A program made the translations under genes and the position numbers. From an uncultured bacterium (lineage in GTDB: Bacteria; Vulcanimicrobiota; CADAWZ01): 64,000 nt of DNA. The stretch lies in contig CADASF010000008.1 of NCBI GenBank assembly GCA_902790465.1, forward strand, positions 981 to 64,980, given 5' to 3'. A model generated the notes under the pieces. The model made no database searches. It was given only the letters and a program-made list of their open reading frames with translations, and was not told the origin of the DNA. Within the stretch, counting starts at the first letter, position 1, and every line of letters starts with the position of its first letter. This document shows, piece after piece, positions 1-64,000 of this stretch.

Positions 1-1029
1 AGAATAAATTTGTTAGATAAATATAGCAAATATATTTTAAATAAAAATGATATTTTAGTTACAATGGATGGAACAGTAGGTCGTGTTGCTAAAGTTTGTG
101 ATGATAAAATGCTATTAGCTCAGAGAGTTGGTCGTGTCGTTTCAAGCAGTATATATAATGAATATTTATTTCAGTTTTTGAGTAGTAATATTTTTTATAC
201 TGAAATGAAAAACAATGCAAAAGGTGCTATGATTGCTCATATTTCTTTAAGAGATATTGAAAATTGTCCTGTTTTTCTCCCCTGTCTTGAAGAGCAGAAA
301 AAAATAGCAGATTTTTTGAGTGATATTGATGAAGTTATTTTGGCAAGTAATCAAGAAGTAAAAAAACTTCAAGAACTCAAAAAAGGTGCAATGCAAAAAA
401 TATTTAGCCAAAAAGTGAGATTTAAACGAGATGATGGGACAGATTATCCAGATTGGGAAGAAAAAAAGTTAACTGATTATTTAGAATTTAAAAATGGCAT
501 AAACGCAAATCGTGATAGTTTTGGAACAGGAATAAAATTAATAAGTGTTTCAGATATTTTAAATAATGATTATATTACTTATGATGTAATTCGCAATAAA
601 ATAAATATTGATGAAAAAACAAAACAACTTTATGAAGTTAATTATGGAGATATTTTATTTCAAAGATGTTCTGAAACTTTAGAAGAGGCTGGCAGTGCAA
701 ATGTATATTTAGATACTCAAAAAGCTGTTTTTGGTGGTTTTGTTATTCGTGGAAAAAAAATAGGAGAATATAATCCCATATTTTTTAATCATTTATTAAA
801 ATCTTCATCAGTCAGAATGGAAATTAAAAAGAAAGCACAAGGGGCTCAACATATTAATATAGGGCAAGATTTACTTTCTACTATAATTTTTTTCATTCCT
901 TGTCTTGAAGAGCAAGAAAAAATAGGCGATTTTTTGAGTGATTTTGATGAAGCAATTTCACTTGCAAAACAAGAATTTGAAAAATGGAAACTGCTCAAAA
1001 AAGGTATTCTCCAACAAATGTTTGTTTAG
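1..1029 (+). CDS. hsdS: Type I restriction-modification specificity subunit HsdS (N-terminus outside window)
   Basis: Two copies of the HsdS conserved helical spacer (FLPCLEEQKKIADFLSDIDEVI.. mid-protein and FIPCLEEQEKIGDFLSDFDEAI.. at the C-terminus) separate variable target-recognition regions. The frame is open back to base 1. Confidence 0.85.
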   Translation, partial: RINLLDKYSKYILNKNDILVTMDGTVGRVAKVCDDKMLLAQRVGRVVSSSIYNEYLFQFLSSNIFYTEMKNNAKGAMIAHISLRDIENCPVFLPCLEEQKKIADFLSDIDEVILASNQEVKKLQELKKGAMQKIFSQKVRFKRDDGTDYPDWEEKKLTDYLEFKNGINANRDSFGTGIKLISVSDILNNDYITYDVIRNKINIDEKTKQLYEVNYGDILFQRCSETLEEAGSANVYLDTQKAVFGGFVIRGKKIGEYNPIFFNHLLKSSSVRMEIKKKAQGAQHINIGQDLLSTIIFFIPCLEEQEKIGDFLSDFDEAISLAKQEFEKWKLLKKGILQQMFV

Positions 1030-1116
1030 CACTAAAATTTTAAAAATAGTATCTATTTTAAAGGCTGTTTGGGTAGATTTTAAAATATTAATTAACTAAC
1101 ACAACGAATTAATTTA

Positions 1117-1157
1117 GTTGTGTCAGCATATACTGCCTGACAACACAACTATTTTTT
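1117..1157 (+). terminator. Putative intrinsic terminator after hsdS
   Basis: Imperfect stem GTTGTGTCAG..CTGACAACAC followed by a T-run (ctatttttt). Confidence 0.4.
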
Positions 1158-1222
1158 ATTAGTGAATTTACACTAAATGTCAAACGAATATTCATAACTA
1201 CATTTATCTTTTCATAAAATTA

Positions 1223-1696
1223 TTATGCTTGTTCCCAAATTTCTTTAGGAAGTGGATTTTCCTTAAAATAATCTTTCAGTTCGTCAAATGAATATTCATA
1301 ATTACATCTCTCTTTATAAATTTCAAGCCAAAAATCCAATGAGAATTGATAATCAGAAATATCAAGAAAATTTTTAGAATCTTTCTCTTCCAGATCATCC
1401 TTATCAAAAATACATTCTTTGAAAACTTTAATAAAAAATTCTTTAGGAGTATCTGGAAGTTCCTCATAGACCACACCTTCTTCATATTCCTCTTCATCGT
1501 CATCGCCATAATAATATGTATCTAAAATTATACTCATTTTCCTTTCAAGTATATCTATCATTTGTAAATCATAATGAGAAATATCATATGTGCGTATTTT
1601 TTCGCCTTTTTCATTAAAATATTTATCATAAAAAACAATGTTTTTTTCTTTTATTATTTTATCTATTTCTTCTCTATAATTATATGTCTTTTCCAT
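1223..1696 (-). CDS. Hypothetical highly acidic protein (157 aa)
   Basis: Intact ORF with an SD-like GGAGAAAA upstream. It has D/E-rich tracts (YYGDDDEEEYEEG). I recognise no family. Confidence 0.5.
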   Translation of the reverse strand: MEKTYNYREEIDKIIKEKNIVFYDKYFNEKGEKIRTYDISHYDLQMIDILERKMSIILDTYYYGDDDEEEYEEGVVYEELPDTPKEFFIKVFKECIFDKDDLEEKDSKNFLDISDYQFSLDFWLEIYKERCNYEYSFDELKDYFKENPLPKEIWEQA

Positions 1697-1708
1697 TTCA
1701 TTTTCTCC

Positions 1709-1761
1709 ATATTTTCCCCATATTAATAGCGTGCTGGCAAAATATCACCAACACGCTATTA
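1709..1761 (-). repeat. 53-nt repeat module containing a terminator-like hairpin (copy 1)
   Basis: Near-identical to 4193-4245. It contains AATAGCGTGCTGG..CCAACACGCTATT (13-bp stem) directly downstream of the stop of 1782-2387. Confidence 0.8.
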
Positions 1762-1781
1762 TTAAGTAAACAACTCAAAAA

Positions 1782-2387
1782 CTATAATACATCCCACAAA
1801 CTTTTAAAAAATATATAATCATTATTCTTTACATCTACATCAAATCTAAAATAAGACATCAATATTTGAACTCTGTTATCTAAAGAATCAATATGAATTG
1901 GTTTCACTGGAGAAACTAATTTTCTATACCAATAAGGATGTTCTACGAATATTTTGTGTCCTCTTGGATCACAGTAATCAATAACTGCTTCAAAATAAAA
2001 AATTCCCTTTTGAGCAAGCAAAATTTCATATTTAGAAACAAAATCATAATAATAATCATTTGGAAAAAGTTTGATATTTTCTGAAGTTGAAAATTCAAGA
2101 ATATTATCAAAATAAAAATCTGCAAGGTCTTGTATAGCAAGATTATTGACAACAACTTTAGGTATAGCACCACTTCCTAAATTCCAAAGATTGAAAATAT
2201 ATCCCTGTCTATCTACTCCCCACCAATGAACATTATAACCACTAAGATCTTCAAAATCTTTAGACATTTCTGAAGAACTCTTCTTGTATAAGAAATATTT
2301 AAAGTTTTCTTCAAATATATCTTCGACAGTTCTAATTGAAATTACTTGCTCAGGTTCTTTATTTTTTTTCTTTTTATTCTTCCCCAT
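1782..2387 (-). CDS. Unknown-function protein, tandem paralog 1 of 3 (201 aa)
   Basis: Shares the MGK(N/K)KKK N-terminus, W(W/F)GVD(R/K)(Q/R/K)G(Y/H)IF, IPK(V/I)V, FSTSE, (A/L)(Q/R)KGIF and DVDV/GVDV blocks with 2409-3020 and 3042-3647. Confidence 0.6.
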   Translation of the reverse strand: MGKNKKKKNKEPEQVISIRTVEDIFEENFKYFLYKKSSSEMSKDFEDLSGYNVHWWGVDRQGYIFNLWNLGSGAIPKVVVNNLAIQDLADFYFDNILEFSTSENIKLFPNDYYYDFVSKYEILLAQKGIFYFEAVIDYCDPRGHKIFVEHPYWYRKLVSPVKPIHIDSLDNRVQILMSYFRFDVDVKNNDYIFFKSLWDVL

Positions 2388-2408
2388 TGTCTCCCCTATT
2401 TTAAAAAA

Positions 2409-3020
2409 TTATTCAGAGCCAATTTTTTTAAACAAACTATGTTTATATGTCTTTGACTTACGGTCAAGATATATGAAATTGCAATTTACATCAACACCAA
2501 ATACAAATGAAGACATCAATTCTTGAATTTGATAATTTAAAGAAGTGATATTAATTGGCTGTGCTGGAGCAATTATTTTTCTCAGAAAATAAGGATATTT
2601 TTGAAATTCCTCATATTCAGAGTCTTCTTTAAGCAAATTGTAACCATCCAATATATGAAAACAAAAAATTCCTTTTCGAGCAAGTGTAATCTCAATTTCA
2701 TTATCAATAATATCATATAAAAGATAAGTTTTATCAACTTTAATAATTTCTGAAGTTGAAAAATCCAACATATTAAGAAAATAATCTTTTAATTCAAGCT
2801 GAAGTTGCCAATTATCTGTAACAACTTTAGGTATAGTAGCAGGACCATTAGAGTAAGCATAAAAAATATGTCCTCTCTTATCAACTCCAAACCAATCATC
2901 TTCAAATTTATGTCCCTCAAACCAATATCCCAGCTCACCTAAATGTTTAGTAATTGTAAGATTATCCTCATATTCCTCAGAAAGTATTTGTTCTGATTTT
3001 ATATTTTTTTTCTTTCCCAT
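2409..3020 (-). CDS. Unknown-function protein, tandem paralog 2 of 3 (203 aa)
   Basis: Very similar to 3042-3647 along its whole length. The 21-nt spacer with its SD (GGGGAGA) is also conserved. Confidence 0.6.
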   Translation of the reverse strand: MGKKKNIKSEQILSEEYEDNLTITKHLGELGYWFEGHKFEDDWFGVDKRGHIFYAYSNGPATIPKVVTDNWQLQLELKDYFLNMLDFSTSEIIKVDKTYLLYDIIDNEIEITLARKGIFCFHILDGYNLLKEDSEYEEFQKYPYFLRKIIAPAQPINITSLNYQIQELMSSFVFGVDVNCNFIYLDRKSKTYKHSLFKKIGSE

Positions 3021-3041
3021 TATCTCCCCTATTTTAAAAAA

Positions 3042-3647
3042 TTATTCAGAGCTAATTTTATTAAATAAGCTATATCTATATGTCTTTGACTTACGGTCAA
3101 TGTATATATAATTGCAATTTACATCAACACCAAATACAAATAAAGACATCAATTCTTGAATTTGATAATTTAAATTACTAATACGAATTGGCTGTGCTGG
3201 AGCAATTATTTTTTTCAAAAAATAAGGATATTTTGAAAATTCCTCATATTCAGGTTCCCCTGGTCTCAAAAGATAATCATCCAATATGTAAAAATAAAAA
3301 ATCCCTTTTCGAGCAAGCGAAATCTCAAATGTATAATCTTCTACAAATGCATCTTTAGAAGATTCATATATATAATCTTTAATAATTTCTGAAGTTGAAA
3401 AATCCAACATATTAGCAAAATAATCTTTTAATTCAAGTTGGAGTTGCCAATTATCTGTAACAATTTTAGGTATAGTAGCAGGTCCACCAGATGAAGCATA
3501 AAAAATATAACCCTTTTTATCAACTCCAAACCAATCATTTTCAAATTTATGTCCCTCAAACTCATCTCCCATCTCACCTAAATGTTTATAATCCTCAAAA
3601 AGTATTTGTTCTAATTTTATATTTTTTTTATTTTTTTTCTTTCCCAT
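3042..3647 (-). CDS. Unknown-function protein, tandem paralog 3 of 3 (201 aa)
   Basis: Same family as the two ORFs downstream. It is the first gene of the array on the minus strand. Confidence 0.6.
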   Translation of the reverse strand: MGKKKNKKNIKLEQILFEDYKHLGEMGDEFEGHKFENDWFGVDKKGYIFYASSGGPATIPKIVTDNWQLQLELKDYFANMLDFSTSEIIKDYIYESSKDAFVEDYTFEISLARKGIFYFYILDDYLLRPGEPEYEEFSKYPYFLKKIIAPAQPIRISNLNYQIQELMSLFVFGVDVNCNYIYIDRKSKTYRYSLFNKISSE

Positions 3648-3735
3648 TATCTCCCCTGCATTATCTCCCCTGTCTCAAATAAAGCGTACGGTAAATCTCA
3701 ATTAGCCATCTTTTATCCCGTCTTATTACTTTAAC

Positions 3736-4192
3736 GGAAATCAATTTTTGTTACTAATTTTGCAATTAAATAATTTTCAAAAATAGGCACTATTTAACAA
3801 GTAAACAAAGTTTTGGGGTATAATGTAACAAATTCGCTCCTTGCAGGCAAGGAGAAAAAAATTAGAACGATTTCAATTTTCTATAGTAGTTTCTATAAAA
3901 ATGCACTTAGAAAAAGAATGGTTGTTTTTAGAAATTAAACATAAACTTTGGGGTAAAATTGTTTAGTGAGTCTTATTATACCCCAAAACTAAAACTTGCA
4001 ATTTCGTCATAAGTAGAAAGAAATATTAGCCAACTACACAAAACAGGATAAATGTTATTTTTGTGAGAAAAAGCGAACGACATCATGAGCTTGTGAGTGT
4101 TTAGAGTGAGCTTTTTCAAACAAAGTAACATTCGGCACTAAATAAAAAAATAGTATTTTTGAAAATTATTATGAACTAAAAAATTGATTTCC
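3736..4192. mobile_element. MITE-like palindromic element, family 1 (GGAAATCAATTTTT.. termini), interrupted by a nested insertion
   Basis: The terminal arms match the 109-bp copy at 23333-23441 (in opposite orientation) and the 59-bp copy at 46430-46488. About 340 bp of extra DNA sits between the arms. Confidence 0.6.
3809..3990. repeat. Inner inverted-repeat element nested inside the family-1 element
   Basis: 16-nt perfect inverted termini AGTTTTGGGGTATAAT / ATTATACCCCAAAACT. A partial third copy (CTTTGGGGTAAAATT) lies inside it. Confidence 0.5.
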
Positions 4193-4245
4193 ATATTTTC
4201 CCCATATTAATAGCGTGCTGGCAAAATATCACCAACACGCTATTA
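4193..4245 (-). repeat. 53-nt repeat module containing a terminator-like hairpin (copy 2)
   Basis: Near-identical to 1709-1761. It lies directly downstream of the stop of the metalloprotease gene. Confidence 0.8.
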
Positions 4246-4268
4246 TCAAGTCATTATTTTAAATTTTT

Positions 4269-6017
4269 CTAAGCAATTACTGGGATTCTCTCAATATAAG
4301 ATTTACCAAAAGCCTTATTTGTTTTTACTTCGCCCAAGAATTTTGTTGGATCGTCATCACCCCAAGATTTATAATCTTCAGATTTGATTTTTCCATCTTG
4401 TACTGCACTCAAAATTCCTGATTTGACATCAGCTTTCTTTTGAGAATCGATCTTGTCATAATTGTAATCGACGAGTTTTCCGTCTTTGTCAAATGCAAGA
4501 CTTATTCCACCATCAACAGCAACGAAACAATTTTCGAAATTTCCAAATTCTTTGCCCTTTAACTGCATATCTTCAGAAGTTTTCAAATAAATTGTCTGAC
4601 CACCATACATATTGTCGGTGATGTTCTCAGTTTGGAACTGTGTTCCATTTCCGATTCCAATCTTACTTCCAATCTTTGAAAGAATATCAGAAATCTTAGA
4701 TGAAATCTTGTTTAATACCATAGGAAGACTAATATGTACATTTGGCATATTTTTGGCTTTGTCTTTCATTTTTGAAACATCGCCTTCAGTCAAAATACCT
4801 CTGTCAATAAATGTCTTTTCCATTTCCTTCATGTGGGAGCCTTCATTTAACTGCATGTCAACTTTAAGCATGTTCAAAGCAACATCTTTATATTTGCAAC
4901 GATGGTTTGGACAGTTATCTATACTCTTCATCAAAAGACCGCCAAAATCTTTACCTGCAAGTTTTAATGCGGCTTCTGGTTCCATTCCCTTTGCTACATT
5001 TGCATCATAGAATGCTGACAAAACATCATAATTTGCAGCAGAGAAAATTCTTGAGAAGCTGTGAACTTCATTTGCAAGCTGATTATCTGGAGCATGTTGT
5101 GGAAGTGTAGAAGGATTTACATACTTGAAGTCATTTAAGAGTGTTCTCAAATAGTCATTGTCATCATTTGTTGGGTCTTTGTCCATTTTTGCAATGGCAA
5201 TTCCGAATTCTTCACCAACTTTTGACAAAAGACTTGGCTTTTGCATATCTCCGCCATTTTCTTGTATGATCTTCTTGATCATGTCATCATCTTGAAGAGT
5301 AAACAACATGGCTGTTACATCTCCAAAACCTTCATGAACAGACATTGTCTCTGTATCCCAGCCCATATATCCAGGTTTTACTGCATCGAGAATAGCATGA
5401 CCTACTTCGTGAGAGACAATTTCTGTTGATTGTGAAGTCTGAACAGTTTTGCCAAGTGGAGGAGCGTCAAAATAGAAGAAATTTACAGAAGCCTCATGTC
5501 TTGCATAATAAGCATTCATTCCCTCTCTCTTATGAGAATTTACACCCAATTTTGGCTCTCTAAATGCCCAGTTGATCTCATGACCGATATTATCCTGCAT
5601 CATATTAAATGTGTTATATGCAGTTGCATAGCAGTTGACTTGATCAAATTCTTTTGTGCCGAGCTGATATAGATAATTGCCCTCAAGGTCTGGAATAGCC
5701 TTTGGATTTTGATTTTCAATGGAGTACATCTTTGGACCTTCAATCTTATCTCCTATCAAAGCCTTTGGCATTTCAATAGTCTTTGGAGAAGCTACAGCAG
5801 GGTCTTGTGGAAGAACTGTAATTTTTACAGTCTCAGATGTATCAATCTGAGGAATTGGCTTTGGCTCTGATTTTCCAAAAAATCCTTTTATAGATACTTC
5901 ATCACCTTTTGCTTCTGGAAGATTTGCTACTTCAGGCTTTACCGCTGAAATATTAGAAGCAGAATCTGTAGAAATAGAAGGCATGTACATTACGCCCAAT
6001 GATCTTATTGAATCCAT
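4269..6017 (-). CDS. Zinc metalloprotease, gluzincin-like (HEXXH), no recognisable signal peptide (582 aa)
   Basis: HEVGHAILD is followed about 20 residues later by HEGFGD, a thermolysin-like HEXXH..E arrangement. There is a good SD (AAGGAAG). The N-terminus lacks a hydrophobic leader. Confidence 0.7.
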   Translation of the reverse strand: MDSIRSLGVMYMPSISTDSASNISAVKPEVANLPEAKGDEVSIKGFFGKSEPKPIPQIDTSETVKITVLPQDPAVASPKTIEMPKALIGDKIEGPKMYSIENQNPKAIPDLEGNYLYQLGTKEFDQVNCYATAYNTFNMMQDNIGHEINWAFREPKLGVNSHKREGMNAYYARHEASVNFFYFDAPPLGKTVQTSQSTEIVSHEVGHAILDAVKPGYMGWDTETMSVHEGFGDVTAMLFTLQDDDMIKKIIQENGGDMQKPSLLSKVGEEFGIAIAKMDKDPTNDDNDYLRTLLNDFKYVNPSTLPQHAPDNQLANEVHSFSRIFSAANYDVLSAFYDANVAKGMEPEAALKLAGKDFGGLLMKSIDNCPNHRCKYKDVALNMLKVDMQLNEGSHMKEMEKTFIDRGILTEGDVSKMKDKAKNMPNVHISLPMVLNKISSKISDILSKIGSKIGIGNGTQFQTENITDNMYGGQTIYLKTSEDMQLKGKEFGNFENCFVAVDGGISLAFDKDGKLVDYNYDKIDSQKKADVKSGILSAVQDGKIKSEDYKSWGDDDPTKFLGEVKTNKAFGKSYIERIPVIA

Positions 6018-6395
6018 ATTTTTCTTCCTTTCTGTATATATAAATTATTTATAAATTATAAATAAAAATTATCTATTATATAATAACAAAATAATCAAAA
6101 AAATATGTAAATAAAAAGTTAAATTTAAGTCAAAAAATAAGAGAAGGATTTAACAAAAAATAAAACAATTAATATAAGTTTAGATAATTATTTCAAATAA
6201 CAAAAAAATATGGAAAAGTATTTTTTTATATAATTTTCGTAAATTAACTCGTTGTGTTAGTTAATAAAATTAAGCATTTGAAATTGCCACGGTCGCTCAG
6301 CTCCCTTGCAATGACATCTATTCTATTTTATTTTTTTACAACCCTGAAATTTGAAATAATATTATAAAACTTTTAAGGACAATACAAAATTTATA

Positions 6396-7787
6396 ATGGA
6401 AGAAAAAAGTACAACAAAAAAACTTCCAAAAGTATATTGGATATCAATTTTTTATGAATTCATAGAGAGAGGTGCTTATTATGGTGCAATGAGCATTCTC
6501 TCTGTATATTTAGTTGCTTCTGTTGCAAATGGCGGTTTAGGCTGTTCAAAAATGGAAGCTGGAATATTAAAAGCTACAATTCAGCCAATAATATATGCAC
6601 TTCCAATAATATGTGGAGCAATAGCAGACCGTTTTGGATACAGAAAAACATTAAATGTAGCATTCTTGCTTTTGGGTATAGGATATATATCAGCAAGTCA
6701 AGCAAAAACATACCCACTATTTTTTACATCTTTGATAATATTATCACTTGGTGCAGGAGCATTTAAGCCTGTAATAAATGGAACAATAGCGAGAGTAACA
6801 GATTCAGAAACAAGTTCAATAGGATTCGGAATTTATTATTGGTCTATAAATTTAGGTGCATTTTTATTTCCATTAATAGTAGTTCCATTGATGAGAAATT
6901 CATTTGGTTTGAACTATGTTTTTTTAGTATCTGGAATAGCAATACTTCTTATGCTAATTCCAAATAAATTTTTATACAAAGAACCGCCAAAACCTGAAAC
7001 ATCGAAAGATATATCTCAAGTTTTTGTAGATGCAGTATCTGTTTTAAAAGACTACAAATTTTTGATTTTGCTATTTTTATATTCTGGATTTTGGGTTATA
7101 TATTTCCAAATGTTCGATACAATACTTTGGTATATAACAGAATATGTAAAACTAAAGCCAATAGAAAACACTATAAATAGCTTAATACCAGTATTCAATG
7201 GAGGATTTAAATTTAACCCAGAATATGTTACAGTAATAAATGCAGGAATAATAATATTACTTCAGTTAGTAGTATCAAATATAACTAAAAAGACAAAAGC
7301 TCTACCTACAATGATAACAGGAATATCATTTGGAGTAATAGCCATGTGTCTAATTGGATTCTCTGCTTATTCAGCACAAATCCACGCAACAAATGATTTA
7401 TCTATCACAACAGCGACACTATTAAGTGATGAAAAATATGCAACAAATTCTTCTGTGATATTTCATGCTTGGGCACTCGTATTGGGAATAATTTTATTCA
7501 CAATGGGAGAAATGACAGCACATCCAAAATTTATAAGTTATATAGGACTTATAGCACCTGAAGAAAAAGTTGCAACATATATGGGATATTCATTTTTATA
7601 TGGAGTAATTGGATCGAGTATAGGCTGTTTAATTGGTCCAATAGCATATAACAACTTCATAACAAAACTCGACAACCCTGCAGGAATGTGGTTTCTATTT
7701 GCAGGAATAGGACTTTTTACAGTAATATCTCTTACGATATATGGAAAACTTGTTTTAAAAAATAAAGAAAAAAAGGAAGAGAAATAG
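6396..7787 (+). CDS. Proton-dependent oligopeptide transporter (POT/PTR2 family MFS)
   Basis: ExxER motif (EFIERGAYYG), GAIADRFGYRKT, and multiple TM segments. Confidence 0.7.
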   Translation: MEEKSTTKKLPKVYWISIFYEFIERGAYYGAMSILSVYLVASVANGGLGCSKMEAGILKATIQPIIYALPIICGAIADRFGYRKTLNVAFLLLGIGYISASQAKTYPLFFTSLIILSLGAGAFKPVINGTIARVTDSETSSIGFGIYYWSINLGAFLFPLIVVPLMRNSFGLNYVFLVSGIAILLMLIPNKFLYKEPPKPETSKDISQVFVDAVSVLKDYKFLILLFLYSGFWVIYFQMFDTILWYITEYVKLKPIENTINSLIPVFNGGFKFNPEYVTVINAGIIILLQLVVSNITKKTKALPTMITGISFGVIAMCLIGFSAYSAQIHATNDLSITTATLLSDEKYATNSSVIFHAWALVLGIILFTMGEMTAHPKFISYIGLIAPEEKVATYMGYSFLYGVIGSSIGCLIGPIAYNNFITKLDNPAGMWFLFAGIGLFTVISLTIYGKLVLKNKEKKEEK

Positions 7788-7799
7788 AGGAGGCAAAAA

Positions 7800-8528
7800 A
7801 TGGCAACAGAGGAAAAACAGCCAGCAGAAGAGCAATCTGAAGGCTTTGAACTAAAATTTTTTATAAAAGATTTGAGAGACCTAATAACTCATCCAAAAGA
7901 AACTGCTCGCAAAGTTGCTGATGCACCATGTATTTTTATTGCATTTACTTCTATATTTTTAGCAGGTTGTTCAATGGGACTTAGAAAATTGATGTCCCAT
8001 CCAGACAGTCTAAATTTAATAACAGGAGCTGGAAAAGTATCTTCATCGGCAAAAACAATATTGGAACTTGGAACAAGAGATGCACAATGTATAACTCCTT
8101 TTATAATACCATTCGCAATATTATTAAGTTGGTATGTAGCAGCATTTGCTATAAACTTTTTTGCAGAAAAAGCTGGTGGATATGGAGGAAGTTATAACGA
8201 TATTTTCTCTGTTTTAGGTTATTTAGGAATAGAACTTTTCCTTTTTGAAGGATGTATCTTAATTTTATTTTTATTAGAAACATTTCTAAAACTGCATTTT
8301 ATAGGTGTGATAATTTGGCTCTTATATATAGCATTTATCATTTGGTTCCTATTTGCAGGGACATTTTGTGTTGAAGCGATATATGAAATGCCAATGTCAT
8401 ATTCTGGAATGATATTTTGGGGAGTTATGCTGGTAATTATTTTTGCATATTATGTCGGAATAGAAATGCTTTTAGAAAAATTCATACTTGTCGAATTCTT
8501 AAAGGGGAAATATGCAATTTCAAAATGA
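7800..8528 (+). CDS. Polytopic membrane protein, Yip1-domain-like
   Basis: An acidic N-terminus is followed by about 5 hydrophobic segments. The family assignment is tentative. Confidence 0.4.
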   Translation: MATEEKQPAEEQSEGFELKFFIKDLRDLITHPKETARKVADAPCIFIAFTSIFLAGCSMGLRKLMSHPDSLNLITGAGKVSSSAKTILELGTRDAQCITPFIIPFAILLSWYVAAFAINFFAEKAGGYGGSYNDIFSVLGYLGIELFLFEGCILILFLLETFLKLHFIGVIIWLLYIAFIIWFLFAGTFCVEAIYEMPMSYSGMIFWGVMLVIIFAYYVGIEMLLEKFILVEFLKGKYAISK

Positions 8529-9048
8529 TTTTAATGGGCTAATCCAAATTTACACTGGAAATGGAAAAGGTAAAACAACAGCAAGTTTAGGTCTTTTATT
8601 GAGAGCTTATGGACATGGCTTTCCTATTGCAATAATCCAATTTATGAAAACAGAAGATACAGGGGAAATAAAAGCAATAAAAGAACTAAAAATAGCTGAA
8701 TCTTATTCTTTTGGAATAAAGGGATTTATAGATAGAGAAAATCCAAAAGAAACAGATAAAATAGAAGCACAGAAAGCATTGAAAAAAGCTGAAGAATTGA
8801 TGACATCAGGAAGATTTAACTTTTTAATACTCGATGAAATAAACTGTGCTATATATTTTAATCTTATCAAAGAATCTGATGTCCATGAACTACTTGATAA
8901 AAAACCAAGTAACTGCGAAATAATTTTAACAGGAAGATGTTGTACTGAATCATTAATAAAAAGAGCTGATCTCGTTACAGAAATGAAAGAGATAAAACAC
9001 CCATGGAAAGAATGTCAAATGAACGCAAGAGAAGGAACAGAATATTAA
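8512..9048 (+). CDS. cobO: Cob(I)yrinic acid a,c-diamide adenosyltransferase
   Basis: IQIYTGNGKGKTTASLGLLLRAYGHG, ILDEINCAI, ILTGR and VTEMKEIKH are typical of CobO/BtuR. Confidence 0.8.
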   Translation: MQFQNDFNGLIQIYTGNGKGKTTASLGLLLRAYGHGFPIAIIQFMKTEDTGEIKAIKELKIAESYSFGIKGFIDRENPKETDKIEAQKALKKAEELMTSGRFNFLILDEINCAIYFNLIKESDVHELLDKKPSNCEIILTGRCCTESLIKRADLVTEMKEIKHPWKECQMNAREGTEY

Positions 9049-9845
9049 CAAATATATCAATTTTCTTTTTTGTATTATTAATTTCGATATTTATCTTATC
9101 AGATATCAGATTGAATAATATAGAAAATGGCAGAATACTTGCAAAAAATTCTTTTTGGAAATATTCTCAAAAGGGAATTAAAACGGCAGAAATCCCAATA
9201 TTAAATAATCAATATTCAACAATAAAACTTCTAAAAATAGACCCTAAATATTTTTATGGACATATAATGTATTCAAAAAATATGGGAAAAACAAGCATGG
9301 CTATAAGAAATATGACAAAAGACTATAAAAGTACGATAGGGATAAATGCCAATTATTTTGATGAAGATTACTACCCATTGGGACATCTTAAAATAAAGGG
9401 AAAAATAATAAATAATTACATAGCTGAACCATTGATATATTCAGGAATAATAACATTCAAAAATGGAAAAATGAAAATCATTCACAGAGATGATTATATT
9501 CCTGAAAATTATGATGAAGCTTTACAAGTTGGTCCAAGATTAATTGCAAATGGAAAAATGACTTATGGAATAGAAAATATGATAGACTACACAAGTTATT
9601 CAAGACGTTCAATGATTGGATTTGACAAAAACGGCTCAATAATACTTGGAGTAACTTATGGTATTACATCTTGGAAAGAAATCGTCAATACGATGTTATA
9701 TAATTTAGAAATAAATATTGACAGTTTAATAAATTTAGATGGTGGCTCATCAGCTCAGATATATGCTTCAAATGGCAAAACAGATATAATAGATGAAAGA
9801 GGAGTATCAGTTCCAATTGGAATAGGATTCAAATTTAAGAATTAA
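9003..9845 (+). CDS. Phosphodiester glycosidase family protein (DUF2233/NAGPA-like), membrane anchored
   Basis: N-terminal TM segment, then GINANYFD, LQVGPRLIANGK, RRSMIGFDKNGSIILGV and NLDGGSSAQ. The true start may be the internal Met at 9012. Confidence 0.65.
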   Translation: MERMSNERKRRNRILTNISIFFFVLLISIFILSDIRLNNIENGRILAKNSFWKYSQKGIKTAEIPILNNQYSTIKLLKIDPKYFYGHIMYSKNMGKTSMAIRNMTKDYKSTIGINANYFDEDYYPLGHLKIKGKIINNYIAEPLIYSGIITFKNGKMKIIHRDDYIPENYDEALQVGPRLIANGKMTYGIENMIDYTSYSRRSMIGFDKNGSIILGVTYGITSWKEIVNTMLYNLEINIDSLINLDGGSSAQIYASNGKTDIIDERGVSVPIGIGFKFKN

Positions 9846-9981
9846 TAATACATGAATCAAAAAAAAAATGTTTACAATTCAGAAATTTTTTGTTAATATT
9901 TTGTTAACTATATATTAGTACAATAAAGCTAAGTTAAAATATAATAAAACTCTTAAAAGAGAATTCAAGGAGGTTTGACTT

Positions 9982-10806
9982 ATGTTTGATACAAATTTGC
10001 AGGCAAGTAATGTAATGAACAGCCAGCAGATGATGAATGTTCACTTCACAAACTTGCAGAACCAATTCACCCCAGGTTACAAAGCCGAATCAGTAAATTT
10101 CAATGATCTTATGAGTAGCACTGGAAGCAGTGGTTCAGCAAAAGTAAGACAAAATAGTACAATATTCACACAAGGTGCTATTTCACAGACAGGAAGACAG
10201 TTCGACCTTGCTATCAATGGTAACGGTTTCTTCACATTGAGCGACGGAGTAAACGAACAGTATTCTCGTGACGGTCGTTTTGTTGCTTCTCCAGAAGGCA
10301 AACTCGTTCAAGAATCAACAGGAATGGCTGCCAAAGCATACAAACTCGATGCAAATGGCAATATCTGTGGAACCCTTACAGATGTTGATGTTTCCATGGA
10401 TCCATCAAACCAAAAATATCTTGGTGAATATGACAGCTTCAGCTTTGACAATACTGGTAAACTCTATGGAGAAAAAACAATAACAGATCCTATCACTGGA
10501 CAGGAAACAAAAGAAACAGTTCCTCTCTATCAGATGGCTCTTACTTCATTTGCAAATTCTTCAGGACTTCAGCGTACAGGTACAACAACATTTGCAGCAA
10601 GTGAAACTTCTGGAAAAGCTGTAACAGGTGTTGCAGGTCAAGGTGCTCTCGGTTCAGTCGTAGCAAATAGCGTCGAGCTTGCAAATGTTGACTATGCTCA
10701 ACAGGCAGCTTCAATCGGTATGGCAAAAATGAACTACAATGCAAGTTTTGCAGCTTTCAAAGCAATGGATAAGCTCACAGAACAAGCACTTCAGTTAGTA
10801 AAATAA
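9982..10806 (+). CDS. Flagellar basal-body rod/hook family protein (FlgF/FlgG-like)
   Basis: The N-terminal rod motif is degenerate but present (TNLQNQFTPGYK). The C-terminal VELANVDYAQQAASIGMAKMNYNASFAAFKAMDK matches the flg_bbr C-terminal signature. SD is AAGGAGG. Confidence 0.7.
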   Translation: MFDTNLQASNVMNSQQMMNVHFTNLQNQFTPGYKAESVNFNDLMSSTGSSGSAKVRQNSTIFTQGAISQTGRQFDLAINGNGFFTLSDGVNEQYSRDGRFVASPEGKLVQESTGMAAKAYKLDANGNICGTLTDVDVSMDPSNQKYLGEYDSFSFDNTGKLYGEKTITDPITGQETKETVPLYQMALTSFANSSGLQRTGTTTFAASETSGKAVTGVAGQGALGSVVANSVELANVDYAQQAASIGMAKMNYNASFAAFKAMDKLTEQALQLVK

Positions 10807-10833
10807 TTTTTTTCCAAAAAAAATAAAATTAGC

Positions 10834-10883
10834 CCTATATCCCCTTTGCTTTAGAGCTATAGGGATATAGGGTAATTTTTTTA
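10834..10883 (+). terminator. Intrinsic terminator after the rod gene
   Basis: CCCTATATCCC..GGGATATAGGG (11-bp perfect stem) followed by TAATTTTTTT. Confidence 0.75.
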
Positions 10884-10969
10884 AGAAAAAAAAAGTTTGG
10901 ATAATTGCTTTGTATTTCTTTTTATGTTATAATAAAATGTATGTTCTTTGAAAAGGAGGAAAGTATTTT

Positions 10970-11989
10970 TTGAGAGAACAAATGGACAGAATTTCTTTTG
11001 ATTCGAATATATCCCCTTCAGGAAATATTCAGCCACAATATATGAGAAACCAAATTAGAGCAAGCAGTCGTCCAACCGTAGAAACAAAAAAAGCTGAAGC
11101 TTATGATTTCAAACGTGGAGAAAAACTTTCAAGTGAGCAAGAAAGATTTGTAAGAGACATATTTAATGGCTTTGCAGAAAATGTTATGATTCACTTAGGA
11201 GCTTTACTTCAGACTAAAGCTCAACTAAACTTAGGAAGTATCAGACAGAGGAACTATCATTCTTTTTTAAGTTCTCTAAACGATCCTTCCGCTATTTTCG
11301 TATTTAAAATAGATGCCACAACAAAAGGGATAATATGTATGGAAATGCCATTGGGGTTTGCTCTTATAGACAAACTCATGGGTGGTAAAGGAACGGCAAT
11401 AGATGAAGTACGAAAATTTACTGAACTTGAAAAATCCATAATCATGATGCCAATTAACAATATGCTTACGGCATATACAGAGGCTTGGAAAGATGTAAGA
11501 AAAGTAGAATCAGTCTTTTTAAGTATGGATTTTAATCCAATGTCAGTTCATATAGCCATACCAAGTGAAGTCATGGTTGATATAACTTTTGAAGCAACAT
11601 TTGCTCAAACTTCAGGCATGGTCGATGTATGTATTCCTTTTAAATATCTAAAAGATGTGCTTCCAAAAATAAGTTTTGACAAATTCTTAATAACGAGAAG
11701 CATAACAGGAGATAATCACCAAATAGCTCCTACAAATATAATAACTGGAGTTGAAGCAGCAAAAATTCCTGTTGTGGTAGAACTCGGAAAAGCGGAATTA
11801 ATGTTCCAAGATTTACTTGATTTAGAAATTGGAGACTGTATAAAACTTGACACAGTTGTAACAGATCCTATGAAACTAAAAGTAAATAACAGAACAAAAT
11901 TTTTAGGAAGACCTGGAATTAAGGACAATAAAATGTCTATTCAGATAACAAAAGTATTAGCAGAAGGAGACGAGGACGATGAACAATGA
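10970..11989 (+). CDS. fliM: Flagellar motor switch protein FliM
   Basis: The length, its position upstream of fliN, and the SpoA-like C-terminus fit FliM. It uses a TTG start 9 nt after AAGGAGGA. Confidence 0.8.
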   Translation: MREQMDRISFDSNISPSGNIQPQYMRNQIRASSRPTVETKKAEAYDFKRGEKLSSEQERFVRDIFNGFAENVMIHLGALLQTKAQLNLGSIRQRNYHSFLSSLNDPSAIFVFKIDATTKGIICMEMPLGFALIDKLMGGKGTAIDEVRKFTELEKSIIMMPINNMLTAYTEAWKDVRKVESVFLSMDFNPMSVHIAIPSEVMVDITFEATFAQTSGMVDVCIPFKYLKDVLPKISFDKFLITRSITGDNHQIAPTNIITGVEAAKIPVVVELGKAELMFQDLLDLEIGDCIKLDTVVTDPMKLKVNNRTKFLGRPGIKDNKMSIQITKVLAEGDEDDEQ

Positions 11990-12281
11990 GGTAAGGTCAG
12001 TTCAATTTGGAGAAATTGAAGGTGGAGTAACACCATCTGGTCCACCAAGTAGTATTGGTATTTTAAATGATGTTGCTTTAGTTGTAAAAGCAGAACTTGG
12101 AAGAACAAGTATGCAGGTCAAAGAAATATTAAAACTCGGTGTAAATTCTGTAATTTCTCTTGATAAAGAATCTGGTGAACCTGTAGATGTACTTGTAAAT
12201 AACAAGATGATTGCCAAAGGCGAAGTCGTCGAAATAGATGGCAATTTTGGTGTTAGAATTACAGAAATAATCAACAGATGA
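11979..12281 (+). CDS. fliN: Flagellar motor switch protein FliN
   Basis: 100 aa with the SpoA domain signature (LGRTSMQVKEILKLGVNSVISLDK..VDVLVNNKMIAKGEVV..FGVRITEI). Confidence 0.85.
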   Translation: MNNEVRSVQFGEIEGGVTPSGPPSSIGILNDVALVVKAELGRTSMQVKEILKLGVNSVISLDKESGEPVDVLVNNKMIAKGEVVEIDGNFGVRITEIINR

Positions 12282-12970
12282 AAAGAAAATATATACTACA
12301 ACTTTGTTTTCTGTTTATACTCATTTTTATACTTTCAGCGACTATATATGCAGAAGATACTCAAAAAAAAGTAGAAAAACAAAATATAACTACTGAAGCA
12401 AAAAAAGAATTAAATAAAGAAGAACCTTCACCACTCGAAAAAGAATTTGCAACTGTTCCAAATCAAACAGATGAAATAACAGATGACAATGAAGATTGGC
12501 TAAATGCAAAAGAAACTGCAAAAGACCGTGAAATAAACAGAAAACTAAAAAAAAGAATTATTATAACTCTTTTTTATCTAGTTATTGTTGTTATATTAAT
12601 TTTTATAGTATTAAAATTTCTTGGTTCTGGGAAAATAAATATTCCGACATTAGGAATTATAAAAAATAATAGAAATATATTGCAAATAAAAGAAAGGATG
12701 TTTCTACAACAAGGAAAGGTTTTATATCTCATAAAAGCAGGAGAAAAAAATATCTTGATAGGAGTATCGGAAAATAATATAAATTATTTAACAGATGTAA
12801 ATGTCGAAGATAATAATAACAACTCAACAACTGCAACACAAGATATAAAACAAACAGAAAACAATTCTTATTTTAGTTTGTTTCCACAGATAAAGCCAAT
12901 AGAAAATAAAGAAATACTAAAAGAAGATAATAAAAAAAATACTGACACAGAAAAAAACTCGGAGGAATAA
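12278..12970 (+). CDS. FliO/FliZ-like flagellar export accessory membrane protein (long, low-complexity)
   Basis: It sits between fliN and fliP. It has a signal/TM segment plus a central TM. The assignment is by synteny only. Confidence 0.4.
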   Translation: MKRKYILQLCFLFILIFILSATIYAEDTQKKVEKQNITTEAKKELNKEEPSPLEKEFATVPNQTDEITDDNEDWLNAKETAKDREINRKLKKRIIITLFYLVIVVILIFIVLKFLGSGKINIPTLGIIKNNRNILQIKERMFLQQGKVLYLIKAGEKNILIGVSENNINYLTDVNVEDNNNNSTTATQDIKQTENNSYFSLFPQIKPIENKEILKEDNKKNTDTEKNSEE

Positions 12971-13774
12971 ATGAATAAAAAGCAAGACCTACGATTAGAC
13001 AAAATACTTTCGATACTTGGCTTTATAGCCATAGTATCGGCATTGATTGTCATATTTAAATCAGATTGTCTTGCAGCTCCAACACCCAATATAAGCCTTC
13101 CAGACATAAATATAGGAACAAATAAACCAAAAACTCCTACTGAGATGGCATTGCCAATACAGTTGTTGTTCTTTTTAACAACCCTATCTATGGCTCCTTA
13201 TTTACTGTTCATGACCACCGCATTTATAAGAGTATCTATTGTTTTGTCATTCATCAGAACAGCCATGGGTACACAACAGGTTCCACACACCCAAGTTCTT
13301 ATAGGTCTGGCATTATTTATAACATTTTATGTCATGATGCCTGTTGGAAAAGAAATAAATGACAAGGCGATCAAACCATATACACAAAGGCAAATATCTT
13401 GGAATCAATTTTTGGACAGAACATCAGCTCCATTAAAAAAGTTTATGTTAAAACAGACAAGAGATAAAGAACTAAAACTTTTTATAAGATTAGGAAAATT
13501 GGACACAAAAAAGATCAAAAAGAGAGAACAAGTTCCTGTATGGGTTCTGATTCCTGCTTATGTTTTGAGTGAAATAAAAACAGCATTTGAGATAGGTTTC
13601 TTAATATATCTGCCATTCCTTGTCGTTGACATGGTTGTCTCCTGTATTCTTATGGCAATGGGTATGTTTATGTTATCACCAATGACAATTAGTACGCCAT
13701 TTAAAATAATAATGTTTGTTTTAGTTGATGGGTGGCAACTGATTGTAGAAAGTCTTATAAAAAGTTTTAAATGA
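12971..13774 (+). CDS. fliP: Flagellar type III export gate protein FliP
   Basis: Conserved FliP blocks (LSMAPYLLFMTTAFIRVSIVLSFIRTAMG, GFLIYLPFLVVDMVV). Confidence 0.9.
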   Translation: MNKKQDLRLDKILSILGFIAIVSALIVIFKSDCLAAPTPNISLPDINIGTNKPKTPTEMALPIQLLFFLTTLSMAPYLLFMTTAFIRVSIVLSFIRTAMGTQQVPHTQVLIGLALFITFYVMMPVGKEINDKAIKPYTQRQISWNQFLDRTSAPLKKFMLKQTRDKELKLFIRLGKLDTKKIKKREQVPVWVLIPAYVLSEIKTAFEIGFLIYLPFLVVDMVVSCILMAMGMFMLSPMTISTPFKIIMFVLVDGWQLIVESLIKSFK

Positions 13775-13797
13775 CAAATCTAAAATGGAGGGCAAAA

Positions 13798-14070
13798 ATG
13801 ACAGAAGAATTTATATTATATATAACAAGTAAAGCATTACAATTAACATTAATGCTTGCACTACCTATGCTTCTTGCCGCTCTTGTTACAGGTCTTGTTA
13901 TAAGTATATTGCAGGCAACAACTCAAATTCAAGAACAGACAATTTCATTTGTTCCTAAAATTATAGCTACATTTGCTGTATTGATAGCCTGTTCAAGTTG
14001 GATTATAGCTATGATGTCTCAATTCGCAGTAGAAGTCTTTGCAGGCTTCCCCAAAATAGTCAATATGTAA
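13798..14070 (+). CDS. fliQ: Flagellar export gate protein FliQ
   Basis: 90 codons with typical FliQ sequence (LLAALVTGLVISILQATTQIQEQTISFVPKI). The ATG at 13798 follows GGAGGG. The ORF-track start at 13771 has no SD. Confidence 0.85.
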   Translation: MTEEFILYITSKALQLTLMLALPMLLAALVTGLVISILQATTQIQEQTISFVPKIIATFAVLIACSSWIIAMMSQFAVEVFAGFPKIVNM

Positions 14071-14090
14071 ATATTAAAGGCGGGTTATAA

Positions 14091-14879
14091 ATGGATCCAA
14101 CACAAGAAGGACTAAAACTTTTTGCACTATGGCTATTGATATTCGTAAGATTTATTGGTTTTGCAATAAGAGCTCCTGTATGGAGTAGTTATTTCAACAA
14201 AAAAATATTAATTGTCTCTGGTGCTGTTTGGGCATGTATCATATATCCAAGCATGACTGTACCTGATATATCTTTTGAGCCATTTACATATATATTGATG
14301 ATCATTTACCAATTATTTACAGGTATCATTATGGGATATACAGCGTATATCATTGTATCTGCAGCACAGTTTGCAGGTCAAATGCTTGATATACAAATGG
14401 GACTTTCAGTGGCAGCAAGTTACGATCCTATAAGCGGAAGTTCCATCAACATGATTATGAGACTTAAATTTTATCTTGCATTAACTTTATTCTTGATATT
14501 TAATGGTCATCATAAATTAGTTGAAATAATATTTAACAGCTTTAAAGTAATACCAATTACTGGTTTTAATTACAATGGAGATGTAATGCATCAGCTTATA
14601 GTCATGACCTCCCAAATATTTTATTTAGGAGTGCAATTAGCTTCCCCAGCAATGGCAGCACTATTTACTACTCAAATAGGTCTTGGTATGTTGGCAAGAG
14701 TTGCACCACAGATGAACGTTTTTATGTTAAGTTTTCCACTTAATATAGCTATAGGTATTACAGTCTTAGTTGCAGCATTACCATTGATTATAAACTCTTT
14801 ACAAAAACTTTTCGAACTTAATAACGATTATGTTATACAAATCATAAAAGCTATGAGTATCCTTCCTAAAGGAGGATAA
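14091..14879 (+). CDS. fliR: Flagellar export gate protein FliR
   Basis: 262-aa polytopic protein in the fliPQR position. Confidence 0.85.
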   Translation: MDPTQEGLKLFALWLLIFVRFIGFAIRAPVWSSYFNKKILIVSGAVWACIIYPSMTVPDISFEPFTYILMIIYQLFTGIIMGYTAYIIVSAAQFAGQMLDIQMGLSVAASYDPISGSSINMIMRLKFYLALTLFLIFNGHHKLVEIIFNSFKVIPITGFNYNGDVMHQLIVMTSQIFYLGVQLASPAMAALFTTQIGLGMLARVAPQMNVFMLSFPLNIAIGITVLVAALPLIINSLQKLFELNNDYVIQIIKAMSILPKGG

Positions 14880-14938
14880 AAAAATATTTTTTTGGAAATA
14901 TCTAAGGGGTAAAATAAAAGCGAAAGGGGGAAAGTAAC

Positions 14939-16036
14939 ATGTCTGAAGACAGCGACAAAACTGAAGAACCTACCGAGCAGAAATTGCAGGATGCACGAAA
15001 AAAAGGACAAGTTTGTAAAAGTCAAGATGCAACATCAACATTACTTCTCGGTGTAACAGCTGCTGTTTTAGGTGCAACAGGAGCAGGTCTTTTTAGAACT
15101 TTGAGCGGTTTTGCAAGAACTTGGTGGCTTCAAATAAGTGGAATTGTTGACAATCCAATAGGTGAACGATATCTATTTGGTGATTTTCTCTATATGATGA
15201 CAACTTTCTTTCAAGTTCTCATACCTCTTTTTGCAGCAGCATTCATATTCGCTATAGCAGGAAACATGGCTCAGATTAAATTCATATTTACAACAGAGCC
15301 ATTAACTCCAAAACTCAGCAAAATTAATCCTATTGAAGGATTCAAAAAAATTTTTTCGATGAAATCAGTTGTAAATTTATTACAACAAATTGCAAAATTA
15401 GGTGTAATAGGATTCATCGTCTATAGTATTCTAAAAAAGAATATACCTGTACTTTCTTTTGCTGTAGATTGGGACCTTTATACAACTACATCATTCTTGA
15501 AAAAAATTGTACAACAGATTATTTCAAATACTCTTGTGGGCATGTTTGTATTATCTATTCTTGATTATATTATTCAGAGAAAAGAATATATGAAAAACAT
15601 GAAAATGTCCATGCAAGAATTAAAAGATGAATATAAAAATACTGAAGGAAACCCACAGGTCAAAGGTAAAATCAAGCAAATGATGAGACAGGCAGCACAG
15701 GGACAGATGATGGGAGAAGTAGCAGGAGCTTCTGCAGTTGTTACAAACCCAACTCACCTTGCAGTTGCAATAAGATATAAACAGGGCGAAGACCAAGCTC
15801 CAGTTGTAGTAGCAAAAGGTGAAAATTTAAATGCTGTAAAAATAAAATCACTTGCAGAAGACAGTGAAGTTCCTATTGTAGAAAATGTAGAACTTGCAAG
15901 AGCCTTATTTGGAGCAGCTGAAGTTGGTCAACCAATTCCTCCAGATCTTTACAAAGCAACAGCAGAACTGCTTGCCTATGTATTTAAAATCAAAAGAAGA
16001 AAAAATAAAAGACAGCAAAGAAATAGAAGAAGATAA
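14939..16036 (+). CDS. flhB: Flagellar export switch protein FlhB
   Basis: N-terminal EKTEEPTEQKLQDARKKGQV and the autocleavage motif NPTH (VVTNPTHLAVA). Confidence 0.9.
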   Translation: MSEDSDKTEEPTEQKLQDARKKGQVCKSQDATSTLLLGVTAAVLGATGAGLFRTLSGFARTWWLQISGIVDNPIGERYLFGDFLYMMTTFFQVLIPLFAAAFIFAIAGNMAQIKFIFTTEPLTPKLSKINPIEGFKKIFSMKSVVNLLQQIAKLGVIGFIVYSILKKNIPVLSFAVDWDLYTTTSFLKKIVQQIISNTLVGMFVLSILDYIIQRKEYMKNMKMSMQELKDEYKNTEGNPQVKGKIKQMMRQAAQGQMMGEVAGASAVVTNPTHLAVAIRYKQGEDQAPVVVAKGENLNAVKIKSLAEDSEVPIVENVELARALFGAAEVGQPIPPDLYKATAELLAYVFKIKRRKNKRQQRNRRR

Positions 16037-16061
16037 TATTAATTAAAAGGAAAATATCTCT

Positions 16062-18161
16062 GTGGATATAGAAAAACTATCAAAAAATTCCGATATTATG
16101 ATGGCAGTGGCTGTCGTGGGTATTATTCTCATGCTCATCATTCCAATGCCCTCAGAACTTCTTGACTTTTTACTCGTTGTAAATATAGCTTCAGCTATTA
16201 TTATTCTTATTATATCCATATATATTGCAGAACCTCTTGAATTTTCTGTGTTTCCAACCATGCTTCTTGTTTGTACGCTTTTTAGGTTGGCACTTGATAT
16301 TTCTTCAACAAGAATGATTCTACTATATGGAGATAAGAAAAGTCCAACTGGAGCTCCGATAGGTGCTGGTCATCTTATACCTGCGTTTGCAGAGGTTGTC
16401 GTCGGTGGTAATTTAATTATCGGTTTCTTGATGTTCATCCTCTTGATTATTGTTCAGCTTATGGTTATAACAAGTGGTGCTGAGCGTATCGCACAGGTTG
16501 CAGCAAGATTTACACTCGACGCTATGCCTGGAAAACAGATGGCAATCGACGCCGATCTTCACTCTGGATTGATTGATGCTGAAGGTGCTAAAAAGAAAAG
16601 AAGAGCAGTCGAAAAAGAATCAGACTTCTATGGAGCCATGGATGGTGCTGGTAAGTTCGTAAAAGGTGATGCCATGGCGTCTGTCGTCATTATGGTTATC
16701 AACATCATAGGTGGTTTGTTAGTCGGAATTATAATGAAACATATGAAGGCAGGAGATGCCTTAAATACCTATGCTATATTGACTATAGGTAGTGGTCTAA
16801 CAACTACAGTTCCAGCTTTCCTTCTATCTACTTCAATGGGTATGGTCGTTTCAAGAGCTGCCTCTGATTCAAACCTTGGTTCAGATTTAGTTGGACAGTT
16901 GATGGCTCAACCAAAAGCACTCATGATCGGTGCAGGTTTCTGTATATTGCTTGCACTTCTTGGAATAACTGGATTCTTCCCAATGCCAGTATTCCCATTC
17001 CTTACTTTAGGCTTAATTTTGGGTGCTGCAGGATTCATGCTCGACAAACAGTCAAAAACCCAAGATGTTGCTGTTGTTAGTAAAGGGCAAGAAAAGAAAA
17101 AAGAAGCTGCCAAAAAGCCAGAAAATGTTGTACAGCTTATGCAGGTTGACCCAATTTCTCTCGAAGTTGGAAGAGGTCTTCTCTCACTTGTCGATCCTAA
17201 CCAAGGTGCAAAACTTCTCGAGCGTGTAACATCTATAAGAAGGCATATTGCTCTTGAGCTTGGAATAGTTGTGCCTGGTGTAAGATTTAGAGATAATCTT
17301 CAGTTAAAACCAAATGGTTATGTAATCAAAATAAAAGAAATGGAAGTTGCAAGTGGCGAAGTTGTTGTAAACCAATTCCTTGCAATAGGTCCAGAAGAAA
17401 AACTCAAAAATTTAAGAGGAACAAAGACTGTAGACCCTACTTATGGCATGCCTGGTGTTTGGATTTCTCCTGAACAAAGAGGAGATGCTGAAAGACTTGG
17501 TTGCATGATCTTCGATCCTGTCAGTGTTATAGCAACTCAAATGACAGAAGTCATTAGAACTTATGGTGGAGATTTGATAGGAAGACAAGAAGTTCAAGCA
17601 TTGATTGATACAGTAAAGAAAACTCACCCTGCAGTTGTAAAAGAACTTGTTCCAGATCAGATGTCTTATGGTGAAATTGAAAAAGTTTTACAAAATCTTG
17701 TAAAAGAAAGAGTTTCAATAAGAGACTTAGTAACAGTTCTTGAAACACTTGCAGATAATGTAACCATGTCAAAAGATCCTGAAGTATTGACAGAATGTGT
17801 AAGAGTTGCACTTTCAAGAGTAATCTGTAAAGAATATGTCAATAATGAAGGTATTATAAATGTAATAACACTCGATCCACAGATAGAACAAATAATATCA
17901 CAGTCTATACAGAGAACTGAAATGGGGTCATTCTTAGCATTAGATCCTAACATGGGACAAAATGTGTTGAGCTCTGTAGGTAAAGAAGTTGCAAAACTTC
18001 AAGAAAAGGGACTTCAACCAATCGTATTATGTGCTCCTCAAATAAGACCAGCTCTCAAAAAATTGACAGATAGATCATTCCCAACCCTCGTTGTATTGTC
18101 ATGGAATGAAATAGCACCTAAAGTTAATGTAAATTCAGTAGGTCAAGTATCTTTGAACTAA
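16062..18161 (+). CDS. flhA: Flagellar export gate protein FlhA
   Basis: 699 aa containing FPTMLLVCTLFRLALDISSTRMIL and the FHIPEP region RFTLDAMPGKQMAIDADL. GTG start. Confidence 0.9.
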   Translation: MDIEKLSKNSDIMMAVAVVGIILMLIIPMPSELLDFLLVVNIASAIIILIISIYIAEPLEFSVFPTMLLVCTLFRLALDISSTRMILLYGDKKSPTGAPIGAGHLIPAFAEVVVGGNLIIGFLMFILLIIVQLMVITSGAERIAQVAARFTLDAMPGKQMAIDADLHSGLIDAEGAKKKRRAVEKESDFYGAMDGAGKFVKGDAMASVVIMVINIIGGLLVGIIMKHMKAGDALNTYAILTIGSGLTTTVPAFLLSTSMGMVVSRAASDSNLGSDLVGQLMAQPKALMIGAGFCILLALLGITGFFPMPVFPFLTLGLILGAAGFMLDKQSKTQDVAVVSKGQEKKKEAAKKPENVVQLMQVDPISLEVGRGLLSLVDPNQGAKLLERVTSIRRHIALELGIVVPGVRFRDNLQLKPNGYVIKIKEMEVASGEVVVNQFLAIGPEEKLKNLRGTKTVDPTYGMPGVWISPEQRGDAERLGCMIFDPVSVIATQMTEVIRTYGGDLIGRQEVQALIDTVKKTHPAVVKELVPDQMSYGEIEKVLQNLVKERVSIRDLVTVLETLADNVTMSKDPEVLTECVRVALSRVICKEYVNNEGIINVITLDPQIEQIISQSIQRTEMGSFLALDPNMGQNVLSSVGKEVAKLQEKGLQPIVLCAPQIRPALKKLTDRSFPTLVVLSWNEIAPKVNVNSVGQVSLN

Positions 18162-18240
18162 ATAAAAGATATACCCAAAGTCTAAAAGACTTTTAAACAT
18201 GCCCTAATAAGGCACAAAAAAATTGGAGGTATTCTGCCAA

Positions 18241-18483
18241 ATGGAAACAAATATTGGACTCACACCAGAAGAAATGGTCAGCATGTTCAACAGAATGTAC
18301 TTAGATGTATGGGAAAAAACAAAAGATAAAATAACTTGGGACAACCCAATGACCCCACAAACAGTTATGAATCTGCTTGAAATAGTAGTAACAGCAGCAA
18401 GAGATGGTGCTATATTGACAATGCATGAGAACAACCAAAAAGTATATATGGATTTAGTTCAAAAAGGAATTATTCCACAATAA
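18241..18483 (+). CDS. Hypothetical small protein (80 aa)
   Basis: ATG lies 11 nt after GGAGG. The ORF-track TTG at 18223 overlaps the SD. No family recognised. Confidence 0.45.
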   Translation: METNIGLTPEEMVSMFNRMYLDVWEKTKDKITWDNPMTPQTVMNLLEIVVTAARDGAILTMHENNQKVYMDLVQKGIIPQ

Positions 18484-18514
18484 AAAAAATTCAATAAATT
18501 TTTTTTAAAATATA

Positions 18515-18543
18515 TTGACACTTTGGGTTTATTGTGTGATAAT
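18515..18543 (+). promoter_or_regulatory. Sigma-70-like promoter with extended -10
   Basis: TTGACA, 17-nt spacer, TGtGATAAT, upstream of 18590-18853. Confidence 0.55.
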
Positions 18544-18589
18544 ATAAACAAGGTTAGCTTAAAAAAATTTTGAAGGGAGATTCCTAAAT

Positions 18590-18853
18590 ATGGATATAAT
18601 GTCAATTTCTAGATTAGTAAATAACATCAACAGCAGCATGAGCGGTGCTCAAATGTTGAACAGTGCTTCAATCAAAGCTGAAGAAGCACAACTCTCAATG
18701 GCATCTGAATCAGAAAAATCAGAGTGGAACAAATGGAAAATGATCCAAGACACACAGAACAAAATCTATGAAATTCAGCAGGGTGTCGCAGTAGATCAGG
18801 CTAAGACTCAGGACAAGATGTTCAACAAATGGGATGAATATATCAAATCATAG
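18590..18853 (+). CDS. Hypothetical small S/Q/N/K-rich protein (87 aa)
   Basis: SD is GGGAGA. It has its own promoter and terminator. It contains no Cys and no family was recognised. Confidence 0.5.
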   Translation: MDIMSISRLVNNINSSMSGAQMLNSASIKAEEAQLSMASESEKSEWNKWKMIQDTQNKIYEIQQGVAVDQAKTQDKMFNKWDEYIKS

Positions 18854-18877
18854 TTGAAACTCGTTAGCAAGCAAGCT

Positions 18878-18910
18878 GAGAGGTCTCAAATTTTGAGGCC
18901 TCTCTTTTAT
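18878..18910 (+). terminator. Intrinsic terminator
   Basis: GAGAGGTCTCAAA / TTTGAGGCCTCTC stem followed by TTTTAT. Confidence 0.7.
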
Positions 18911-18988
18911 TTCACTACATAAAACCGTTATCTTGCTATTAAGTCGGAAGCTAAATAGGGCGTGTTGGTAAACTATTTTTTTATATAT

Positions 18989-19978
18989 TTATTTTTTCTT
19001 CTTATAAGCATTTAACACATTCGGAAATTCTTTAATAACCTCATCAAAAATATCTCTGTAAATTCCATTATATCTCTTAGAAAGATGTATAGGAAATAAC
19101 TTTTTCACATTGCCATGATTGGCAAATTTGCCTGCTTGTTGAGCTGTAAGATGATATGTATTTTGTGCTTTTTCCAAATCTTTACTCAAAAATGCACATT
19201 CACAATATAATTCATCACTATCTTTAATAAGTTCTATTCCATCACTAAATGTCTTATCTGTAAAAGCTGTGTCAACAACATAAGATATTTTTTTACCTTT
19301 TTCAAGATATAACAAATTTTCGGCAAGAAATTCTTCTGAATACAAAATTCCATTTCCAAAATCTATATCTTCGGAAAGTTTTTCATTATTTTCAACTTTT
19401 TTTATCAAATTACCAAGCCATGGTCCAGGCTTTATATTTAAATTTTCAAACAAACTCGAATTTACTTTCAAAAAATCATCTTCTTTTATAGAAAAAGCCA
19501 AAGATGGAATTTTATGATCCATGACTGTAGTATATACAGAATAACCATTTCCTTTTTTGATACATGGCTCAAATTCTTTTTCCTCTATATTTTCAATTTT
19601 AAAGGCATTTTTAGCTTTTAACAGTGTTGACTTAACTATAGGGGGAGAAATCTCAAAACACTTAAAATTTAGATTTAAATCATCACAGAGATTCCAAGAA
19701 TATCCAGACAATTTTCCAACTATTTGATTTATAAAATCTTTTGGTCCATAAAATTCAACTGTTTTATCTTGTTCTATACACATTCTAAGTAAATGATCAA
19801 ATCCCATAAAATGATCAAAATGTGTATGTGAAATAAAAACAGATGAAATCTTTTGTATTTCTCTCAATGTAAGACCAAACATATATCCACAGTCAAATAA
19901 AATTCTATCAGAAATATCATCAAATTCAATATATACAAGTGGATCCTGCATTAAGTCATTTACAACTTTTGCTTTCAT
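18989..19978 (-). CDS. MBL-fold metallo-hydrolase (RNase Z-like)
   Basis: HxHxDH motif (ISHTHFDHFMGFDH). Confidence 0.6.
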   Translation of the reverse strand: MKAKVVNDLMQDPLVYIEFDDISDRILFDCGYMFGLTLREIQKISSVFISHTHFDHFMGFDHLLRMCIEQDKTVEFYGPKDFINQIVGKLSGYSWNLCDDLNLNFKCFEISPPIVKSTLLKAKNAFKIENIEEKEFEPCIKKGNGYSVYTTVMDHKIPSLAFSIKEDDFLKVNSSLFENLNIKPGPWLGNLIKKVENNEKLSEDIDFGNGILYSEEFLAENLLYLEKGKKISYVVDTAFTDKTFSDGIELIKDSDELYCECAFLSKDLEKAQNTYHLTAQQAGKFANHGNVKKLFPIHLSKRYNGIYRDIFDEVIKEFPNVLNAYKKKK

Positions 19979-20003
19979 AAAATTTTCCCCTTACCTATTC
20001 TAT

Positions 20004-20489
20004 TTAAAACGAGACATGCTCTAAAGAAAATCCATTTTCATCAATAGTCAAAATACCATAAGATTTTTTTGAACCATTTCGAGGATATGAAAAACTCCCT
20101 GGATTAAAAAAAGATTTTCCATTAATCTCTTCTTTAAATGGCACATGAGTATGTCCAAAAATAATCAAAGAAGAATCATTAAAATCAGAATTTAATTCAC
20201 TTATAACTGAATCCCTTCTATATCTACCATGGCTCAATCCTATATTTAAACCATTTATTCTAAAAGATAGATAATCAGATAAACGCCTTCTAGTATCATG
20301 CATATCACAATTTCCAAAAACAGCAAATAGTGAAGTAATAGAAGAAAAAAGATCAACAGCATCTGAATCAGCCCAATCCCCTGCATGTATCATAAAATCA
20401 AACTTTTTAACAAGATCAAAAAGAAAATTTGGTATATCATTTGTTGAATACCAATGTGTATCAGAAATTATAAGTCCTCTAACTTTCAT
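20004..20489 (-). CDS. Metallophosphoesterase, YfcE/MJ0936 family
   Basis: Motifs SDTH, GDWAD, GNCD and GHTH in the canonical order; 161 aa. Confidence 0.7.
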   Translation of the reverse strand: MKVRGLIISDTHWYSTNDIPNFLFDLVKKFDFMIHAGDWADSDAVDLFSSITSLFAVFGNCDMHDTRRRLSDYLSFRINGLNIGLSHGRYRRDSVISELNSDFNDSSLIIFGHTHVPFKEEINGKSFFNPGSFSYPRNGSKKSYGILTIDENGFSLEHVSF

Positions 20490-20666
20490 TTTTTTAAATC
20501 TCCTAATTTTTATAATACTATATCACAAAGAAAAAATTTGTCAAAAATAAAGTTTAATTATCAAATTATAAAAAATAAATAGGAAAAATAAACGAATAAT
20601 AGAAATAATTTAAAGTTATAGAAAATTAACAAAAGCCTACTTTAAATAAATAAGAATTGAAAGGTA

Positions 20667-22271
20667 ATGCCTATTATGTCCGATAACAATACTCCACAGA
20701 ATCAATTCGGAAAAAGGAAGGATCTTGGGGTCATGCCAGATTTTCCACAAACTCTGAGGAATTCTGAATCTCAACCAAAACAAGATATAAGAATGTCTCG
20801 CAATCCAAACATTATCGACAACGGCTATAAACCGATGAATGAACAACAGTTTAATCATCAACAATATAATCAAATGCCAGTAACAATAGACAACTCTAAT
20901 AAATTTACAAATAGGCAATTTCAACAAGCAATACCAAACAAAATGATGAGCAATATTCAACCATTTTCATCTCCTCAACAACTACCGCCAATACCAGCAC
21001 AAATGCCTCAACAAGATTTATTTGTACAAATTGCTGAGATGAAAAAAATGATTGATGAGCTAAAAAATGATTCTTTAAAAAAAGATGAAGAAATAAGAGC
21101 TCTATTCAAAAATTCTGGAAAACTGTCACCTTCAATCGTAGGTCTTTCAAGAGATGACGATGATGAATTTCAGATATTTGCCCCAATTCCAATAAAATCA
21201 GAATTACAAGCGGAGTTACAAGACCTTTTAATTCTACAAGCACAGCACAATGGTTCTGATATGCATCTTAAAGTCGGCTCAGCTCCAATGATAAGAATAG
21301 AGGGCGAATTAGTTCCTGTAGGAGAAGAACCTTTAACTTCAACAGATTTAAGAAGATTGTTATTACCATTATTGACAAAAAAACAAAAAGAAAAATTAGT
21401 TCAAGATGGACAACTTGATTTTTCTTTCCAGAGAGAACAAGGAAGATTTAGAACAAATATATATCTTCAAAAAGGAACTCTTGCTGCAGCACTAAGACTT
21501 GTAAAAACAACAATTCCAACTCTTGAAGAGCTTGGAATACCAGAGTCAATAAACAAAGCCCTTTCATTTACAAGTGGATTATTTCTATTAACTGGTCCAA
21601 CAGGCAGTGGAAAATCGACATCTATGGCAGCTATGATAGAAAATTTAAATCAAAATGCAAAATATCATGTCATAACTCTCGAAGACCCTATTGAATATGT
21701 ATTCCAAGATAAAGAATCACTAATATCCCAAAGAGAAGTTGGAATAGATACAGTAAGTTATACTGAAGGAATGAAAGCTACTTTGAGACAAGACCCTGAT
21801 GTAATTCTTTTAGGAGAACTTAGAGACCGTGAGACAATAAGCCAAGCATTAAAAGCTGCTGAAACAGGACATCTTGTAATATCAACTCTTCACTCATCAA
21901 ATGCAATACAGACTATAAGTAGAATTATAGATATGTTCCAACCTTCTGAAAGAATGATTGTGTGTACATCTCTCGCAGCAACATTGTGTGGCATATTATC
22001 TCATAAGTTAATTCCTTCTATTGATATGGAAAGAAGAATTTTAGTTCCTGAATTGATGTATGTTACACCAACTATAGCCAGTTTGATAAGAACAAGTTCT
22101 TATCATGAAATATATCAATATATCCAAGAAGGAGCTTCTGATGGAATGATTACATTCAACCAATCATTCATAGAAAAACTAAGAGAAGGTTTAATATCAG
22201 AAGAAGCGGCAATGGCTTATGCAGAAGAGCCAAATGAGTTAAGTTTAATGATAAGAGAGCAATTAGGTTAA
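20667..22271 (+). CDS. PilT-like type IV pilus retraction/secretion ATPase with a ~180-aa Q/N/P-rich N-terminal extension
   Basis: Walker A GPTGSGKST, EDPIEY, SQREVG, LRQDPDVILLGELRD and AAETGHLVISTLHS. The start (20667 vs 20676) is uncertain. Confidence 0.75.
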   Translation: MPIMSDNNTPQNQFGKRKDLGVMPDFPQTLRNSESQPKQDIRMSRNPNIIDNGYKPMNEQQFNHQQYNQMPVTIDNSNKFTNRQFQQAIPNKMMSNIQPFSSPQQLPPIPAQMPQQDLFVQIAEMKKMIDELKNDSLKKDEEIRALFKNSGKLSPSIVGLSRDDDDEFQIFAPIPIKSELQAELQDLLILQAQHNGSDMHLKVGSAPMIRIEGELVPVGEEPLTSTDLRRLLLPLLTKKQKEKLVQDGQLDFSFQREQGRFRTNIYLQKGTLAAALRLVKTTIPTLEELGIPESINKALSFTSGLFLLTGPTGSGKSTSMAAMIENLNQNAKYHVITLEDPIEYVFQDKESLISQREVGIDTVSYTEGMKATLRQDPDVILLGELRDRETISQALKAAETGHLVISTLHSSNAIQTISRIIDMFQPSERMIVCTSLAATLCGILSHKLIPSIDMERRILVPELMYVTPTIASLIRTSSYHEIYQYIQEGASDGMITFNQSFIEKLREGLISEEAAMAYAEEPNELSLMIREQLG

Positions 22272-22284
22272 GGAGTAAAAAAAA

Positions 22285-23220
22285 ATGAGAAAACTTGCAG
22301 TAATCGCATTGGGAGGAAACTCTCTAATCAAAGATAAGACAAAACAATCTGTTCATGATCAATATTTGGCAGCTTATGAGTCCTGCGAACATATTGTTGA
22401 CATTATAGAAAGTGGATATAATGTTGTAATAACTCACGGAAATGGTCCACAAGTTGGATTTATACTTTTGAGATCAGAACTTGCAAGAAACAAAATACAT
22501 GAAGTACCACTTGATTCCTGTGGTGCAGATACTCAGGGAGCATTGGGATATAATTTTCAACAAGCTCTTTGGAATATAATGAAAAAAAGAGGAATAGACA
22601 AAACTGCAGTTACAGTCGTAACACAAGTTATTGTTGATAAAAATGATCCTGCTTTTCAAAATCCAACAAAACCTATTGGTTCTTTTTACTCAGCTGAAGA
22701 AGCAGAAGAAAGAAAGAAAACTGGTTGGATAATGACAGAAGATGCTGGAAGAGGATATAGAAGAGTTGTAGCTTCTCCATTGCCAAAAGAGATAGTGGAA
22801 GAAAAAGCAATAGAATCACTTATAGAAAAAGGATTTATTGTTATCTGTACAGGTGGTGGAGGAATCCCTGTCATCAAAAATGACAAAGGCGAATTAGAAG
22901 GTGTCCCTGCTGTCATAGATAAGGACTATGCCTCTGCACTTTTAGCAGGAAATATAAAAAGTGATGTTTTCATAATTTCAACAGCTGTTGAAAAAGTATA
23001 TCTAAATTTTGGAAAAGAAAATCAGCAAGCATTGGACAATGTAACTTTAGAAGATATTAAAAAATATCTCGCAGAAGGTCATTTCAAACCAGGTAGCATG
23101 CTTCCAAAGATAAAAGCTGCAATATCTTTCCTTGAAAATGGTGGAAAAGAAGTTATCATAACAGACCCTCCACACATAAAAGATGCTATTGACGGAAAGA
23201 CTGGAACACATATAAAATAA
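22285..23220 (+). CDS. arcC: Carbamate kinase
   Basis: MRKLAVIALGGNSL.., ITHGNGPQVG, and GGGGIPV; 311 aa. Confidence 0.85.
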   Translation: MRKLAVIALGGNSLIKDKTKQSVHDQYLAAYESCEHIVDIIESGYNVVITHGNGPQVGFILLRSELARNKIHEVPLDSCGADTQGALGYNFQQALWNIMKKRGIDKTAVTVVTQVIVDKNDPAFQNPTKPIGSFYSAEEAEERKKTGWIMTEDAGRGYRRVVASPLPKEIVEEKAIESLIEKGFIVICTGGGGIPVIKNDKGELEGVPAVIDKDYASALLAGNIKSDVFIISTAVEKVYLNFGKENQQALDNVTLEDIKKYLAEGHFKPGSMLPKIKAAISFLENGGKEVIITDPPHIKDAIDGKTGTHIK

Positions 23221-23262
23221 TAAAGTATAGTGAAAATCAATTTTTTTATAATCTTATACTAA

Positions 23263-23491
23263 GGGGCTGTGAAAAAATAAAATAATTTGTTATCTGCTTT
23301 CGCAAACTTTTTGGGGGCAAAGAGGAATTAACGGAAATCAATTTTTTAGTTCATAATAATTTTCAAAAATACTGTTATTAACATTGTAGCGTATTTTTGA
23401 AAATTATTTAACTGCAAAATTAATAACAAAAATTGATTTCCCTAAAAAGACACCGCACAAAAGTTGCTCATTTAAAGTTTTTTCACATCCC
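23263..23491. mobile_element. MITE-like element, family 2 (GGGGCTGTGAAAAAA / TTTTTTCACATCCC termini), carrying a nested family-1 element
   Basis: The outer inverted termini match the short copy at 48223-48276. The family-1 element occupies 23333-23441 inside it. Confidence 0.6.
23333..23441. mobile_element. MITE-like element, family 1, complete 109-bp copy
   Basis: GGAAATCAATTTTTT..AAAAATTGATTTCC. Both arms match the arms of 3736-4192 in inverted orientation. Confidence 0.65.
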
Positions 23492-23582
23492 ATTATGGGA
23501 GTTTAAAGCAAATTCTTATAGCTTTTATGTAAACCAAACGGAAGACTGGACAAAAGACAAAAAAGAATTATAGGGGGACAAA

Positions 23583-24827
23583 ATGAGTAGTGCCATTGGA
23601 TATAAATGTATGTCATGTGGATTCGAAAAAGAAATGACAGACAAAATAACTTATGTTTGTGAAAAATGCAATAGCAATTTAGAAATTGTATATGATTATT
23701 CAAAAATAAAAGAACAAGCCACAAAAAAATTCTTTGAAGAGAATAAAAATTACAATATGTTCAGGTATTTTCATTTTTATCCCCTTGAAGAAAAAACAAC
23801 AAGGTCTCCACTTCAAGTTGGTTGGACACCACTTTACAGGACAGAATCTCTCGGTAAAAAATATGGTTGTCCTAACTTATATATAAAAGATGAAGGAAAA
23901 AACCCAAGTGGCTCATTAAAAGACAGAGCAGGAAGCATCGCACTAGCTAAATCATTTGAATTCAAAGCAAAAAAAGTTGCTGGTGCCTCAACAGGAAATG
24001 CAGGTTCTTCAATGGCTTGTCTATGTGCAAGTGTAGGTATATCACCTATTATATTTGTTCCCAAAACAGCTCCTAAAGCCAAAATTGCACAACTTTTATT
24101 ATATGGTGCAAAAGTAATAGCAGTAAATGGTACTTATGATATGGCTTTTGACCTATGTCATGACATCTGTGAAAAATATGGCTGGTTTAACAGAAATACA
24201 GGTTACAATCCTTTCACAAGAGAAGGCAAAAAAAGCTGTTCCTTTGAAATATGTGAGCAATTAGGTTGGAAAGCTCCAGATTGGGTTGTAGTATCTGTGG
24301 GAGACGGAAATATAATAAGTGGAATATGGAAGGGATTTAAAGATTTATATAATGTAGGTCTTATAGATAAACTTCCAAAAATTTGTGCAGCACAATCCGA
24401 AAAAAGTAATGCTGTAGTAAAAAGTGTAAAGAATAGCACTCTTGAAAATATAAAAATAGAGACAATATCTGCTACAACCTTGGCTGATTCAATATCTGTC
24501 GATCTCCCAAGAGATGGAATAGGTGCTGTGAAAGCAGTACTTGAATCAAATGGAACTTGTGTTGAATTTAGTGATGAAAAAATACTTGAAGCACTAAAAG
24601 AAATATCTAGTATGACTGGAATTTTCACTGAACCAGCAGGTTCAGCTTCTATTGCTGGATTCAAAGAACTTGCAAAACAAGGTCTATTCAAAGAAGATGA
24701 AACAATAGTATGTATAGCAACTGGAAATGGACTAAAAGATGTTGACTCAGCAATGAAAGTAGCTGGAACTCCACATATAACAGAGCCTTCAGTAGAAGAA
24801 GCAATCAAAGTTATACAGGAATCTTAA
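23583..24827 (+). CDS. thrC: Threonine synthase (PLP-dependent) with N-terminal zinc-ribbon
   Basis: CxxC..CxxC N-terminus, PLP-lysine region SLKDRAG, and STGNAG. Confidence 0.8.
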   Translation: MSSAIGYKCMSCGFEKEMTDKITYVCEKCNSNLEIVYDYSKIKEQATKKFFEENKNYNMFRYFHFYPLEEKTTRSPLQVGWTPLYRTESLGKKYGCPNLYIKDEGKNPSGSLKDRAGSIALAKSFEFKAKKVAGASTGNAGSSMACLCASVGISPIIFVPKTAPKAKIAQLLLYGAKVIAVNGTYDMAFDLCHDICEKYGWFNRNTGYNPFTREGKKSCSFEICEQLGWKAPDWVVVSVGDGNIISGIWKGFKDLYNVGLIDKLPKICAAQSEKSNAVVKSVKNSTLENIKIETISATTLADSISVDLPRDGIGAVKAVLESNGTCVEFSDEKILEALKEISSMTGIFTEPAGSASIAGFKELAKQGLFKEDETIVCIATGNGLKDVDSAMKVAGTPHITEPSVEEAIKVIQES

Positions 24828-24842
24828 CGGAGTATTTCATTA

Positions 24843-25505
24843 ATGGATAACAAAAATATCGACGGAAATTCAAAAAACAAAGAAGAGATATTAAAAAATA
24901 AGCATATTGAGCATACCTATGAAAAAATCTTATCAAGTATAAGAGAACTTGGAAAAATATCTGTAAAAGATTATATAATAATAGGTCTTTTATCTCTTCT
25001 GATTATACTAAATATATCTGGTCAGATTTTTGGTGGATTTGGCAAAAAGGATATGAAAAGGATATCTGAGAGAGTTTCAAGATTGGAACGAAAAATATTA
25101 ACTCCTGAAGAGCTTGAAGGTATTGGTTCTGAAGATCTCGATAAACCCAATAAAAAAGAAGATAAACAGAAAAAAGATGTAATTGCAGAAGACAACACTG
25201 CTAAAATAAAGGAACTAAAAGAAAAAATAAAAAACGATACAACTGGAATAAATCAAGACAAAGTCAAAACATATTATGTAAGACCAGGTGATGCACTTGA
25301 GACAGTTGTATGGAAATGTTATAAAACAAAAGATCGCTCAACTGTTCAAGCATTGGGAGAATATAATAATCTAAATCCAGAACGACTTGAAATTTATGTA
25401 GATCAAGGACTTAAAGTTCCATTACTTCAAGATTTATACAAATGGTATGCACACCATAAAGAATTAAAAGAAGAACTAAAAAAATTATCGGAAAAAGAAA
25501 AATAA
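24843..25505 (+). CDS. Membrane-anchored protein with C-terminal LysM-like domain
   Basis: Single TM, a charged linker, then YYVRPGDALETVV..LNPERLEIYVDQGLKVP. Confidence 0.45.
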   Translation: MDNKNIDGNSKNKEEILKNKHIEHTYEKILSSIRELGKISVKDYIIIGLLSLLIILNISGQIFGGFGKKDMKRISERVSRLERKILTPEELEGIGSEDLDKPNKKEDKQKKDVIAEDNTAKIKELKEKIKNDTTGINQDKVKTYYVRPGDALETVVWKCYKTKDRSTVQALGEYNNLNPERLEIYVDQGLKVPLLQDLYKWYAHHKELKEELKKLSEKEK

Positions 25506-25507
25506 CA

Positions 25508-26314
25508 ATGTTAACCCACTTCAAAGAAATATTCAAATACAGAGAACTATTGATGACTTTTGTAAGTAAATCATTAAATGCAAGATACAAAGGCTCATTT
25601 CTTGGTTTTTTATGGACATTTATAAATCCATTAGCTCAATTAATTGTATATTCAGTGGTATTCAAATATATATTTAGAATCCAAGAACCTAATTATACAA
25701 TGTATCTATTCGTAGCCCTTGTTCCTTGGTCAGAATTTACATCTTCAATAAATGGCTCTTTAGTAGCTATAACAGGTAACTCTAATCTTGTGAAAAAAAT
25801 CTACTTTCCAAGACAACTTCTGCCACTATCAGTTTCTGTTACATATATAGTTGATTTTGTCTATTGTATTCCGATTCTTTTAATAGCAATGATATTGTCA
25901 AAACTAAATTTTACGACAAATTTACTCTTCTTTCCAATAATAATGCTAATTCAATTTATATATCAGACAGGAATATGTTATATAGTATCTGCCCTAAATG
26001 TAAAATTTAGAGATGTGAAACAAATTGTTGGCATAATAATAATGGCTTGGTTCTATGTAACCCCTATATTATATAAAATGAGTATGATTCCAAAAACTTT
26101 AAATTTATTTGGACATACAATAAATCCGCAATTTTGGTTTATATTAATAAACCCAATAGCAGCTGTAATATTATCTTACAGAGATGTTATGTTATATGGG
26201 AGATTACCAGATTTTACAGGTTTATCGATAGCTTTAATAGAAGGGGTAATCATTTTCACTTTAGGATATTTCATATTTAAATATTTTGAAAGAACATTTG
26301 CAGAGGATCTATAA
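25508..26314 (+). CDS. ABC-2 type polysaccharide/teichoic-acid exporter permease (Wzm/TagG-like)
   Basis: N-terminal YRELLMTFVSKSLNARYKGSFLGFLWTFINP and 6 predicted TMs. Confidence 0.75.
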   Translation: MLTHFKEIFKYRELLMTFVSKSLNARYKGSFLGFLWTFINPLAQLIVYSVVFKYIFRIQEPNYTMYLFVALVPWSEFTSSINGSLVAITGNSNLVKKIYFPRQLLPLSVSVTYIVDFVYCIPILLIAMILSKLNFTTNLLFFPIIMLIQFIYQTGICYIVSALNVKFRDVKQIVGIIIMAWFYVTPILYKMSMIPKTLNLFGHTINPQFWFILINPIAAVILSYRDVMLYGRLPDFTGLSIALIEGVIIFTLGYFIFKYFERTFAEDL

Positions 26315-26316
26315 AA

Positions 26317-27492
26317 ATGGAAGATAATGAAATCGCAATTGAAGTCAAAAATTTGTCAAAAGAATTCAAAATATTTAAAGACAAACCACTTACATTAAAA
26401 GAAAAACTTTTAATGCTCCGTTCTGATGCCTATACACAATTTAAAGTGTTAAAAGACATAAATTTAACAGTTAAAAAAGGCGAATCAATCGGTCTAATAG
26501 GACATAATGGATGTGGAAAAAGCACATTATTATCTCTAATAGCAGGCATAATGTATCCAAATGCAGGAAGTATAAAAGTTAATGGAAGGTTATCTTGCTT
26601 AATACAATTAGGAGCAGGATTCCATCCTGATTTTACAGGAAGAGAAAACATATATGTAAATGCAGCTATTTTTGGAATGAAGCGGAAAGATGTTGACAAA
26701 AATCTAGATTCAATAATAGATTTTTCTGAAATAAGAGAATTTATTGACAATCCAATAAGAACATATTCTTCAGGAATGTATCTAAAATTAGCATTTTCTG
26801 TTGCAATTCACATAAATCCCGAAATATTGTTGATTGATGAAATTCTTGCAGTTGGTGATACGAACTTTCAAAAAAAATGTTTTGCAAAAATGAGAGAATT
26901 TAAAAGAAAGAAAGTAACCATCGTTCTTGTATCTCACAATCTTAGTTCTGTTTCAGAATTTTGTGACAGATGTATATGGCTTCAAGATGGAATCATAAAA
27001 AGAGATGGAAAGTCAAAAGAAGTTATTGAACAATATTTGTCATTTATGTCAGGAAAACAAGTCAAATCAAATGAACCTGAAGAAAAATATACAAATGAAG
27101 CTATAATACTTGATTTCCAAATAAACGATGACAATAATAAATCAATTATAGGAAAAGATATAAAAAGCGGTATTTCAATTCATCCAACTATAACAATAAA
27201 AAAAATAAAAGAAGATGGAAAAATAAAAGCTGAAATACTATTTTTAACAGCAGATAACCAACTTATATCAGTTATTGACAGTGGATTTATAGAATTAAAA
27301 AAAGATGAAACAGCAACACTAAATTTTAATGTAAAATCTATCCCATTTAACACTGGAAGATATAATATAAAATCTGTTCTAAAAAGAGAAGATGGAATAG
27401 AATGTTGTAAACACCAAGAATCTAATATAACAATCCAGGCAGATTATGAAAATATAGGTATTTTCAATTTAGATTTTACTTGTAAAAAATAG
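26317..27492 (+). CDS. ABC exporter ATP-binding protein (Wzt/TagH-like) with C-terminal extra domain
   Basis: Walker A GHNGCGKST, signature SSGMYLKLAF, Walker B LLIDE, plus a ~150-aa C-terminal domain. Confidence 0.8.
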   Translation: MEDNEIAIEVKNLSKEFKIFKDKPLTLKEKLLMLRSDAYTQFKVLKDINLTVKKGESIGLIGHNGCGKSTLLSLIAGIMYPNAGSIKVNGRLSCLIQLGAGFHPDFTGRENIYVNAAIFGMKRKDVDKNLDSIIDFSEIREFIDNPIRTYSSGMYLKLAFSVAIHINPEILLIDEILAVGDTNFQKKCFAKMREFKRKKVTIVLVSHNLSSVSEFCDRCIWLQDGIIKRDGKSKEVIEQYLSFMSGKQVKSNEPEEKYTNEAIILDFQINDDNNKSIIGKDIKSGISIHPTITIKKIKEDGKIKAEILFLTADNQLISVIDSGFIELKKDETATLNFNVKSIPFNTGRYNIKSVLKREDGIECCKHQESNITIQADYENIGIFNLDFTCKK

Positions 27493-27564
27493 ATTAAAGT
27501 GAAAATAAAGGATTTCTTTTAATTATAAAAGAATTGTCAAAAATCAAAAAAATGGAGTTTATAA

Positions 27565-28086
27565 ATGTCAACAAATATTAATTACAAACTGATTTCGGAA
27601 GAAATCAACCAAATATTAAGTGGACTATATGGAATATACATATCTGACGGAAGACCTACTAAAAAAGGTGGACTCAGATTTTTAGATGTAAAAAGCAACA
27701 AAACATTTGGTTTCGAAAAAACTCGTGAAACAACAAATGGAAATCTTCTTGTATTTAGTGCACCATACTATTTTCCACTTGAAAATACTGAAATCAAAGA
27801 AAAACTTGAAAATGAATTGAAAAAAAGTAAGCACAGTGAGCAAATATTTGAAATATGGGTTCGTGCAAGTAGAGATAAGGGAAAAGAAAACAAAAATTTC
27901 GTTGAAGTAAAGTATAATATTCCAACTGAAGAGCTTTTGTCAGATGAAAATATCACAAAATATGCAAAAGAACATAATATGACAAACTCTAAAATGATAA
28001 TAAAATACATACTTAAAGATTATGTAGCACCTTTTGCAAAAGACGAGATGGATCATCTAATTGATACCATAAGAAACTTAGGATAA
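27565..28086 (+). CDS. Hypothetical protein (173 aa)
   Basis: Intact ORF with SD-like GGAG. No family recognised. Confidence 0.4.
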   Translation: MSTNINYKLISEEINQILSGLYGIYISDGRPTKKGGLRFLDVKSNKTFGFEKTRETTNGNLLVFSAPYYFPLENTEIKEKLENELKKSKHSEQIFEIWVRASRDKGKENKNFVEVKYNIPTEELLSDENITKYAKEHNMTNSKMIIKYILKDYVAPFAKDEMDHLIDTIRNLG

Positions 28087-28147
28087 GCTATTTAAATTTT
28101 TGTTTTCTAAAAAGAGTAAAGACAAAGAACCTTGAAAGGATAAAAAA

Positions 28148-29335
28148 ATGAAGATACTTGTATTAAACAGTGGTAGTTCTTCTGTAAAATATCAACTATT
28201 TGATATGACAGACGAATCAGTAATAGCCAAAGGAATCGTTGAAGAAGTCGGTTCTGACAATGCAATAGTAACATATAAACCAACAGGCAAAAAAGAAGTA
28301 AAAGCACATACAAAAATAGAAGACCATAAACAGGCATTAAAATGGATCATTGATTCACTTTTAGACCCTGAAAATGGAGTTGTAAAAGATGTAAATGAAA
28401 TTGCAGGAGTAGGAAACAGAGCCGTTCACGGTGGAAAAATTTCTGAATCCAAAATTGCTACAAAAGACATTGTAGAATATATGGAAACAGAAGGAGCTAA
28501 ACTTGCTCCACTACACAATATACCAAATATTCTCGGAGTAAAAGCAGCGGAAGAAAGACTTCCAAATGCTGTACAAACTCTCGTATTTGATACTGCATTC
28601 CATCATGATATGCCAGCTGTTGCATATATGTATCCAATTCCTTATGAAAACTATGAAAAACATGCAGTTAGAAAATATGGTTTCCACGGTACATCTCACA
28701 AATATGTTGCACACAAAGCAGCAGAATATTTGGGCAAACCAATAGAAGAACTCAAAATAATAACTTGTCATCTTGGAAATGGTGCTTCTGTAGCAGCAGT
28801 CAAAAATGGAAAGAGCATAGATACATCAATGGGATTCACTCCATTGGAAGGTCTAATGATGGGAACTCGCTGTGGTGATATTGATGCTTCAATTCCTCTA
28901 TTCTTAATGGAAGAAAACAATATGACAGCAAAAGAGATGACAACATATCTCAACAAACAATGTGGTCTCAAAGGCATCACTGGTGGTCCAAGCGATATGA
29001 GAGCAGTAGAAAAAGGTTGGCAAGAAGGCGATGAAAAATTAGCTCTTGCTTTTGAAATGTTCTTCTACAGAGTAAAAAAATATATTGGTTCTTATGCTTT
29101 TGTACTCGGTGGAATAGATGCAATCGTTTTCACAGGTGGAATTGGTGAACACTCTCCAGACGGAAGAAAAATTGCATTATCAGATTTAAGCAATTTTGGA
29201 ATTGAAATAGATGAAAAAGCAAATAAAGAAAATGCTTTTGACATAGGGACAGGAAAAGTAAAAATTCTTGTTATTCCAACAAATGAAGAACTTGCAATAG
29301 CAAGAGAAACTGTAGAACTTATAAATAAAAAATAA
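28148..29335 (+). CDS. ackA: Acetate kinase
   Basis: MKILVLNSGSSSVKYQLF, HRAVHGG-like NRAVHGG, GFHGTSH, and ITCHLGNGASV. Confidence 0.9.
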   Translation: MKILVLNSGSSSVKYQLFDMTDESVIAKGIVEEVGSDNAIVTYKPTGKKEVKAHTKIEDHKQALKWIIDSLLDPENGVVKDVNEIAGVGNRAVHGGKISESKIATKDIVEYMETEGAKLAPLHNIPNILGVKAAEERLPNAVQTLVFDTAFHHDMPAVAYMYPIPYENYEKHAVRKYGFHGTSHKYVAHKAAEYLGKPIEELKIITCHLGNGASVAAVKNGKSIDTSMGFTPLEGLMMGTRCGDIDASIPLFLMEENNMTAKEMTTYLNKQCGLKGITGGPSDMRAVEKGWQEGDEKLALAFEMFFYRVKKYIGSYAFVLGGIDAIVFTGGIGEHSPDGRKIALSDLSNFGIEIDEKANKENAFDIGTGKVKILVIPTNEELAIARETVELINKK

Positions 29336-29398
29336 GTAAATTTAATATAAAAAGCAATTTTCAAAATTGCCTTTAACAAGAACTTTTACAGAAGAGAA

Positions 29399-30274
29399 AT
29401 GGACAAGGGAATAATTTTCTCAGATAAAAATGAATACGGAAGGGCTTTTGCAAAAATAGCCCTTCTTCTTTCTATTCTTGCATGTGTATATATTTTTGAT
29501 CTGTTATTATTGTCTATTTGTACTCGTGGATATTTCTTTGCTGAATTTACCAATGGCAGAATGTCTCAACCACAAAACCACATATTAAACATTGTATATA
29601 TACTTATTTTGTATATATCAATGACGGCAACAATAATTATATTTAGAAATAAAAATTTTAAAGACAGAAAAATAACAGACTCATATTTTAGTGGAGAAAT
29701 AAAAAAGCCTCTATTTTTAGGAATTTCAATAGGTGCGGTTTTGTTTTTTCTATTTTTTCTTGCAATATCACCATTTTCACAATCTGAAAAAATAGAATTT
29801 ACTCAATTTGAAATAATAAAGCATGCTATCTTACATATAATTCCCTGTTTTTTGCTTGTAATTTCAGAAGAAGTTATATTTAGAGGTGTGATATTTGAGA
29901 TATTTGCAAAATTTTTGAAAAAAAATCAAGCAATAATATTTACATCTGCAATGTTTGGACTTGCACATTTATTTTGTCATGGAACTCCTCTATATAAATT
30001 AGTATATTTTTTGAATCTTTTCACAATGTCAATAATATTATGTACAGTAGTAGTTCATTTTAAAAACATCTGGTGTTCAACAGGAATTCATTTTATATTT
30101 GTATATTTAATTTTAATGAGAAATTATTTAAAAATTTCACTTCTAAAAGAATCTTACAAAAATATTTTTTTAGGTTTTGACAATTCACCTGTAACAGGTC
30201 TTGTAGCTTTTGGAATAATGGTTATAGTGCTTATAATATATAAATTCAATTTTAAGGAAGACTGCAAAAAATGA
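29399..30274 (+). CDS. CPBP family intramembrane glutamic endopeptidase (CAAX protease-like)
   Basis: EEVIFRGVIF and FGLAHL motifs in a polytopic protein. Confidence 0.75.
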   Translation: MDKGIIFSDKNEYGRAFAKIALLLSILACVYIFDLLLLSICTRGYFFAEFTNGRMSQPQNHILNIVYILILYISMTATIIIFRNKNFKDRKITDSYFSGEIKKPLFLGISIGAVLFFLFFLAISPFSQSEKIEFTQFEIIKHAILHIIPCFLLVISEEVIFRGVIFEIFAKFLKKNQAIIFTSAMFGLAHLFCHGTPLYKLVYFLNLFTMSIILCTVVVHFKNIWCSTGIHFIFVYLILMRNYLKISLLKESYKNIFLGFDNSPVTGLVAFGIMVIVLIIYKFNFKEDCKK

Positions 30275-31077
30275 AAAGAAATTTGACAATTTTATTATTT
30301 TTATTTGTTTTTACTTCTTTAATTGGATGTACTTTCGAAAAACCAACTAATTATAATAATCATATTACAGTTAAAGTCATTCCAAGACAAAATAAAGAAA
30401 CAGGTAAAACTCCATCTATAGAAGAAACAAGAGATAAAGCTATTACAATTTTTGAAAAGCGTTTAAATGAAAGCGTTCCAAAAGACATCAAAGAAGACAG
30501 AACTATTTTAGCCAGCACTATCAAATTTTTTAAAAACCTTTTTCTAAATTCCAAAAAACAAAAGAAAGTATTGATTCAAAAAGAAGGAGAAGACCAAATT
30601 AAAATGTCAATTTCTGAATATATAGATATAAACACAGTTAAAGAACTAATAACAAATGTTGGCATTTTACAATTTAAGGAACAAGATGAAAAAAATAATA
30701 AATGGAAAACTGTTTTAACAGGTGATTATTTAAAACCAAATTCAGCAAAAATTGCTTTCGATTTAAATGGAAATCCTTATATATCACTGGAATTTACTTC
30801 TGATGGTGCAAAATTATTTAATGAAATAACAAAAAGAAATATCAAAAAGCCTATTGGCATATATTTTGATGAAAAAGAAATATCCTCCCCTATTGTTCAA
30901 TCTCCTATCTTAAACGGTCAATGTCAAATTAGTGGTTATAATATGAGTATTGCAGAATGTGAAAAAATTGTAATTTTACTTAATTCAGATTCTTTAAATG
31001 CTGACATACAAATTATCGACAGTAATAGAGATAATGAAAAAGAAAAAAATATAGATGTGAAAAATTATGAAAAATAA
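30271..31077 (+). CDS. Lipoprotein with SecD P1-head-like domain
   Basis: Lipobox LIGC. The regions ISLEFTSDGAKLFNEITK..KPIGIYFDEKEISSPIV..NGQCQISG resemble the periplasmic domain of SecD. Confidence 0.4.
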   Translation: MKRNLTILLFLFVFTSLIGCTFEKPTNYNNHITVKVIPRQNKETGKTPSIEETRDKAITIFEKRLNESVPKDIKEDRTILASTIKFFKNLFLNSKKQKKVLIQKEGEDQIKMSISEYIDINTVKELITNVGILQFKEQDEKNNKWKTVLTGDYLKPNSAKIAFDLNGNPYISLEFTSDGAKLFNEITKRNIKKPIGIYFDEKEISSPIVQSPILNGQCQISGYNMSIAECEKIVILLNSDSLNADIQIIDSNRDNEKEKNIDVKNYEK

Positions 31078-31273
31078 AAAAATAATAGGAATAATAATTT
31101 CAATAATAAGTGCACTGACTATATTCATTGCCTCACTAATGAACAAATTAACTCCAGTTGGTACAGTTTCACAGAAAATATATGTTTTTGATGTGATCTC
31201 TACTATTGCAATAGTAACATTGACTATAGGCATTGTACTTATTTTAAAAGAAAAAAATAAAAAAAATGAATAA
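31067..31273 (+). CDS. Small two-TM membrane protein (68 aa)
   Basis: Hydrophobic ORF that overlaps both neighbours by a few nt, suggesting translational coupling. Confidence 0.4.
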   Translation: MKNKKIIGIIISIISALTIFIASLMNKLTPVGTVSQKIYVFDVISTIAIVTLTIGIVLILKEKNKKNE

Positions 31274-31712
31274 AGATTTTTGGACAAAAGCCGAAATAGC
31301 AATAAAAAGATTTTGGTTTAAAATAACAGGTCAAAAAAGAAAATACTTCAGAGTTGGCAAATGCCTTAGATGTGGTAAATGTTGCAGAAATATAGGCATA
31401 TTACTTGAAGGCAAAAAAATAAAAAAAATGGAGCAGTTTGAAGAGCTCGTAAAAAAAGAGCCTGAATATAAGATATTCAAAGCCCATGGAAAAGCTCAAG
31501 ATGGAACAATTATATTTTCATGCACAAAACAAAATGGAAATCTTTGTTCTATGCATGACAAACGACCTGAAATTTGCAGAGATTATCCAGATTTATATTT
31601 AATGTACACAGGAGCCGAATTGATGAAAGGCTGTGGATATACACTAATTCCACCTTATGATTTTGAAGAAATATTTGCAAAAGAACTAAAAAAATCTGAA
31701 GAGGAAAATTAA
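31266..31712 (+). CDS. YkgJ family cysteine-cluster protein (UPF0153)
   Basis: CLRCGKCC plus distal Cys residues (CSMHDKRPEICRDYP). Confidence 0.7.
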   Translation: MNKDFWTKAEIAIKRFWFKITGQKRKYFRVGKCLRCGKCCRNIGILLEGKKIKKMEQFEELVKKEPEYKIFKAHGKAQDGTIIFSCTKQNGNLCSMHDKRPEICRDYPDLYLMYTGAELMKGCGYTLIPPYDFEEIFAKELKKSEEEN

Positions 31713-34525
31713 ACAAGTTTTTTCTTCAAAAATTGCCCTGTATATGATTCAGGACAGTTAGCAACATCTTCAGGGGTTCCTGTAACAACAATATTGCCTC
31801 CCCCTACTCCACCTTCTGGACCTAAATCAATTATATAATCAGCACATTTTATGACATCTAAATTGTGTTCTATTACAAGTACGGTATTTCCTGAATCAGC
31901 AAGCCTTCCCAAAATTTTCAACAATTTAGAAACATCTTCAAAATGCAAGCCTGTAGTTGGCTCATCTAAAAGATATAATGTCTTTCCAGTTGCTCTCTTT
32001 GAAAGCTCATAGGCAAGTTTAATTCTCTGAGCTTCACCACCAGAAAGAGTATCTGAAGGTTGTCCAAGTTGTATATATCCCAAACCAACTTCAGAAAGAC
32101 ATGTAAATTTTCTCTTCAATGTCGGAAATTCACTAAAAAATTCCAATGCTTCATCAACTGTCATGCAAAGGACATCATATATATTTTTATCTCTAAATTT
32201 TACAGCAAGCGTTGCATTGTTGTATCTTTTACCATCACATTCTTCACATTTTACATAGACATCTGGAAGAAAATTCATCTCTGTTCTTATTACACCATCT
32301 CCCATACATGCCTCACATCTTCCACCTTTTATATTAAAACTAAATCTTCCAGGTTTATATCCATACATTTTAGAAAGTCTTGCTGAAGCAAAGATCTCTC
32401 TTATCGGAGTAAAGGCATCTGTATATGTTGCAGGATTTGAACGAGGAGTTCTCCCTATTGGCGATTGATCAATAACTATAATGCGGTCTATGTTTTCAAG
32501 CCCTGTAATTCCTCTACACTTTCCAGCTGTTTCAGAATAAGTACCTATAATTTTTAAAGCATTTTTATATAAAACTTCATTTATAAGAGTTGATTTACCT
32601 GAACCAGACACACCAGTAACACAAACAAATTTTCCAAGCGGAATATCGACATCAATATCTTTTAAATTATTTTCAGAAGCTCCTAATATTGTTATGTGTT
32701 TTCCGTTTCCTTTTCTAATCTCTTTTGGTAATTCTATATTTTTTTTGCCTGAAATATACATGCCTGTAATGGAATCTTTCGATTTTTCTAAATCCGAAAC
32801 AGAACCAGCATAGACTATATGTCCCCCATTCTTACCAGCAACAGGTCCAATATCAACAACAAAATCAGCAGATTTTATTGTATCTTCGTCATGCTCAACA
32901 ACAAGCACAGTATTTCCCAAATCCCTCAATTTTAAAAGAGTTTTTATAAGTCTGTCATTATCCCTTTGATGAAGTCCTATGCTCGGCTCATCGAGTACAT
33001 AAATAACCCCAGTAAGTCCAGCTCCCAAAAGCCCAGCAAGTCTAATTCTTCTCGCCTCTCCACCAGAGAGAGTGCTTGCTGTTCTATCCAAAGTCATATA
33101 AGACAAACCAACATCAAGAAGAAATCTCAATTTTTTATTTAATTCTTTTAAAACAGGTTTTGCTATTGTCTCACTTTTTATATCATCAAATTTTAAATTA
33201 TCAAAAAAATCAATACATTCTCTTACAGTAAATTCTGTTATTTGAGAAATATTTTTACCACCAATTTTTATACAAAGGGCTTCTTTTTTTAATCTTTTAC
33301 CATGACAAGTTGGGCATGTCTTCGAAACAGTAAATTTTTCTGTAAATTCTCTTATGAGATCAGAATCAGTTTCCTCATATCTTCTTCTCAAATGCGGAAT
33401 ACACCCCTCAAAAGATGAAGGATCTGAAGTATAAATGGTACTGCCACCATTGCCAAAAAGTAACAGTTTTTTATTTTGTTCACTAAGAGACTCAAATGGA
33501 ACATCAAGAGATATTCCAAAATAATCTGCAACATACAAAAATTTATTCCAAAAAATGCTTTTATGACTTGAAGATGACATTCTCTCCGTATATTTTCCCC
33601 AAGGGGCAATAGCTCCATTTCTTATAGAGAGTGAAGGATTTGGAATAACAGCTTCTTCAGATATATCAGTAAAAGAACCAATACCTGAGCATGAAGGACA
33701 AGCTCCCAATGGAGAATTAAAAGAAAAGAAAGAAGGCTCTGTTTCAGGAATAGAAATTCCACATTCTGGGCATGAAAGATTTTCAGAAAAAAAGAAATCC
33801 CCTTTTTCACCAGTTGCAATCAAAATTCCATGTCCTTCATTTAGAGCTGTTTCAACAGATGTTCCAAGTCTATCAGATATGCCATCTTCAGATACGAGCC
33901 TATCCACAACTATTTCGATATTATGTTTTTTATTTTTTTCCAAATTAGAAGGATAGTCATCAGAATCATAAACAGTCCCGTCTATTCTAACTCTTGAATA
34001 CCCATTTACAAATATATCTGAAATTACCTTACCATGCTCACCTTTTTTATTATATACAACTGGAGCTAGGATCATGAATCTCTCTCCAGCTTTAAACATA
34101 GAAAGAATAGATTCTGTTATTCTCTGAGGTGTCATTGCAGAAATTTTTTTACCACAATTAGGACAATAAGGAACTCCAACTCTCGAAAAAAGAAGCCTCA
34201 ATAGATCATATATTTCAGTAACAGTTCCAACAGTAGAACGAGGATTTCCAGAAACACCTTTCTGTTCAATAGCTATTGCTGGAGATAAACCCTCAACTGA
34301 ATCAACATCTGGTCTTTCTATTTTTCCCAAAAACTGTCTTGCATAAGAAGAAAGAGACTCAACATATCTTCTTCTACCTTCTGCATATATTGTATCAAAT
34401 GCAAGTGTTGACTTTCCAGAGCCAGAAACCCCTGTAATGACAGTCATAGAACCTGAAGGTATGTCTAAATTTATATTTTTTAAATTATGACATCTCGCAC
34501 CTTTTACTGAAATATATCTTTCCAC
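31709..34525 (-). CDS. uvrA: Excinuclease ABC subunit A
   Basis: 938 aa with two ABC modules (GVSGSGKSTL twice, LSGGEA twice) and zinc-finger Cys clusters. Confidence 0.95.
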   Translation of the reverse strand: MERYISVKGARCHNLKNINLDIPSGSMTVITGVSGSGKSTLAFDTIYAEGRRRYVESLSSYARQFLGKIERPDVDSVEGLSPAIAIEQKGVSGNPRSTVGTVTEIYDLLRLLFSRVGVPYCPNCGKKISAMTPQRITESILSMFKAGERFMILAPVVYNKKGEHGKVISDIFVNGYSRVRIDGTVYDSDDYPSNLEKNKKHNIEIVVDRLVSEDGISDRLGTSVETALNEGHGILIATGEKGDFFFSENLSCPECGISIPETEPSFFSFNSPLGACPSCSGIGSFTDISEEAVIPNPSLSIRNGAIAPWGKYTERMSSSSHKSIFWNKFLYVADYFGISLDVPFESLSEQNKKLLLFGNGGSTIYTSDPSSFEGCIPHLRRRYEETDSDLIREFTEKFTVSKTCPTCHGKRLKKEALCIKIGGKNISQITEFTVRECIDFFDNLKFDDIKSETIAKPVLKELNKKLRFLLDVGLSYMTLDRTASTLSGGEARRIRLAGLLGAGLTGVIYVLDEPSIGLHQRDNDRLIKTLLKLRDLGNTVLVVEHDEDTIKSADFVVDIGPVAGKNGGHIVYAGSVSDLEKSKDSITGMYISGKKNIELPKEIRKGNGKHITILGASENNLKDIDVDIPLGKFVCVTGVSGSGKSTLINEVLYKNALKIIGTYSETAGKCRGITGLENIDRIIVIDQSPIGRTPRSNPATYTDAFTPIREIFASARLSKMYGYKPGRFSFNIKGGRCEACMGDGVIRTEMNFLPDVYVKCEECDGKRYNNATLAVKFRDKNIYDVLCMTVDEALEFFSEFPTLKRKFTCLSEVGLGYIQLGQPSDTLSGGEAQRIKLAYELSKRATGKTLYLLDEPTTGLHFEDVSKLLKILGRLADSGNTVLVIEHNLDVIKCADYIIDLGPEGGVGGGNIVVTGTPEDVANCPESYTGQFLKKKLV

Positions 34526-34771
34526 TACAATAAATCTCCATAAATATAATACATAAAAATATACAATAAAATAAAAAATATGTCAAAAATAAATTTCAAA
34601 ATAAAAATATAAATGAAAAAAAATATTAATTTTTTTCAAAAAAAAAGGATTTAATTATTATTAATCAAAATTGATAAAATAAGGGAAAAAATTAAATCTA
34701 ATAACTTTTTAATGTTGTCTAAATCGTTTTTTATATTTTTTTATAAAAAATGAAGTGTAAAGAGGTATAAT

Positions 34772-36187
34772 ATGTCTAATTATATGAATCAAACTTATTC
34801 AGGTAGATATAAAATTTTAGAAGAGCTACCAAACCAAAATGATTATGAATTTTACTTCAAGGGTAGAGATCTTCAAACAAATAAAGATGTACAATTTCGA
34901 ATAATTCCTATATATAAAGACAATCCAACTCTTACAGAGCAATCCCAACAGTTCATTTTCAAAGAACTGAACCTAATGAAAAAGCTAAAATTCAAAGGAT
35001 TGCCAAATTTTGTTGACAGCATTAGCAACGAAAATGAAAATATAATCATAACCGATTATCAAGATGGAAGATCTCTTGAAGAATATTTGAAAAAAACTCC
35101 TCAACTATCTGAACAAGATACTCTTGAGTTTTTAAATAAACTTCTTCCAATAATTCGTTATTTGCATTCACAAGAGCCTCCTGTAATCTATAGAGATTTA
35201 CAGCCAAAGAACATTTATATAAATGTAAATGGTGATGTATATCTTGCAAAATACGAGGCAGCACGTACTTACAAAGCAGATAAAGTAAAAGATACTGTCG
35301 TTGTTTCAACAAGGGGATATAACCCACCAGAACAAGCACTTGGAAAAGGTCAATCTGATCCAAAATCAGATATATTTTCTATTGGTATGATCATATTCCA
35401 AATGCTCACAGGAAAAGATCCTACAACTTCATTGATTCTTCCAAAAGTTTCTGATATAAGAAAAGATATATCTCCAATTTGGACACAGCTTGTATCAAAA
35501 GCTACAAATATCAAACAGGATAAGAGATATGTATCTATTGATGAGTTAATGACAGACCTCCATAGAATTCAAAGTGGTTCTTTGGACTATAATCCAGCCC
35601 AAGGTAAAATTTCAGGAGCTCCTGTCCAAAAGCCTGCTCCTGCCACACCAAAACCAGGTTTATCTGTCAAAACTGCAACAGGAGCACAACCACCAAGACC
35701 AGCTGTTGTCGCTGCTCCAAAACCAGTACAAATACAAACTCCACAGGCAAGACCTAATGTACAACAAGCATCACCAATAGCAAGACCTAATGTACAGTCT
35801 CCTGTTGTTGGAAGACCAACAGTACAGCCAGTTGTACAACAGACCCCAACTCCTGTAATAGCAAGACCAAATATACAACAGACGAGACCAACAGAGACTC
35901 CTGTTGTACAACAACCACAACAGACAAATATAGGGAGTGTAAATCAACCAACAATTCAACAGCCTGTAGTAAATACACCTCCTACACAACCAAGTGGCGT
36001 AGGTCAAGAGCCACCTAAGGCAAATCCTGTTATGAGGCTTATAGCTGTTGTATTAGCGATAATTGGTCTTATAATTTTACTTCCTATTCCTATTCCATTT
36101 TTAGGTGGAATAATAAAATATGTTGTTGGAGCAATTTTAATAGTTGGTGGAGCTATATTCTTCTTTCTTGGAAAACCCAAAGTATAA
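34772..36187 (+). CDS. Ser/Thr kinase-fold protein with degenerate catalytic motifs (predicted pseudokinase), P/Q-rich repeat linker, C-terminal TM anchor
   Basis: Kinase subdomains are recognisable (YRDLQPKN, NPPE, DIFSIGMIIFQMLTG). However, the G-loop is absent, VAIK Lys is Arg (VQFRII), and DFG is KYE. Confidence 0.7.
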   Translation: MSNYMNQTYSGRYKILEELPNQNDYEFYFKGRDLQTNKDVQFRIIPIYKDNPTLTEQSQQFIFKELNLMKKLKFKGLPNFVDSISNENENIIITDYQDGRSLEEYLKKTPQLSEQDTLEFLNKLLPIIRYLHSQEPPVIYRDLQPKNIYINVNGDVYLAKYEAARTYKADKVKDTVVVSTRGYNPPEQALGKGQSDPKSDIFSIGMIIFQMLTGKDPTTSLILPKVSDIRKDISPIWTQLVSKATNIKQDKRYVSIDELMTDLHRIQSGSLDYNPAQGKISGAPVQKPAPATPKPGLSVKTATGAQPPRPAVVAAPKPVQIQTPQARPNVQQASPIARPNVQSPVVGRPTVQPVVQQTPTPVIARPNIQQTRPTETPVVQQPQQTNIGSVNQPTIQQPVVNTPPTQPSGVGQEPPKANPVMRLIAVVLAIIGLIILLPIPIPFLGGIIKYVVGAILIVGGAIFFFLGKPKV

Positions 36188-36190
36188 AAA

Positions 36191-38167
36191 ATGCTAAAAA
36201 AAACAAAAATAACAGAAGGCTGCTATATTGTATGTTCAGATAATACATCTGTCCTGTTTGGCTGTCCTTCAGATATTGTAAAAGTATTTACATCTAAACA
36301 TTTAGATATCCCACATAATATTGTTTTGCCAGATATTTTTTTCCAAAATGGAATAAATGTTGGGGCAACAGAATTTCTTATTGCCAATTTTATATATAAG
36401 CCAGCTGACAAAATAAGAAATATAAATATTATCGGTAGTAAAAAAGCTATAAAAAATCAAAAAATAATACTTGGTGAAACATTTCCAAGTATAAAAGGTG
36501 TAAATAAACCAAATTGGCTAAAAAATAAAAAAACAGAAAATTTTGTCAAATATGAAGAATTTTTTCGTTTAAAAAAGAACATATTTGCTTCCATTAAATT
36601 TAAAGAAATTAAAAATAATCTTATAAAAATAGGAGATATTGCCATAGAGCAGATATCTCCAGTTTCATTTTCAGTAAAAAATGGTGATCAAGTAGAAAAT
36701 ATAGACATTTTAATTGAAAATCAAATAAGTCCATTTTTTGGTGTTCCTAATGTACAACCACCAATTTCCATAAAAGATGGAATAATAATTATTGGTTCTG
36801 GAAATGGATTTTCTCAATATGAAGAAAACACTAGTTCAATAGTATTTTCAGACTATGTACCAATATTTGTTGACGGAAGTCCATGGGAAGAATATTATAA
36901 TTCTGTTCTCGGTATAGATAATTCAGAATACTTAATTTTTGTATTAACTCATAATCATGACGATCACTGCAGTTTACTAAATCTTTTGTTTTTTAACAAA
37001 AAAGTAAAAATCTTGACAACTCTTCCAATATTTAACTCTTTTGTAAAAAAAGCCTCAGCTATTCTTGATATTTCTGAATCAGAAATAAAAGAGGGATTTC
37101 AATTTATTGAATTAATTCCAGATATCACAAAAAGAATCTATGGCATAGATTTTACGGCTCATGAGACTATACATTCGATTCCAACAATAGGAATCAGAAT
37201 AGGTAAAATATTGGTCTCAGGTGATACAGCTTGGGGTTCAACTCTTGATTTAATGGAACAGGAATCAATAATAACAAAAGACGAAAAGAACAAGATAAAT
37301 TCAATACCTTTTGACAATAAATCAAAATATATCTTCATGGATTCAGGCGGTAACTTAGTACATCCCAATATACAAGAATTAAGTCAAATCCCAGAAATAA
37401 ACAGAAAAAAATTAATATTAAACCACATAAATATAAACAATATTCCAAAAAATTTGGGATTTTTATATGGACTTTTTGGAGCTTCCTATATTGTTGATAA
37501 AGGTTATCAGCCTTTAAATGCCCATACATTATCAGCATTTTTTAACAATAAATTGATAAATAAAATTGATAAAATATGGCAAAAAGTATTTTTATCAAGA
37601 GGAAAAATCAAAAAATTTGATCATCATCAAAAAACAAAAACTGGTAAATACTCGGCATTTATATTGAATGGAGTCATACAAAACGAACAAGGTAAAAAAT
37701 TTGGAACAGGTGATTTTTTAGGTGTTTTTAGTTCTGAAAATTTTGAAACAATATCACCTACTTCAATTTTATTTGTTGAAAATAATTTAGTAAAAGAATG
37801 TCTTGAAGAAGAAAAACTATATGAACAATTTAAAAAATTAGACTTCATTCAAAATATTTTTTATTTAATTCCACAATTACGAAGAATTACAAATAAACAA
37901 ATAGTAGAAGCCCAAGAATCATTTGAAATCAAAACAATAAAAAAAGACACTAAAATAAAAACAAATAATAAATTATTTATATTTGTATCAGGAATCTGCA
38001 CTGATTCATTTGGCAACAAAATAAATAAATTACAAATTATAGATTATAATTCTAAATATTTAAATATTGAAGAAGATTCTAAATTTATAATTTGTGATAT
38101 ATATAATTTGAAAAATTATATATCAAATATATATATAGAAAAAATATTAAAAGGCGAAATTTTATAG
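36191..38167 (+). CDS. MBL-fold protein with possible C-terminal cyclic-nucleotide-binding-like region (658 aa)
   Basis: HxHxDH (LTHNHDDHCS). The C-terminal stretch AFILNGVIQNEQGKKFGTGDFLGVFS is cNMP-binding-like, which is tentative. Confidence 0.5.
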   Translation: MLKKTKITEGCYIVCSDNTSVLFGCPSDIVKVFTSKHLDIPHNIVLPDIFFQNGINVGATEFLIANFIYKPADKIRNINIIGSKKAIKNQKIILGETFPSIKGVNKPNWLKNKKTENFVKYEEFFRLKKNIFASIKFKEIKNNLIKIGDIAIEQISPVSFSVKNGDQVENIDILIENQISPFFGVPNVQPPISIKDGIIIIGSGNGFSQYEENTSSIVFSDYVPIFVDGSPWEEYYNSVLGIDNSEYLIFVLTHNHDDHCSLLNLLFFNKKVKILTTLPIFNSFVKKASAILDISESEIKEGFQFIELIPDITKRIYGIDFTAHETIHSIPTIGIRIGKILVSGDTAWGSTLDLMEQESIITKDEKNKINSIPFDNKSKYIFMDSGGNLVHPNIQELSQIPEINRKKLILNHININNIPKNLGFLYGLFGASYIVDKGYQPLNAHTLSAFFNNKLINKIDKIWQKVFLSRGKIKKFDHHQKTKTGKYSAFILNGVIQNEQGKKFGTGDFLGVFSSENFETISPTSILFVENNLVKECLEEEKLYEQFKKLDFIQNIFYLIPQLRRITNKQIVEAQESFEIKTIKKDTKIKTNNKLFIFVSGICTDSFGNKINKLQIIDYNSKYLNIEEDSKFIICDIYNLKNYISNIYIEKILKGEIL

Positions 38168-38208
38168 GGCATATAAAAAATATGTCTTATATCTAAAAAT
38201 AAATAACC

Positions 38209-39255
38209 ATGCTTAAAGATATTCCAGAAATAACATTAAGACAAAAAAAAATACTTGAATTTATTGTTCAAGAATTTGTTAAAACAGGCGAGCCCATTAG
38301 TTCAGGAACAATAACATCTTTAGCTGGTCTAAAATGTAGCTCTGCAACGATAAGAAATGAAATGGCTAAATTAGAAGAAATGGGATTTCTAATTCAGCCA
38401 CATACAGTATCAGGAAGAATTCCTGCAGACAGTGCATATCGTTTTTTTGTCAATGAAATAATAAAAACGAGGATTGAGCCACCTCAAAATGAAACAGTTG
38501 AAGCAATAAAAAGGGAATATGATGCCTTAAAAAATAAAACAGAATCTCTTTTTACAAAAACAGCTGATATGTTGTCCAAAATGACAAATTATACATCAAT
38601 GATTTTGGCTCCACAACTTAACAAAAGCCTATTTAAATATGTAAAATTGATTCCAATGAGCAGTTCTTCAATACTGCTCATTATGTTATCTGTAACAGGG
38701 GAATTGATACACAAAATAATAGAAGTAACAACTCCACCTGATTCAGAAACGCTCGATTCTCTTACAGAAACTTTAAATAAAAGACTTCTTGGAAAACCAA
38801 TAGAAGAACTAGGAAAAATTCTTGATGAAGAAGCAGATAAAAATAATAAGAATAATTTATTGGATTCAATAAGCAAAGAATCTAAAAAAATAATAACTCC
38901 TTCTTCAAGAGAAATAATAGTAAGTGGCAAAAATAAAGTTTTTGACTATTCTGAAACAGGTGATGTCAAAAATATAAAAATAATGCTCGACTTACTGGAG
39001 CAGGAAAACATAATTGCAGAAATACTTTCAGAAACAATAAAAGGAAATGATATAAATATAATGATTGGTTCTGAAAATCCTATTGTTGAGATGAAAGACT
39101 GTTCAATAATAACAGTAAATTACAAAATAAATTCAACTCCAGCAGGTAAAATAGGAATATTGGGACCCAAACGCATGCCCTATAAGAGAGTTATTTCAAT
39201 AATCAATTATGTTGCAGAAAATATAGAAGATAATTTGAATAATAAAGAAGAATAA
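38209..39255 (+). CDS. hrcA: Heat-inducible transcription repressor HrcA
   Basis: N-terminal winged-helix signature (LTLRQKKILEFIVQEFVKTGEPISSGTI..SSATIRNEMAKLEEMGFL.QPHTVSGRIP). Confidence 0.85.
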   Translation: MLKDIPEITLRQKKILEFIVQEFVKTGEPISSGTITSLAGLKCSSATIRNEMAKLEEMGFLIQPHTVSGRIPADSAYRFFVNEIIKTRIEPPQNETVEAIKREYDALKNKTESLFTKTADMLSKMTNYTSMILAPQLNKSLFKYVKLIPMSSSSILLIMLSVTGELIHKIIEVTTPPDSETLDSLTETLNKRLLGKPIEELGKILDEEADKNNKNNLLDSISKESKKIITPSSREIIVSGKNKVFDYSETGDVKNIKIMLDLLEQENIIAEILSETIKGNDINIMIGSENPIVEMKDCSIITVNYKINSTPAGKIGILGPKRMPYKRVISIINYVAENIEDNLNNKEE

Positions 39256-39304
39256 AAATTAAATAAAAACATAAGATAAATCAAAAGAGTAAAAAAAGAA
39301 AAAG

Positions 39305-40843
39305 ATGTCGTCAAAAAATATATGTAATGATAAAAGTGAAGTAGATGATAAAATATCTGCTCTATTTACAAATGCAGCAGCAGTCAGAGCTGTTGCAGAA
39401 GCTGTAGAAAATACACTTGGTCCAAAAGGTCTTGATACAATGCTTGTTGACCAAGCAGGAAATATAATAGTTACAAATGCAGGAGTTACAATACTTGACA
39501 GCATGGAAGTAACACACCCTGCAGCTCGAATGTTAATAAATATAGCAAGAAATCAATACAGGCAATCTGGAGATGGTACAACAACCGCAACGGTAATAGC
39601 TGCTGCATTGATAAATGAAGGGCTTAATTATGTAATAAGAGGAGTTCCTGTAGGAAAAATAATAAAAGGGATAGATATTGGAATATCTGAAGCATTAAAG
39701 CAGATAGATAAAAAAAGAATTGAATTGACAGGAACAGACGATCCACTTTTAAAATGTGCTGTTTTCACAGCAGGAAGAGAAAATGAAGAAATAACAAATT
39801 CAATAACATCTCTCGCAAATTCGATAGGTATAGAGATGTTAAAAAATAGAAATTTTAAATTATCTGATCACATATTCTGTCAAACAGGCATGAACTCTGA
39901 AGTGATAGAAGGTCTTGCAATCAAAAAAAGACGAATAAACGAACAAATGCCTGAAATATGCAAAAATGCAAAAATTCTTGTAATAGATGATTCACTGATA
40001 CCAGAAGAAATAACTGATTCTGCAATGAAAACAGAATCAGGATTTAACGCCTATACAGAATATAGAAGGACTTTTAACAAAAATTTACAAAAAATATTAT
40101 CACTTGATATAAAAGTTGTAATAACCTCAAAAACATTAGATAGATATGCTGAAGAAGTATTTACTTCAAATTCAATAATGGCTTTTAGCAGAGTTTATGG
40201 AAAAAATCTAAGAGACATAATTGAATTCAGTGGAGCAACTCCTGTCAGAAGGACTATTCTTGAAAAATCTATTGATGAAATAGAAAATTATTTGGGATAT
40301 GCTGAAGAAATATCAGAAAATATTGAATATGGTCATGTTTATTTTAAAGGTGGAAAAGGCAAACCTATTTCAACATATATAGTAGGAGCTCCTTCTGAAG
40401 AAATATCTGGAGAAAAAGAGAGAATAGCAAGAGATGCAGCTTCGTCACTACAATCATCATTGAGAAATGGAGTTGTAGCAGGCGGTGGAGCATTAGAGAT
40501 AAGTCTTATTCCCTATTTAAGAGATAAAAGAGATGAGACAGGTGATTTATTTGGATATGGAATAGATTGTGTTATAGAAGCATTAAAACGCCCAATGTCT
40601 CAGATAGTTTCAAATGCAGGATTCAATTCCTTGGAAAAAATTGAACAAGTGCTTGCAATGCAGAAAAAAAATCAAGGAGACTGGGGAATTGAATGTGATA
40701 ATGGCGAAATAAAAGACATGAAAAAAGAGGGAATAATAGATCCTGCCGAAGTTAAAATGAATGCACTAAAAGCTGCAGGAGAAATAGCAAGAGCAATTTT
40801 AAAAATAAATACAATAATAAAAATGAGACCCATTACGGAGTGA
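39305..40843 (+). CDS. Archaeal-type (group II/III, thermosome/TCP-1 family) chaperonin
   Basis: GPKGLDTMLVD, TNAGVTILDSMEVTHPAARML, GDGTTTATVIAAAL and VAGGGALEISL are group II signatures, not GroEL ones. Confidence 0.8.
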   Translation: MSSKNICNDKSEVDDKISALFTNAAAVRAVAEAVENTLGPKGLDTMLVDQAGNIIVTNAGVTILDSMEVTHPAARMLINIARNQYRQSGDGTTTATVIAAALINEGLNYVIRGVPVGKIIKGIDIGISEALKQIDKKRIELTGTDDPLLKCAVFTAGRENEEITNSITSLANSIGIEMLKNRNFKLSDHIFCQTGMNSEVIEGLAIKKRRINEQMPEICKNAKILVIDDSLIPEEITDSAMKTESGFNAYTEYRRTFNKNLQKILSLDIKVVITSKTLDRYAEEVFTSNSIMAFSRVYGKNLRDIIEFSGATPVRRTILEKSIDEIENYLGYAEEISENIEYGHVYFKGGKGKPISTYIVGAPSEEISGEKERIARDAASSLQSSLRNGVVAGGGALEISLIPYLRDKRDETGDLFGYGIDCVIEALKRPMSQIVSNAGFNSLEKIEQVLAMQKKNQGDWGIECDNGEIKDMKKEGIIDPAEVKMNALKAAGEIARAILKINTIIKMRPITE

Positions 40844-40912
40844 AGGATTTTGCCTTCTAATATGTAAATTATATAAAAAAATGATTTAAAGGAAGGGTTA
40901 CTTTTTAGAGAT

Positions 40913-41920
40913 ATGGCTACAGCAAGTGGAAATTGCTTCTATGACTTAGAAGCTCGTTTATCTAATAAAGAAATGCGTGCAAAAAGACTTGCACGGCTCA
41001 AATCACAAAATTTCGGCACTGATACCAAAGCACAGACATCAGTTAAAACCGAACATACTGAAAGCTCCGATTTTGTAAAAAACGAAGAGCCTATTCAAGA
41101 AGAAGTTATAACAAGGGTTAATCCAAAAATTACAGAAGAGCCTTCTGCAGTAAATCCTAAAGTAACTCCTCAAGAAAATTCAGTAGAATCAAATACAGAA
41201 GATTCTGCAAGAGTTTCAAGAGAACTTGCAGAATTAAAACATTTGGTCAATGAAATTCCATCACTTGAATTTTTAAAAGAGAGAATGGCAACTCTTTCAC
41301 CTTCAAAAGTTACAATGTCTGGATTGTTGGGATTTTATAGGATAATTGTAAATACACTAAAAACATCTGGAACTGCTCCACAAGTCAACAAAAAGACAGA
41401 GACGAGAAAAATAATAGAGATGGAAGCTATAATCTCTAATAAAGAAAAAGAAGCCTTTCTATATAGAGAGCAATTAAACAAAGCAGAAAAACAAGTTACA
41501 GAAGCTGAAAATAGATGCGACAAACTCAAAATGGACTTTGAGAACTACAAAGGAAGAACTCAACAAGATGTCAAACTAAAAACAGAAAAAGCTGTTTCGG
41601 ATATTTTCAAAAAGATATTGCCAATAATTGACAATTTTGAGAGAGCTTTCAATGCATCAAAAACAAGTAATGATAAAGAGTCGTTTTCAAAAGGTGTAGA
41701 GATGATTTTAGCTCAATTCGAAAACACTCTAAAAGGATTTGGAATAACAAAAATGAATCCATTGTTAAAACCTTTTGATCCAAATGTTCACGAAGCATTG
41801 ATGACAGAAGTAAACAACGCTCATCCAGACGACACAGTAATAGAAGTATTGAGCAATGGCTATTTATTCAATAACAAACTTCTCAGACCTGCATCAGTAA
41901 AAGTATCAAAAAGACAATAA
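40913..41920 (+). CDS. grpE: Nucleotide exchange factor GrpE with ~180-aa N-terminal extension
   Basis: C-terminal GrpE domain (NYKGRTQQD.., LPIIDNFERA, FDPNVHEALM, GYLFNNKLLRPASVKVS). Confidence 0.85.
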   Translation: MATASGNCFYDLEARLSNKEMRAKRLARLKSQNFGTDTKAQTSVKTEHTESSDFVKNEEPIQEEVITRVNPKITEEPSAVNPKVTPQENSVESNTEDSARVSRELAELKHLVNEIPSLEFLKERMATLSPSKVTMSGLLGFYRIIVNTLKTSGTAPQVNKKTETRKIIEMEAIISNKEKEAFLYREQLNKAEKQVTEAENRCDKLKMDFENYKGRTQQDVKLKTEKAVSDIFKKILPIIDNFERAFNASKTSNDKESFSKGVEMILAQFENTLKGFGITKMNPLLKPFDPNVHEALMTEVNNAHPDDTVIEVLSNGYLFNNKLLRPASVKVSKRQ

Positions 41921-41963
41921 TTAAATTTTAATTAATAATATAAAAAAGGCAAAGGAAAAAAAT

Positions 41964-43811
41964 ATGAACAAAGTATTAGGAATAGATTTGGGTACTACAA
42001 ATACAGTTGCATCTATCATGGAAGGTGGTCAACCAGTAGTTATCCCAAGTGCTGAAGGTGATTCATTGATCCCTTCTGTAGTTGGATTTTCAAAAACAGG
42101 TGAACGTCTAATCGGAGCAGCTGCAAAAAGACAGGCTATAAGTAACCCTGAAAGAACAATCAGTTCAATCAAAAGACACATGGGAACTGATTATAAAGTA
42201 ACTATTGATGGCAAAGAATATACTCCACAAGAAATAAGTGCAATGATTCTTCAAAAAGTCAAAGCAGATGCTGAAGTATATTTGGGCTACCCAATAGAAA
42301 AAGCAATCATCACAGTTCCTGCTTACTTCAATGATGGTGAAAGACAAGCAACAAAAGACGCAGGAACAATCGCTGGTCTCGAAGTTTTGAGAATTATAAA
42401 CGAACCTACAGCATCTTCAATGGCTTATGGTCAAGATAAAATAGATAAATCAGAAAAAATCCTTGTATGGGATTTAGGTGGTGGAACATTTGATGTATCT
42501 ATCATTCAAATCGGAGACGGAATCTTCGAAGTAAATGCAACAGCTGGTGATATGAGATTAGGTGGAGATGACTGGGATCAGAGAATAATGGACTGGCTCA
42601 TCGAAGAATTTAAGAAATCAAATAACATAGACCTTAGAACAGACCGTGTTGCTATGCAGAGACTTAAAGAAGCTGCAGAACAGGCAAAAATAATTCTCTC
42701 TTCAGATACATCAACAAAGATAAATCTTCCTTTTATCGCAGCAGATGCAACTGGTCCAAAACATCTTGATTTGGAATTGACAAGACAAAAATTCCAAGAG
42801 ATGACAGCAGACCTTGTTGACAAATGTAAAGAATCTGTTGATAAAGCCCTCAAAGATTCAGGTCTTTCAATAAGCCAAATAGCAAAAGTTCTTCTTGTTG
42901 GTGGTTCAACAAGAATGCCTGCAGTTCAAGATAAAGCAAGAAAGATTTTTGGAAAAGAACCAAGTAAAGAAATCGACCCTGATAAGGTCGTTGCAATGGG
43001 TGCTGCAATCCAAGGCGGTGTCCTTTCAGGTGATGTTAAAGACATGGTTCTCCTCGATGTTACAAGTTTGTCACTTGGTATCGAAACAGTAGGTGGAGTA
43101 TTCACAAAACTAATTGAAAGAAATACTCAAATTCCTTGTTCAAAATCAAGAATGTTCACAACTGCAACAGATGGTCAGACAACAGTTGAAGTCCATGTTC
43201 TCCAAGGTGAAAGAGACTTGGCAGCAAACAACAAATCACTTGGTAGATTCGAGCTTAGAAATATTCCTCCAGCATTGAGAGGTATTCCACAGATCGAAGT
43301 TATGTTTGAAATCGACGCAAATGGTATTGTTAATGTATCTGCCAAAGATATGGCTACAGGAAACAAGCAGAAGATTACAATTCAGTCTCCAACAAACTTG
43401 ACAAACGACGAAATCAACCAAATGGTCAAAGAAGCTGCTGTATATGCAGAGGCAGACGCAAAACGCAGAGAAGAAACTCAGACAAGAAACAAAGGAAATG
43501 TCGAGCTTGATACTGCTGAAAGAACATTGAGAGAACTCGCAGAACAGATGACTCTTGATGAACAAAAAGCAATAAGAGCTGCTGCTGATCAACTTAGATC
43601 TGCACTACAGACCTATGACAATGACAAAATCAGAACTTGTACAAAAGCATTGCAAGAACAGATGTACAGAGTTACAACAAATGTCTATATCAATGTTGAT
43701 GGTAGTAAACTTGACAAGACAATGGAAACAAATCCAGATGGCGAGCCACAGGTAAGTGTTTCAGGAGATGAGCCTTCAGAAGACGATCTCTTCGGTTGGT
43801 TCCAACAATAA
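41964..43811 (+). CDS. dnaK: Molecular chaperone DnaK (Hsp70)
   Basis: [19 protein letters not shown], and VGGSTRMP. Confidence 0.97.
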
Positions 43812-43917
43812 CATATTTTAAAATACAGTATTTGTGAACTATAAGGAGAGCTGAGGCAAAATATCTATATATAAAAGCCACAGCTCTTTCCGTTTTATGT
43901 AGTAAAGGGAAAAGACA

Positions 43918-45072
43918 ATGGCTGACAGTAAACAGGATTATTATGAGGTACTTGGAGTAGATAAAAATGCTACTCAAGATGAAATAAAATCGGCATATAG
44001 AAAATTATGTAGAATTTATCACCCAGATGTCGCAGAAGACAAAAAAGAGGCAGAAGTAAAATTCAAAGAAATAAATGAAGCATATTCTGTTTTAGGTGAT
44101 GAAGAAAAGAGGCACAATTACGACCAATTTGGACCAGAAGGTGCAAGTATGGGAGATATGAGCGACTTCATGGGAGGAGATTTTGGCTTTGGAGGCATGG
44201 GAGGTCTTGGCTCCATATTCGACATGTTCGGATTTGGTGCAGGAGCATATAATTCCCGTCCAGATAGAAATGCTCCTGTAAGAGGCAGAGATATGAGATA
44301 TGATCTCGAGCTCACTCTTGAAGAAGCATTTTCAGGTTGTAAAAAAGACATCGAAGTTGAAACTCTCGTAACTTGTGGAGCATGTAAAGGAACAAAAGCT
44401 AAAAAAGGAACTTCTCCCAAAGTTTGTGGTGCTTGCGGTGGAACAGGTCAAGTAACAAAAGTTACAAAAAGTCCATTCGGTCAAATAATGACACAAGCTC
44501 CTTGTTCAAAATGTAAAGGTCAAGGTGTCAAAATTGATGAATACTGTGAAACCTGCCATGGTACAGGAAGAATGTCAAAAACAAAAACTTTGACAATAGA
44601 TATACCTGCAGGAGTTGATACAGGTTCAAAAATAAGACTTGCAGGAGAAGGAGAAGGTGGCACAAATGGCGGAGATAGTGGCGATCTGTATGTAGTCATA
44701 TTTATAAAAGAGCATGAAATTTTCCAAAGATCACGCAAAGACCTCTTTAGAGTTGAGCAAATAGATTTTCCACAGGCAGCACTTGGTGCCGAATTGACAA
44801 TCGGAACTATAGATGGAGAAGCCAAATTAAAAATTCCAGCAGGAACACAATGTGATACAGTATTTAAGATAAAAGGAAAAGGTATGCCTGCTGTAAATGG
44901 AAGTAGCAGAGGAGATCTTTATGTAAAGGTTTGGGTTATGATACCTAAAAAATTAAATGACAAGCAGAAAAAAGCACTAAAGGAATTTGCCGATGCCTCT
45001 GGAAAAGACAACAAAGAAAAAGACAAGACATTTTTACAAAAACTAAAAAAAGCATTCACAGGAAAAGATTAA
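43918..45072 (+). CDS. dnaJ: Molecular chaperone DnaJ
   Basis: J-domain with HPD (YHPDV), a G/F region, and four CxxCxGxG repeats. Confidence 0.95.
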   Translation: MADSKQDYYEVLGVDKNATQDEIKSAYRKLCRIYHPDVAEDKKEAEVKFKEINEAYSVLGDEEKRHNYDQFGPEGASMGDMSDFMGGDFGFGGMGGLGSIFDMFGFGAGAYNSRPDRNAPVRGRDMRYDLELTLEEAFSGCKKDIEVETLVTCGACKGTKAKKGTSPKVCGACGGTGQVTKVTKSPFGQIMTQAPCSKCKGQGVKIDEYCETCHGTGRMSKTKTLTIDIPAGVDTGSKIRLAGEGEGGTNGGDSGDLYVVIFIKEHEIFQRSRKDLFRVEQIDFPQAALGAELTIGTIDGEAKLKIPAGTQCDTVFKIKGKGMPAVNGSSRGDLYVKVWVMIPKKLNDKQKKALKEFADASGKDNKEKDKTFLQKLKKAFTGKD

Positions 45073-45075
45073 ACT

Positions 45076-46428
45076 ATGGAAAACAAAGCTGTTGAAATAT
45101 GCAATTTAGGTGTTGAAGAATATAATAATGGGAATATTCAAAAAGCTATTGAATTATTCGATGAAGCTGAAAAATTAAATCCAAAATGTTTGGAAGCTAT
45201 TTTGAATAAGTCGTCACTATTCCTAAAAGAAAAAAAATATGATCGTGCATTGGAAGAAGCAGAAAAAGCACTAAATATAAATGTTCGCTCATACAAAGCA
45301 CTCTGTGCAAAGGCTGAGGCTTTACTTGCGACAAAAGATTATAAAAAGGCTGAAAAATATGCAGATTTAGCTTTAAAACATTCATTGAGAGAAGTAAGAC
45401 CAATGATGATTAAAGCAAATGTCTCAAATGCTATTGGCAAAAAATCTGAAGCAGAAAAATATTATAATCTCATATTAAAAAAAGAGGCTAATAATATTGA
45501 AGCAATAAGAAATTTGCGTTCTCTCATTCTTTCTGAGAATAGATATTCAGAAGCAGAAAAACATGCAAGAAAGGCTATTGAAATCAGTAATGACAAAGAT
45601 GACAAAATAGCTCTTATATATATTCTTGACAATATAAATAAAAACGATGCTTTTGAATATTGTAAAGAACAGGAAAAAGAACTTATTGATTCTCAATATT
45701 TCTGTCTTCTATATGCTAAATTATCTGAAGATTTAAACAAAATAGAAAAAGCTGTTGAATTATATAAAAAAATAGATTCTGATGAATCTAAAATAAAAGT
45801 AGAAATATTGTCAAATTCAGAAAATATAGAAAATCTTATAAAACTTATTGATAAATATCAAAATAATAATGATATTTACAAATACGCTTTTAAAAAGGCT
45901 ATTGAACTTAAAGATACAGAAAAAATAACAAAAATCACAGATAAATTAATTGAAAGTGATATAATAAAAATAGATAAAAATATTTCAATATCTTTTGGGG
46001 CAATGCTTTTGACAAACAGATTTTTTGAATGTGCAAAAAAAATACTTGAGAATGAAGAGCTTAAAAATATTGAATCTTCCCTATTCCTTCAAACAATAGT
46101 ATATATACAAGAAAACAATCCTATTGAAGGAGAAAAAAGAATAAGAGAAGCACTAAAACTAAATCCTCAAAATACGGCATATATTGAATATCTGATATTA
46201 TTCTTATATGAAAATAAAAAATATGAAGAATTTATTGAGCAAACTAAGAATATTTTCAAAATATTAGATGGAGAAAATATATCTGAAGAACACAAAATCA
46301 CAATAGCACAAAATATGATTTTGGTTAAAAAATTTAGTGAAGCTCTTGAAGTTTTGAATAGCATAACAACAGAAAATGAAAATGTCAAAAAAATGAAAGA
46401 ACAATGTTTGGAAAAAACTGGAAAATAA
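45076..46428 (+). CDS. Tetratricopeptide repeat protein
   Basis: Repeated A..YNLG/A..AL..A helical-pair pattern through 450 aa. Confidence 0.65.
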   Translation: MENKAVEICNLGVEEYNNGNIQKAIELFDEAEKLNPKCLEAILNKSSLFLKEKKYDRALEEAEKALNINVRSYKALCAKAEALLATKDYKKAEKYADLALKHSLREVRPMMIKANVSNAIGKKSEAEKYYNLILKKEANNIEAIRNLRSLILSENRYSEAEKHARKAIEISNDKDDKIALIYILDNINKNDAFEYCKEQEKELIDSQYFCLLYAKLSEDLNKIEKAVELYKKIDSDESKIKVEILSNSENIENLIKLIDKYQNNNDIYKYAFKKAIELKDTEKITKITDKLIESDIIKIDKNISISFGAMLLTNRFFECAKKILENEELKNIESSLFLQTIVYIQENNPIEGEKRIREALKLNPQNTAYIEYLILFLYENKKYEEFIEQTKNIFKILDGENISEEHKITIAQNMILVKKFSEALEVLNSITTENENVKKMKEQCLEKTGK

Positions 46429-46429
46429 C

Positions 46430-46488
46430 GGAAATCAATTTTTGTTATTAATTTTGAAAATTATTATGAACTAAAAAAATTGATTTCC
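46430..46488. mobile_element. MITE-like element, family 1, short 59-bp derivative
   Basis: GGAAATCAATTTTTGTTATTAATTTTGAAAATTATTATGAACTAAAAAAATTGATTTCC. It starts 2 nt after the TPR gene stop. Confidence 0.6.
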
Positions 46489-46512
46489 GTGTGAATTGGG
46501 GACTTACAATCA

Positions 46513-46552
46513 ATCGAGATTTTGACAATAAGTCAAAACCTCGATTTTTTTT
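46513..46552 (+). terminator. Intrinsic terminator
   Basis: ATCGAGATTTTGAC-AATAA-GTCAAAACCTCGAT followed by a T8 run. Confidence 0.75.
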
Positions 46553-46565
46553 ATATTTTTTAAAA

Positions 46566-46582
46566 ATGACAGATTATGTCAT
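46566..46582. promoter_or_regulatory. Palindromic operator-like site ATGACA-N5-TGTCAT (copy 1) next to TGaTATAAT extended -10
   Basis: ATGACAGATTATGTCAT lies immediately upstream of TTGATATAAT, in front of 46660-47034. Confidence 0.5.
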
Positions 46583-46659
46583 TGTAATTTGATATAATAA
46601 ATATAGAAGGAAAAATATTATTTTTAATAAAATTTTTAAATCTGAAAGGGGAAAATGAA

Positions 46660-47034
46660 ATGTTAGCTTATGATATAACTTTACTTTTAAATCTATTATT
46701 TGTGTTAATGCTTTTCAGTGATTTTATAAATTTAAAACGAAATAATTATTTTAATAATGAAGATAATATAAATATTAATGAAGATGAAGAATTAACTAAA
46801 CCTGAAAAGTTTTATAGAGATTTGGAATGCTATTTAGAAGAAATTAAACCTAAAAAACCTGATGAAAATAGTACTCTTGAAGAATTTAAAGCATGGAATG
46901 ATTGGATTCTAAAACAATGCGAACAAGAAGAATATAAAAACCTTTACTCAGCATGGAAATATCATTTAAAAGATTCTGGAGTTAAATGGGAAGATATGTT
47001 AGAAGATTATAAACGAAAATATAAAAATAAATAA
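46660..47034 (+). CDS. Small N-terminally anchored membrane protein, paralog A (124 aa)
   Basis: Roughly three-quarters identical (by eye) to 53809-54186. It has one N-terminal TM and then a charged W/K/E-rich domain with 2 Cys. Confidence 0.6.
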   Translation: MLAYDITLLLNLLFVLMLFSDFINLKRNNYFNNEDNININEDEELTKPEKFYRDLECYLEEIKPKKPDENSTLEEFKAWNDWILKQCEQEEYKNLYSAWKYHLKDSGVKWEDMLEDYKRKYKNK

Positions 47035-47156
47035 ATCGGTAAAGTTTAATTTTATTGTCGAATGAGAATAACACGATTTTTAAACATTTTCACTTGAATT
47101 TTTGTTATTTATAATATAAAATAATAATATGAATATTTATTAAAAAGGAGGTTGTT

Positions 47157-47657
47157 ATGGATACAATTATTGATACTGCTTCATATATTATCAAAAAATA
47201 CAGAGAAATAACTGGTGAAAATCTTGATAAGATGAAGCTCCATAAATTGTTATATTTTACCCAAAGAGAAGCATTTGCAATAACAGGACAACCTGCTTTT
47301 GAAGGTATCTTAGAAGGTTGGAAATATGGACCAGTAAGTCCTGAAGTTAATAAAATTTATAATAGAAAAAAATTTTCAGTAAAAACGAAAGATATTTCAG
47401 ATAAACTTAAATATATAATTAACAATGTGATTCTTGAATATGGTTCTCTTGCTTCTTGGAAATTAAGCGAAATTTCACATAAAGAAACTTCTTGGTTAAA
47501 TTCAAGACAAGGATTAAAAAATACAGAAAATGGCAGTAATCCCTTAAAACTAAGTGATATAAGAGAAGATGCAAAAAAAATTCGTCCATATGATCATGTT
47601 TGGGATATGTATTATGACGAATTTGAAGATTACGATGATCAGGAGAAAAAATCTTGA
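47157..47657 (+). CDS. Panacea-domain (DUF4065, SocA/PanA-like) antitoxin
   Basis: KMKLHKLLYFTQREAFAITGQPAFEGILEGWKYGPVSPEV matches the DUF4065 core (L.KLLY..Q......G.PLF...F.AW..GPV.P.VY). SD is AAGGAGG. Confidence 0.7.
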   Translation: MDTIIDTASYIIKKYREITGENLDKMKLHKLLYFTQREAFAITGQPAFEGILEGWKYGPVSPEVNKIYNRKKFSVKTKDISDKLKYIINNVILEYGSLASWKLSEISHKETSWLNSRQGLKNTENGSNPLKLSDIREDAKKIRPYDHVWDMYYDEFEDYDDQEKKS

Positions 47658-48028
47658 TTGGTGAAATAAGAAAAATTATTACTTCATTTTATGATCTTAA
47701 AAATAATAAGATGTCATTTAAATCAAGACCTGCGTTAATAATAGCAAAAGCAGATAAAAAAGATTATGTTGTTTTACCTATATCTACTATAACAAGAAAA
47801 GATAATCTTGTTTTAGAATACGACATTGAAATAGAACCTACAAAATATCCTAAACTAAATTTACAAAAAATATCTTATGTGAGAACACATAAACAAACGA
47901 TAATACATAGTGCCGAAATTGGAGATTTTATAGGCGATATGAAAAATAATTATGAAGAATTATTTTTAGAGATACTGGAAAAAAGAGAAAAATTTAGTAA
48001 GTCAATAACGAATCAAGCATTGGAGTGA
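47654..48028 (+). CDS. MazF/PemK-like toxin (124 aa)
   Basis: KSRPALIIAK..DYVVLPISTIT..SYVRTHKQTIIHSAEI..IGDM follows the PemK/MazF pattern. Its TTG start overlaps the upstream stop (TTGA). Confidence 0.6.
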   Translation: MIGEIRKIITSFYDLKNNKMSFKSRPALIIAKADKKDYVVLPISTITRKDNLVLEYDIEIEPTKYPKLNLQKISYVRTHKQTIIHSAEIGDFIGDMKNNYEELFLEILEKREKFSKSITNQALE

Positions 48029-48037
48029 ATTTAAAGG

Positions 48038-48184
48038 AAAAGAAGGATAAAACTAATATCAATAGAATAGTTAAATTATAATTCACAAAGCGATCGCTTT
48101 GTGAAGCACATATTCTCTGTTTAGGGAAAACTAAGTATTAGTCATTAAAGGGCGGACGCCAATAAAAGGCGTCCGCCCTTTTTT
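48038..48184 (+). repeat. ~145-bp conserved 3' element with two hairpins (copy 1)
   Basis: Near-identical to 54228-54370. It contains the 24-nt perfect palindrome TTCACAAAGCGATCGCTTTGTGAA and the terminator AAGGGCGGACGCC-AATAAAA-GGCGTCCGCCCTTTT. Confidence 0.85.
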
Positions 48185-48222
48185 CAAGTTTTAACTCAAA
48201 ATTAATTTTAAACAATTCAACT

Positions 48223-48276
48223 GGGGCTGTGAAAAAAATAAAATACGAAAATTATATAAAAAATACTTTTTTCACA
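48223..48276. mobile_element. MITE-like element, family 2, short copy
   Basis: GGGGCTGTGAAAAAAA..TTTTTTCACAG inverted termini. Confidence 0.5.
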
Positions 48277-48304
48277 GTTTCAAAAAAAACATAGGGAGGT
48301 TTTT

Positions 48305-50218
48305 ATGAAAAAATTTTTAAAATTTGCCTACATGATTCTTTGCCTCATGTTTATAGGAACATTTACTGTTGCATGCGGTGGAGGCGGAGGAGGAGATTCT
48401 GCTTCAGGTGGTGGATTCGGATATTTTCCAGCAGGTGCAAATGGAAATGGTGGAAATGGGACAATAAATCCTATTTCACCAGATGCCGAATATTCTTTTG
48501 ACAATACAAAAGAAGCCTCAGTCAGTTTTACTGACGGAAAAACAGAAAAAAATACCCCTACAATTTCTTCTTTAGAATCAACTCTTTCTGTTGAAATGCC
48601 TGATTCTTGGGAAATCACAGACACAAAAAATGTAGAAGGATTGACAAAAGGAAATTATAGACTTATAAATAATTGGCTTTATACCACTAATGATTCAGGT
48701 TCAGCTTCAGAGAAATTAACATTTAATCTTCCTGTAAATTCTGGAGAAAGAAGAACTGAAAAAGTCAAAATTAAATCAGGGGATAAAACATATACTTTAA
48801 CTATTATTCAAGCAGGTTTTAAAGAAGACCCAGAAAAGAGAGGAAATATTTCAGCTGATAAAACATTATTTGAAGTAGATTCTCTTTCTTCAACAAATAT
48901 AGATACAAGCCAAGCAATAAATAGTCCAACTAATTTCAATAGCAGAAAAGAGAAAGTAAAGATAACTGCTCCAAATTTTCAAGGTGAACTTAAAGTTTTA
49001 GGTGGTCAAGTACTTGATGTTTCTGGGGCTGTTGCTGTTGACAACTATAGAGTAGTTGATTTAACAATTTATGAAAATCCTCTTGGATATAGAGAAGTTA
49101 AAATTAGAATATTTGCAAATACAGACTATATAGACATAACAGTAAAACAAAAAGGAGCATTCGCAGTTGGAGAAGGAACAGAAGATAATCCATTCATAAT
49201 ATCAAATTTAGATGATTTAAATAAATTGTCTAAAGTTGGATTCTTAAGTGCTTTTGGTAATATTATGCTTGCAGATAAAAATTTTAAAATAAATTCTGAC
49301 ATATCAGGTATAACTTCTCCAATAAGATTACCTTATGGTCATAATGTAGGTAATGCTGTAAATACTGCAAGTAAAATTTGCACTATTGATGGAAATGGTA
49401 AAAAATTGACTGCAAATATAAATGTTACAGATGGAAATGCTTCATTATTTACTTATGGTAGTGGAATAATCAAAAATTTGACAGTAGCAGGAAAAATCAC
49501 TGCTACAGGTAATAATGCTTATGCTTGTGGAATATTTGATAATAGCAACCTTGTTGGAGAAAATAAAATAAGTAATTGTACAAATGAAGCTGAAGTTACT
49601 GCTACTGGTGACTATGCTTCTGCTTATGGAATTTCTCCAAGCAACGCAGTAACAAATCTTAAAAATATAGTAACAAATTGTACTAACAAAGGTAAAATTA
49701 CTGCTACATATAGAGCTTGTGGCATAGGTGGTTCTACAATAAGTGATTGTACAAATGAAGCTGATGTTACTACTACTGGTGAATATGACAGTCATGCAAG
49801 TGGAATAACAGACTCCTATAATGGAACTATAACAAATTGTACAAATAAAGGTAAAATTACTGCTTCTGGAAATTCTTATCCTTATGCTGGTGGAATCTCT
49901 GCTAATACTAATGAAGGAAGTGTAATAAGTAATTGTACAAATGAAGGAAATGTTACATCTTCACATTACGCAGGTGGAATTGTTGGTGATTCTTATAGAT
50001 CAACAATAAAAAGCTGTCAGCATAAATCGGGAATTATAAAAGGCGAAGTTAATGAAGATTATAACTATTCAGGATATATTGCAGGTAATGCTTCAGACGA
50101 ATCAGGATTAAAAATTTCAGGTTGTAAATACAAAAAGGCAACAGGCTCTACAGCAACAAAAGGAGTCGGAAATTATGAAGATTCTGAATCAGGCTGTACA
50201 AATGATGAAACAATATAA
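48305..50218 (+). CDS. Surface lipoprotein with BACON-like N-terminal domains and repeated (I/V)(S/T)NCTN(E/K)(A/G).(V/I)T beta-helix-like repeats
   Basis: A signal peptide ends in FTVAC followed by a poly-Gly linker. There are at least 5 NCTN repeats. TFNLPVNSGERRTEKVKIKSGDKTYTLTIIQAG is BACON-like. Confidence 0.6.
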   Translation: MKKFLKFAYMILCLMFIGTFTVACGGGGGGDSASGGGFGYFPAGANGNGGNGTINPISPDAEYSFDNTKEASVSFTDGKTEKNTPTISSLESTLSVEMPDSWEITDTKNVEGLTKGNYRLINNWLYTTNDSGSASEKLTFNLPVNSGERRTEKVKIKSGDKTYTLTIIQAGFKEDPEKRGNISADKTLFEVDSLSSTNIDTSQAINSPTNFNSRKEKVKITAPNFQGELKVLGGQVLDVSGAVAVDNYRVVDLTIYENPLGYREVKIRIFANTDYIDITVKQKGAFAVGEGTEDNPFIISNLDDLNKLSKVGFLSAFGNIMLADKNFKINSDISGITSPIRLPYGHNVGNAVNTASKICTIDGNGKKLTANINVTDGNASLFTYGSGIIKNLTVAGKITATGNNAYACGIFDNSNLVGENKISNCTNEAEVTATGDYASAYGISPSNAVTNLKNIVTNCTNKGKITATYRACGIGGSTISDCTNEADVTTTGEYDSHASGITDSYNGTITNCTNKGKITASGNSYPYAGGISANTNEGSVISNCTNEGNVTSSHYAGGIVGDSYRSTIKSCQHKSGIIKGEVNEDYNYSGYIAGNASDESGLKISGCKYKKATGSTATKGVGNYEDSESGCTNDETI

Positions 50219-50227
50219 TATATAACT

Positions 50228-50272
50228 AAAAAAGACAGTCAAATTCAAAATTGAATTTGACTGTCTTTTTTT
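50228..50272. terminator. Bidirectional terminator between convergent genes
   Basis: AAAAAGACAGTCAAATTCAA-AA-TTGAATTTGACTGTCTTTTTTT. Confidence 0.8.
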
Positions 50273-50348
50273 ATTATAAATTAAATACCAAATTTAGTAG
50301 ATAACTAAATACAAAACACAAAACGGAACTGCAAGAGGAAGTTTTTTT

Positions 50349-53300
50349 TCACTCTTTCGCTACTTTTACTCCATTTACTGAATTTGCTCCCCAATTTGGA
50401 TAACCCTTTTGCGATTTTAATTCTTCTCTATCTGTATAATTTATATTTGGAACACATTCAAAAGCATTTTCTGCAATGACTTTTACAGAATCAGGAATTG
50501 TCAAATTTAGAGATGTACAATCTGAAAAAGCATATGATTCTATCTTTTTTATACTTTTGGGAATTTCAAGAGATTGTAAAGATATACAATTTGAAAACAT
50601 TCTGTTTTTTATTGTTTCCAATTTATCAGAAATTTTTACATCTCGCAATTTTCTACAATCTTCAAAAAGACCATCTCCAATAGTCTTTACACTATTTGGA
50701 ATTATGATTTTCTTTAAAGATTGACAAGAAGCAAAAACCCGCTCTCCCATTTCAGTTACACTATCAGAAATTTTGATACTTTTTAAACCATAAAAACACT
50801 CAAAAAAAGCCTTATCTCCTATTTTAGTAACAGTATTTGGAATTTTTACTTTTTTTAATCGTGAACAAAATTCAAAAGTACTCTCTTGTATCTCTGTTAT
50901 AGTTTCAGGAAGAATCATAGTTTCCAAAGAAGAACAGGCAAAAGCATAACTTCCTATCTTTGTAACAGAATTTGGAATTTCTATTGTTGGCATTCTACAC
51001 CAAGAAAATGATCCACTTCCTATTTCAGTTACAGTCTCTGGAATAACTATATTTCTTAATGAATGACATTCAAAAAAAAGACGGTCTGCTATTTTTGTTA
51101 CTCCATAAGGAATATACAATTCTTTTAACTTATAACAATAATAAAAAGCCTCTTCTCCAATTTCTGTTATAGTATCTTTACAGTAATAAAAATTTTCAAT
51201 ATCTACCTTTTCCAAATTATAACAAAGGTCAAAAGCAAATGGTTTAATTTTAGTTATTCCAAGGGGAATTTTTACACTTTTTAATGATTCACAATGAAGA
51301 CAAGCCATTTTTCCAATAGAAGTTATTTTATACTTTTTGCCTTCATATTCATAAGTTGCTGGAATATCTAAATGCTCTACTTTTTCTTTATTTTTATAAA
51401 GTATTACTTCTTTATCCTCTGCGTATTCTTTATATTCTCCCAATCTTTCTACTTCATAACCGAGCTGTCTAAATATATCATCATTTAATTCAACTTCAAT
51501 GTAACCATCTTTTGTCTCACTTTTAACCCCATTAATTGCCTTTGCCCACCAAGGTGAACCTTCTAAATTACCATTATAATTTACATTTAGAACATCTTTA
51601 AAAGACTTTTCTCCTATTCTAAATACAGTATCAGGGATAGTCAAATTTAGAGAAGTACAGCCACTAAATGCCTCGTCTCCCAATCGATGTAATTCTTTAG
51701 GCATATGTATTTCCTCTAAAGATGTACAATTTGCAAAAGACTCATATCCGATAGTATAAACATTATCTGGAAGATAAACTTTCTTTAAAGAAGTACAATT
51801 TTTAAAAGCAGAATAACTTATTTCTACTACTTTTTGAGGAATAGATATACTTTCTAAAGATGTGCAATTTGCAAAAACAGAAGCCCAAATAATTGCAAGA
51901 TCATTTGAAAGAACTATATTTTTCAAAGATGTACAAGATTCAAAACCAGAATTTGCTATATAACCAACACTATCAGGAATTACAATATCTTTTAAAGAAG
52001 TACAATATTTAAAAGCCTCTTCGTCTATTCCATCAACTTTATCAGGAATAATTAAGTCTTCCAATGATTTACAATTATAAAAAGTATATTTTTGTATACT
52101 TTCCAAATTTTTAGAAAGAGCTACATCTTTTAATGATTCACAATTTTTAAAAGCAGATTCCCCTATTTCTAATACAGAATCTGAAATTGTTACACTTTTT
52201 AAAGAAGTAGAATTTGCAAAAGCAGATTTCCCTATTTTTAATACAGAATTTGGAATGGTTACACTTTTTAAAGAAACAGAATTTGCAAAAAAATTATTAG
52301 CAATCCCTGTTATTGTATATTCTATTCCATTATAATTATATGTTGATGGAATTTCTAAATATTCTACAGGTTCACCATTTTTGAAAATTGCAAATTTATC
52401 ATCTAGTCTGTCTATTTCATAACCCAATATTTTTAATATTTCATCAGTCAAATCTGCATAAAATTTATTTTCACTTAAAAAATTAATCCCTTTTAATGCA
52501 CTACAATCCTCAAAAACACCTATTCCCATTTTTTTGATATTTTTGGGAATCTCAACTATTTCCAATGATTTACAATTAGCAAAAGTATATTTTTTTAATT
52601 CTTCTAATTTATTTGAAAATTTTATATTTTTTAATTTTTCACAACCTAAAAAAGCCTTCTCACCTATTGTTTGCACACTATCAGGAATTTCAACTGTTTC
52701 CAAAGATTTACAATTAGTAAAAGCAAATTCACCTATTTCAGTAATTTTATTTGAAATGGTTATTTTTTTTAGCGAAAAACAATCATTAAAAAAGCCAAAA
52801 GGAATCTTTTTAAAATTATCTGGAATGATTACATTTTTTAATGAAAAACAACCATCAAAAACACAATTACCTATTTTTTTAACACTTTTTGGAAGTTCAA
52901 GAGATTGTAAAGATTCACATTCAATAAAAGCATCATCACCAATTTCTTTTAGATTATTTGGAATTTTTACTCTTTTTAAGTTAATACACCCATAAAAAGC
53001 AAAATCTTTTATTTTTGTTACACTATCAGGAATAACTATTTCTTTTAACGATCTACAACTCTCAAAAACACAACTAGATAATTCTTTTAAATTACAAGAA
53101 AGAGAAATTTTTTCTAAAGAATTACAATTATCAAAAGCATATTCTTTTATTTTTATAACACTGTCAGGAATGACTATTTCCTTTACTAACAAACAAAGAC
53201 GAAAGGCTCTCTTTTTAATATTTTTTACTGTATCTGGAATAGTTATTTCTTTTAAACCAGCACAATAAGCAAAAACCTCTTTTCCAATAGAAGTTATTTT

Positions 53301-53507
53301 ATATTTTCTACCTTCATATTCATAAGTAGCTGGAATGTCAAAAATTCTTATTTCCTTGCCGTTTTTTAATATTGCAAGATATTGCTTTAAAGAAAATTTT
53401 AGATAAAATTTTCCAGAATTTTTCCTTTTCCATTCCTTCCATTTAAATTCATAACCTAAATGATTCAAAACTTTTTTATCTAATTCAACTTCAATAAAAT
53501 CAGTCAT
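50349..53507 (-). CDS. BspA-type leucine-rich repeat (LRR_5) protein, 1052 aa, three internal modules
   Basis: It has dozens of ~23-aa repeats of the type IP.SV..IG..AF..C.SL. Three N-cap-like segments (..LGYE..IPATYEYEG(R/K)KYKITSIGK) delimit the modules. Confidence 0.85.
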   Translation of the reverse strand: MTDFIEVELDKKVLNHLGYEFKWKEWKRKNSGKFYLKFSLKQYLAILKNGKEIRIFDIPATYEYEGRKYKITSIGKEVFAYCAGLKEITIPDTVKNIKKRAFRLCLLVKEIVIPDSVIKIKEYAFDNCNSLEKISLSCNLKELSSCVFESCRSLKEIVIPDSVTKIKDFAFYGCINLKRVKIPNNLKEIGDDAFIECESLQSLELPKSVKKIGNCVFDGCFSLKNVIIPDNFKKIPFGFFNDCFSLKKITISNKITEIGEFAFTNCKSLETVEIPDSVQTIGEKAFLGCEKLKNIKFSNKLEELKKYTFANCKSLEIVEIPKNIKKMGIGVFEDCSALKGINFLSENKFYADLTDEILKILGYEIDRLDDKFAIFKNGEPVEYLEIPSTYNYNGIEYTITGIANNFFANSVSLKSVTIPNSVLKIGKSAFANSTSLKSVTISDSVLEIGESAFKNCESLKDVALSKNLESIQKYTFYNCKSLEDLIIPDKVDGIDEEAFKYCTSLKDIVIPDSVGYIANSGFESCTSLKNIVLSNDLAIIWASVFANCTSLESISIPQKVVEISYSAFKNCTSLKKVYLPDNVYTIGYESFANCTSLEEIHMPKELHRLGDEAFSGCTSLNLTIPDTVFRIGEKSFKDVLNVNYNGNLEGSPWWAKAINGVKSETKDGYIEVELNDDIFRQLGYEVERLGEYKEYAEDKEVILYKNKEKVEHLDIPATYEYEGKKYKITSIGKMACLHCESLKSVKIPLGITKIKPFAFDLCYNLEKVDIENFYYCKDTITEIGEEAFYYCYKLKELYIPYGVTKIADRLFFECHSLRNIVIPETVTEIGSGSFSWCRMPTIEIPNSVTKIGSYAFACSSLETMILPETITEIQESTFEFCSRLKKVKIPNTVTKIGDKAFFECFYGLKSIKISDSVTEMGERVFASCQSLKKIIIPNSVKTIGDGLFEDCRKLRDVKISDKLETIKNRMFSNCISLQSLEIPKSIKKIESYAFSDCTSLNLTIPDSVKVIAENAFECVPNINYTDREELKSQKGYPNWGANSVNGVKVAKE

Positions 53508-53554
53508 TTATATTTCCTTTCTATAATTTCTTAATTATATTATAACATATGACA

Positions 53555-53571
53555 ATGACAAAATATGTCAT
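53555..53571. promoter_or_regulatory. Palindromic operator-like site ATGACA-N5-TGTCAT (copy 2), upstream of the LRR gene
   Basis: ATGACAAAATATGTCAT lies 48 nt upstream of the LRR start codon, with an extra ATGACA half-site adjacent. Confidence 0.45.
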
Positions 53572-53694
53572 TTCAAAAAAACTAACCAAATTATTTAACA
53601 GCCTAATTAATAAATGTTAAAAGTTATTTCTATCTATTTTTTAAATTTATAACTTTTAGAAATTATATAAAAAAATATAAAATATTGTTTGTAA

Positions 53695-53711
53695 ATGACA
53701 TAATCTGTCAT
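53695..53711. promoter_or_regulatory. Palindromic operator-like site ATGACA-N5-TGTCAT (copy 3) next to TGaTATAAT
   Basis: ATGACATAATCTGTCAT is followed by TTGATATAAT, in front of 53809-54186. Confidence 0.5.
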
Positions 53712-53808
53712 CTTAATTTGATATAATAAACATAGAAGGAAAAAGGGTAAAAAATAAAAATAGGATATTGTTTTCAAATTTTTTTTAAAGCTGAAAGGAA
53801 AAAGTGAA

Positions 53809-54186
53809 ATGTTAGATTACAATAATATAATTTTATTTGTGAATTTATTACTTGTTTTAATGCTTTTCAGTGATTTTATAAATATAAAACGAGAAAATTA
53901 TTTTAATGATGGAGATAATATAAATATTAATAAAGACGAAGAATTAACTAAACCTGAAAAGTTTTATAGAGATTGGGAATGCTATTTAGAAGAAATTAAA
54001 CCCCCAAAACCTAATGAAAATAGTATTATTGAAGATGTTCAAGCATGGAATGATTGGATTGAAAAACAATGCGAACATTCAGAGTATAAAAACCTTTATT
54101 CAGCTTGGAAATATCATTTACAAGATTCTGGAGTTAAATGGAAAGATATGTTAGAAAATTATAAACGAAAATATAAAAATAAATAA
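53809..54186 (+). CDS. Small N-terminally anchored membrane protein, paralog B (125 aa)
   Basis: Paralog of 46660-47034, including the promoter/operator and SD region. Confidence 0.6.
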   Translation: MLDYNNIILFVNLLLVLMLFSDFINIKRENYFNDGDNININKDEELTKPEKFYRDWECYLEEIKPPKPNENSIIEDVQAWNDWIEKQCEHSEYKNLYSAWKYHLQDSGVKWKDMLENYKRKYKNK

Positions 54187-54227
54187 AAATGAAAATTAAA
54201 TGAATAAAATATATATCTTATATCTAA

Positions 54228-54370
54228 AAAGAAGGAGAAAATTAACATCAATAGAATAGCTAAATTATAGTTCACAAAGCGATCGCTTTGTGAAGCACAT
54301 ATTCTCTGTTTAGGGAAAACTAAGTATTAGTCATTAAAGGGCGGACGCCAATAAAAGGCGTCCGCCCTTT
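54228..54370 (+). repeat. ~145-bp conserved 3' element with two hairpins (copy 2)
   Basis: Near-identical to 48038-48184. Confidence 0.85.
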
Positions 54371-54575
54371 TATGGTTTGTTGCTAAAACACCAATTAGCC
54401 TCAGGCGAGGTCATTGCGAGGGAGCTATGACAAAGTGGCAGTATACAGGATATATTGGATAGTTTATAGCAATTTTTAAATATGCAAAAATAAGTTTACC
54501 AACACGCCCTCATTTTAACAATAGATATATAAAAGTTAAAAATTTCAAAAATTCAAAAAAAGGAGGTGAAAAAAA

Positions 54576-54920
54576 ATGGATAGTGGATTAAGTGAGATTG
54601 ATAAATTAGGAAACAAATTAGAAGGTATTCTTCGTAAATATCTAAATTGTGGCTACGGTGACTTTGAAGTTAAATCAAATGATAATTTAACAATGCTAAA
54701 TTGGAGAAGTCCAATATTTTTTGCTTTAGGTGATAAATATGGTAAATCAAATAACGATCCCAAAGTAAAAGAAACTATAGATAACTTTTTAGAAATTTTT
54801 ACTGGTAATAGCATAAACGATATTGTAAAAAATTTTGAATATTACAATTTAAATTCAACTAAAGAAGCATATCAAAAAATTGAAGATATTATAAACGAAT
54901 TAGAAAAAGTTCTAAAATAA
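54576..54920 (+). CDS. Hypothetical protein (114 aa)
   Basis: Strong SD (AAGGAGGTG). No family recognised. Confidence 0.45.
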   Translation: MDSGLSEIDKLGNKLEGILRKYLNCGYGDFEVKSNDNLTMLNWRSPIFFALGDKYGKSNNDPKVKETIDNFLEIFTGNSINDIVKNFEYYNLNSTKEAYQKIEDIINELEKVLK

Positions 54921-54953
54921 ATTATTTAATACAACACAAAGAAGGTGTAATAA

Positions 54954-55505
54954 ATGTTTCTTATTTTTGGATTTCTAAATGACATTTTTGGAGATAGTGA
55001 AGAAAATAATCTTAAAAAAAATTCTCATAGTCGTTTCTCCTTTGAAGAATTTACTAGAGTCAGTTGGCAGGAGCATATCAATGATTTTACTAAAATGGTA
55101 GGTTACCCTTCTGACTCTGAAAAAAAATTTACAATACCTAAAACAACTACTCTGTATGGTGGTAAATCTGAAGGATATATAGATGAAATAGGAAGCGATT
55201 TCTTAAAAAGTATGTTTCGACCAAGTGATTCCTTAAGAAAACTTTATGAAGAATATCAAAGAAAATGTCGCATCCCCATAAAAAGTTGGTTTGGTCTAAT
55301 AGAAACAATAATCATTCCAAATTCTGTAACCAAAATAAAAGAAAATGCATTTAACAATTCTGAAGGCTATACAAGAAACTTAAAAAATATCATCATTCCT
55401 GATAGTGTTACAGAAATAGGTTCTGGTGCTTTTTACAATATTCAACACATTGAATATCACGGTTCAGCAAGTGGTGCCCCTTGGGGAGCAAAATCTATGA
55501 ACTAA
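54954..55505 (+). CDS. Small protein with two C-terminal BspA-type LRR units (183 aa)
   Basis: IIIPNSVTKIKENAFNN and IIIPDSVTEIGSGAFYN. The tail GAPWGAKSMN resembles the module ends of the 1052-aa LRR protein. Confidence 0.5.
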   Translation: MFLIFGFLNDIFGDSEENNLKKNSHSRFSFEEFTRVSWQEHINDFTKMVGYPSDSEKKFTIPKTTTLYGGKSEGYIDEIGSDFLKSMFRPSDSLRKLYEEYQRKCRIPIKSWFGLIETIIIPNSVTKIKENAFNNSEGYTRNLKNIIIPDSVTEIGSGAFYNIQHIEYHGSASGAPWGAKSMN

Positions 55506-55538
55506 TAAATAGTTCCAATTAGCAAACTTACAGAACAC

Positions 55539-55577
55539 AAAATCCCTCTTGCGGAGTATATATGCAGGAGGGATTTT
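55539..55577. terminator. Hairpin of the CTCTTGCGG..CYGCAAGAG family (bidirectional terminator)
   Basis: AAAATCCCTCTTGCGG-N-TGCAGGAGGGATTTT between convergent genes. Related copies lie at 56497-56536, 56912-56950 and 58136-58173. Confidence 0.65.
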
Positions 55578-55581
55578 ATTT

Positions 55582-56418
55582 TTATGCCATCGTTAGTGCC
55601 ATTGCTTGTATCTCTGCAAGTTCCAATGTTGTTGCTTCCGCAATCTTCTCTAAAGGAAGACCTATTTTTAATAAATTTTTTGCAGTTTTCCAAAGTCCAT
55701 TCTTCTCTCCAATTTTTTCGCCTTCAAGAATACCAACTTTTTTGCCAGCTTCAATCCATTCAGATTTTGATTCATTTATAATTCTTTGTACATTATCTTT
55801 ATATATAGCTTCCACTTCCTTAAAACCTCCCTCTGTTTGTTTTAAATATAATGCAGGTTTTCGTAACTCATCACATAACATCTCATCAGGATTTACACAT
55901 TTTAAATCATGAACAATTTTACCAATATCTGTTGAAATATCTTCAAACTCGCCATTTATGTAACGTTGAATGTGATACAATTCTTGACCTTTTTTGAATA
56001 TATCTTTTTCAGCTATAAATATAACATAAGTTTCACTAAGCGATCTAATATCTTCGCCTTTTTTCAAAGCATTTGAATCAATAGAACTGCTATAATATCT
56101 CGCACGAACTGCAACAGCTCCTTCACTGCTTCTTTGAATCTCTATGTTAAATCTACGCTTAACAGTCCCATCTTCTGCCAATTCTTCACAATAAAAATCA
56201 AGGCGAATTCCCCTACCTCCGACATTATCTATAACCTTTTGAATTTCCATATTCCTAACAATTATAAAAGGATTTTTTAGAAATTTTCTGATCAAATATT
56301 CAGCAGGTTTATAGGTCTTATTCTGCAAAAATGCCCTAAAATAAGTATCTGAAAATAGAGAGGCATTTTTTATGTAGTCCCTTAAATCTTGTGTGTTAAT
56401 TTGTATTTCTTCTGCCAT
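55582..56418 (-). CDS. Rpn/YhgA-like PD-(D/E)XK recombination-promoting nuclease (putative transposase family)
   Basis: Nuclease core RLDFYCE..FNIEIQRS (D..E.Q). The C-terminal helix-rich tail GLPLEKIAEATTLELAEIQ is typical of Rpn proteins. Confidence 0.7.
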   Translation of the reverse strand: MAEEIQINTQDLRDYIKNASLFSDTYFRAFLQNKTYKPAEYLIRKFLKNPFIIVRNMEIQKVIDNVGGRGIRLDFYCEELAEDGTVKRRFNIEIQRSSEGAVAVRARYYSSSIDSNALKKGEDIRSLSETYVIFIAEKDIFKKGQELYHIQRYINGEFEDISTDIGKIVHDLKCVNPDEMLCDELRKPALYLKQTEGGFKEVEAIYKDNVQRIINESKSEWIEAGKKVGILEGEKIGEKNGLWKTAKNLLKIGLPLEKIAEATTLELAEIQAMALTMA

Positions 56419-56496
56419 TTTTTTTAATCCACCTTATTTTTATTATAGCAAAATAGAAAAAATAATGCAACTCCTCAATGGGGAAGAATCAAACCA

Positions 56497-56536
56497 AAAT
56501 CCCTCTTGCGGAATATAATTTCTGCAAGAGGGATTT
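56497..56536. terminator. Hairpin of the CTCTTGCGG family
   Basis: AAAATCCCTCTTGCGGAATATAATTTCTGCAAGAGGGATTT downstream of the AbrB-like gene. Confidence 0.65.
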
Positions 56537-56578
56537 ATATTTGTTAAATTTTTCGGTAAATGTTATTTGAAACATTAT

Positions 56579-56836
56579 TTATTCCTCAAGTTTATCAAAC
56601 AATGCTTCTAAATTATCAAAAACAGGCTGTTTTCCATTATTAATATTTTCTTTTAATTGGTTTATTTCATCTTGCAATTCATCTAAATATTTCTTTGGAT
56701 AGACAACAACAGGAACAATACAGATCATACCATCTTTTTCAAAAATCTCTAATTTATCACCTTCAGAAATTCCAAGAGAAGAAACTATACTTTTAGGTAA
56801 AGTTATCTGTGATTTTGCTCTAAGTTCAGTTATCAT
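56579..56836 (-). CDS. AbrB/MazE/SpoVT-family antitoxin-like DNA-binding protein, no adjacent toxin ORF
   Basis: Swapped-hairpin signature AKSQITLPKSIVSSLGISEGDKLEIFEKDGMICIVP; 85 aa. Confidence 0.7.
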   Translation of the reverse strand: MITELRAKSQITLPKSIVSSLGISEGDKLEIFEKDGMICIVPVVVYPKKYLDELQDEINQLKENINNGKQPVFDNLEALFDKLEE

Positions 56837-56911
56837 AAATCCTCCTATTTTTAGAAATTCCTACTTTCATACTTAATTTTAAATTATTTCAATAAATTTG
56901 TCAATAAAAAC

Positions 56912-56950
56912 AAAATCCCTCTTGTGTAATATATCCGCAAGAGGGATTTT
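56912..56950. terminator. Hairpin of the CTCTTGCGG family
   Basis: AAAATCCCTCTTGTGTAATATATCCGCAAGAGGGATTTT just downstream of the abiF stop. Confidence 0.65.
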
Positions 56951-56954
56951 GCTT

Positions 56955-57869
56955 TTACAATCTGATATCTAAATGCTTTTCCCAGTCAGTAGGAAAACTT
57001 ATTCGTTTCAAATCAATATAAGGAGAATATTTTTCAATCAATTTCTTTAAATTTTTAAAAAACAAATTCCAAGTTTCATCATTGGGGCGAAGATATTTCA
57101 TTGCTAAAATAACAAAATACACACCATAAAATTTTACATTTGGAATTTTATCAATATCAATAATTTCAGGTTTTGTTGAAAATAAACGATTATAAATACG
57201 AGAATTATGAGCAACAATATTTCTCAAAATACAACAAGAATGTATCCAACTTGAAAACATTGACATAGAAGGCTTACAGTCTTTATTATTTCTATTTTTA
57301 AATTTATAATTTTCTACAAGCAAGCTAAAAGCATTTCCTTTTCCTGTTTTCATATTTTTTATTAATTTTGACAAAATACCAAAAGAAAGAATTTCTACTA
57401 TAGCCCAAATCGGAATTTGTCCATCATGATTATCTAAATGATGTTTTATAAAAACATCATTTGATCGAACTATTTCAGAAGAAATTATAGATAAATTTTT
57501 CCAATAATTTTGTTTATCACTACATATACAAGGATTGTATAAAATCAATGGGTCATTATAAATCCTCAATAGAGAATCTAAAAATCTCACTCTTAAAGCC
57601 ACTTCAATCTTAGACAAGATTGAAAAAATTAACTCTGAAAATTCTCTATCAAAATAATAAATATTTAATATGTTAGAAAATTTTGTATTATCTTTATATT
57701 TTTTATTATTTTTATCATAAAACGGAAAAGAATATCCACGAAGGCGATAATAACTAATAATATTCAATAAATCTAAAACTTCATCATCGGAATCAATAAT
57801 CATTCCTGCATTTTTATATGCCTGTAATTGTTCTTGAATAGATAAAACTTTTTTGGGATAAATATTCAT
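56955..57869 (-). CDS. abiF: Abi_2 family abortive-infection protein (AbiD/AbiF-like, HEPN)
   Basis: YYRLRGYSFPF, FDREF..L...L..IEVALRVRF, IPIWAIVEILSFG, and the Rx4H HEPN motif RNIVAH. I prefer the ATG at 57869 (MNIYPKK) over the ORF-track TTG at 57887, which overlaps the SD. Confidence 0.75.
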   Translation of the reverse strand: MNIYPKKVLSIQEQLQAYKNAGMIIDSDDEVLDLLNIISYYRLRGYSFPFYDKNNKKYKDNTKFSNILNIYYFDREFSELIFSILSKIEVALRVRFLDSLLRIYNDPLILYNPCICSDKQNYWKNLSIISSEIVRSNDVFIKHHLDNHDGQIPIWAIVEILSFGILSKLIKNMKTGKGNAFSLLVENYKFKNRNNKDCKPSMSMFSSWIHSCCILRNIVAHNSRIYNRLFSTKPEIIDIDKIPNVKFYGVYFVILAMKYLRPNDETWNLFFKNLKKLIEKYSPYIDLKRISFPTDWEKHLDIRL

Positions 57870-57885
57870 AAAACAATTTTTCCTC

Positions 57886-57954
57886 AAAAATAAAACGTCC
57901 CATCGGTTTGAGCTGTATTAACTTTCGTTAACCTTAAGCTTGACGGGATCTGTT
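57886..57954 (-). ncRNA. Structured leader/small RNA upstream of abiF, proximal copy (candidate abiF-motif RNA antitoxin)
   Basis: On the minus strand the fold is CCCGUC/GAUGGG, then AGCU/AGCU, then GUUAAC-GAAA-GUUAAU. A U-rich tract follows. It is driven by its own consensus promoter. Confidence 0.55.
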
Positions 57955-57960
57955 ATCTAT

Positions 57961-57989
57961 TGTATAACATTTTTTAAAATTTTTGTCAA
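57961..57989 (-). promoter_or_regulatory. Sigma-70 promoter, proximal copy
   Basis: Minus strand: TTGACA, 17-nt spacer, TGtTATACA (extended -10). Confidence 0.65.
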
Positions 57990-58025
57990 TATAACTCTGA
58001 AAATTTATCATTATAATTTTTCCTC

Positions 58026-58094
58026 AAAATAAAAAAGGCCCATCGGTTTGAGCTGTGTTAACTTTCGTTAACCTTAAGCTTGACGGGATCTGTT
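58026..58094 (-). ncRNA. Structured small RNA, distal copy of the abiF-upstream unit
   Basis: Same fold as the proximal copy, with apical stem GUUAAC-GAAA-GUUAAC. It is followed by CCUUUUUUAUUUU. Confidence 0.55.
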
Positions 58095-58100
58095 AACTAT

Positions 58101-58129
58101 TATATACCATATATTCTATTTTTTGTCAA
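58101..58129 (-). promoter_or_regulatory. Sigma-70 promoter, distal copy
   Basis: Minus strand: TTGACA, 17-nt spacer, TGgTATATA (extended -10). Confidence 0.65.
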
Positions 58130-58135
58130 CTACAA

Positions 58136-58173
58136 CAAAAAAGCTCTTGCAGAGATACTCCGCAAGAGCTTTT
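58136..58173 (-). terminator. Terminator after the xanthine dehydrogenase-family gene
   Basis: AAAAAAGCTCTTGCAGAGATACTCCGCAAGAGCTTTT. Its core is related to the CTCTTGCGG hairpin family. Confidence 0.65.
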
Positions 58174-58187
58174 ACTCACTCTAATTT

Positions 58188-61016
58188 TTAATCAAAATCA
58201 TACAAATATGGCTTGTCTTTCTTTTCCTGCAATGCCTGATATACTCTATCTGCTGTGAACGGCCATTCTTGCATCCAAACTCCAACAGCTTTATAAATAG
58301 CTATACCAATAACAGCAGCAGCTCCATTTGTACTGATTTCAGAGACAGATTTTCCGCCATAAGGACCTAAATGCTCATCTACACCTATAAGCTCGCATTT
58401 AAAATCTTTTGGAAGATCTCTGAACATAGGCACTTTATAATCTGCAAAATTTGGATTATGGCATTTGCCAGTCTTTGGATCAAAAGTCATAACTTCCATT
58501 ATAGAATGTCCGATTGATTTTACAACTCCTCCATAAACTTGACCAAGTGCCAATTCAGGATTGATAGGTGTTCCACATTCTTGGATTCCATAATATTTAT
58601 CAACAGTTACTTCACCTGTTCTTGTGTCAACACTTACCTCTGCAAAATGAGCTCCATAAGGAATAGGAGCTTCTTCTGTTGTGAAATGTCCTCTTGAAAT
58701 AATTTGTCCAACACCATTTCCTGATTGTGTCCTATATGCTATCTGTGCATAAGTTAAAGAAGCCTCTTTGTTATCTTTCTTTCTAATGATTCCCGGATAT
58801 TCCATAACCAAATTATCTACATCTGTTTCTAAAAACTGTGCAGAAATTTCAAGAAGTTTTTTCTTCATATCCTCAGCAGCTTTATATGCTGCCATTCCGC
58901 TAAAATATGTACCAGATGAAGCATAAGCACCGACATCAAAAGGTGTAACATCAGTATCTGATGATAAAATTGAGAAGTTCTCTATATCAGTGCAGAGCAT
59001 TTCTGAAGCTACTTTTACAGCAAGAGTATCAAGACCTGTTCCCAAATCTGTTCCACCCATTAAAATCATAAAAGTGCCGTCATTCATCATTTTTATTTCA
59101 GCATTTGCAGAATCTATACCTGGTAGACCAGAACCTTGTTGAATTATTGCAACTCCCCTACCCTTTTTAATATAAGGATTCTCAGAAGGAACAATAGGCT
59201 TATCCCAACCGATTAATTCGGCTCCTCTATCAAGACATTCTTTTAATCCACAAGAACTAATCCTCTGAGCGATACCTTCTTGACCTTCACCAAGTGATTT
59301 TAATATCTCAAGGAAATCGCCCTTTTTGACCATATTTTGTCTCAAAAATTCAAGTTGATCAATTCCAAGTTTTTCTGCAAGTTCTGCCAAAGCCATTTGA
59401 ACGGCAAAACTTCCCTGTGGAGCTCCATATCCCTGATATGCTCCAGAAATTATGTTATTTGTATAATATGTACTCACATCATAGTGCATATTTTCACATT
59501 TCAAAAGTGGCAAACTTTTTGAACAGGCATTCATTGGAACTGTCAAACAGTGGTTACCATAAGGTCCAGTATCTGAAATTTCTCTCAAATCTATAGCAGT
59601 AAGTTTTCCGTCTTTGGTTGCTCCTGCTTTAATTCTAAAGAACATTGTATGACGAACTCTTGCATTTAAGAATTCTTCTTCTCTTGTCATCTCATAATAT
59701 GCAGGCATACCTGTCTGCCAAACAACCCATGCGACAATATCCTCTTGAACAAGGTCTTGCTTTGCTCCATAAGCTCCGCCAACTCTTTCTTTAATAACAT
59801 GGATTTTATTTTCTTTAACACTAAGAAGATTTGAAAGAATTCTTCTCAAATGCCAAGGAACCTGAGTTGAAGCTCTTAAAACAAGTCGTCCACCTTCCAT
59901 ATAACCAAAGCAACGATGTGTTTCCATTGGTGTACAGTGAACTCTTGTTGTTCCATAATCTCTTTCAACAATGACATCTGCTTCTTCAAATCCTTTTTTG
60001 ACATCACCTATTCCACCGTCATTGTGTGCAGCTCTGTTTGTCTTTGGGTCTTGACCAATAGGAAGAGGATCAACAGAAATATCTCTGTCTTGAATCAAAA
60101 CTTCGGATTTTTTAGATTCAAAAGGATCGAATATTGCAGGTAAAATCTCATATTCTACCTTAATTAAATTTACAGCTTTTTCTGCTATTTCTGCAGTTGT
60201 AGCAGCAACTATTGCAACTCTATCTCCCAAATAACGAAGTGTTCTGTCTAAAAGTCTAAAATCATAAGGAGAAGGCTCTGGAAAACCCTGACCAGCCGTA
60301 TTATATGGACGGTCTGGAACATCTTTATATGTTGCAATATATTCGACTCCTTCGAGTTCTTCCGCTTTTGATGTATCTATACTCTTAATAAAAGCATGTG
60401 CATAAGGACTTTTCTTTACTTTTATTATAAGTGCATCTGAAGTTACCATATCACCAACATAAGCAGGATCTGCTTTTACGAGCTTTGGACCATCAACTTT
60501 TTTGGCTGGTTTTCCTACAGCTCTAAGATCATCTCTAAAAGTCTTGTGATCATCAAATGATTCTTTTTTTAGAATATTCAATACATTTAAATATTGTTTA
60601 TATCCTGTACAACGGCACATATTACCTGAAAGATAATCTTTCATATCATCTTCTGTTGGGTCTTCTATGTTATCATACAATTCTTTTACAGCTAACATCA
60701 TACCAGGTGTGCAGTGTCCACATTGAACAACTCCTGCTTCAAGAAATGCTTTCTGAATTGGGTGCAATTCATTACCTTTCGCAAAACCTTCTGTTGTAAA
60801 AATCTCGTCATTATCATCTAATTGACCAAGTCTAACTTGGCAAGAGTTAACCTTAACACCATTTAAAATGACACTACAAGCACCACAATACCCAGTGCCA
60901 TCACAATCTGTTCTTATAGATAAAAGATGATTTTTTTGTAAGACCTTTGCAAGAGGAAGCATTGGGTCTCCAGTCAAAGTTTTCTTTTTTCCATTGAGTG
61001 TAACTTTTATTTTCAT
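58188..61016 (-). CDS. Xanthine dehydrogenase/aldehyde oxidase family enzyme, fused [2Fe-2S] and molybdopterin-binding subunits (942 aa)
   Basis: N-terminal Cys clusters CDGTGYCGACSV, CGHCTPGM and CRCTGY. These are followed by a long a/b-hammerhead plus MoCo-binding region. Confidence 0.8.
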   Translation of the reverse strand: MKIKVTLNGKKKTLTGDPMLPLAKVLQKNHLLSIRTDCDGTGYCGACSVILNGVKVNSCQVRLGQLDDNDEIFTTEGFAKGNELHPIQKAFLEAGVVQCGHCTPGMMLAVKELYDNIEDPTEDDMKDYLSGNMCRCTGYKQYLNVLNILKKESFDDHKTFRDDLRAVGKPAKKVDGPKLVKADPAYVGDMVTSDALIIKVKKSPYAHAFIKSIDTSKAEELEGVEYIATYKDVPDRPYNTAGQGFPEPSPYDFRLLDRTLRYLGDRVAIVAATTAEIAEKAVNLIKVEYEILPAIFDPFESKKSEVLIQDRDISVDPLPIGQDPKTNRAAHNDGGIGDVKKGFEEADVIVERDYGTTRVHCTPMETHRCFGYMEGGRLVLRASTQVPWHLRRILSNLLSVKENKIHVIKERVGGAYGAKQDLVQEDIVAWVVWQTGMPAYYEMTREEEFLNARVRHTMFFRIKAGATKDGKLTAIDLREISDTGPYGNHCLTVPMNACSKSLPLLKCENMHYDVSTYYTNNIISGAYQGYGAPQGSFAVQMALAELAEKLGIDQLEFLRQNMVKKGDFLEILKSLGEGQEGIAQRISSCGLKECLDRGAELIGWDKPIVPSENPYIKKGRGVAIIQQGSGLPGIDSANAEIKMMNDGTFMILMGGTDLGTGLDTLAVKVASEMLCTDIENFSILSSDTDVTPFDVGAYASSGTYFSGMAAYKAAEDMKKKLLEISAQFLETDVDNLVMEYPGIIRKKDNKEASLTYAQIAYRTQSGNGVGQIISRGHFTTEEAPIPYGAHFAEVSVDTRTGEVTVDKYYGIQECGTPINPELALGQVYGGVVKSIGHSIMEVMTFDPKTGKCHNPNFADYKVPMFRDLPKDFKCELIGVDEHLGPYGGKSVSEISTNGAAAVIGIAIYKAVGVWMQEWPFTADRVYQALQEKKDKPYLYDFD

Positions 61017-61855
61017 TCTACTGAATCCCCCTTTACTGCAGATGTCAAAATATCTTCAAGAAAAGCCGAAACAAGAGATTTTCTAAAATCGCCACTTCCA
61101 CGAAAATCATTTCTTGCAGGGGGCATTTCATTTAATTTTTCCGATATTATTTTGCGTAAATCAGTATCCGTGTAATCTTTGCCTTCAAGAAGTTTTTCCA
61201 ATTCATAAAGACGCATTGATTTATCATAAAGACCACCAACAGCAATTCTTATGTTTTTCATTGCAACGCCTTCAGGTCTAAAGAAAACAGCCACTTTAAT
61301 AATAGGCAGATCATTAGAACTTCTTGCATATCTCTTTGTTTTGAAAAAGAAGGGTTCATGATCTTCTTTTAAAACGAGTTGTTTTATAAGCATTGTCTTT
61401 GAAGGAGGATTCTCATAATATTCCTCTATAGGGTCTAAATGTTCTCCATCAGGGGCTTCATATAAAATCTCTGCATCGAGAACAAGAAAAAGAGGTATAA
61501 AATCACTTCTTGTATATCTTGAAGCAATAATTCCTCCGACTGTAGCCATATTTCTTATATTTTTAGAGACAATATGGCATGATTTTACGATCTCACTCAA
61601 TGGCAAATTGTCCGCCAAAATGGGATTTTTTGTCATCTCTGTCATTGTAACCATAGAATCTATATATATATAACCATTTTTTCTTTCAATATTCTTCAAA
61701 CCCAATTTTTTTAAACAAATCAAATTCTTTGAACCTGTATTTTTAGTCCAAGAATTAAGGGTTGTTCCACCACCAAGAAAAAATGTCTTCTTAGTTTCTT
61801 CTTTTATCTTAATAGCTTTTTGTATTGTATCAGGAATAAAAAATTCAGAACTCAT
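61013..61855 (-). CDS. Xanthine dehydrogenase family FAD-binding subunit
   Basis: FAD_binding_5-like FLGGGTTL and ATVGGIIAS. Its stop overlaps the downstream start by 4 nt. Confidence 0.7.
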   Translation of the reverse strand: MSSEFFIPDTIQKAIKIKEETKKTFFLGGGTTLNSWTKNTGSKNLICLKKLGLKNIERKNGYIYIDSMVTMTEMTKNPILADNLPLSEIVKSCHIVSKNIRNMATVGGIIASRYTRSDFIPLFLVLDAEILYEAPDGEHLDPIEEYYENPPSKTMLIKQLVLKEDHEPFFFKTKRYARSSNDLPIIKVAVFFRPEGVAMKNIRIAVGGLYDKSMRLYELEKLLEGKDYTDTDLRKIISEKLNEMPPARNDFRGSGDFRKSLVSAFLEDILTSAVKGDSVE

Positions 61856-62083
61856 TTATATCCTACCTATCCTCCTTCCCTATTTTACAAAAAAACACTA
61901 CTTTTTTAATTTTTGATAAGTCAAGGTTTTACCTTTTTTAATTTGAGATTTTTTTAATCTATTTCAATAACAAGTTTTATCCTTTGAATTTTTAGGTGAA
62001 GGTAAGGAAAGAGAAGGAAAATATTTGCAAGAATTGAAAAAAATGTACAACATACTTAAAATAATAGGGGTAATTACGACAAA

Positions 62084-64000
62084 ATGACTATACCAGAAGC
62101 TATAAAATTTATAGTCGATCAAAATGACAAGAAACTTCTGACAGATTCAAAAAGATTTAAATCATATTTATTAGACCTATGCTCAGACAATCAAAAAGAA
62201 CTGAAAATAATAAACAGAGCATTAGATGATAGAATTTTAGAAAGAATCTTTGGCAATGAAAGAGACAATGTAAAAATATCAAGGCTAAGAGATGAATTCG
62301 AAGTCCAAGGAATGTCTGAATCTTGGAGCGAGTTTATTATAGGTTCATTTGCAAGTGTTTTAAGTTGGAATTATAAACAAAAAGAAACAACAGAAAATAA
62401 TATTTCCAAATCAAATCAAAAATTTTCAAATACAGCTAATGATTTTCACAATTATTTAAAACTTGCTGAACAAGGCGATCCTGAAGCACAAAATAAAATT
62501 GGGGATATATACCGACTTGGTCAAGGTGTAAAAACAGATTATAAAGAAGCTGTTAAGTGGTATAAAAAATCAGCAGAACAAGGCAATGCCTATGGTCAAT
62601 GCTATTTAGGTTATATGTATGAAAATGCTTGTGGTGTAGAAAAAAACTATAAAGAAGCTATTAAGTGGTATAGAAAATCTTTCAATCAAGGCAATGGACA
62701 AGCACAATATTTTCTTGCTTGTTTTTACAAAGATGGAAAAGGTACCGAAAAAGATTATGAAAAAGCTGTAAAGTATTACAAAAAAGCAACTAAACAAGGG
62801 ATAATAGAAGCATATAAATGCCTTGGTGATATGTATAAAAATGGATATGAAGTTGAAAAAGACGAGGAAGAAGCAGATAAATATTACCAAAAAGCTATAA
62901 AATTATTGAAGAAATCTGCAGAAGAAGGTAACTTTGAATCACAATGTTTTCTTGGTGATATGTATTTAGAAGGTGAAGGTGTTGAGAAAAACTATAAAAA
63001 AGCTATAAAATATTTCATAGAATCTGCTAAACAAGGTTATGCACCAGCACAAAATAATCTTGGATATATGTATTATAATGGATATGGAGTTGAAAAAGAT
63101 TATACATTAGCTCTTAACTGGTACAAAAAAGCTGCTAAACAAGGTTCTTCAGAAGCACAAAATAACTTAGCTGTAATATTCTATCAAGGTGATTTTGGGA
63201 TTGAGCAGGACTATGAAGAAGCATTTAAATGGTTCAAAAAATCTGCCAAGCAGGGAAATGCAAATGCTCAAAAATTACTTGCTCAATTTTATAAACATGG
63301 ATTAGGTATTGAGCAAAATCTTGAAGAAGCATTTAAATGGTTCAAAAAAGCAGCAGAAAATGAAGATTCTGACGAAAATGCCCAAGCACTTCTCGGTAAT
63401 TGCTATGAATATGGTACAGGAACACTAAAAAATTATAAAGAAGCCATAAAGTGGTACACAAAAGCGGCTAATAATGGAGATGGAGAAGCACAAGCTTTTA
63501 TGGGCTTATATCATTCAGGTATTTCAAATTATTTAGGTGGCGGTTCAGTAGATTATGAAAAAGCATTAAAATTTGCAAAACAATCTGCTGAACAAAAAAA
63601 TAATATTGGAGAATATTTACTTGGATATTTTTATGAATATGGCATATGTGTTCCTATTGATTATGATAAGGCTAAAGAGTATCTAAAAATGTCTGCTGAT
63701 CAAGGTAATAAACATGCTATAGAAGAATTAAAATATTTAAAAGAAAAAACAACAGATTATATAGAGAAAGAATCAAAACAAAAAATAGAAAATTCCAATT
63801 CTTTTAAAACTGCTTTCGTCGGAGATTATATAGAATTTGGCAATTATCCACAGACTATGGATGGTGAAGTTCAGCCTATAGAATGGAAAGTATTGGCAAA
63901 AAAAGGTAATAAAATCCTTGTTATTTCAAAATATGGTCTTGATGCAAAGCGTTTTGATGATAATTCAAATGATTGGGCAAGTAGTGAAATTCGCTATTGG
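62084..64000 (+). CDS. Sel1-like repeat (SLR) protein, C-terminus outside window; absent from the supplied ORF track
   Basis: My own translation from the ATG at 62084 gives 639 codons to the window end. An in-frame TAA lies at 62057. There are at least 10 repeats of the type AEQG(D/N)..AQ..LG..Y..G.GV.K(D/N)Y.(E/K)A.KWY.K(S/A)A. The last ~55 aa (GNYPQT..PIEWKVL..ILVISKYGLD..NDWASSEIRYW) resemble a module common in gut-bacterial surface proteins. Confidence 0.8.
   Translation, partial: MTIPEAIKFIVDQNDKKLLTDSKRFKSYLLDLCSDNQKELKIINRALDDRILERIFGNERDNVKISRLRDEFEVQGMSESWSEFIIGSFASVLSWNYKQKETTENNISKSNQKFSNTANDFHNYLKLAEQGDPEAQNKIGDIYRLGQGVKTDYKEAVKWYKKSAEQGNAYGQCYLGYMYENACGVEKNYKEAIKWYRKSFNQGNGQAQYFLACFYKDGKGTEKDYEKAVKYYKKATKQGIIEAYKCLGDMYKNGYEVEKDEEEADKYYQKAIKLLKKSAEEGNFESQCFLGDMYLEGEGVEKNYKKAIKYFIESAKQGYAPAQNNLGYMYYNGYGVEKDYTLALNWYKKAAKQGSSEAQNNLAVIFYQGDFGIEQDYEEAFKWFKKSAKQGNANAQKLLAQFYKHGLGIEQNLEEAFKWFKKAAENEDSDENAQALLGNCYEYGTGTLKNYKEAIKWYTKAANNGDGEAQAFMGLYHSGISNYLGGGSVDYEKALKFAKQSAEQKNNIGEYLLGYFYEYGICVPIDYDKAKEYLKMSADQGNKHAIEELKYLKEKTTDYIEKESKQKIENSNSFKTAFVGDYIEFGNYPQTMDGEVQPIEWKVLAKKGNKILVISKYGLDAKRFDDNSNDWASSEIRYW

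What the first reader, a model, noticed from the sequence alone, without database searches (positions are those of the whole stretch)
56955..58135. AbiF/Abi_2 (HEPN) gene preceded by two tandem promoter + structured-RNA units: candidate RNA-antitoxin abortive-infection system
Seen in the sequence: a 140-bp unit occurs twice in tandem upstream of the Abi_2-like ORF, at about 57867-58006 and 58007-58135. On the minus strand each unit carries a near-consensus promoter (TTGACA, 17 nt, TGnTATA(C/T)A). The promoter is followed by AACAGAUCCCGUCAAGCUUAAGGUUAACGAAAGUUAA(C/U)ACAGCUCAAACCGAUGGG and then a U-rich tract. This sequence folds into a three-part hairpin: CCCGUC/GAUGGG, then AGCU/AGCU, then GUUAAC/GUUAA(C/U) capped by a GAAA tetraloop. 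The only substitution inside a stem between the two copies changes a G-C pair to G-U, so pairing is kept. The unit also includes the SD and ATG of abiF, so the distal copy is followed only by a 25-codon remnant. The protein carries an Rx4H HEPN motif (RNIVAH). Established knowledge, as I recall it: Abi_2/abiF genes were reported to be associated with a conserved upstream RNA (the abiF motif). More recently AbiF was described as a toxin neutralised by that RNA and proposed as an evolutionary relative of Cas13. Inference: this locus is such a system. The promoter, hairpin, U-tract, toxin layout resembles type III toxin-antitoxin attenuator architecture. The tandem duplication would double the antitoxin dose.
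Basis: partly seen in the sequence, partly recalled or inferred. Interest (0 to 1): 0.8.

Follow-up and report, generated by a model that had tools for sequence, protein, structure and literature searches.

The report
AbiF toxin with two RNA-antitoxin genes
This is an AbiF-type abortive-infection toxin gene preceded by two tandem copies of a small promoter-plus-hairpin RNA unit of the known abiF antitoxin type. It is a recognisable member of a recently characterised system whose only unusual feature is that the RNA gene is duplicated as a whole.

Summary
Two 140-nt units (89% identical) lie head to tail upstream of a 304-aa ORF on the minus strand.

- **Protein.** The ORF is a strong Abi_2/AbiD match. 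It aligns over its full length with the solved PbAbiF structure (8VZ6) and keeps the catalytic R-x4-H.
- **RNA.** Each unit has a near-consensus promoter, a conserved AACAGA leader, a three-helix hairpin and a U-tract. Rfam's abiF model hits both hairpins only below threshold (about 23 vs 37 bits), because the apical helix is longer.
- **Independent test.** A covariance model built only from units of 46-59%-identical relatives hits both at E about 5e-10. It also finds the two motifs of the validated C. difficile antitoxin RCd22.

What differs is the whole-unit duplication, so each RNA has its own promoter and U-tract. I saw this only in the window's close relatives.

All 80 more distant relatives have an upstream unit, and 75 also have one just after the gene. 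Two units per abiF gene is therefore usual.

Function was not tested.

The parts
58101..58129 (-). Distal unit promoter: TTGACA, 17-nt spacer, (TGG)TATATA
   Evidence: Read directly from the sequence. It sits in the same register as the TTGACA-17-TGTATAAT promoters upstream of homologous units in relatives, with 6-7 nt between the -10 and the AACAGA leader. The scan tool does not call it because the -10 ends in A.
58026..58095 (-). Distal abiF-type RNA unit: leader UAACAGAU, hairpin 58087-58039, tail CC-U6-A-U4. Predicted sRNA of about 70 nt.
   Evidence: Model R1 scores 43.8 bits, E 4.3e-10, over 58095-58034. Rfam abiF scores 22.8 bits over 58087-58038. Fold. RNA ends are inferred from the register of the mapped RCd22 start (PMC12373285).
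57934..58025 (-). Duplicated SD (GAGGA, 58025-58021) and ATG (58011-58009) opening a 25-codon ORF that runs through the proximal promoter. A by-product of the duplication.
   Evidence: The ATG and ORF are absent in L088 and L001.
57961..57989 (-). Proximal unit promoter: TTGACA, 17-nt spacer, (TGT)TATACA
57886..57955 (-). Proximal abiF-type RNA unit: leader UAACAGAU, hairpin 57947-57899, tail ACG-U4-A-U5. Also the 5' leader of the abiF mRNA when read through.
   Evidence: Model R1 scores 43.2 bits, E 6.5e-10, over 57955-57894. Rfam abiF scores 22.6 bits over 57947-57898. Fold.
56955..57885 (-). SD GAGGA (57885-57881) and the abiF CDS (ATG 57869 to stop 56955; 304 aa). HEPN toxin with R216-NIVA-H221.
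   Evidence: Pfam Abi_2 E 2.6e-44. PADLOC AbiD E 1.1e-82. PDB 8VZ6 E 1.9e-26. R216, N217 and H221 are invariant in 23 homologues.
56905..56957 (-). Terminator-like palindrome that closes the abiF transcription unit. It overlaps the stop codon.
   Evidence: Inverted repeat I1, 20-nt arms, 95% complementary. No abiF-type unit follows the gene here.

Best explanation
The locus is an AbiF-type abortive-infection toxin-antitoxin module. The 304-aa protein is a HEPN RNase toxin of the Abi_2/AbiD/AbiF family. Upstream lie two self-contained small-RNA genes in tandem.

**Each RNA gene** has a sigma-70 promoter and a transcript starting at or near the conserved AACAGA leader. It encodes an abiF-motif hairpin: P1, a bulged A, P2, an internal loop, an extended P3 capped by GAAA, and a conserved CAAACC 3' internal loop. 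A U-tract follows the GC-rich basal stem.

**Inferred mechanism**, by homology with PbAbiF and C. difficile AbiF/RCd22:
1. Most transcripts end at the U-tract, giving abundant RNAs of about 70 nt.
2. These RNAs bind AbiF, one per monomer of the dimer, and block its HEPN site.
3. abiF has no promoter of its own, so it is made only by read-through of the proximal hairpin, or of both hairpins. This keeps RNA in excess over toxin.
4. When transcription is shut off or the RNA is lost, for example during phage infection, free AbiF cleaves RNA and arrests growth.

The second (distal) unit arose by tandem duplication of the whole promoter-RNA-SD-ATG unit. It supplies a second antitoxin RNA whose synthesis is largely uncoupled from toxin transcription.

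**Shown here:** sequence anatomy, homology of the protein and the RNA, and conservation of the hairpins.

**Inferred only:** RNA ends, termination, binding, toxicity and the trigger.
For: **Protein**
- Abi_2 at 152 bits and PADLOC AbiD at E 1e-82.
- Full-length alignment to PbAbiF 8VZ6 with the catalytic R and H conserved.
- About 32% identity to the tested C. difficile phiC2/phi027 AbiF.

**RNA homology**
- Rfam abiF hits exactly the two units on the gene's strand and shows the conserved CCCGyCAAGC...GCUCAAAyCGryGGG.
- Model R1 was built from 75 distinct units of relatives, with no window-clade sequence. It gives E 4e-10 and 6.5e-10 across the whole 64 kb, and the next best hit is 12.4 bits.
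- R1 also finds both motifs of the phiC2 copy of RCd22, the validated antitoxin (34.7 and 24.7 bits).

**Structure**
- In the relatives' alignment, 8 of 9 pairs show changes on both sides. P2 was not used to select sequences and reads AU:50, CG:21, GC:3.
- The extended P3 is a recurrent form. About a quarter of the relatives' upstream units have a long apical insert. The three I folded form an apical helix, one of them with the same 4/2 internal loop, 6-bp helix and a UUCG tetraloop.

**Conservation within the clade**
- Ten intact unit copies were compared: nine from four lineages, plus an orphan third copy in L002. Their 50-nt hairpin varies at only three sites. Both stem changes are G-C to G.U, while promoter spacers and tails differ much more.
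- Third codon positions of abiF are 87.5-92% identical, against 95-100% for the hairpin.

**Layout**
- A promoter, terminator-like hairpin and toxin gene match AbiD1, AbiF and RCd22 (PMC11381338, PMC12373285).
Against: - The Rfam gathering score is not met.
- The hairpin plus U-tract is not a textbook terminator. P1 has 6 bp including a G.U, it is followed by internal loops, and 2-3 nt separate the stem from the U-tract. The terminator scan did not call the whole hairpin.
- Fold z-scores for the 75-nt units are modest (-1.5 and -2.8).
- In one relative (L001/L008, MAG RUG13696) the distal unit has lost its 5' arm. The second unit is therefore dispensable there, or the assembly is faulty.
- At least four relatives (L017, L030, L031, L072) carry a single detectable unit; a fifth, L074, is cut off 63 nt after the stop.
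- The near-identity of the two hairpins could reflect recent duplication or gene conversion and not selection on both.
- There are no expression or toxicity data.
Confidence: 0.78

Rival explanations
1. Only the proximal unit works. The distal unit is a recent, neutral tandem-duplication remnant on its way to decay, with no role in controlling AbiF.
For: - The duplication also copied a useless SD and ATG.
- The tandem layout was seen only in a narrow clade with 88-100% protein identity. Two exact-pattern scans found it nowhere else.
- In L001/L008 the distal unit is degenerate.
- Some relatives manage with one detectable unit.
Against: - The distal promoter keeps a perfect -35 and a 17-nt spacer in every lineage.
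- The distal hairpin is intact in four of five lineages, although abiF third positions have diverged 8-12%.
- Its only stem changes keep pairing.
- Hairpin and tail variants are exchanged between distal and proximal positions among lineages, which implies ongoing conversion between two maintained copies.
- Two units per gene is the family norm (75 of 80 loci).
Confidence: 0.15
2. The hairpins are purely cis-acting leader or attenuator elements, i.e. a promoter plus a leaky terminator that sets abiF transcription. They have no trans-acting antitoxin (protein-binding) role.
For: - Each hairpin is followed directly by a U-tract and lies between the only promoters and the gene.
- RCd22 also lowers abiF expression at the transcriptional level (PMC12373285).
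Against: - The conserved single-stranded nucleotides (bulged A, CAA of the 3' loop, ACAGA leader) are invariant across relatives whose stems covary. A terminator does not need them.
- The same motif sits downstream of the gene, followed by a separate terminator, in 75 relatives. There it cannot attenuate abiF.
- Homologous RNAs bind and neutralise AbiF in two tested systems (PMC12373285; 8VZ6 via PMC12737573).
Confidence: 0.05
3. The two repeats are a rudimentary CRISPR-like array, and the RNA guides AbiF to targets.
For: AbiF is proposed as the Cas13 ancestor. Duplicated abiF motifs have been discussed as a possible step towards arrays (PMC12373285 discussion).
Against: - The sequence between the hairpins is a promoter plus SD remnant that is conserved between strains, not a variable spacer.
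- There are only two copies and no cas1 or cas2 nearby.
- No arrays with more copies were found.
Confidence: 0.02

Closest known systems
C. difficile phi027/phiC2 AbiFCd with ncRNA RCd22 (Saunier et al. 2025, PMC12373285)
   Same: - An Abi_2/HEPN toxin, about 32% identical.
- A SigA-type promoter directly followed by an ACAGA leader and abiF motifs.
- Two motifs upstream of the gene, and no separate promoter for abiF.
- My model detects both RCd22 motifs.
   Different: RCd22 is one RNA from one promoter. It carries two short motifs 19 nt apart, followed by a separate terminator hairpin.

Here each motif has its own promoter and its own U-tract, the units are 140 nt apart, and the motif has an extended GNRA-capped apical helix. 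The C. difficile gene lies in a prophage lysis module. This one lies next to a xanthine-dehydrogenase-family gene, among TA and transposase-like cassettes.
Prevotellaceae PbAbiF-AbiFr complex (PDB 8VZ6; Zilberzwige-Tal et al. 2025, Cell, read only through PMC12737573 and PMC12373285)
   Same: The proteins are homologous over their full length (E 1.9e-26), and the catalytic R and H are aligned. The homodimer binds two RNA copies, which fits two RNA units per locus.
   Different: The literature I could read describes a single cis-encoded ncRNA. I could not compare RNA sequences because the primary paper is not in the library.
Rfam RF03085 abiF RNA motif
   Same: P1, a bulged A, P2 AGC/GCU, the 3' loop CAAAYC, and association with abiF genes on the same strand.
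   Different: The apical part is 24 nt where the model expects about 11, so the score is about 23 bits against a gathering score of 37. In the relatives tested, Rfam passes threshold mostly for units downstream of the gene.
Flanked abiF loci of Lachnospiraceae, Oscillospiraceae and others
   Same: - Proteins are 46-59% identical.
- The upstream unit has the same promoter register, the same AACAGA leader and a GC-rich P1 followed by a U-tract.
- There are two RNA units per gene.
   Different: In those loci the second unit lies 30-60 nt after the stop codon and is followed by a separate GC-rich terminator. Upstream units are mostly of the ACGC/GCGCAACCC type. The window clade has both units upstream, both of the AAGC/GCUCAAACC type, and none downstream.
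Classical type III TA systems (ToxIN, AbiQ, CptIN, TenpIN)
   Same: Tandem RNA repeats, a terminator-like element, then a toxin RNase gene. The RNA antitoxin acts by binding the protein.
   Different: The toxin fold is unrelated (HEPN here). Those repeats are 34-50 nt, contiguous, transcribed from one promoter and cut apart by the toxin. Here the repeat unit is 140 nt and carries its own promoter.

Membership tests
AbiD/AbiF (Pfam Abi_2, PF07751) HEPN toxins | Abi_2 domain above Pfam's gathering score | tested here: met
   152.2 bits against a cut-off of 25.6, profile positions 2-184 of 184. PADLOC AbiD E 1.1e-82.
AbiD/AbiF (Pfam Abi_2, PF07751) HEPN toxins | HEPN R-x4-H catalytic motif at the position of PbAbiF R210/H215 | tested here: met
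   R216-NIVA-H221 aligns with R210-NSCC-H215 of 8VZ6. R216, N217 and H221 are invariant in 23 homologues. The R210A+H215A mutant is reported inactive (PMC12373285).
AbiD/AbiF (Pfam Abi_2, PF07751) HEPN toxins | Toxic RNase activity and phage defence | not testable with these tools
   Needs expression and plaque assays.
Rfam abiF RNA (RF03085) | Score at or above the curated gathering score (37 bits) | tested here: not met
   22.8 and 22.6 bits, E about 0.7. No hit in the gathering-threshold scan of the whole window. The shortfall comes from a 24-nt apical insertion.
Rfam abiF RNA (RF03085) | Consensus fold and conserved nucleotides (P1, bulged A, AGC/GCU, CAAAYC loop) | tested here: met
   Shown in the alignment. 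Model R1 matches end to end at 43-44 bits. The MFE folds agree.
Rfam abiF RNA (RF03085) | Homology to units at abiF loci that do pass Rfam's threshold | tested here: met
   R1 was built from relatives' units, many of which pass the Rfam threshold. It hits the window units at E 4e-10 and 6.5e-10, and the validated RCd22 motifs at E 7e-9 and 5e-6.
Type III toxin-antitoxin systems (functional class) | Repeated RNA antitoxin gene directly upstream of the toxin gene, on the same strand | tested here: met
   Two units, spacing 140 nt, the last one ending 16 nt before the ATG.
Type III toxin-antitoxin systems (functional class) | Terminator between antitoxin and toxin that sets the RNA:toxin ratio | tested here: inconclusive
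   A GC-rich basal stem plus U-tract follows each unit. The generic terminator scan calls only a sub-hairpin at 58053-58038. Termination efficiency is unknown.
Type III toxin-antitoxin systems (functional class) | RNA binds and inhibits the toxin, and the toxin processes the RNA | not testable with these tools
   Known for PbAbiF and AbiFCd from the literature only.
CRISPR-Cas type VI-like array | Repeats separated by variable spacers, with adaptation genes or many repeats | tested here: not met
   The inter-unit segment is a conserved promoter and SD remnant. There are two copies only.

The most novel reading that the evidence does not exclude
In this AbiF subfamily, selection maintains two separately encoded antitoxin RNA units per toxin gene, matching the two RNA sites of the AbiF dimer.

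- Most lineages place one unit before the gene and one after it (repeat-gene-repeat). Each unit has the same ACAGA leader and a -10-like hexamer in the same register.
- The window's lineage lost the downstream unit and compensated by duplicating the whole upstream promoter-RNA unit.
- Such autonomous, recombining RNA units would give a toxin-independent supply of antitoxin.
- They would also be a concrete example of repeat multiplication at AbiF loci, the step assumed on the path towards Cas13 arrays.

The papers I could read describe the RNA only as upstream.
Probability: 0.3. Interest if true: 0.6.

Novelty: new variant of a known kind. Interest (0 to 1): 0.4.

Why it matters
AbiF with its RNA is the proposed ancestor of Cas13, and only two such systems have been studied experimentally.

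- This locus shows that the curated Rfam model misses natural abiF RNAs with extended apical helices, so surveys based on it undercount them.
- It also shows that the RNA gene can be multiplied as an autonomous promoter-bearing unit.
- The wider comparison suggests two RNA units per toxin gene is a common design, arranged either flanking the gene or in tandem. That is testable: delete either unit, then measure RNA:protein stoichiometry.
- It also bears on how repeat arrays could have arisen next to a HEPN effector.

For annotation, the practical result is simple. This is a defence/TA cassette at a variable spot next to a conserved metabolic gene.

Tried and rejected
1. **Generic promoter and terminator scan.** It misses both unit promoters, because it requires T at the last -10 position, and it does not model branched hairpins. 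I relied instead on direct reading and on the register shared with relatives.
2. **First tandem-pattern scan.** None of the 80 loci returned holds a real unit. This scan was wasted.
3. **Tighter tandem pattern.** It gave two genome hits and one viral hit, none real. The tandem layout was therefore not found outside the clade. The pattern is exact, and the clade's own representative genome has a degenerate distal unit, so sensitivity is limited.
4. **Exact 30-mer of the window hairpin in JGI metagenomes.** No hits. The known relatives come from ENA assemblies.
5. **blastn of the 266-nt tandem region against phages and plasmids.** No match.
6. **Primary literature.** The Zilberzwige-Tal et al. 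paper is not held. The Weinberg et al. 2017 main text does not mention abiF and its supplements are not held. I could not check whether downstream abiF motifs or RNA nucleotide contacts have been described.
7. **Weak Rfam hits at 56903-56986.** The ohsC and Plastid-psbA-3 hits are the abiF terminator palindrome, so I rejected them as chance.
8. **My first pairing filter.** It returned nothing because of an off-by-one in the regular expression. It was redone.
9. **Organism identity.** Not resolved. The closest genome is the unclassified MAG RUG13696.
Full report
**1. What is in the sequence**

All features below are on the minus strand of 56955-58135. A 942-aa molybdopterin/xanthine-dehydrogenase-family gene ends at 58188 and has its own terminator palindrome at 58173-58139. 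Two head-to-tail units follow it.

The repeat finder reports 57875-57989 and 58015-58129 as a direct repeat with spacing 140 and 89% ungapped identity. Each unit reads, in order:
- TTGACA, then a 17-nt spacer ending in TGn.
- TATATA (distal) or TATACA (proximal).
- Six nt, then the leader AACAGAU.
- The hairpin CCCGUC-A-AGCU-UAAG-GUUAAC-GAAA-GUUAA(C/U)-AC-AGCU-CAAACC-GAUGGG.
- A U-rich tail, then GAGGA and an ATG.

After the proximal unit the ATG (57869) opens a 304-aa ORF that ends at 56955. After the distal unit the ATG opens only 25 codons, which run through the proximal promoter.

For the distal hairpin folded on its own it gives -14.7 kcal/mol and z = -3.8, with 0 of 200 shuffles as stable. 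The two hairpins differ at a single base, which turns a G-C pair into G.U.

The generic promoter scan does not list these promoters because both -10 hexamers end in A.

**2. The protein**

- Pfam Abi_2 scores 152 bits, E 2.6e-44, covering the whole profile.
- PADLOC AbiD gives E 1.1e-82.
- The only solved relative is 8VZ6, 'Abi family protein' (PbAbiF). It aligns over residues 4-298 at E 1.9e-26.
- In that alignment R216 and H221 of RNIVAH lie on R210 and H215. PMC12373285 reports that R210A+H215A inactivates PbAbiF.
- R216, N217 and H221 are invariant in an alignment of 23 homologues.
- The protein is about 32% identical to the AbiF of C. difficile phages phiC2 and CD2301. That protein was shown to be toxic and to be neutralised by an RNA (PMC12373285).

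**3. The RNA**

Rfam's abiF model (RF03085) hits exactly the two hairpins on the right strand. The scores are 22.8 and 22.6 bits, below the gathering score of 37. Nothing in the 64 kb passes any Rfam threshold.

The printed alignment shows why. Every conserved position matches (CCCGyCAAGC ... GCUCAAAyCGryGGG), but 24 nt sit where the model expects about 11.

To test homology independently, I collected 80 loci encoding 46-59%-identical AbiF proteins. I extracted their hairpin units, aligned 75 distinct ones (A2) and built covariance model R1. No sequence from the window's own clade went into it.

- With filters off, across the whole window and both strands, R1 scores 43.8 bits (E 4.3e-10) at 58095-58034 and 43.2 bits (E 6.5e-10) at 57955-57894. 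The next best hit is 12.4 bits.
- As a positive control, R1 finds both motifs of the phiC2 copy of RCd22, at 34.7 and 24.7 bits. The first motif includes the ACAGAAC leader immediately after the -10.

The window units are therefore true abiF-type RNAs that the curated model misses.

**4. Structure support**

On A2, the nine pairs of P1 and P2 are 99.9% paired, and eight of them show changes on both sides. Sliding the partner columns drops pairing to 14-42%.

One caveat applies. I selected units by requiring P1 to pair, so the P1 pairing percentage is partly built in. The variety of its pair types is not built in. P2 was not selected for pairing and shows AU:50, CG:21, GC:3.

The bulged A, the CAA of the 3' internal loop and the GA of the leader are invariant. 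A review states that single-stranded nucleotides of AbiFr block the active site (PMC12737573), so protein contacts at these positions are plausible. I could not map them.

The extended apical helix is a natural variant. About a quarter of the relatives' upstream units have long inserts. The three I folded form helices of unrelated sequence. One has the same 4/2 internal loop, a 6-bp helix and a UUCG tetraloop.

**5. The window's own clade**

Contigs encoding proteins 88-100% identical (L002-L006, L007, L088, L001/L008) all have the xdh-family gene upstream and two tandem units.

I compared ten intact unit copies: nine from four lineages, plus an orphan third copy in L002. The hairpin varies at three sites only:
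- P3 closing C/U, a G-C to G.U change.
- P1 U/C, a G.U to G-C change.
- A linked C/A in the loop.

Promoter spacers and tails differ much more. abiF third codon positions are 87.5-92% identical between these lineages, against 95-100% for the hairpin.

The variants are mosaic. In L088 the CC-U6 tail is on the proximal unit and the ACG tail on the distal one, the reverse of the window. The copies therefore exchange sequence.

In L001/L008 the distal unit has lost its 5' arm (12 changes). The second unit is not indispensable everywhere, or that MAG is imperfect.

**6. The wider family**

R1 run over 84 loci gave 163 hits, all on the gene's strand.
- All 80 loci outside the window's clade have a unit directly upstream: TTGACA-17-TGTATAAT, AACAGAACC, a hairpin mostly of the CCCRCC-ACGC...GCGCAACCC-GGYGGG type, a U-tract, SD and ATG.
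- 75 of the 80 also have a second unit 30-60 nt after the stop codon. It is of the canonical AAGC...GCUCAAACC type and is followed by a separate GC-rich terminator.
- Rfam's model passes threshold mostly for these downstream units.

Two RNA units per abiF gene is thus common. The window clade has both upstream and none downstream. The window units resemble upstream units in promoter, leader, GC-rich P1 and U-tract. The simplest history is a tandem duplication of the upstream unit in a lineage that lacks the downstream one.

Two exact-pattern scans found no other tandem arrangement of this spacing in one-genome-per-species GTDB or in IMG/VR. Their sensitivity is limited.

**7. Mechanism**

*Shown:* the anatomy, the homology and the conservation.

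*Taken from the literature:*
- AbiF is a HEPN RNase toxin and forms a homodimer.
- Each monomer binds one ncRNA, which blocks the active site.
- RCd22 acts in cis by premature termination and in trans by binding.
- The AbiD1 and AbiF upstream promoter-terminator region is needed for function.

Sources are PMC12373285, PMC12737573, PMC13064643 and PMC11381338.

*Inferred for this locus:*
- Each unit is an sRNA gene whose own basal stem plus U-tract ends most transcripts.
- abiF is expressed only by read-through.
- Two promoters keep RNA in excess.
- Loss of the RNA frees the toxin.

The hairpin is not a textbook terminator, which would fit a leaky attenuator, but this is untested.

**8. Rivals**

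- The distal unit may be a decaying duplicate. The L001 decay and the copied SD/ATG favour this. The intact promoter and hairpin in four lineages, and the family-wide pairing of units, argue against it.
- A purely cis-acting attenuator is disfavoured by the invariant unpaired nucleotides and by downstream copies that cannot attenuate abiF.
- A CRISPR-like array is excluded by the conserved, promoter-containing inter-unit segment.

**9. Comparison and novelty**

The kind is known: AbiF/abiF RNA, a type III-like TA and proposed Cas13 ancestor. Membership is clear for the protein family. For the RNA family it holds by homology, although the Rfam threshold is formally not met.

The differences from the two studied systems are organisational. 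There are two autonomous promoter-RNA-U-tract units, in place of one RNA carrying one or two motifs plus a separate terminator. The apical helix is also extended.

I rate this as a new variant of a known kind, of moderate interest.

**10. Context**

The cassette sits between a conserved metabolic gene and a variable stretch. That stretch holds an orphan MazE/AbrB-like gene, a PDDEXK_2 transposase-like gene, BspA-LRR genes and a SocA/PemK-like pair. Strains differ in cassette content, and the breakpoints fall at repeated terminator-like palindromes.

The organism is unresolved. G+C is about 21-37% locally. The nearest genome is the unclassified MAG RUG13696.

Noticed in passing
L009-L087 and L089 (gene at about 1501-2406; units at about 1420-1480 and about 2430-2510): In 75 of 80 loci encoding 46-59%-identical AbiF proteins, the gene is flanked by two abiF-type units. 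One is upstream with a full promoter. The other is 30-60 nt after the stop and is followed by a separate GC-rich terminator. The two units of a locus have different P1 sequences. The papers I could read describe the RNA only as upstream.
   Followed up: partly
L018, L021, L043, L089 and others: 10-25 nt before the downstream unit: The downstream units keep a -10-like hexamer (TAAAAT, TATACT, TATGCT or TATAAT) about 7 nt before their [AG]CAGA leader. This is the same register as the upstream promoters, but there is no clear -35. They may be weak independent promoters or vestiges of a duplication.
   Followed up: no
L002 and L003, 5413-5590: A third, orphan unit (distal-type promoter, intact hairpin) is followed by only the first 18 codons of abiF, then the abiF terminator and a second MazE-like gene with a ParE/YafQ-like toxin. 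This looks like an internally deleted second abiF cassette. The window lacks it.
   Followed up: partly
window 56905-56957, 56491-56546, 55537-55585 (related: 58139-58173): A palindromic, terminator-like element of about 50 nt (AAAATCCCTCTTGCGGA ... TCCGCAAGAGGGATTTT) recurs after successive genes. Strain-to-strain differences in cassette content have breakpoints at these elements: MazE is absent in L001, and other TA genes are present in L007. They may act as recombination junctions.
   Followed up: partly
window 56579-56836 (-), promoter-like site 56904-56876: An 85-aa MazE/AbrB-type antitoxin-like gene has its own near-consensus promoter (11 of 12) and no adjacent toxin gene. In L002 its duplicate is followed by a ParE/YafQ-like toxin.
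   Followed up: partly
L002 2586-2733: A 148-nt insertion with 15-bp terminal inverted repeats (GGCTGTGAAAAAGTA ... TACTTTTTTCACAGCC) replaces part of the xdh terminator just upstream of the distal unit. It looks like a MITE.
   Followed up: no
window 47157-48028 (+): A SocA/Panacea-domain gene overlaps a PemK/MazF-like toxin gene. This is probably another TA pair, about 9 kb from abiF.
   Followed up: no
window 50349-53507 (-) and 54954-55505 (+): A 1052-aa BspA-type leucine-rich-repeat protein, plus a 183-aa fragment with the same repeat type on the opposite strand.
   Followed up: no
L017 and L031, about 30 nt after the abiF stop: In Holdemanella and Solobacterium the downstream unit is degenerate (AACUAAGCUUUUUUCUUAAACGGGUUAG) while the terminator behind it is intact. 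This is an example of a lineage reduced to one detectable unit.
   Followed up: no
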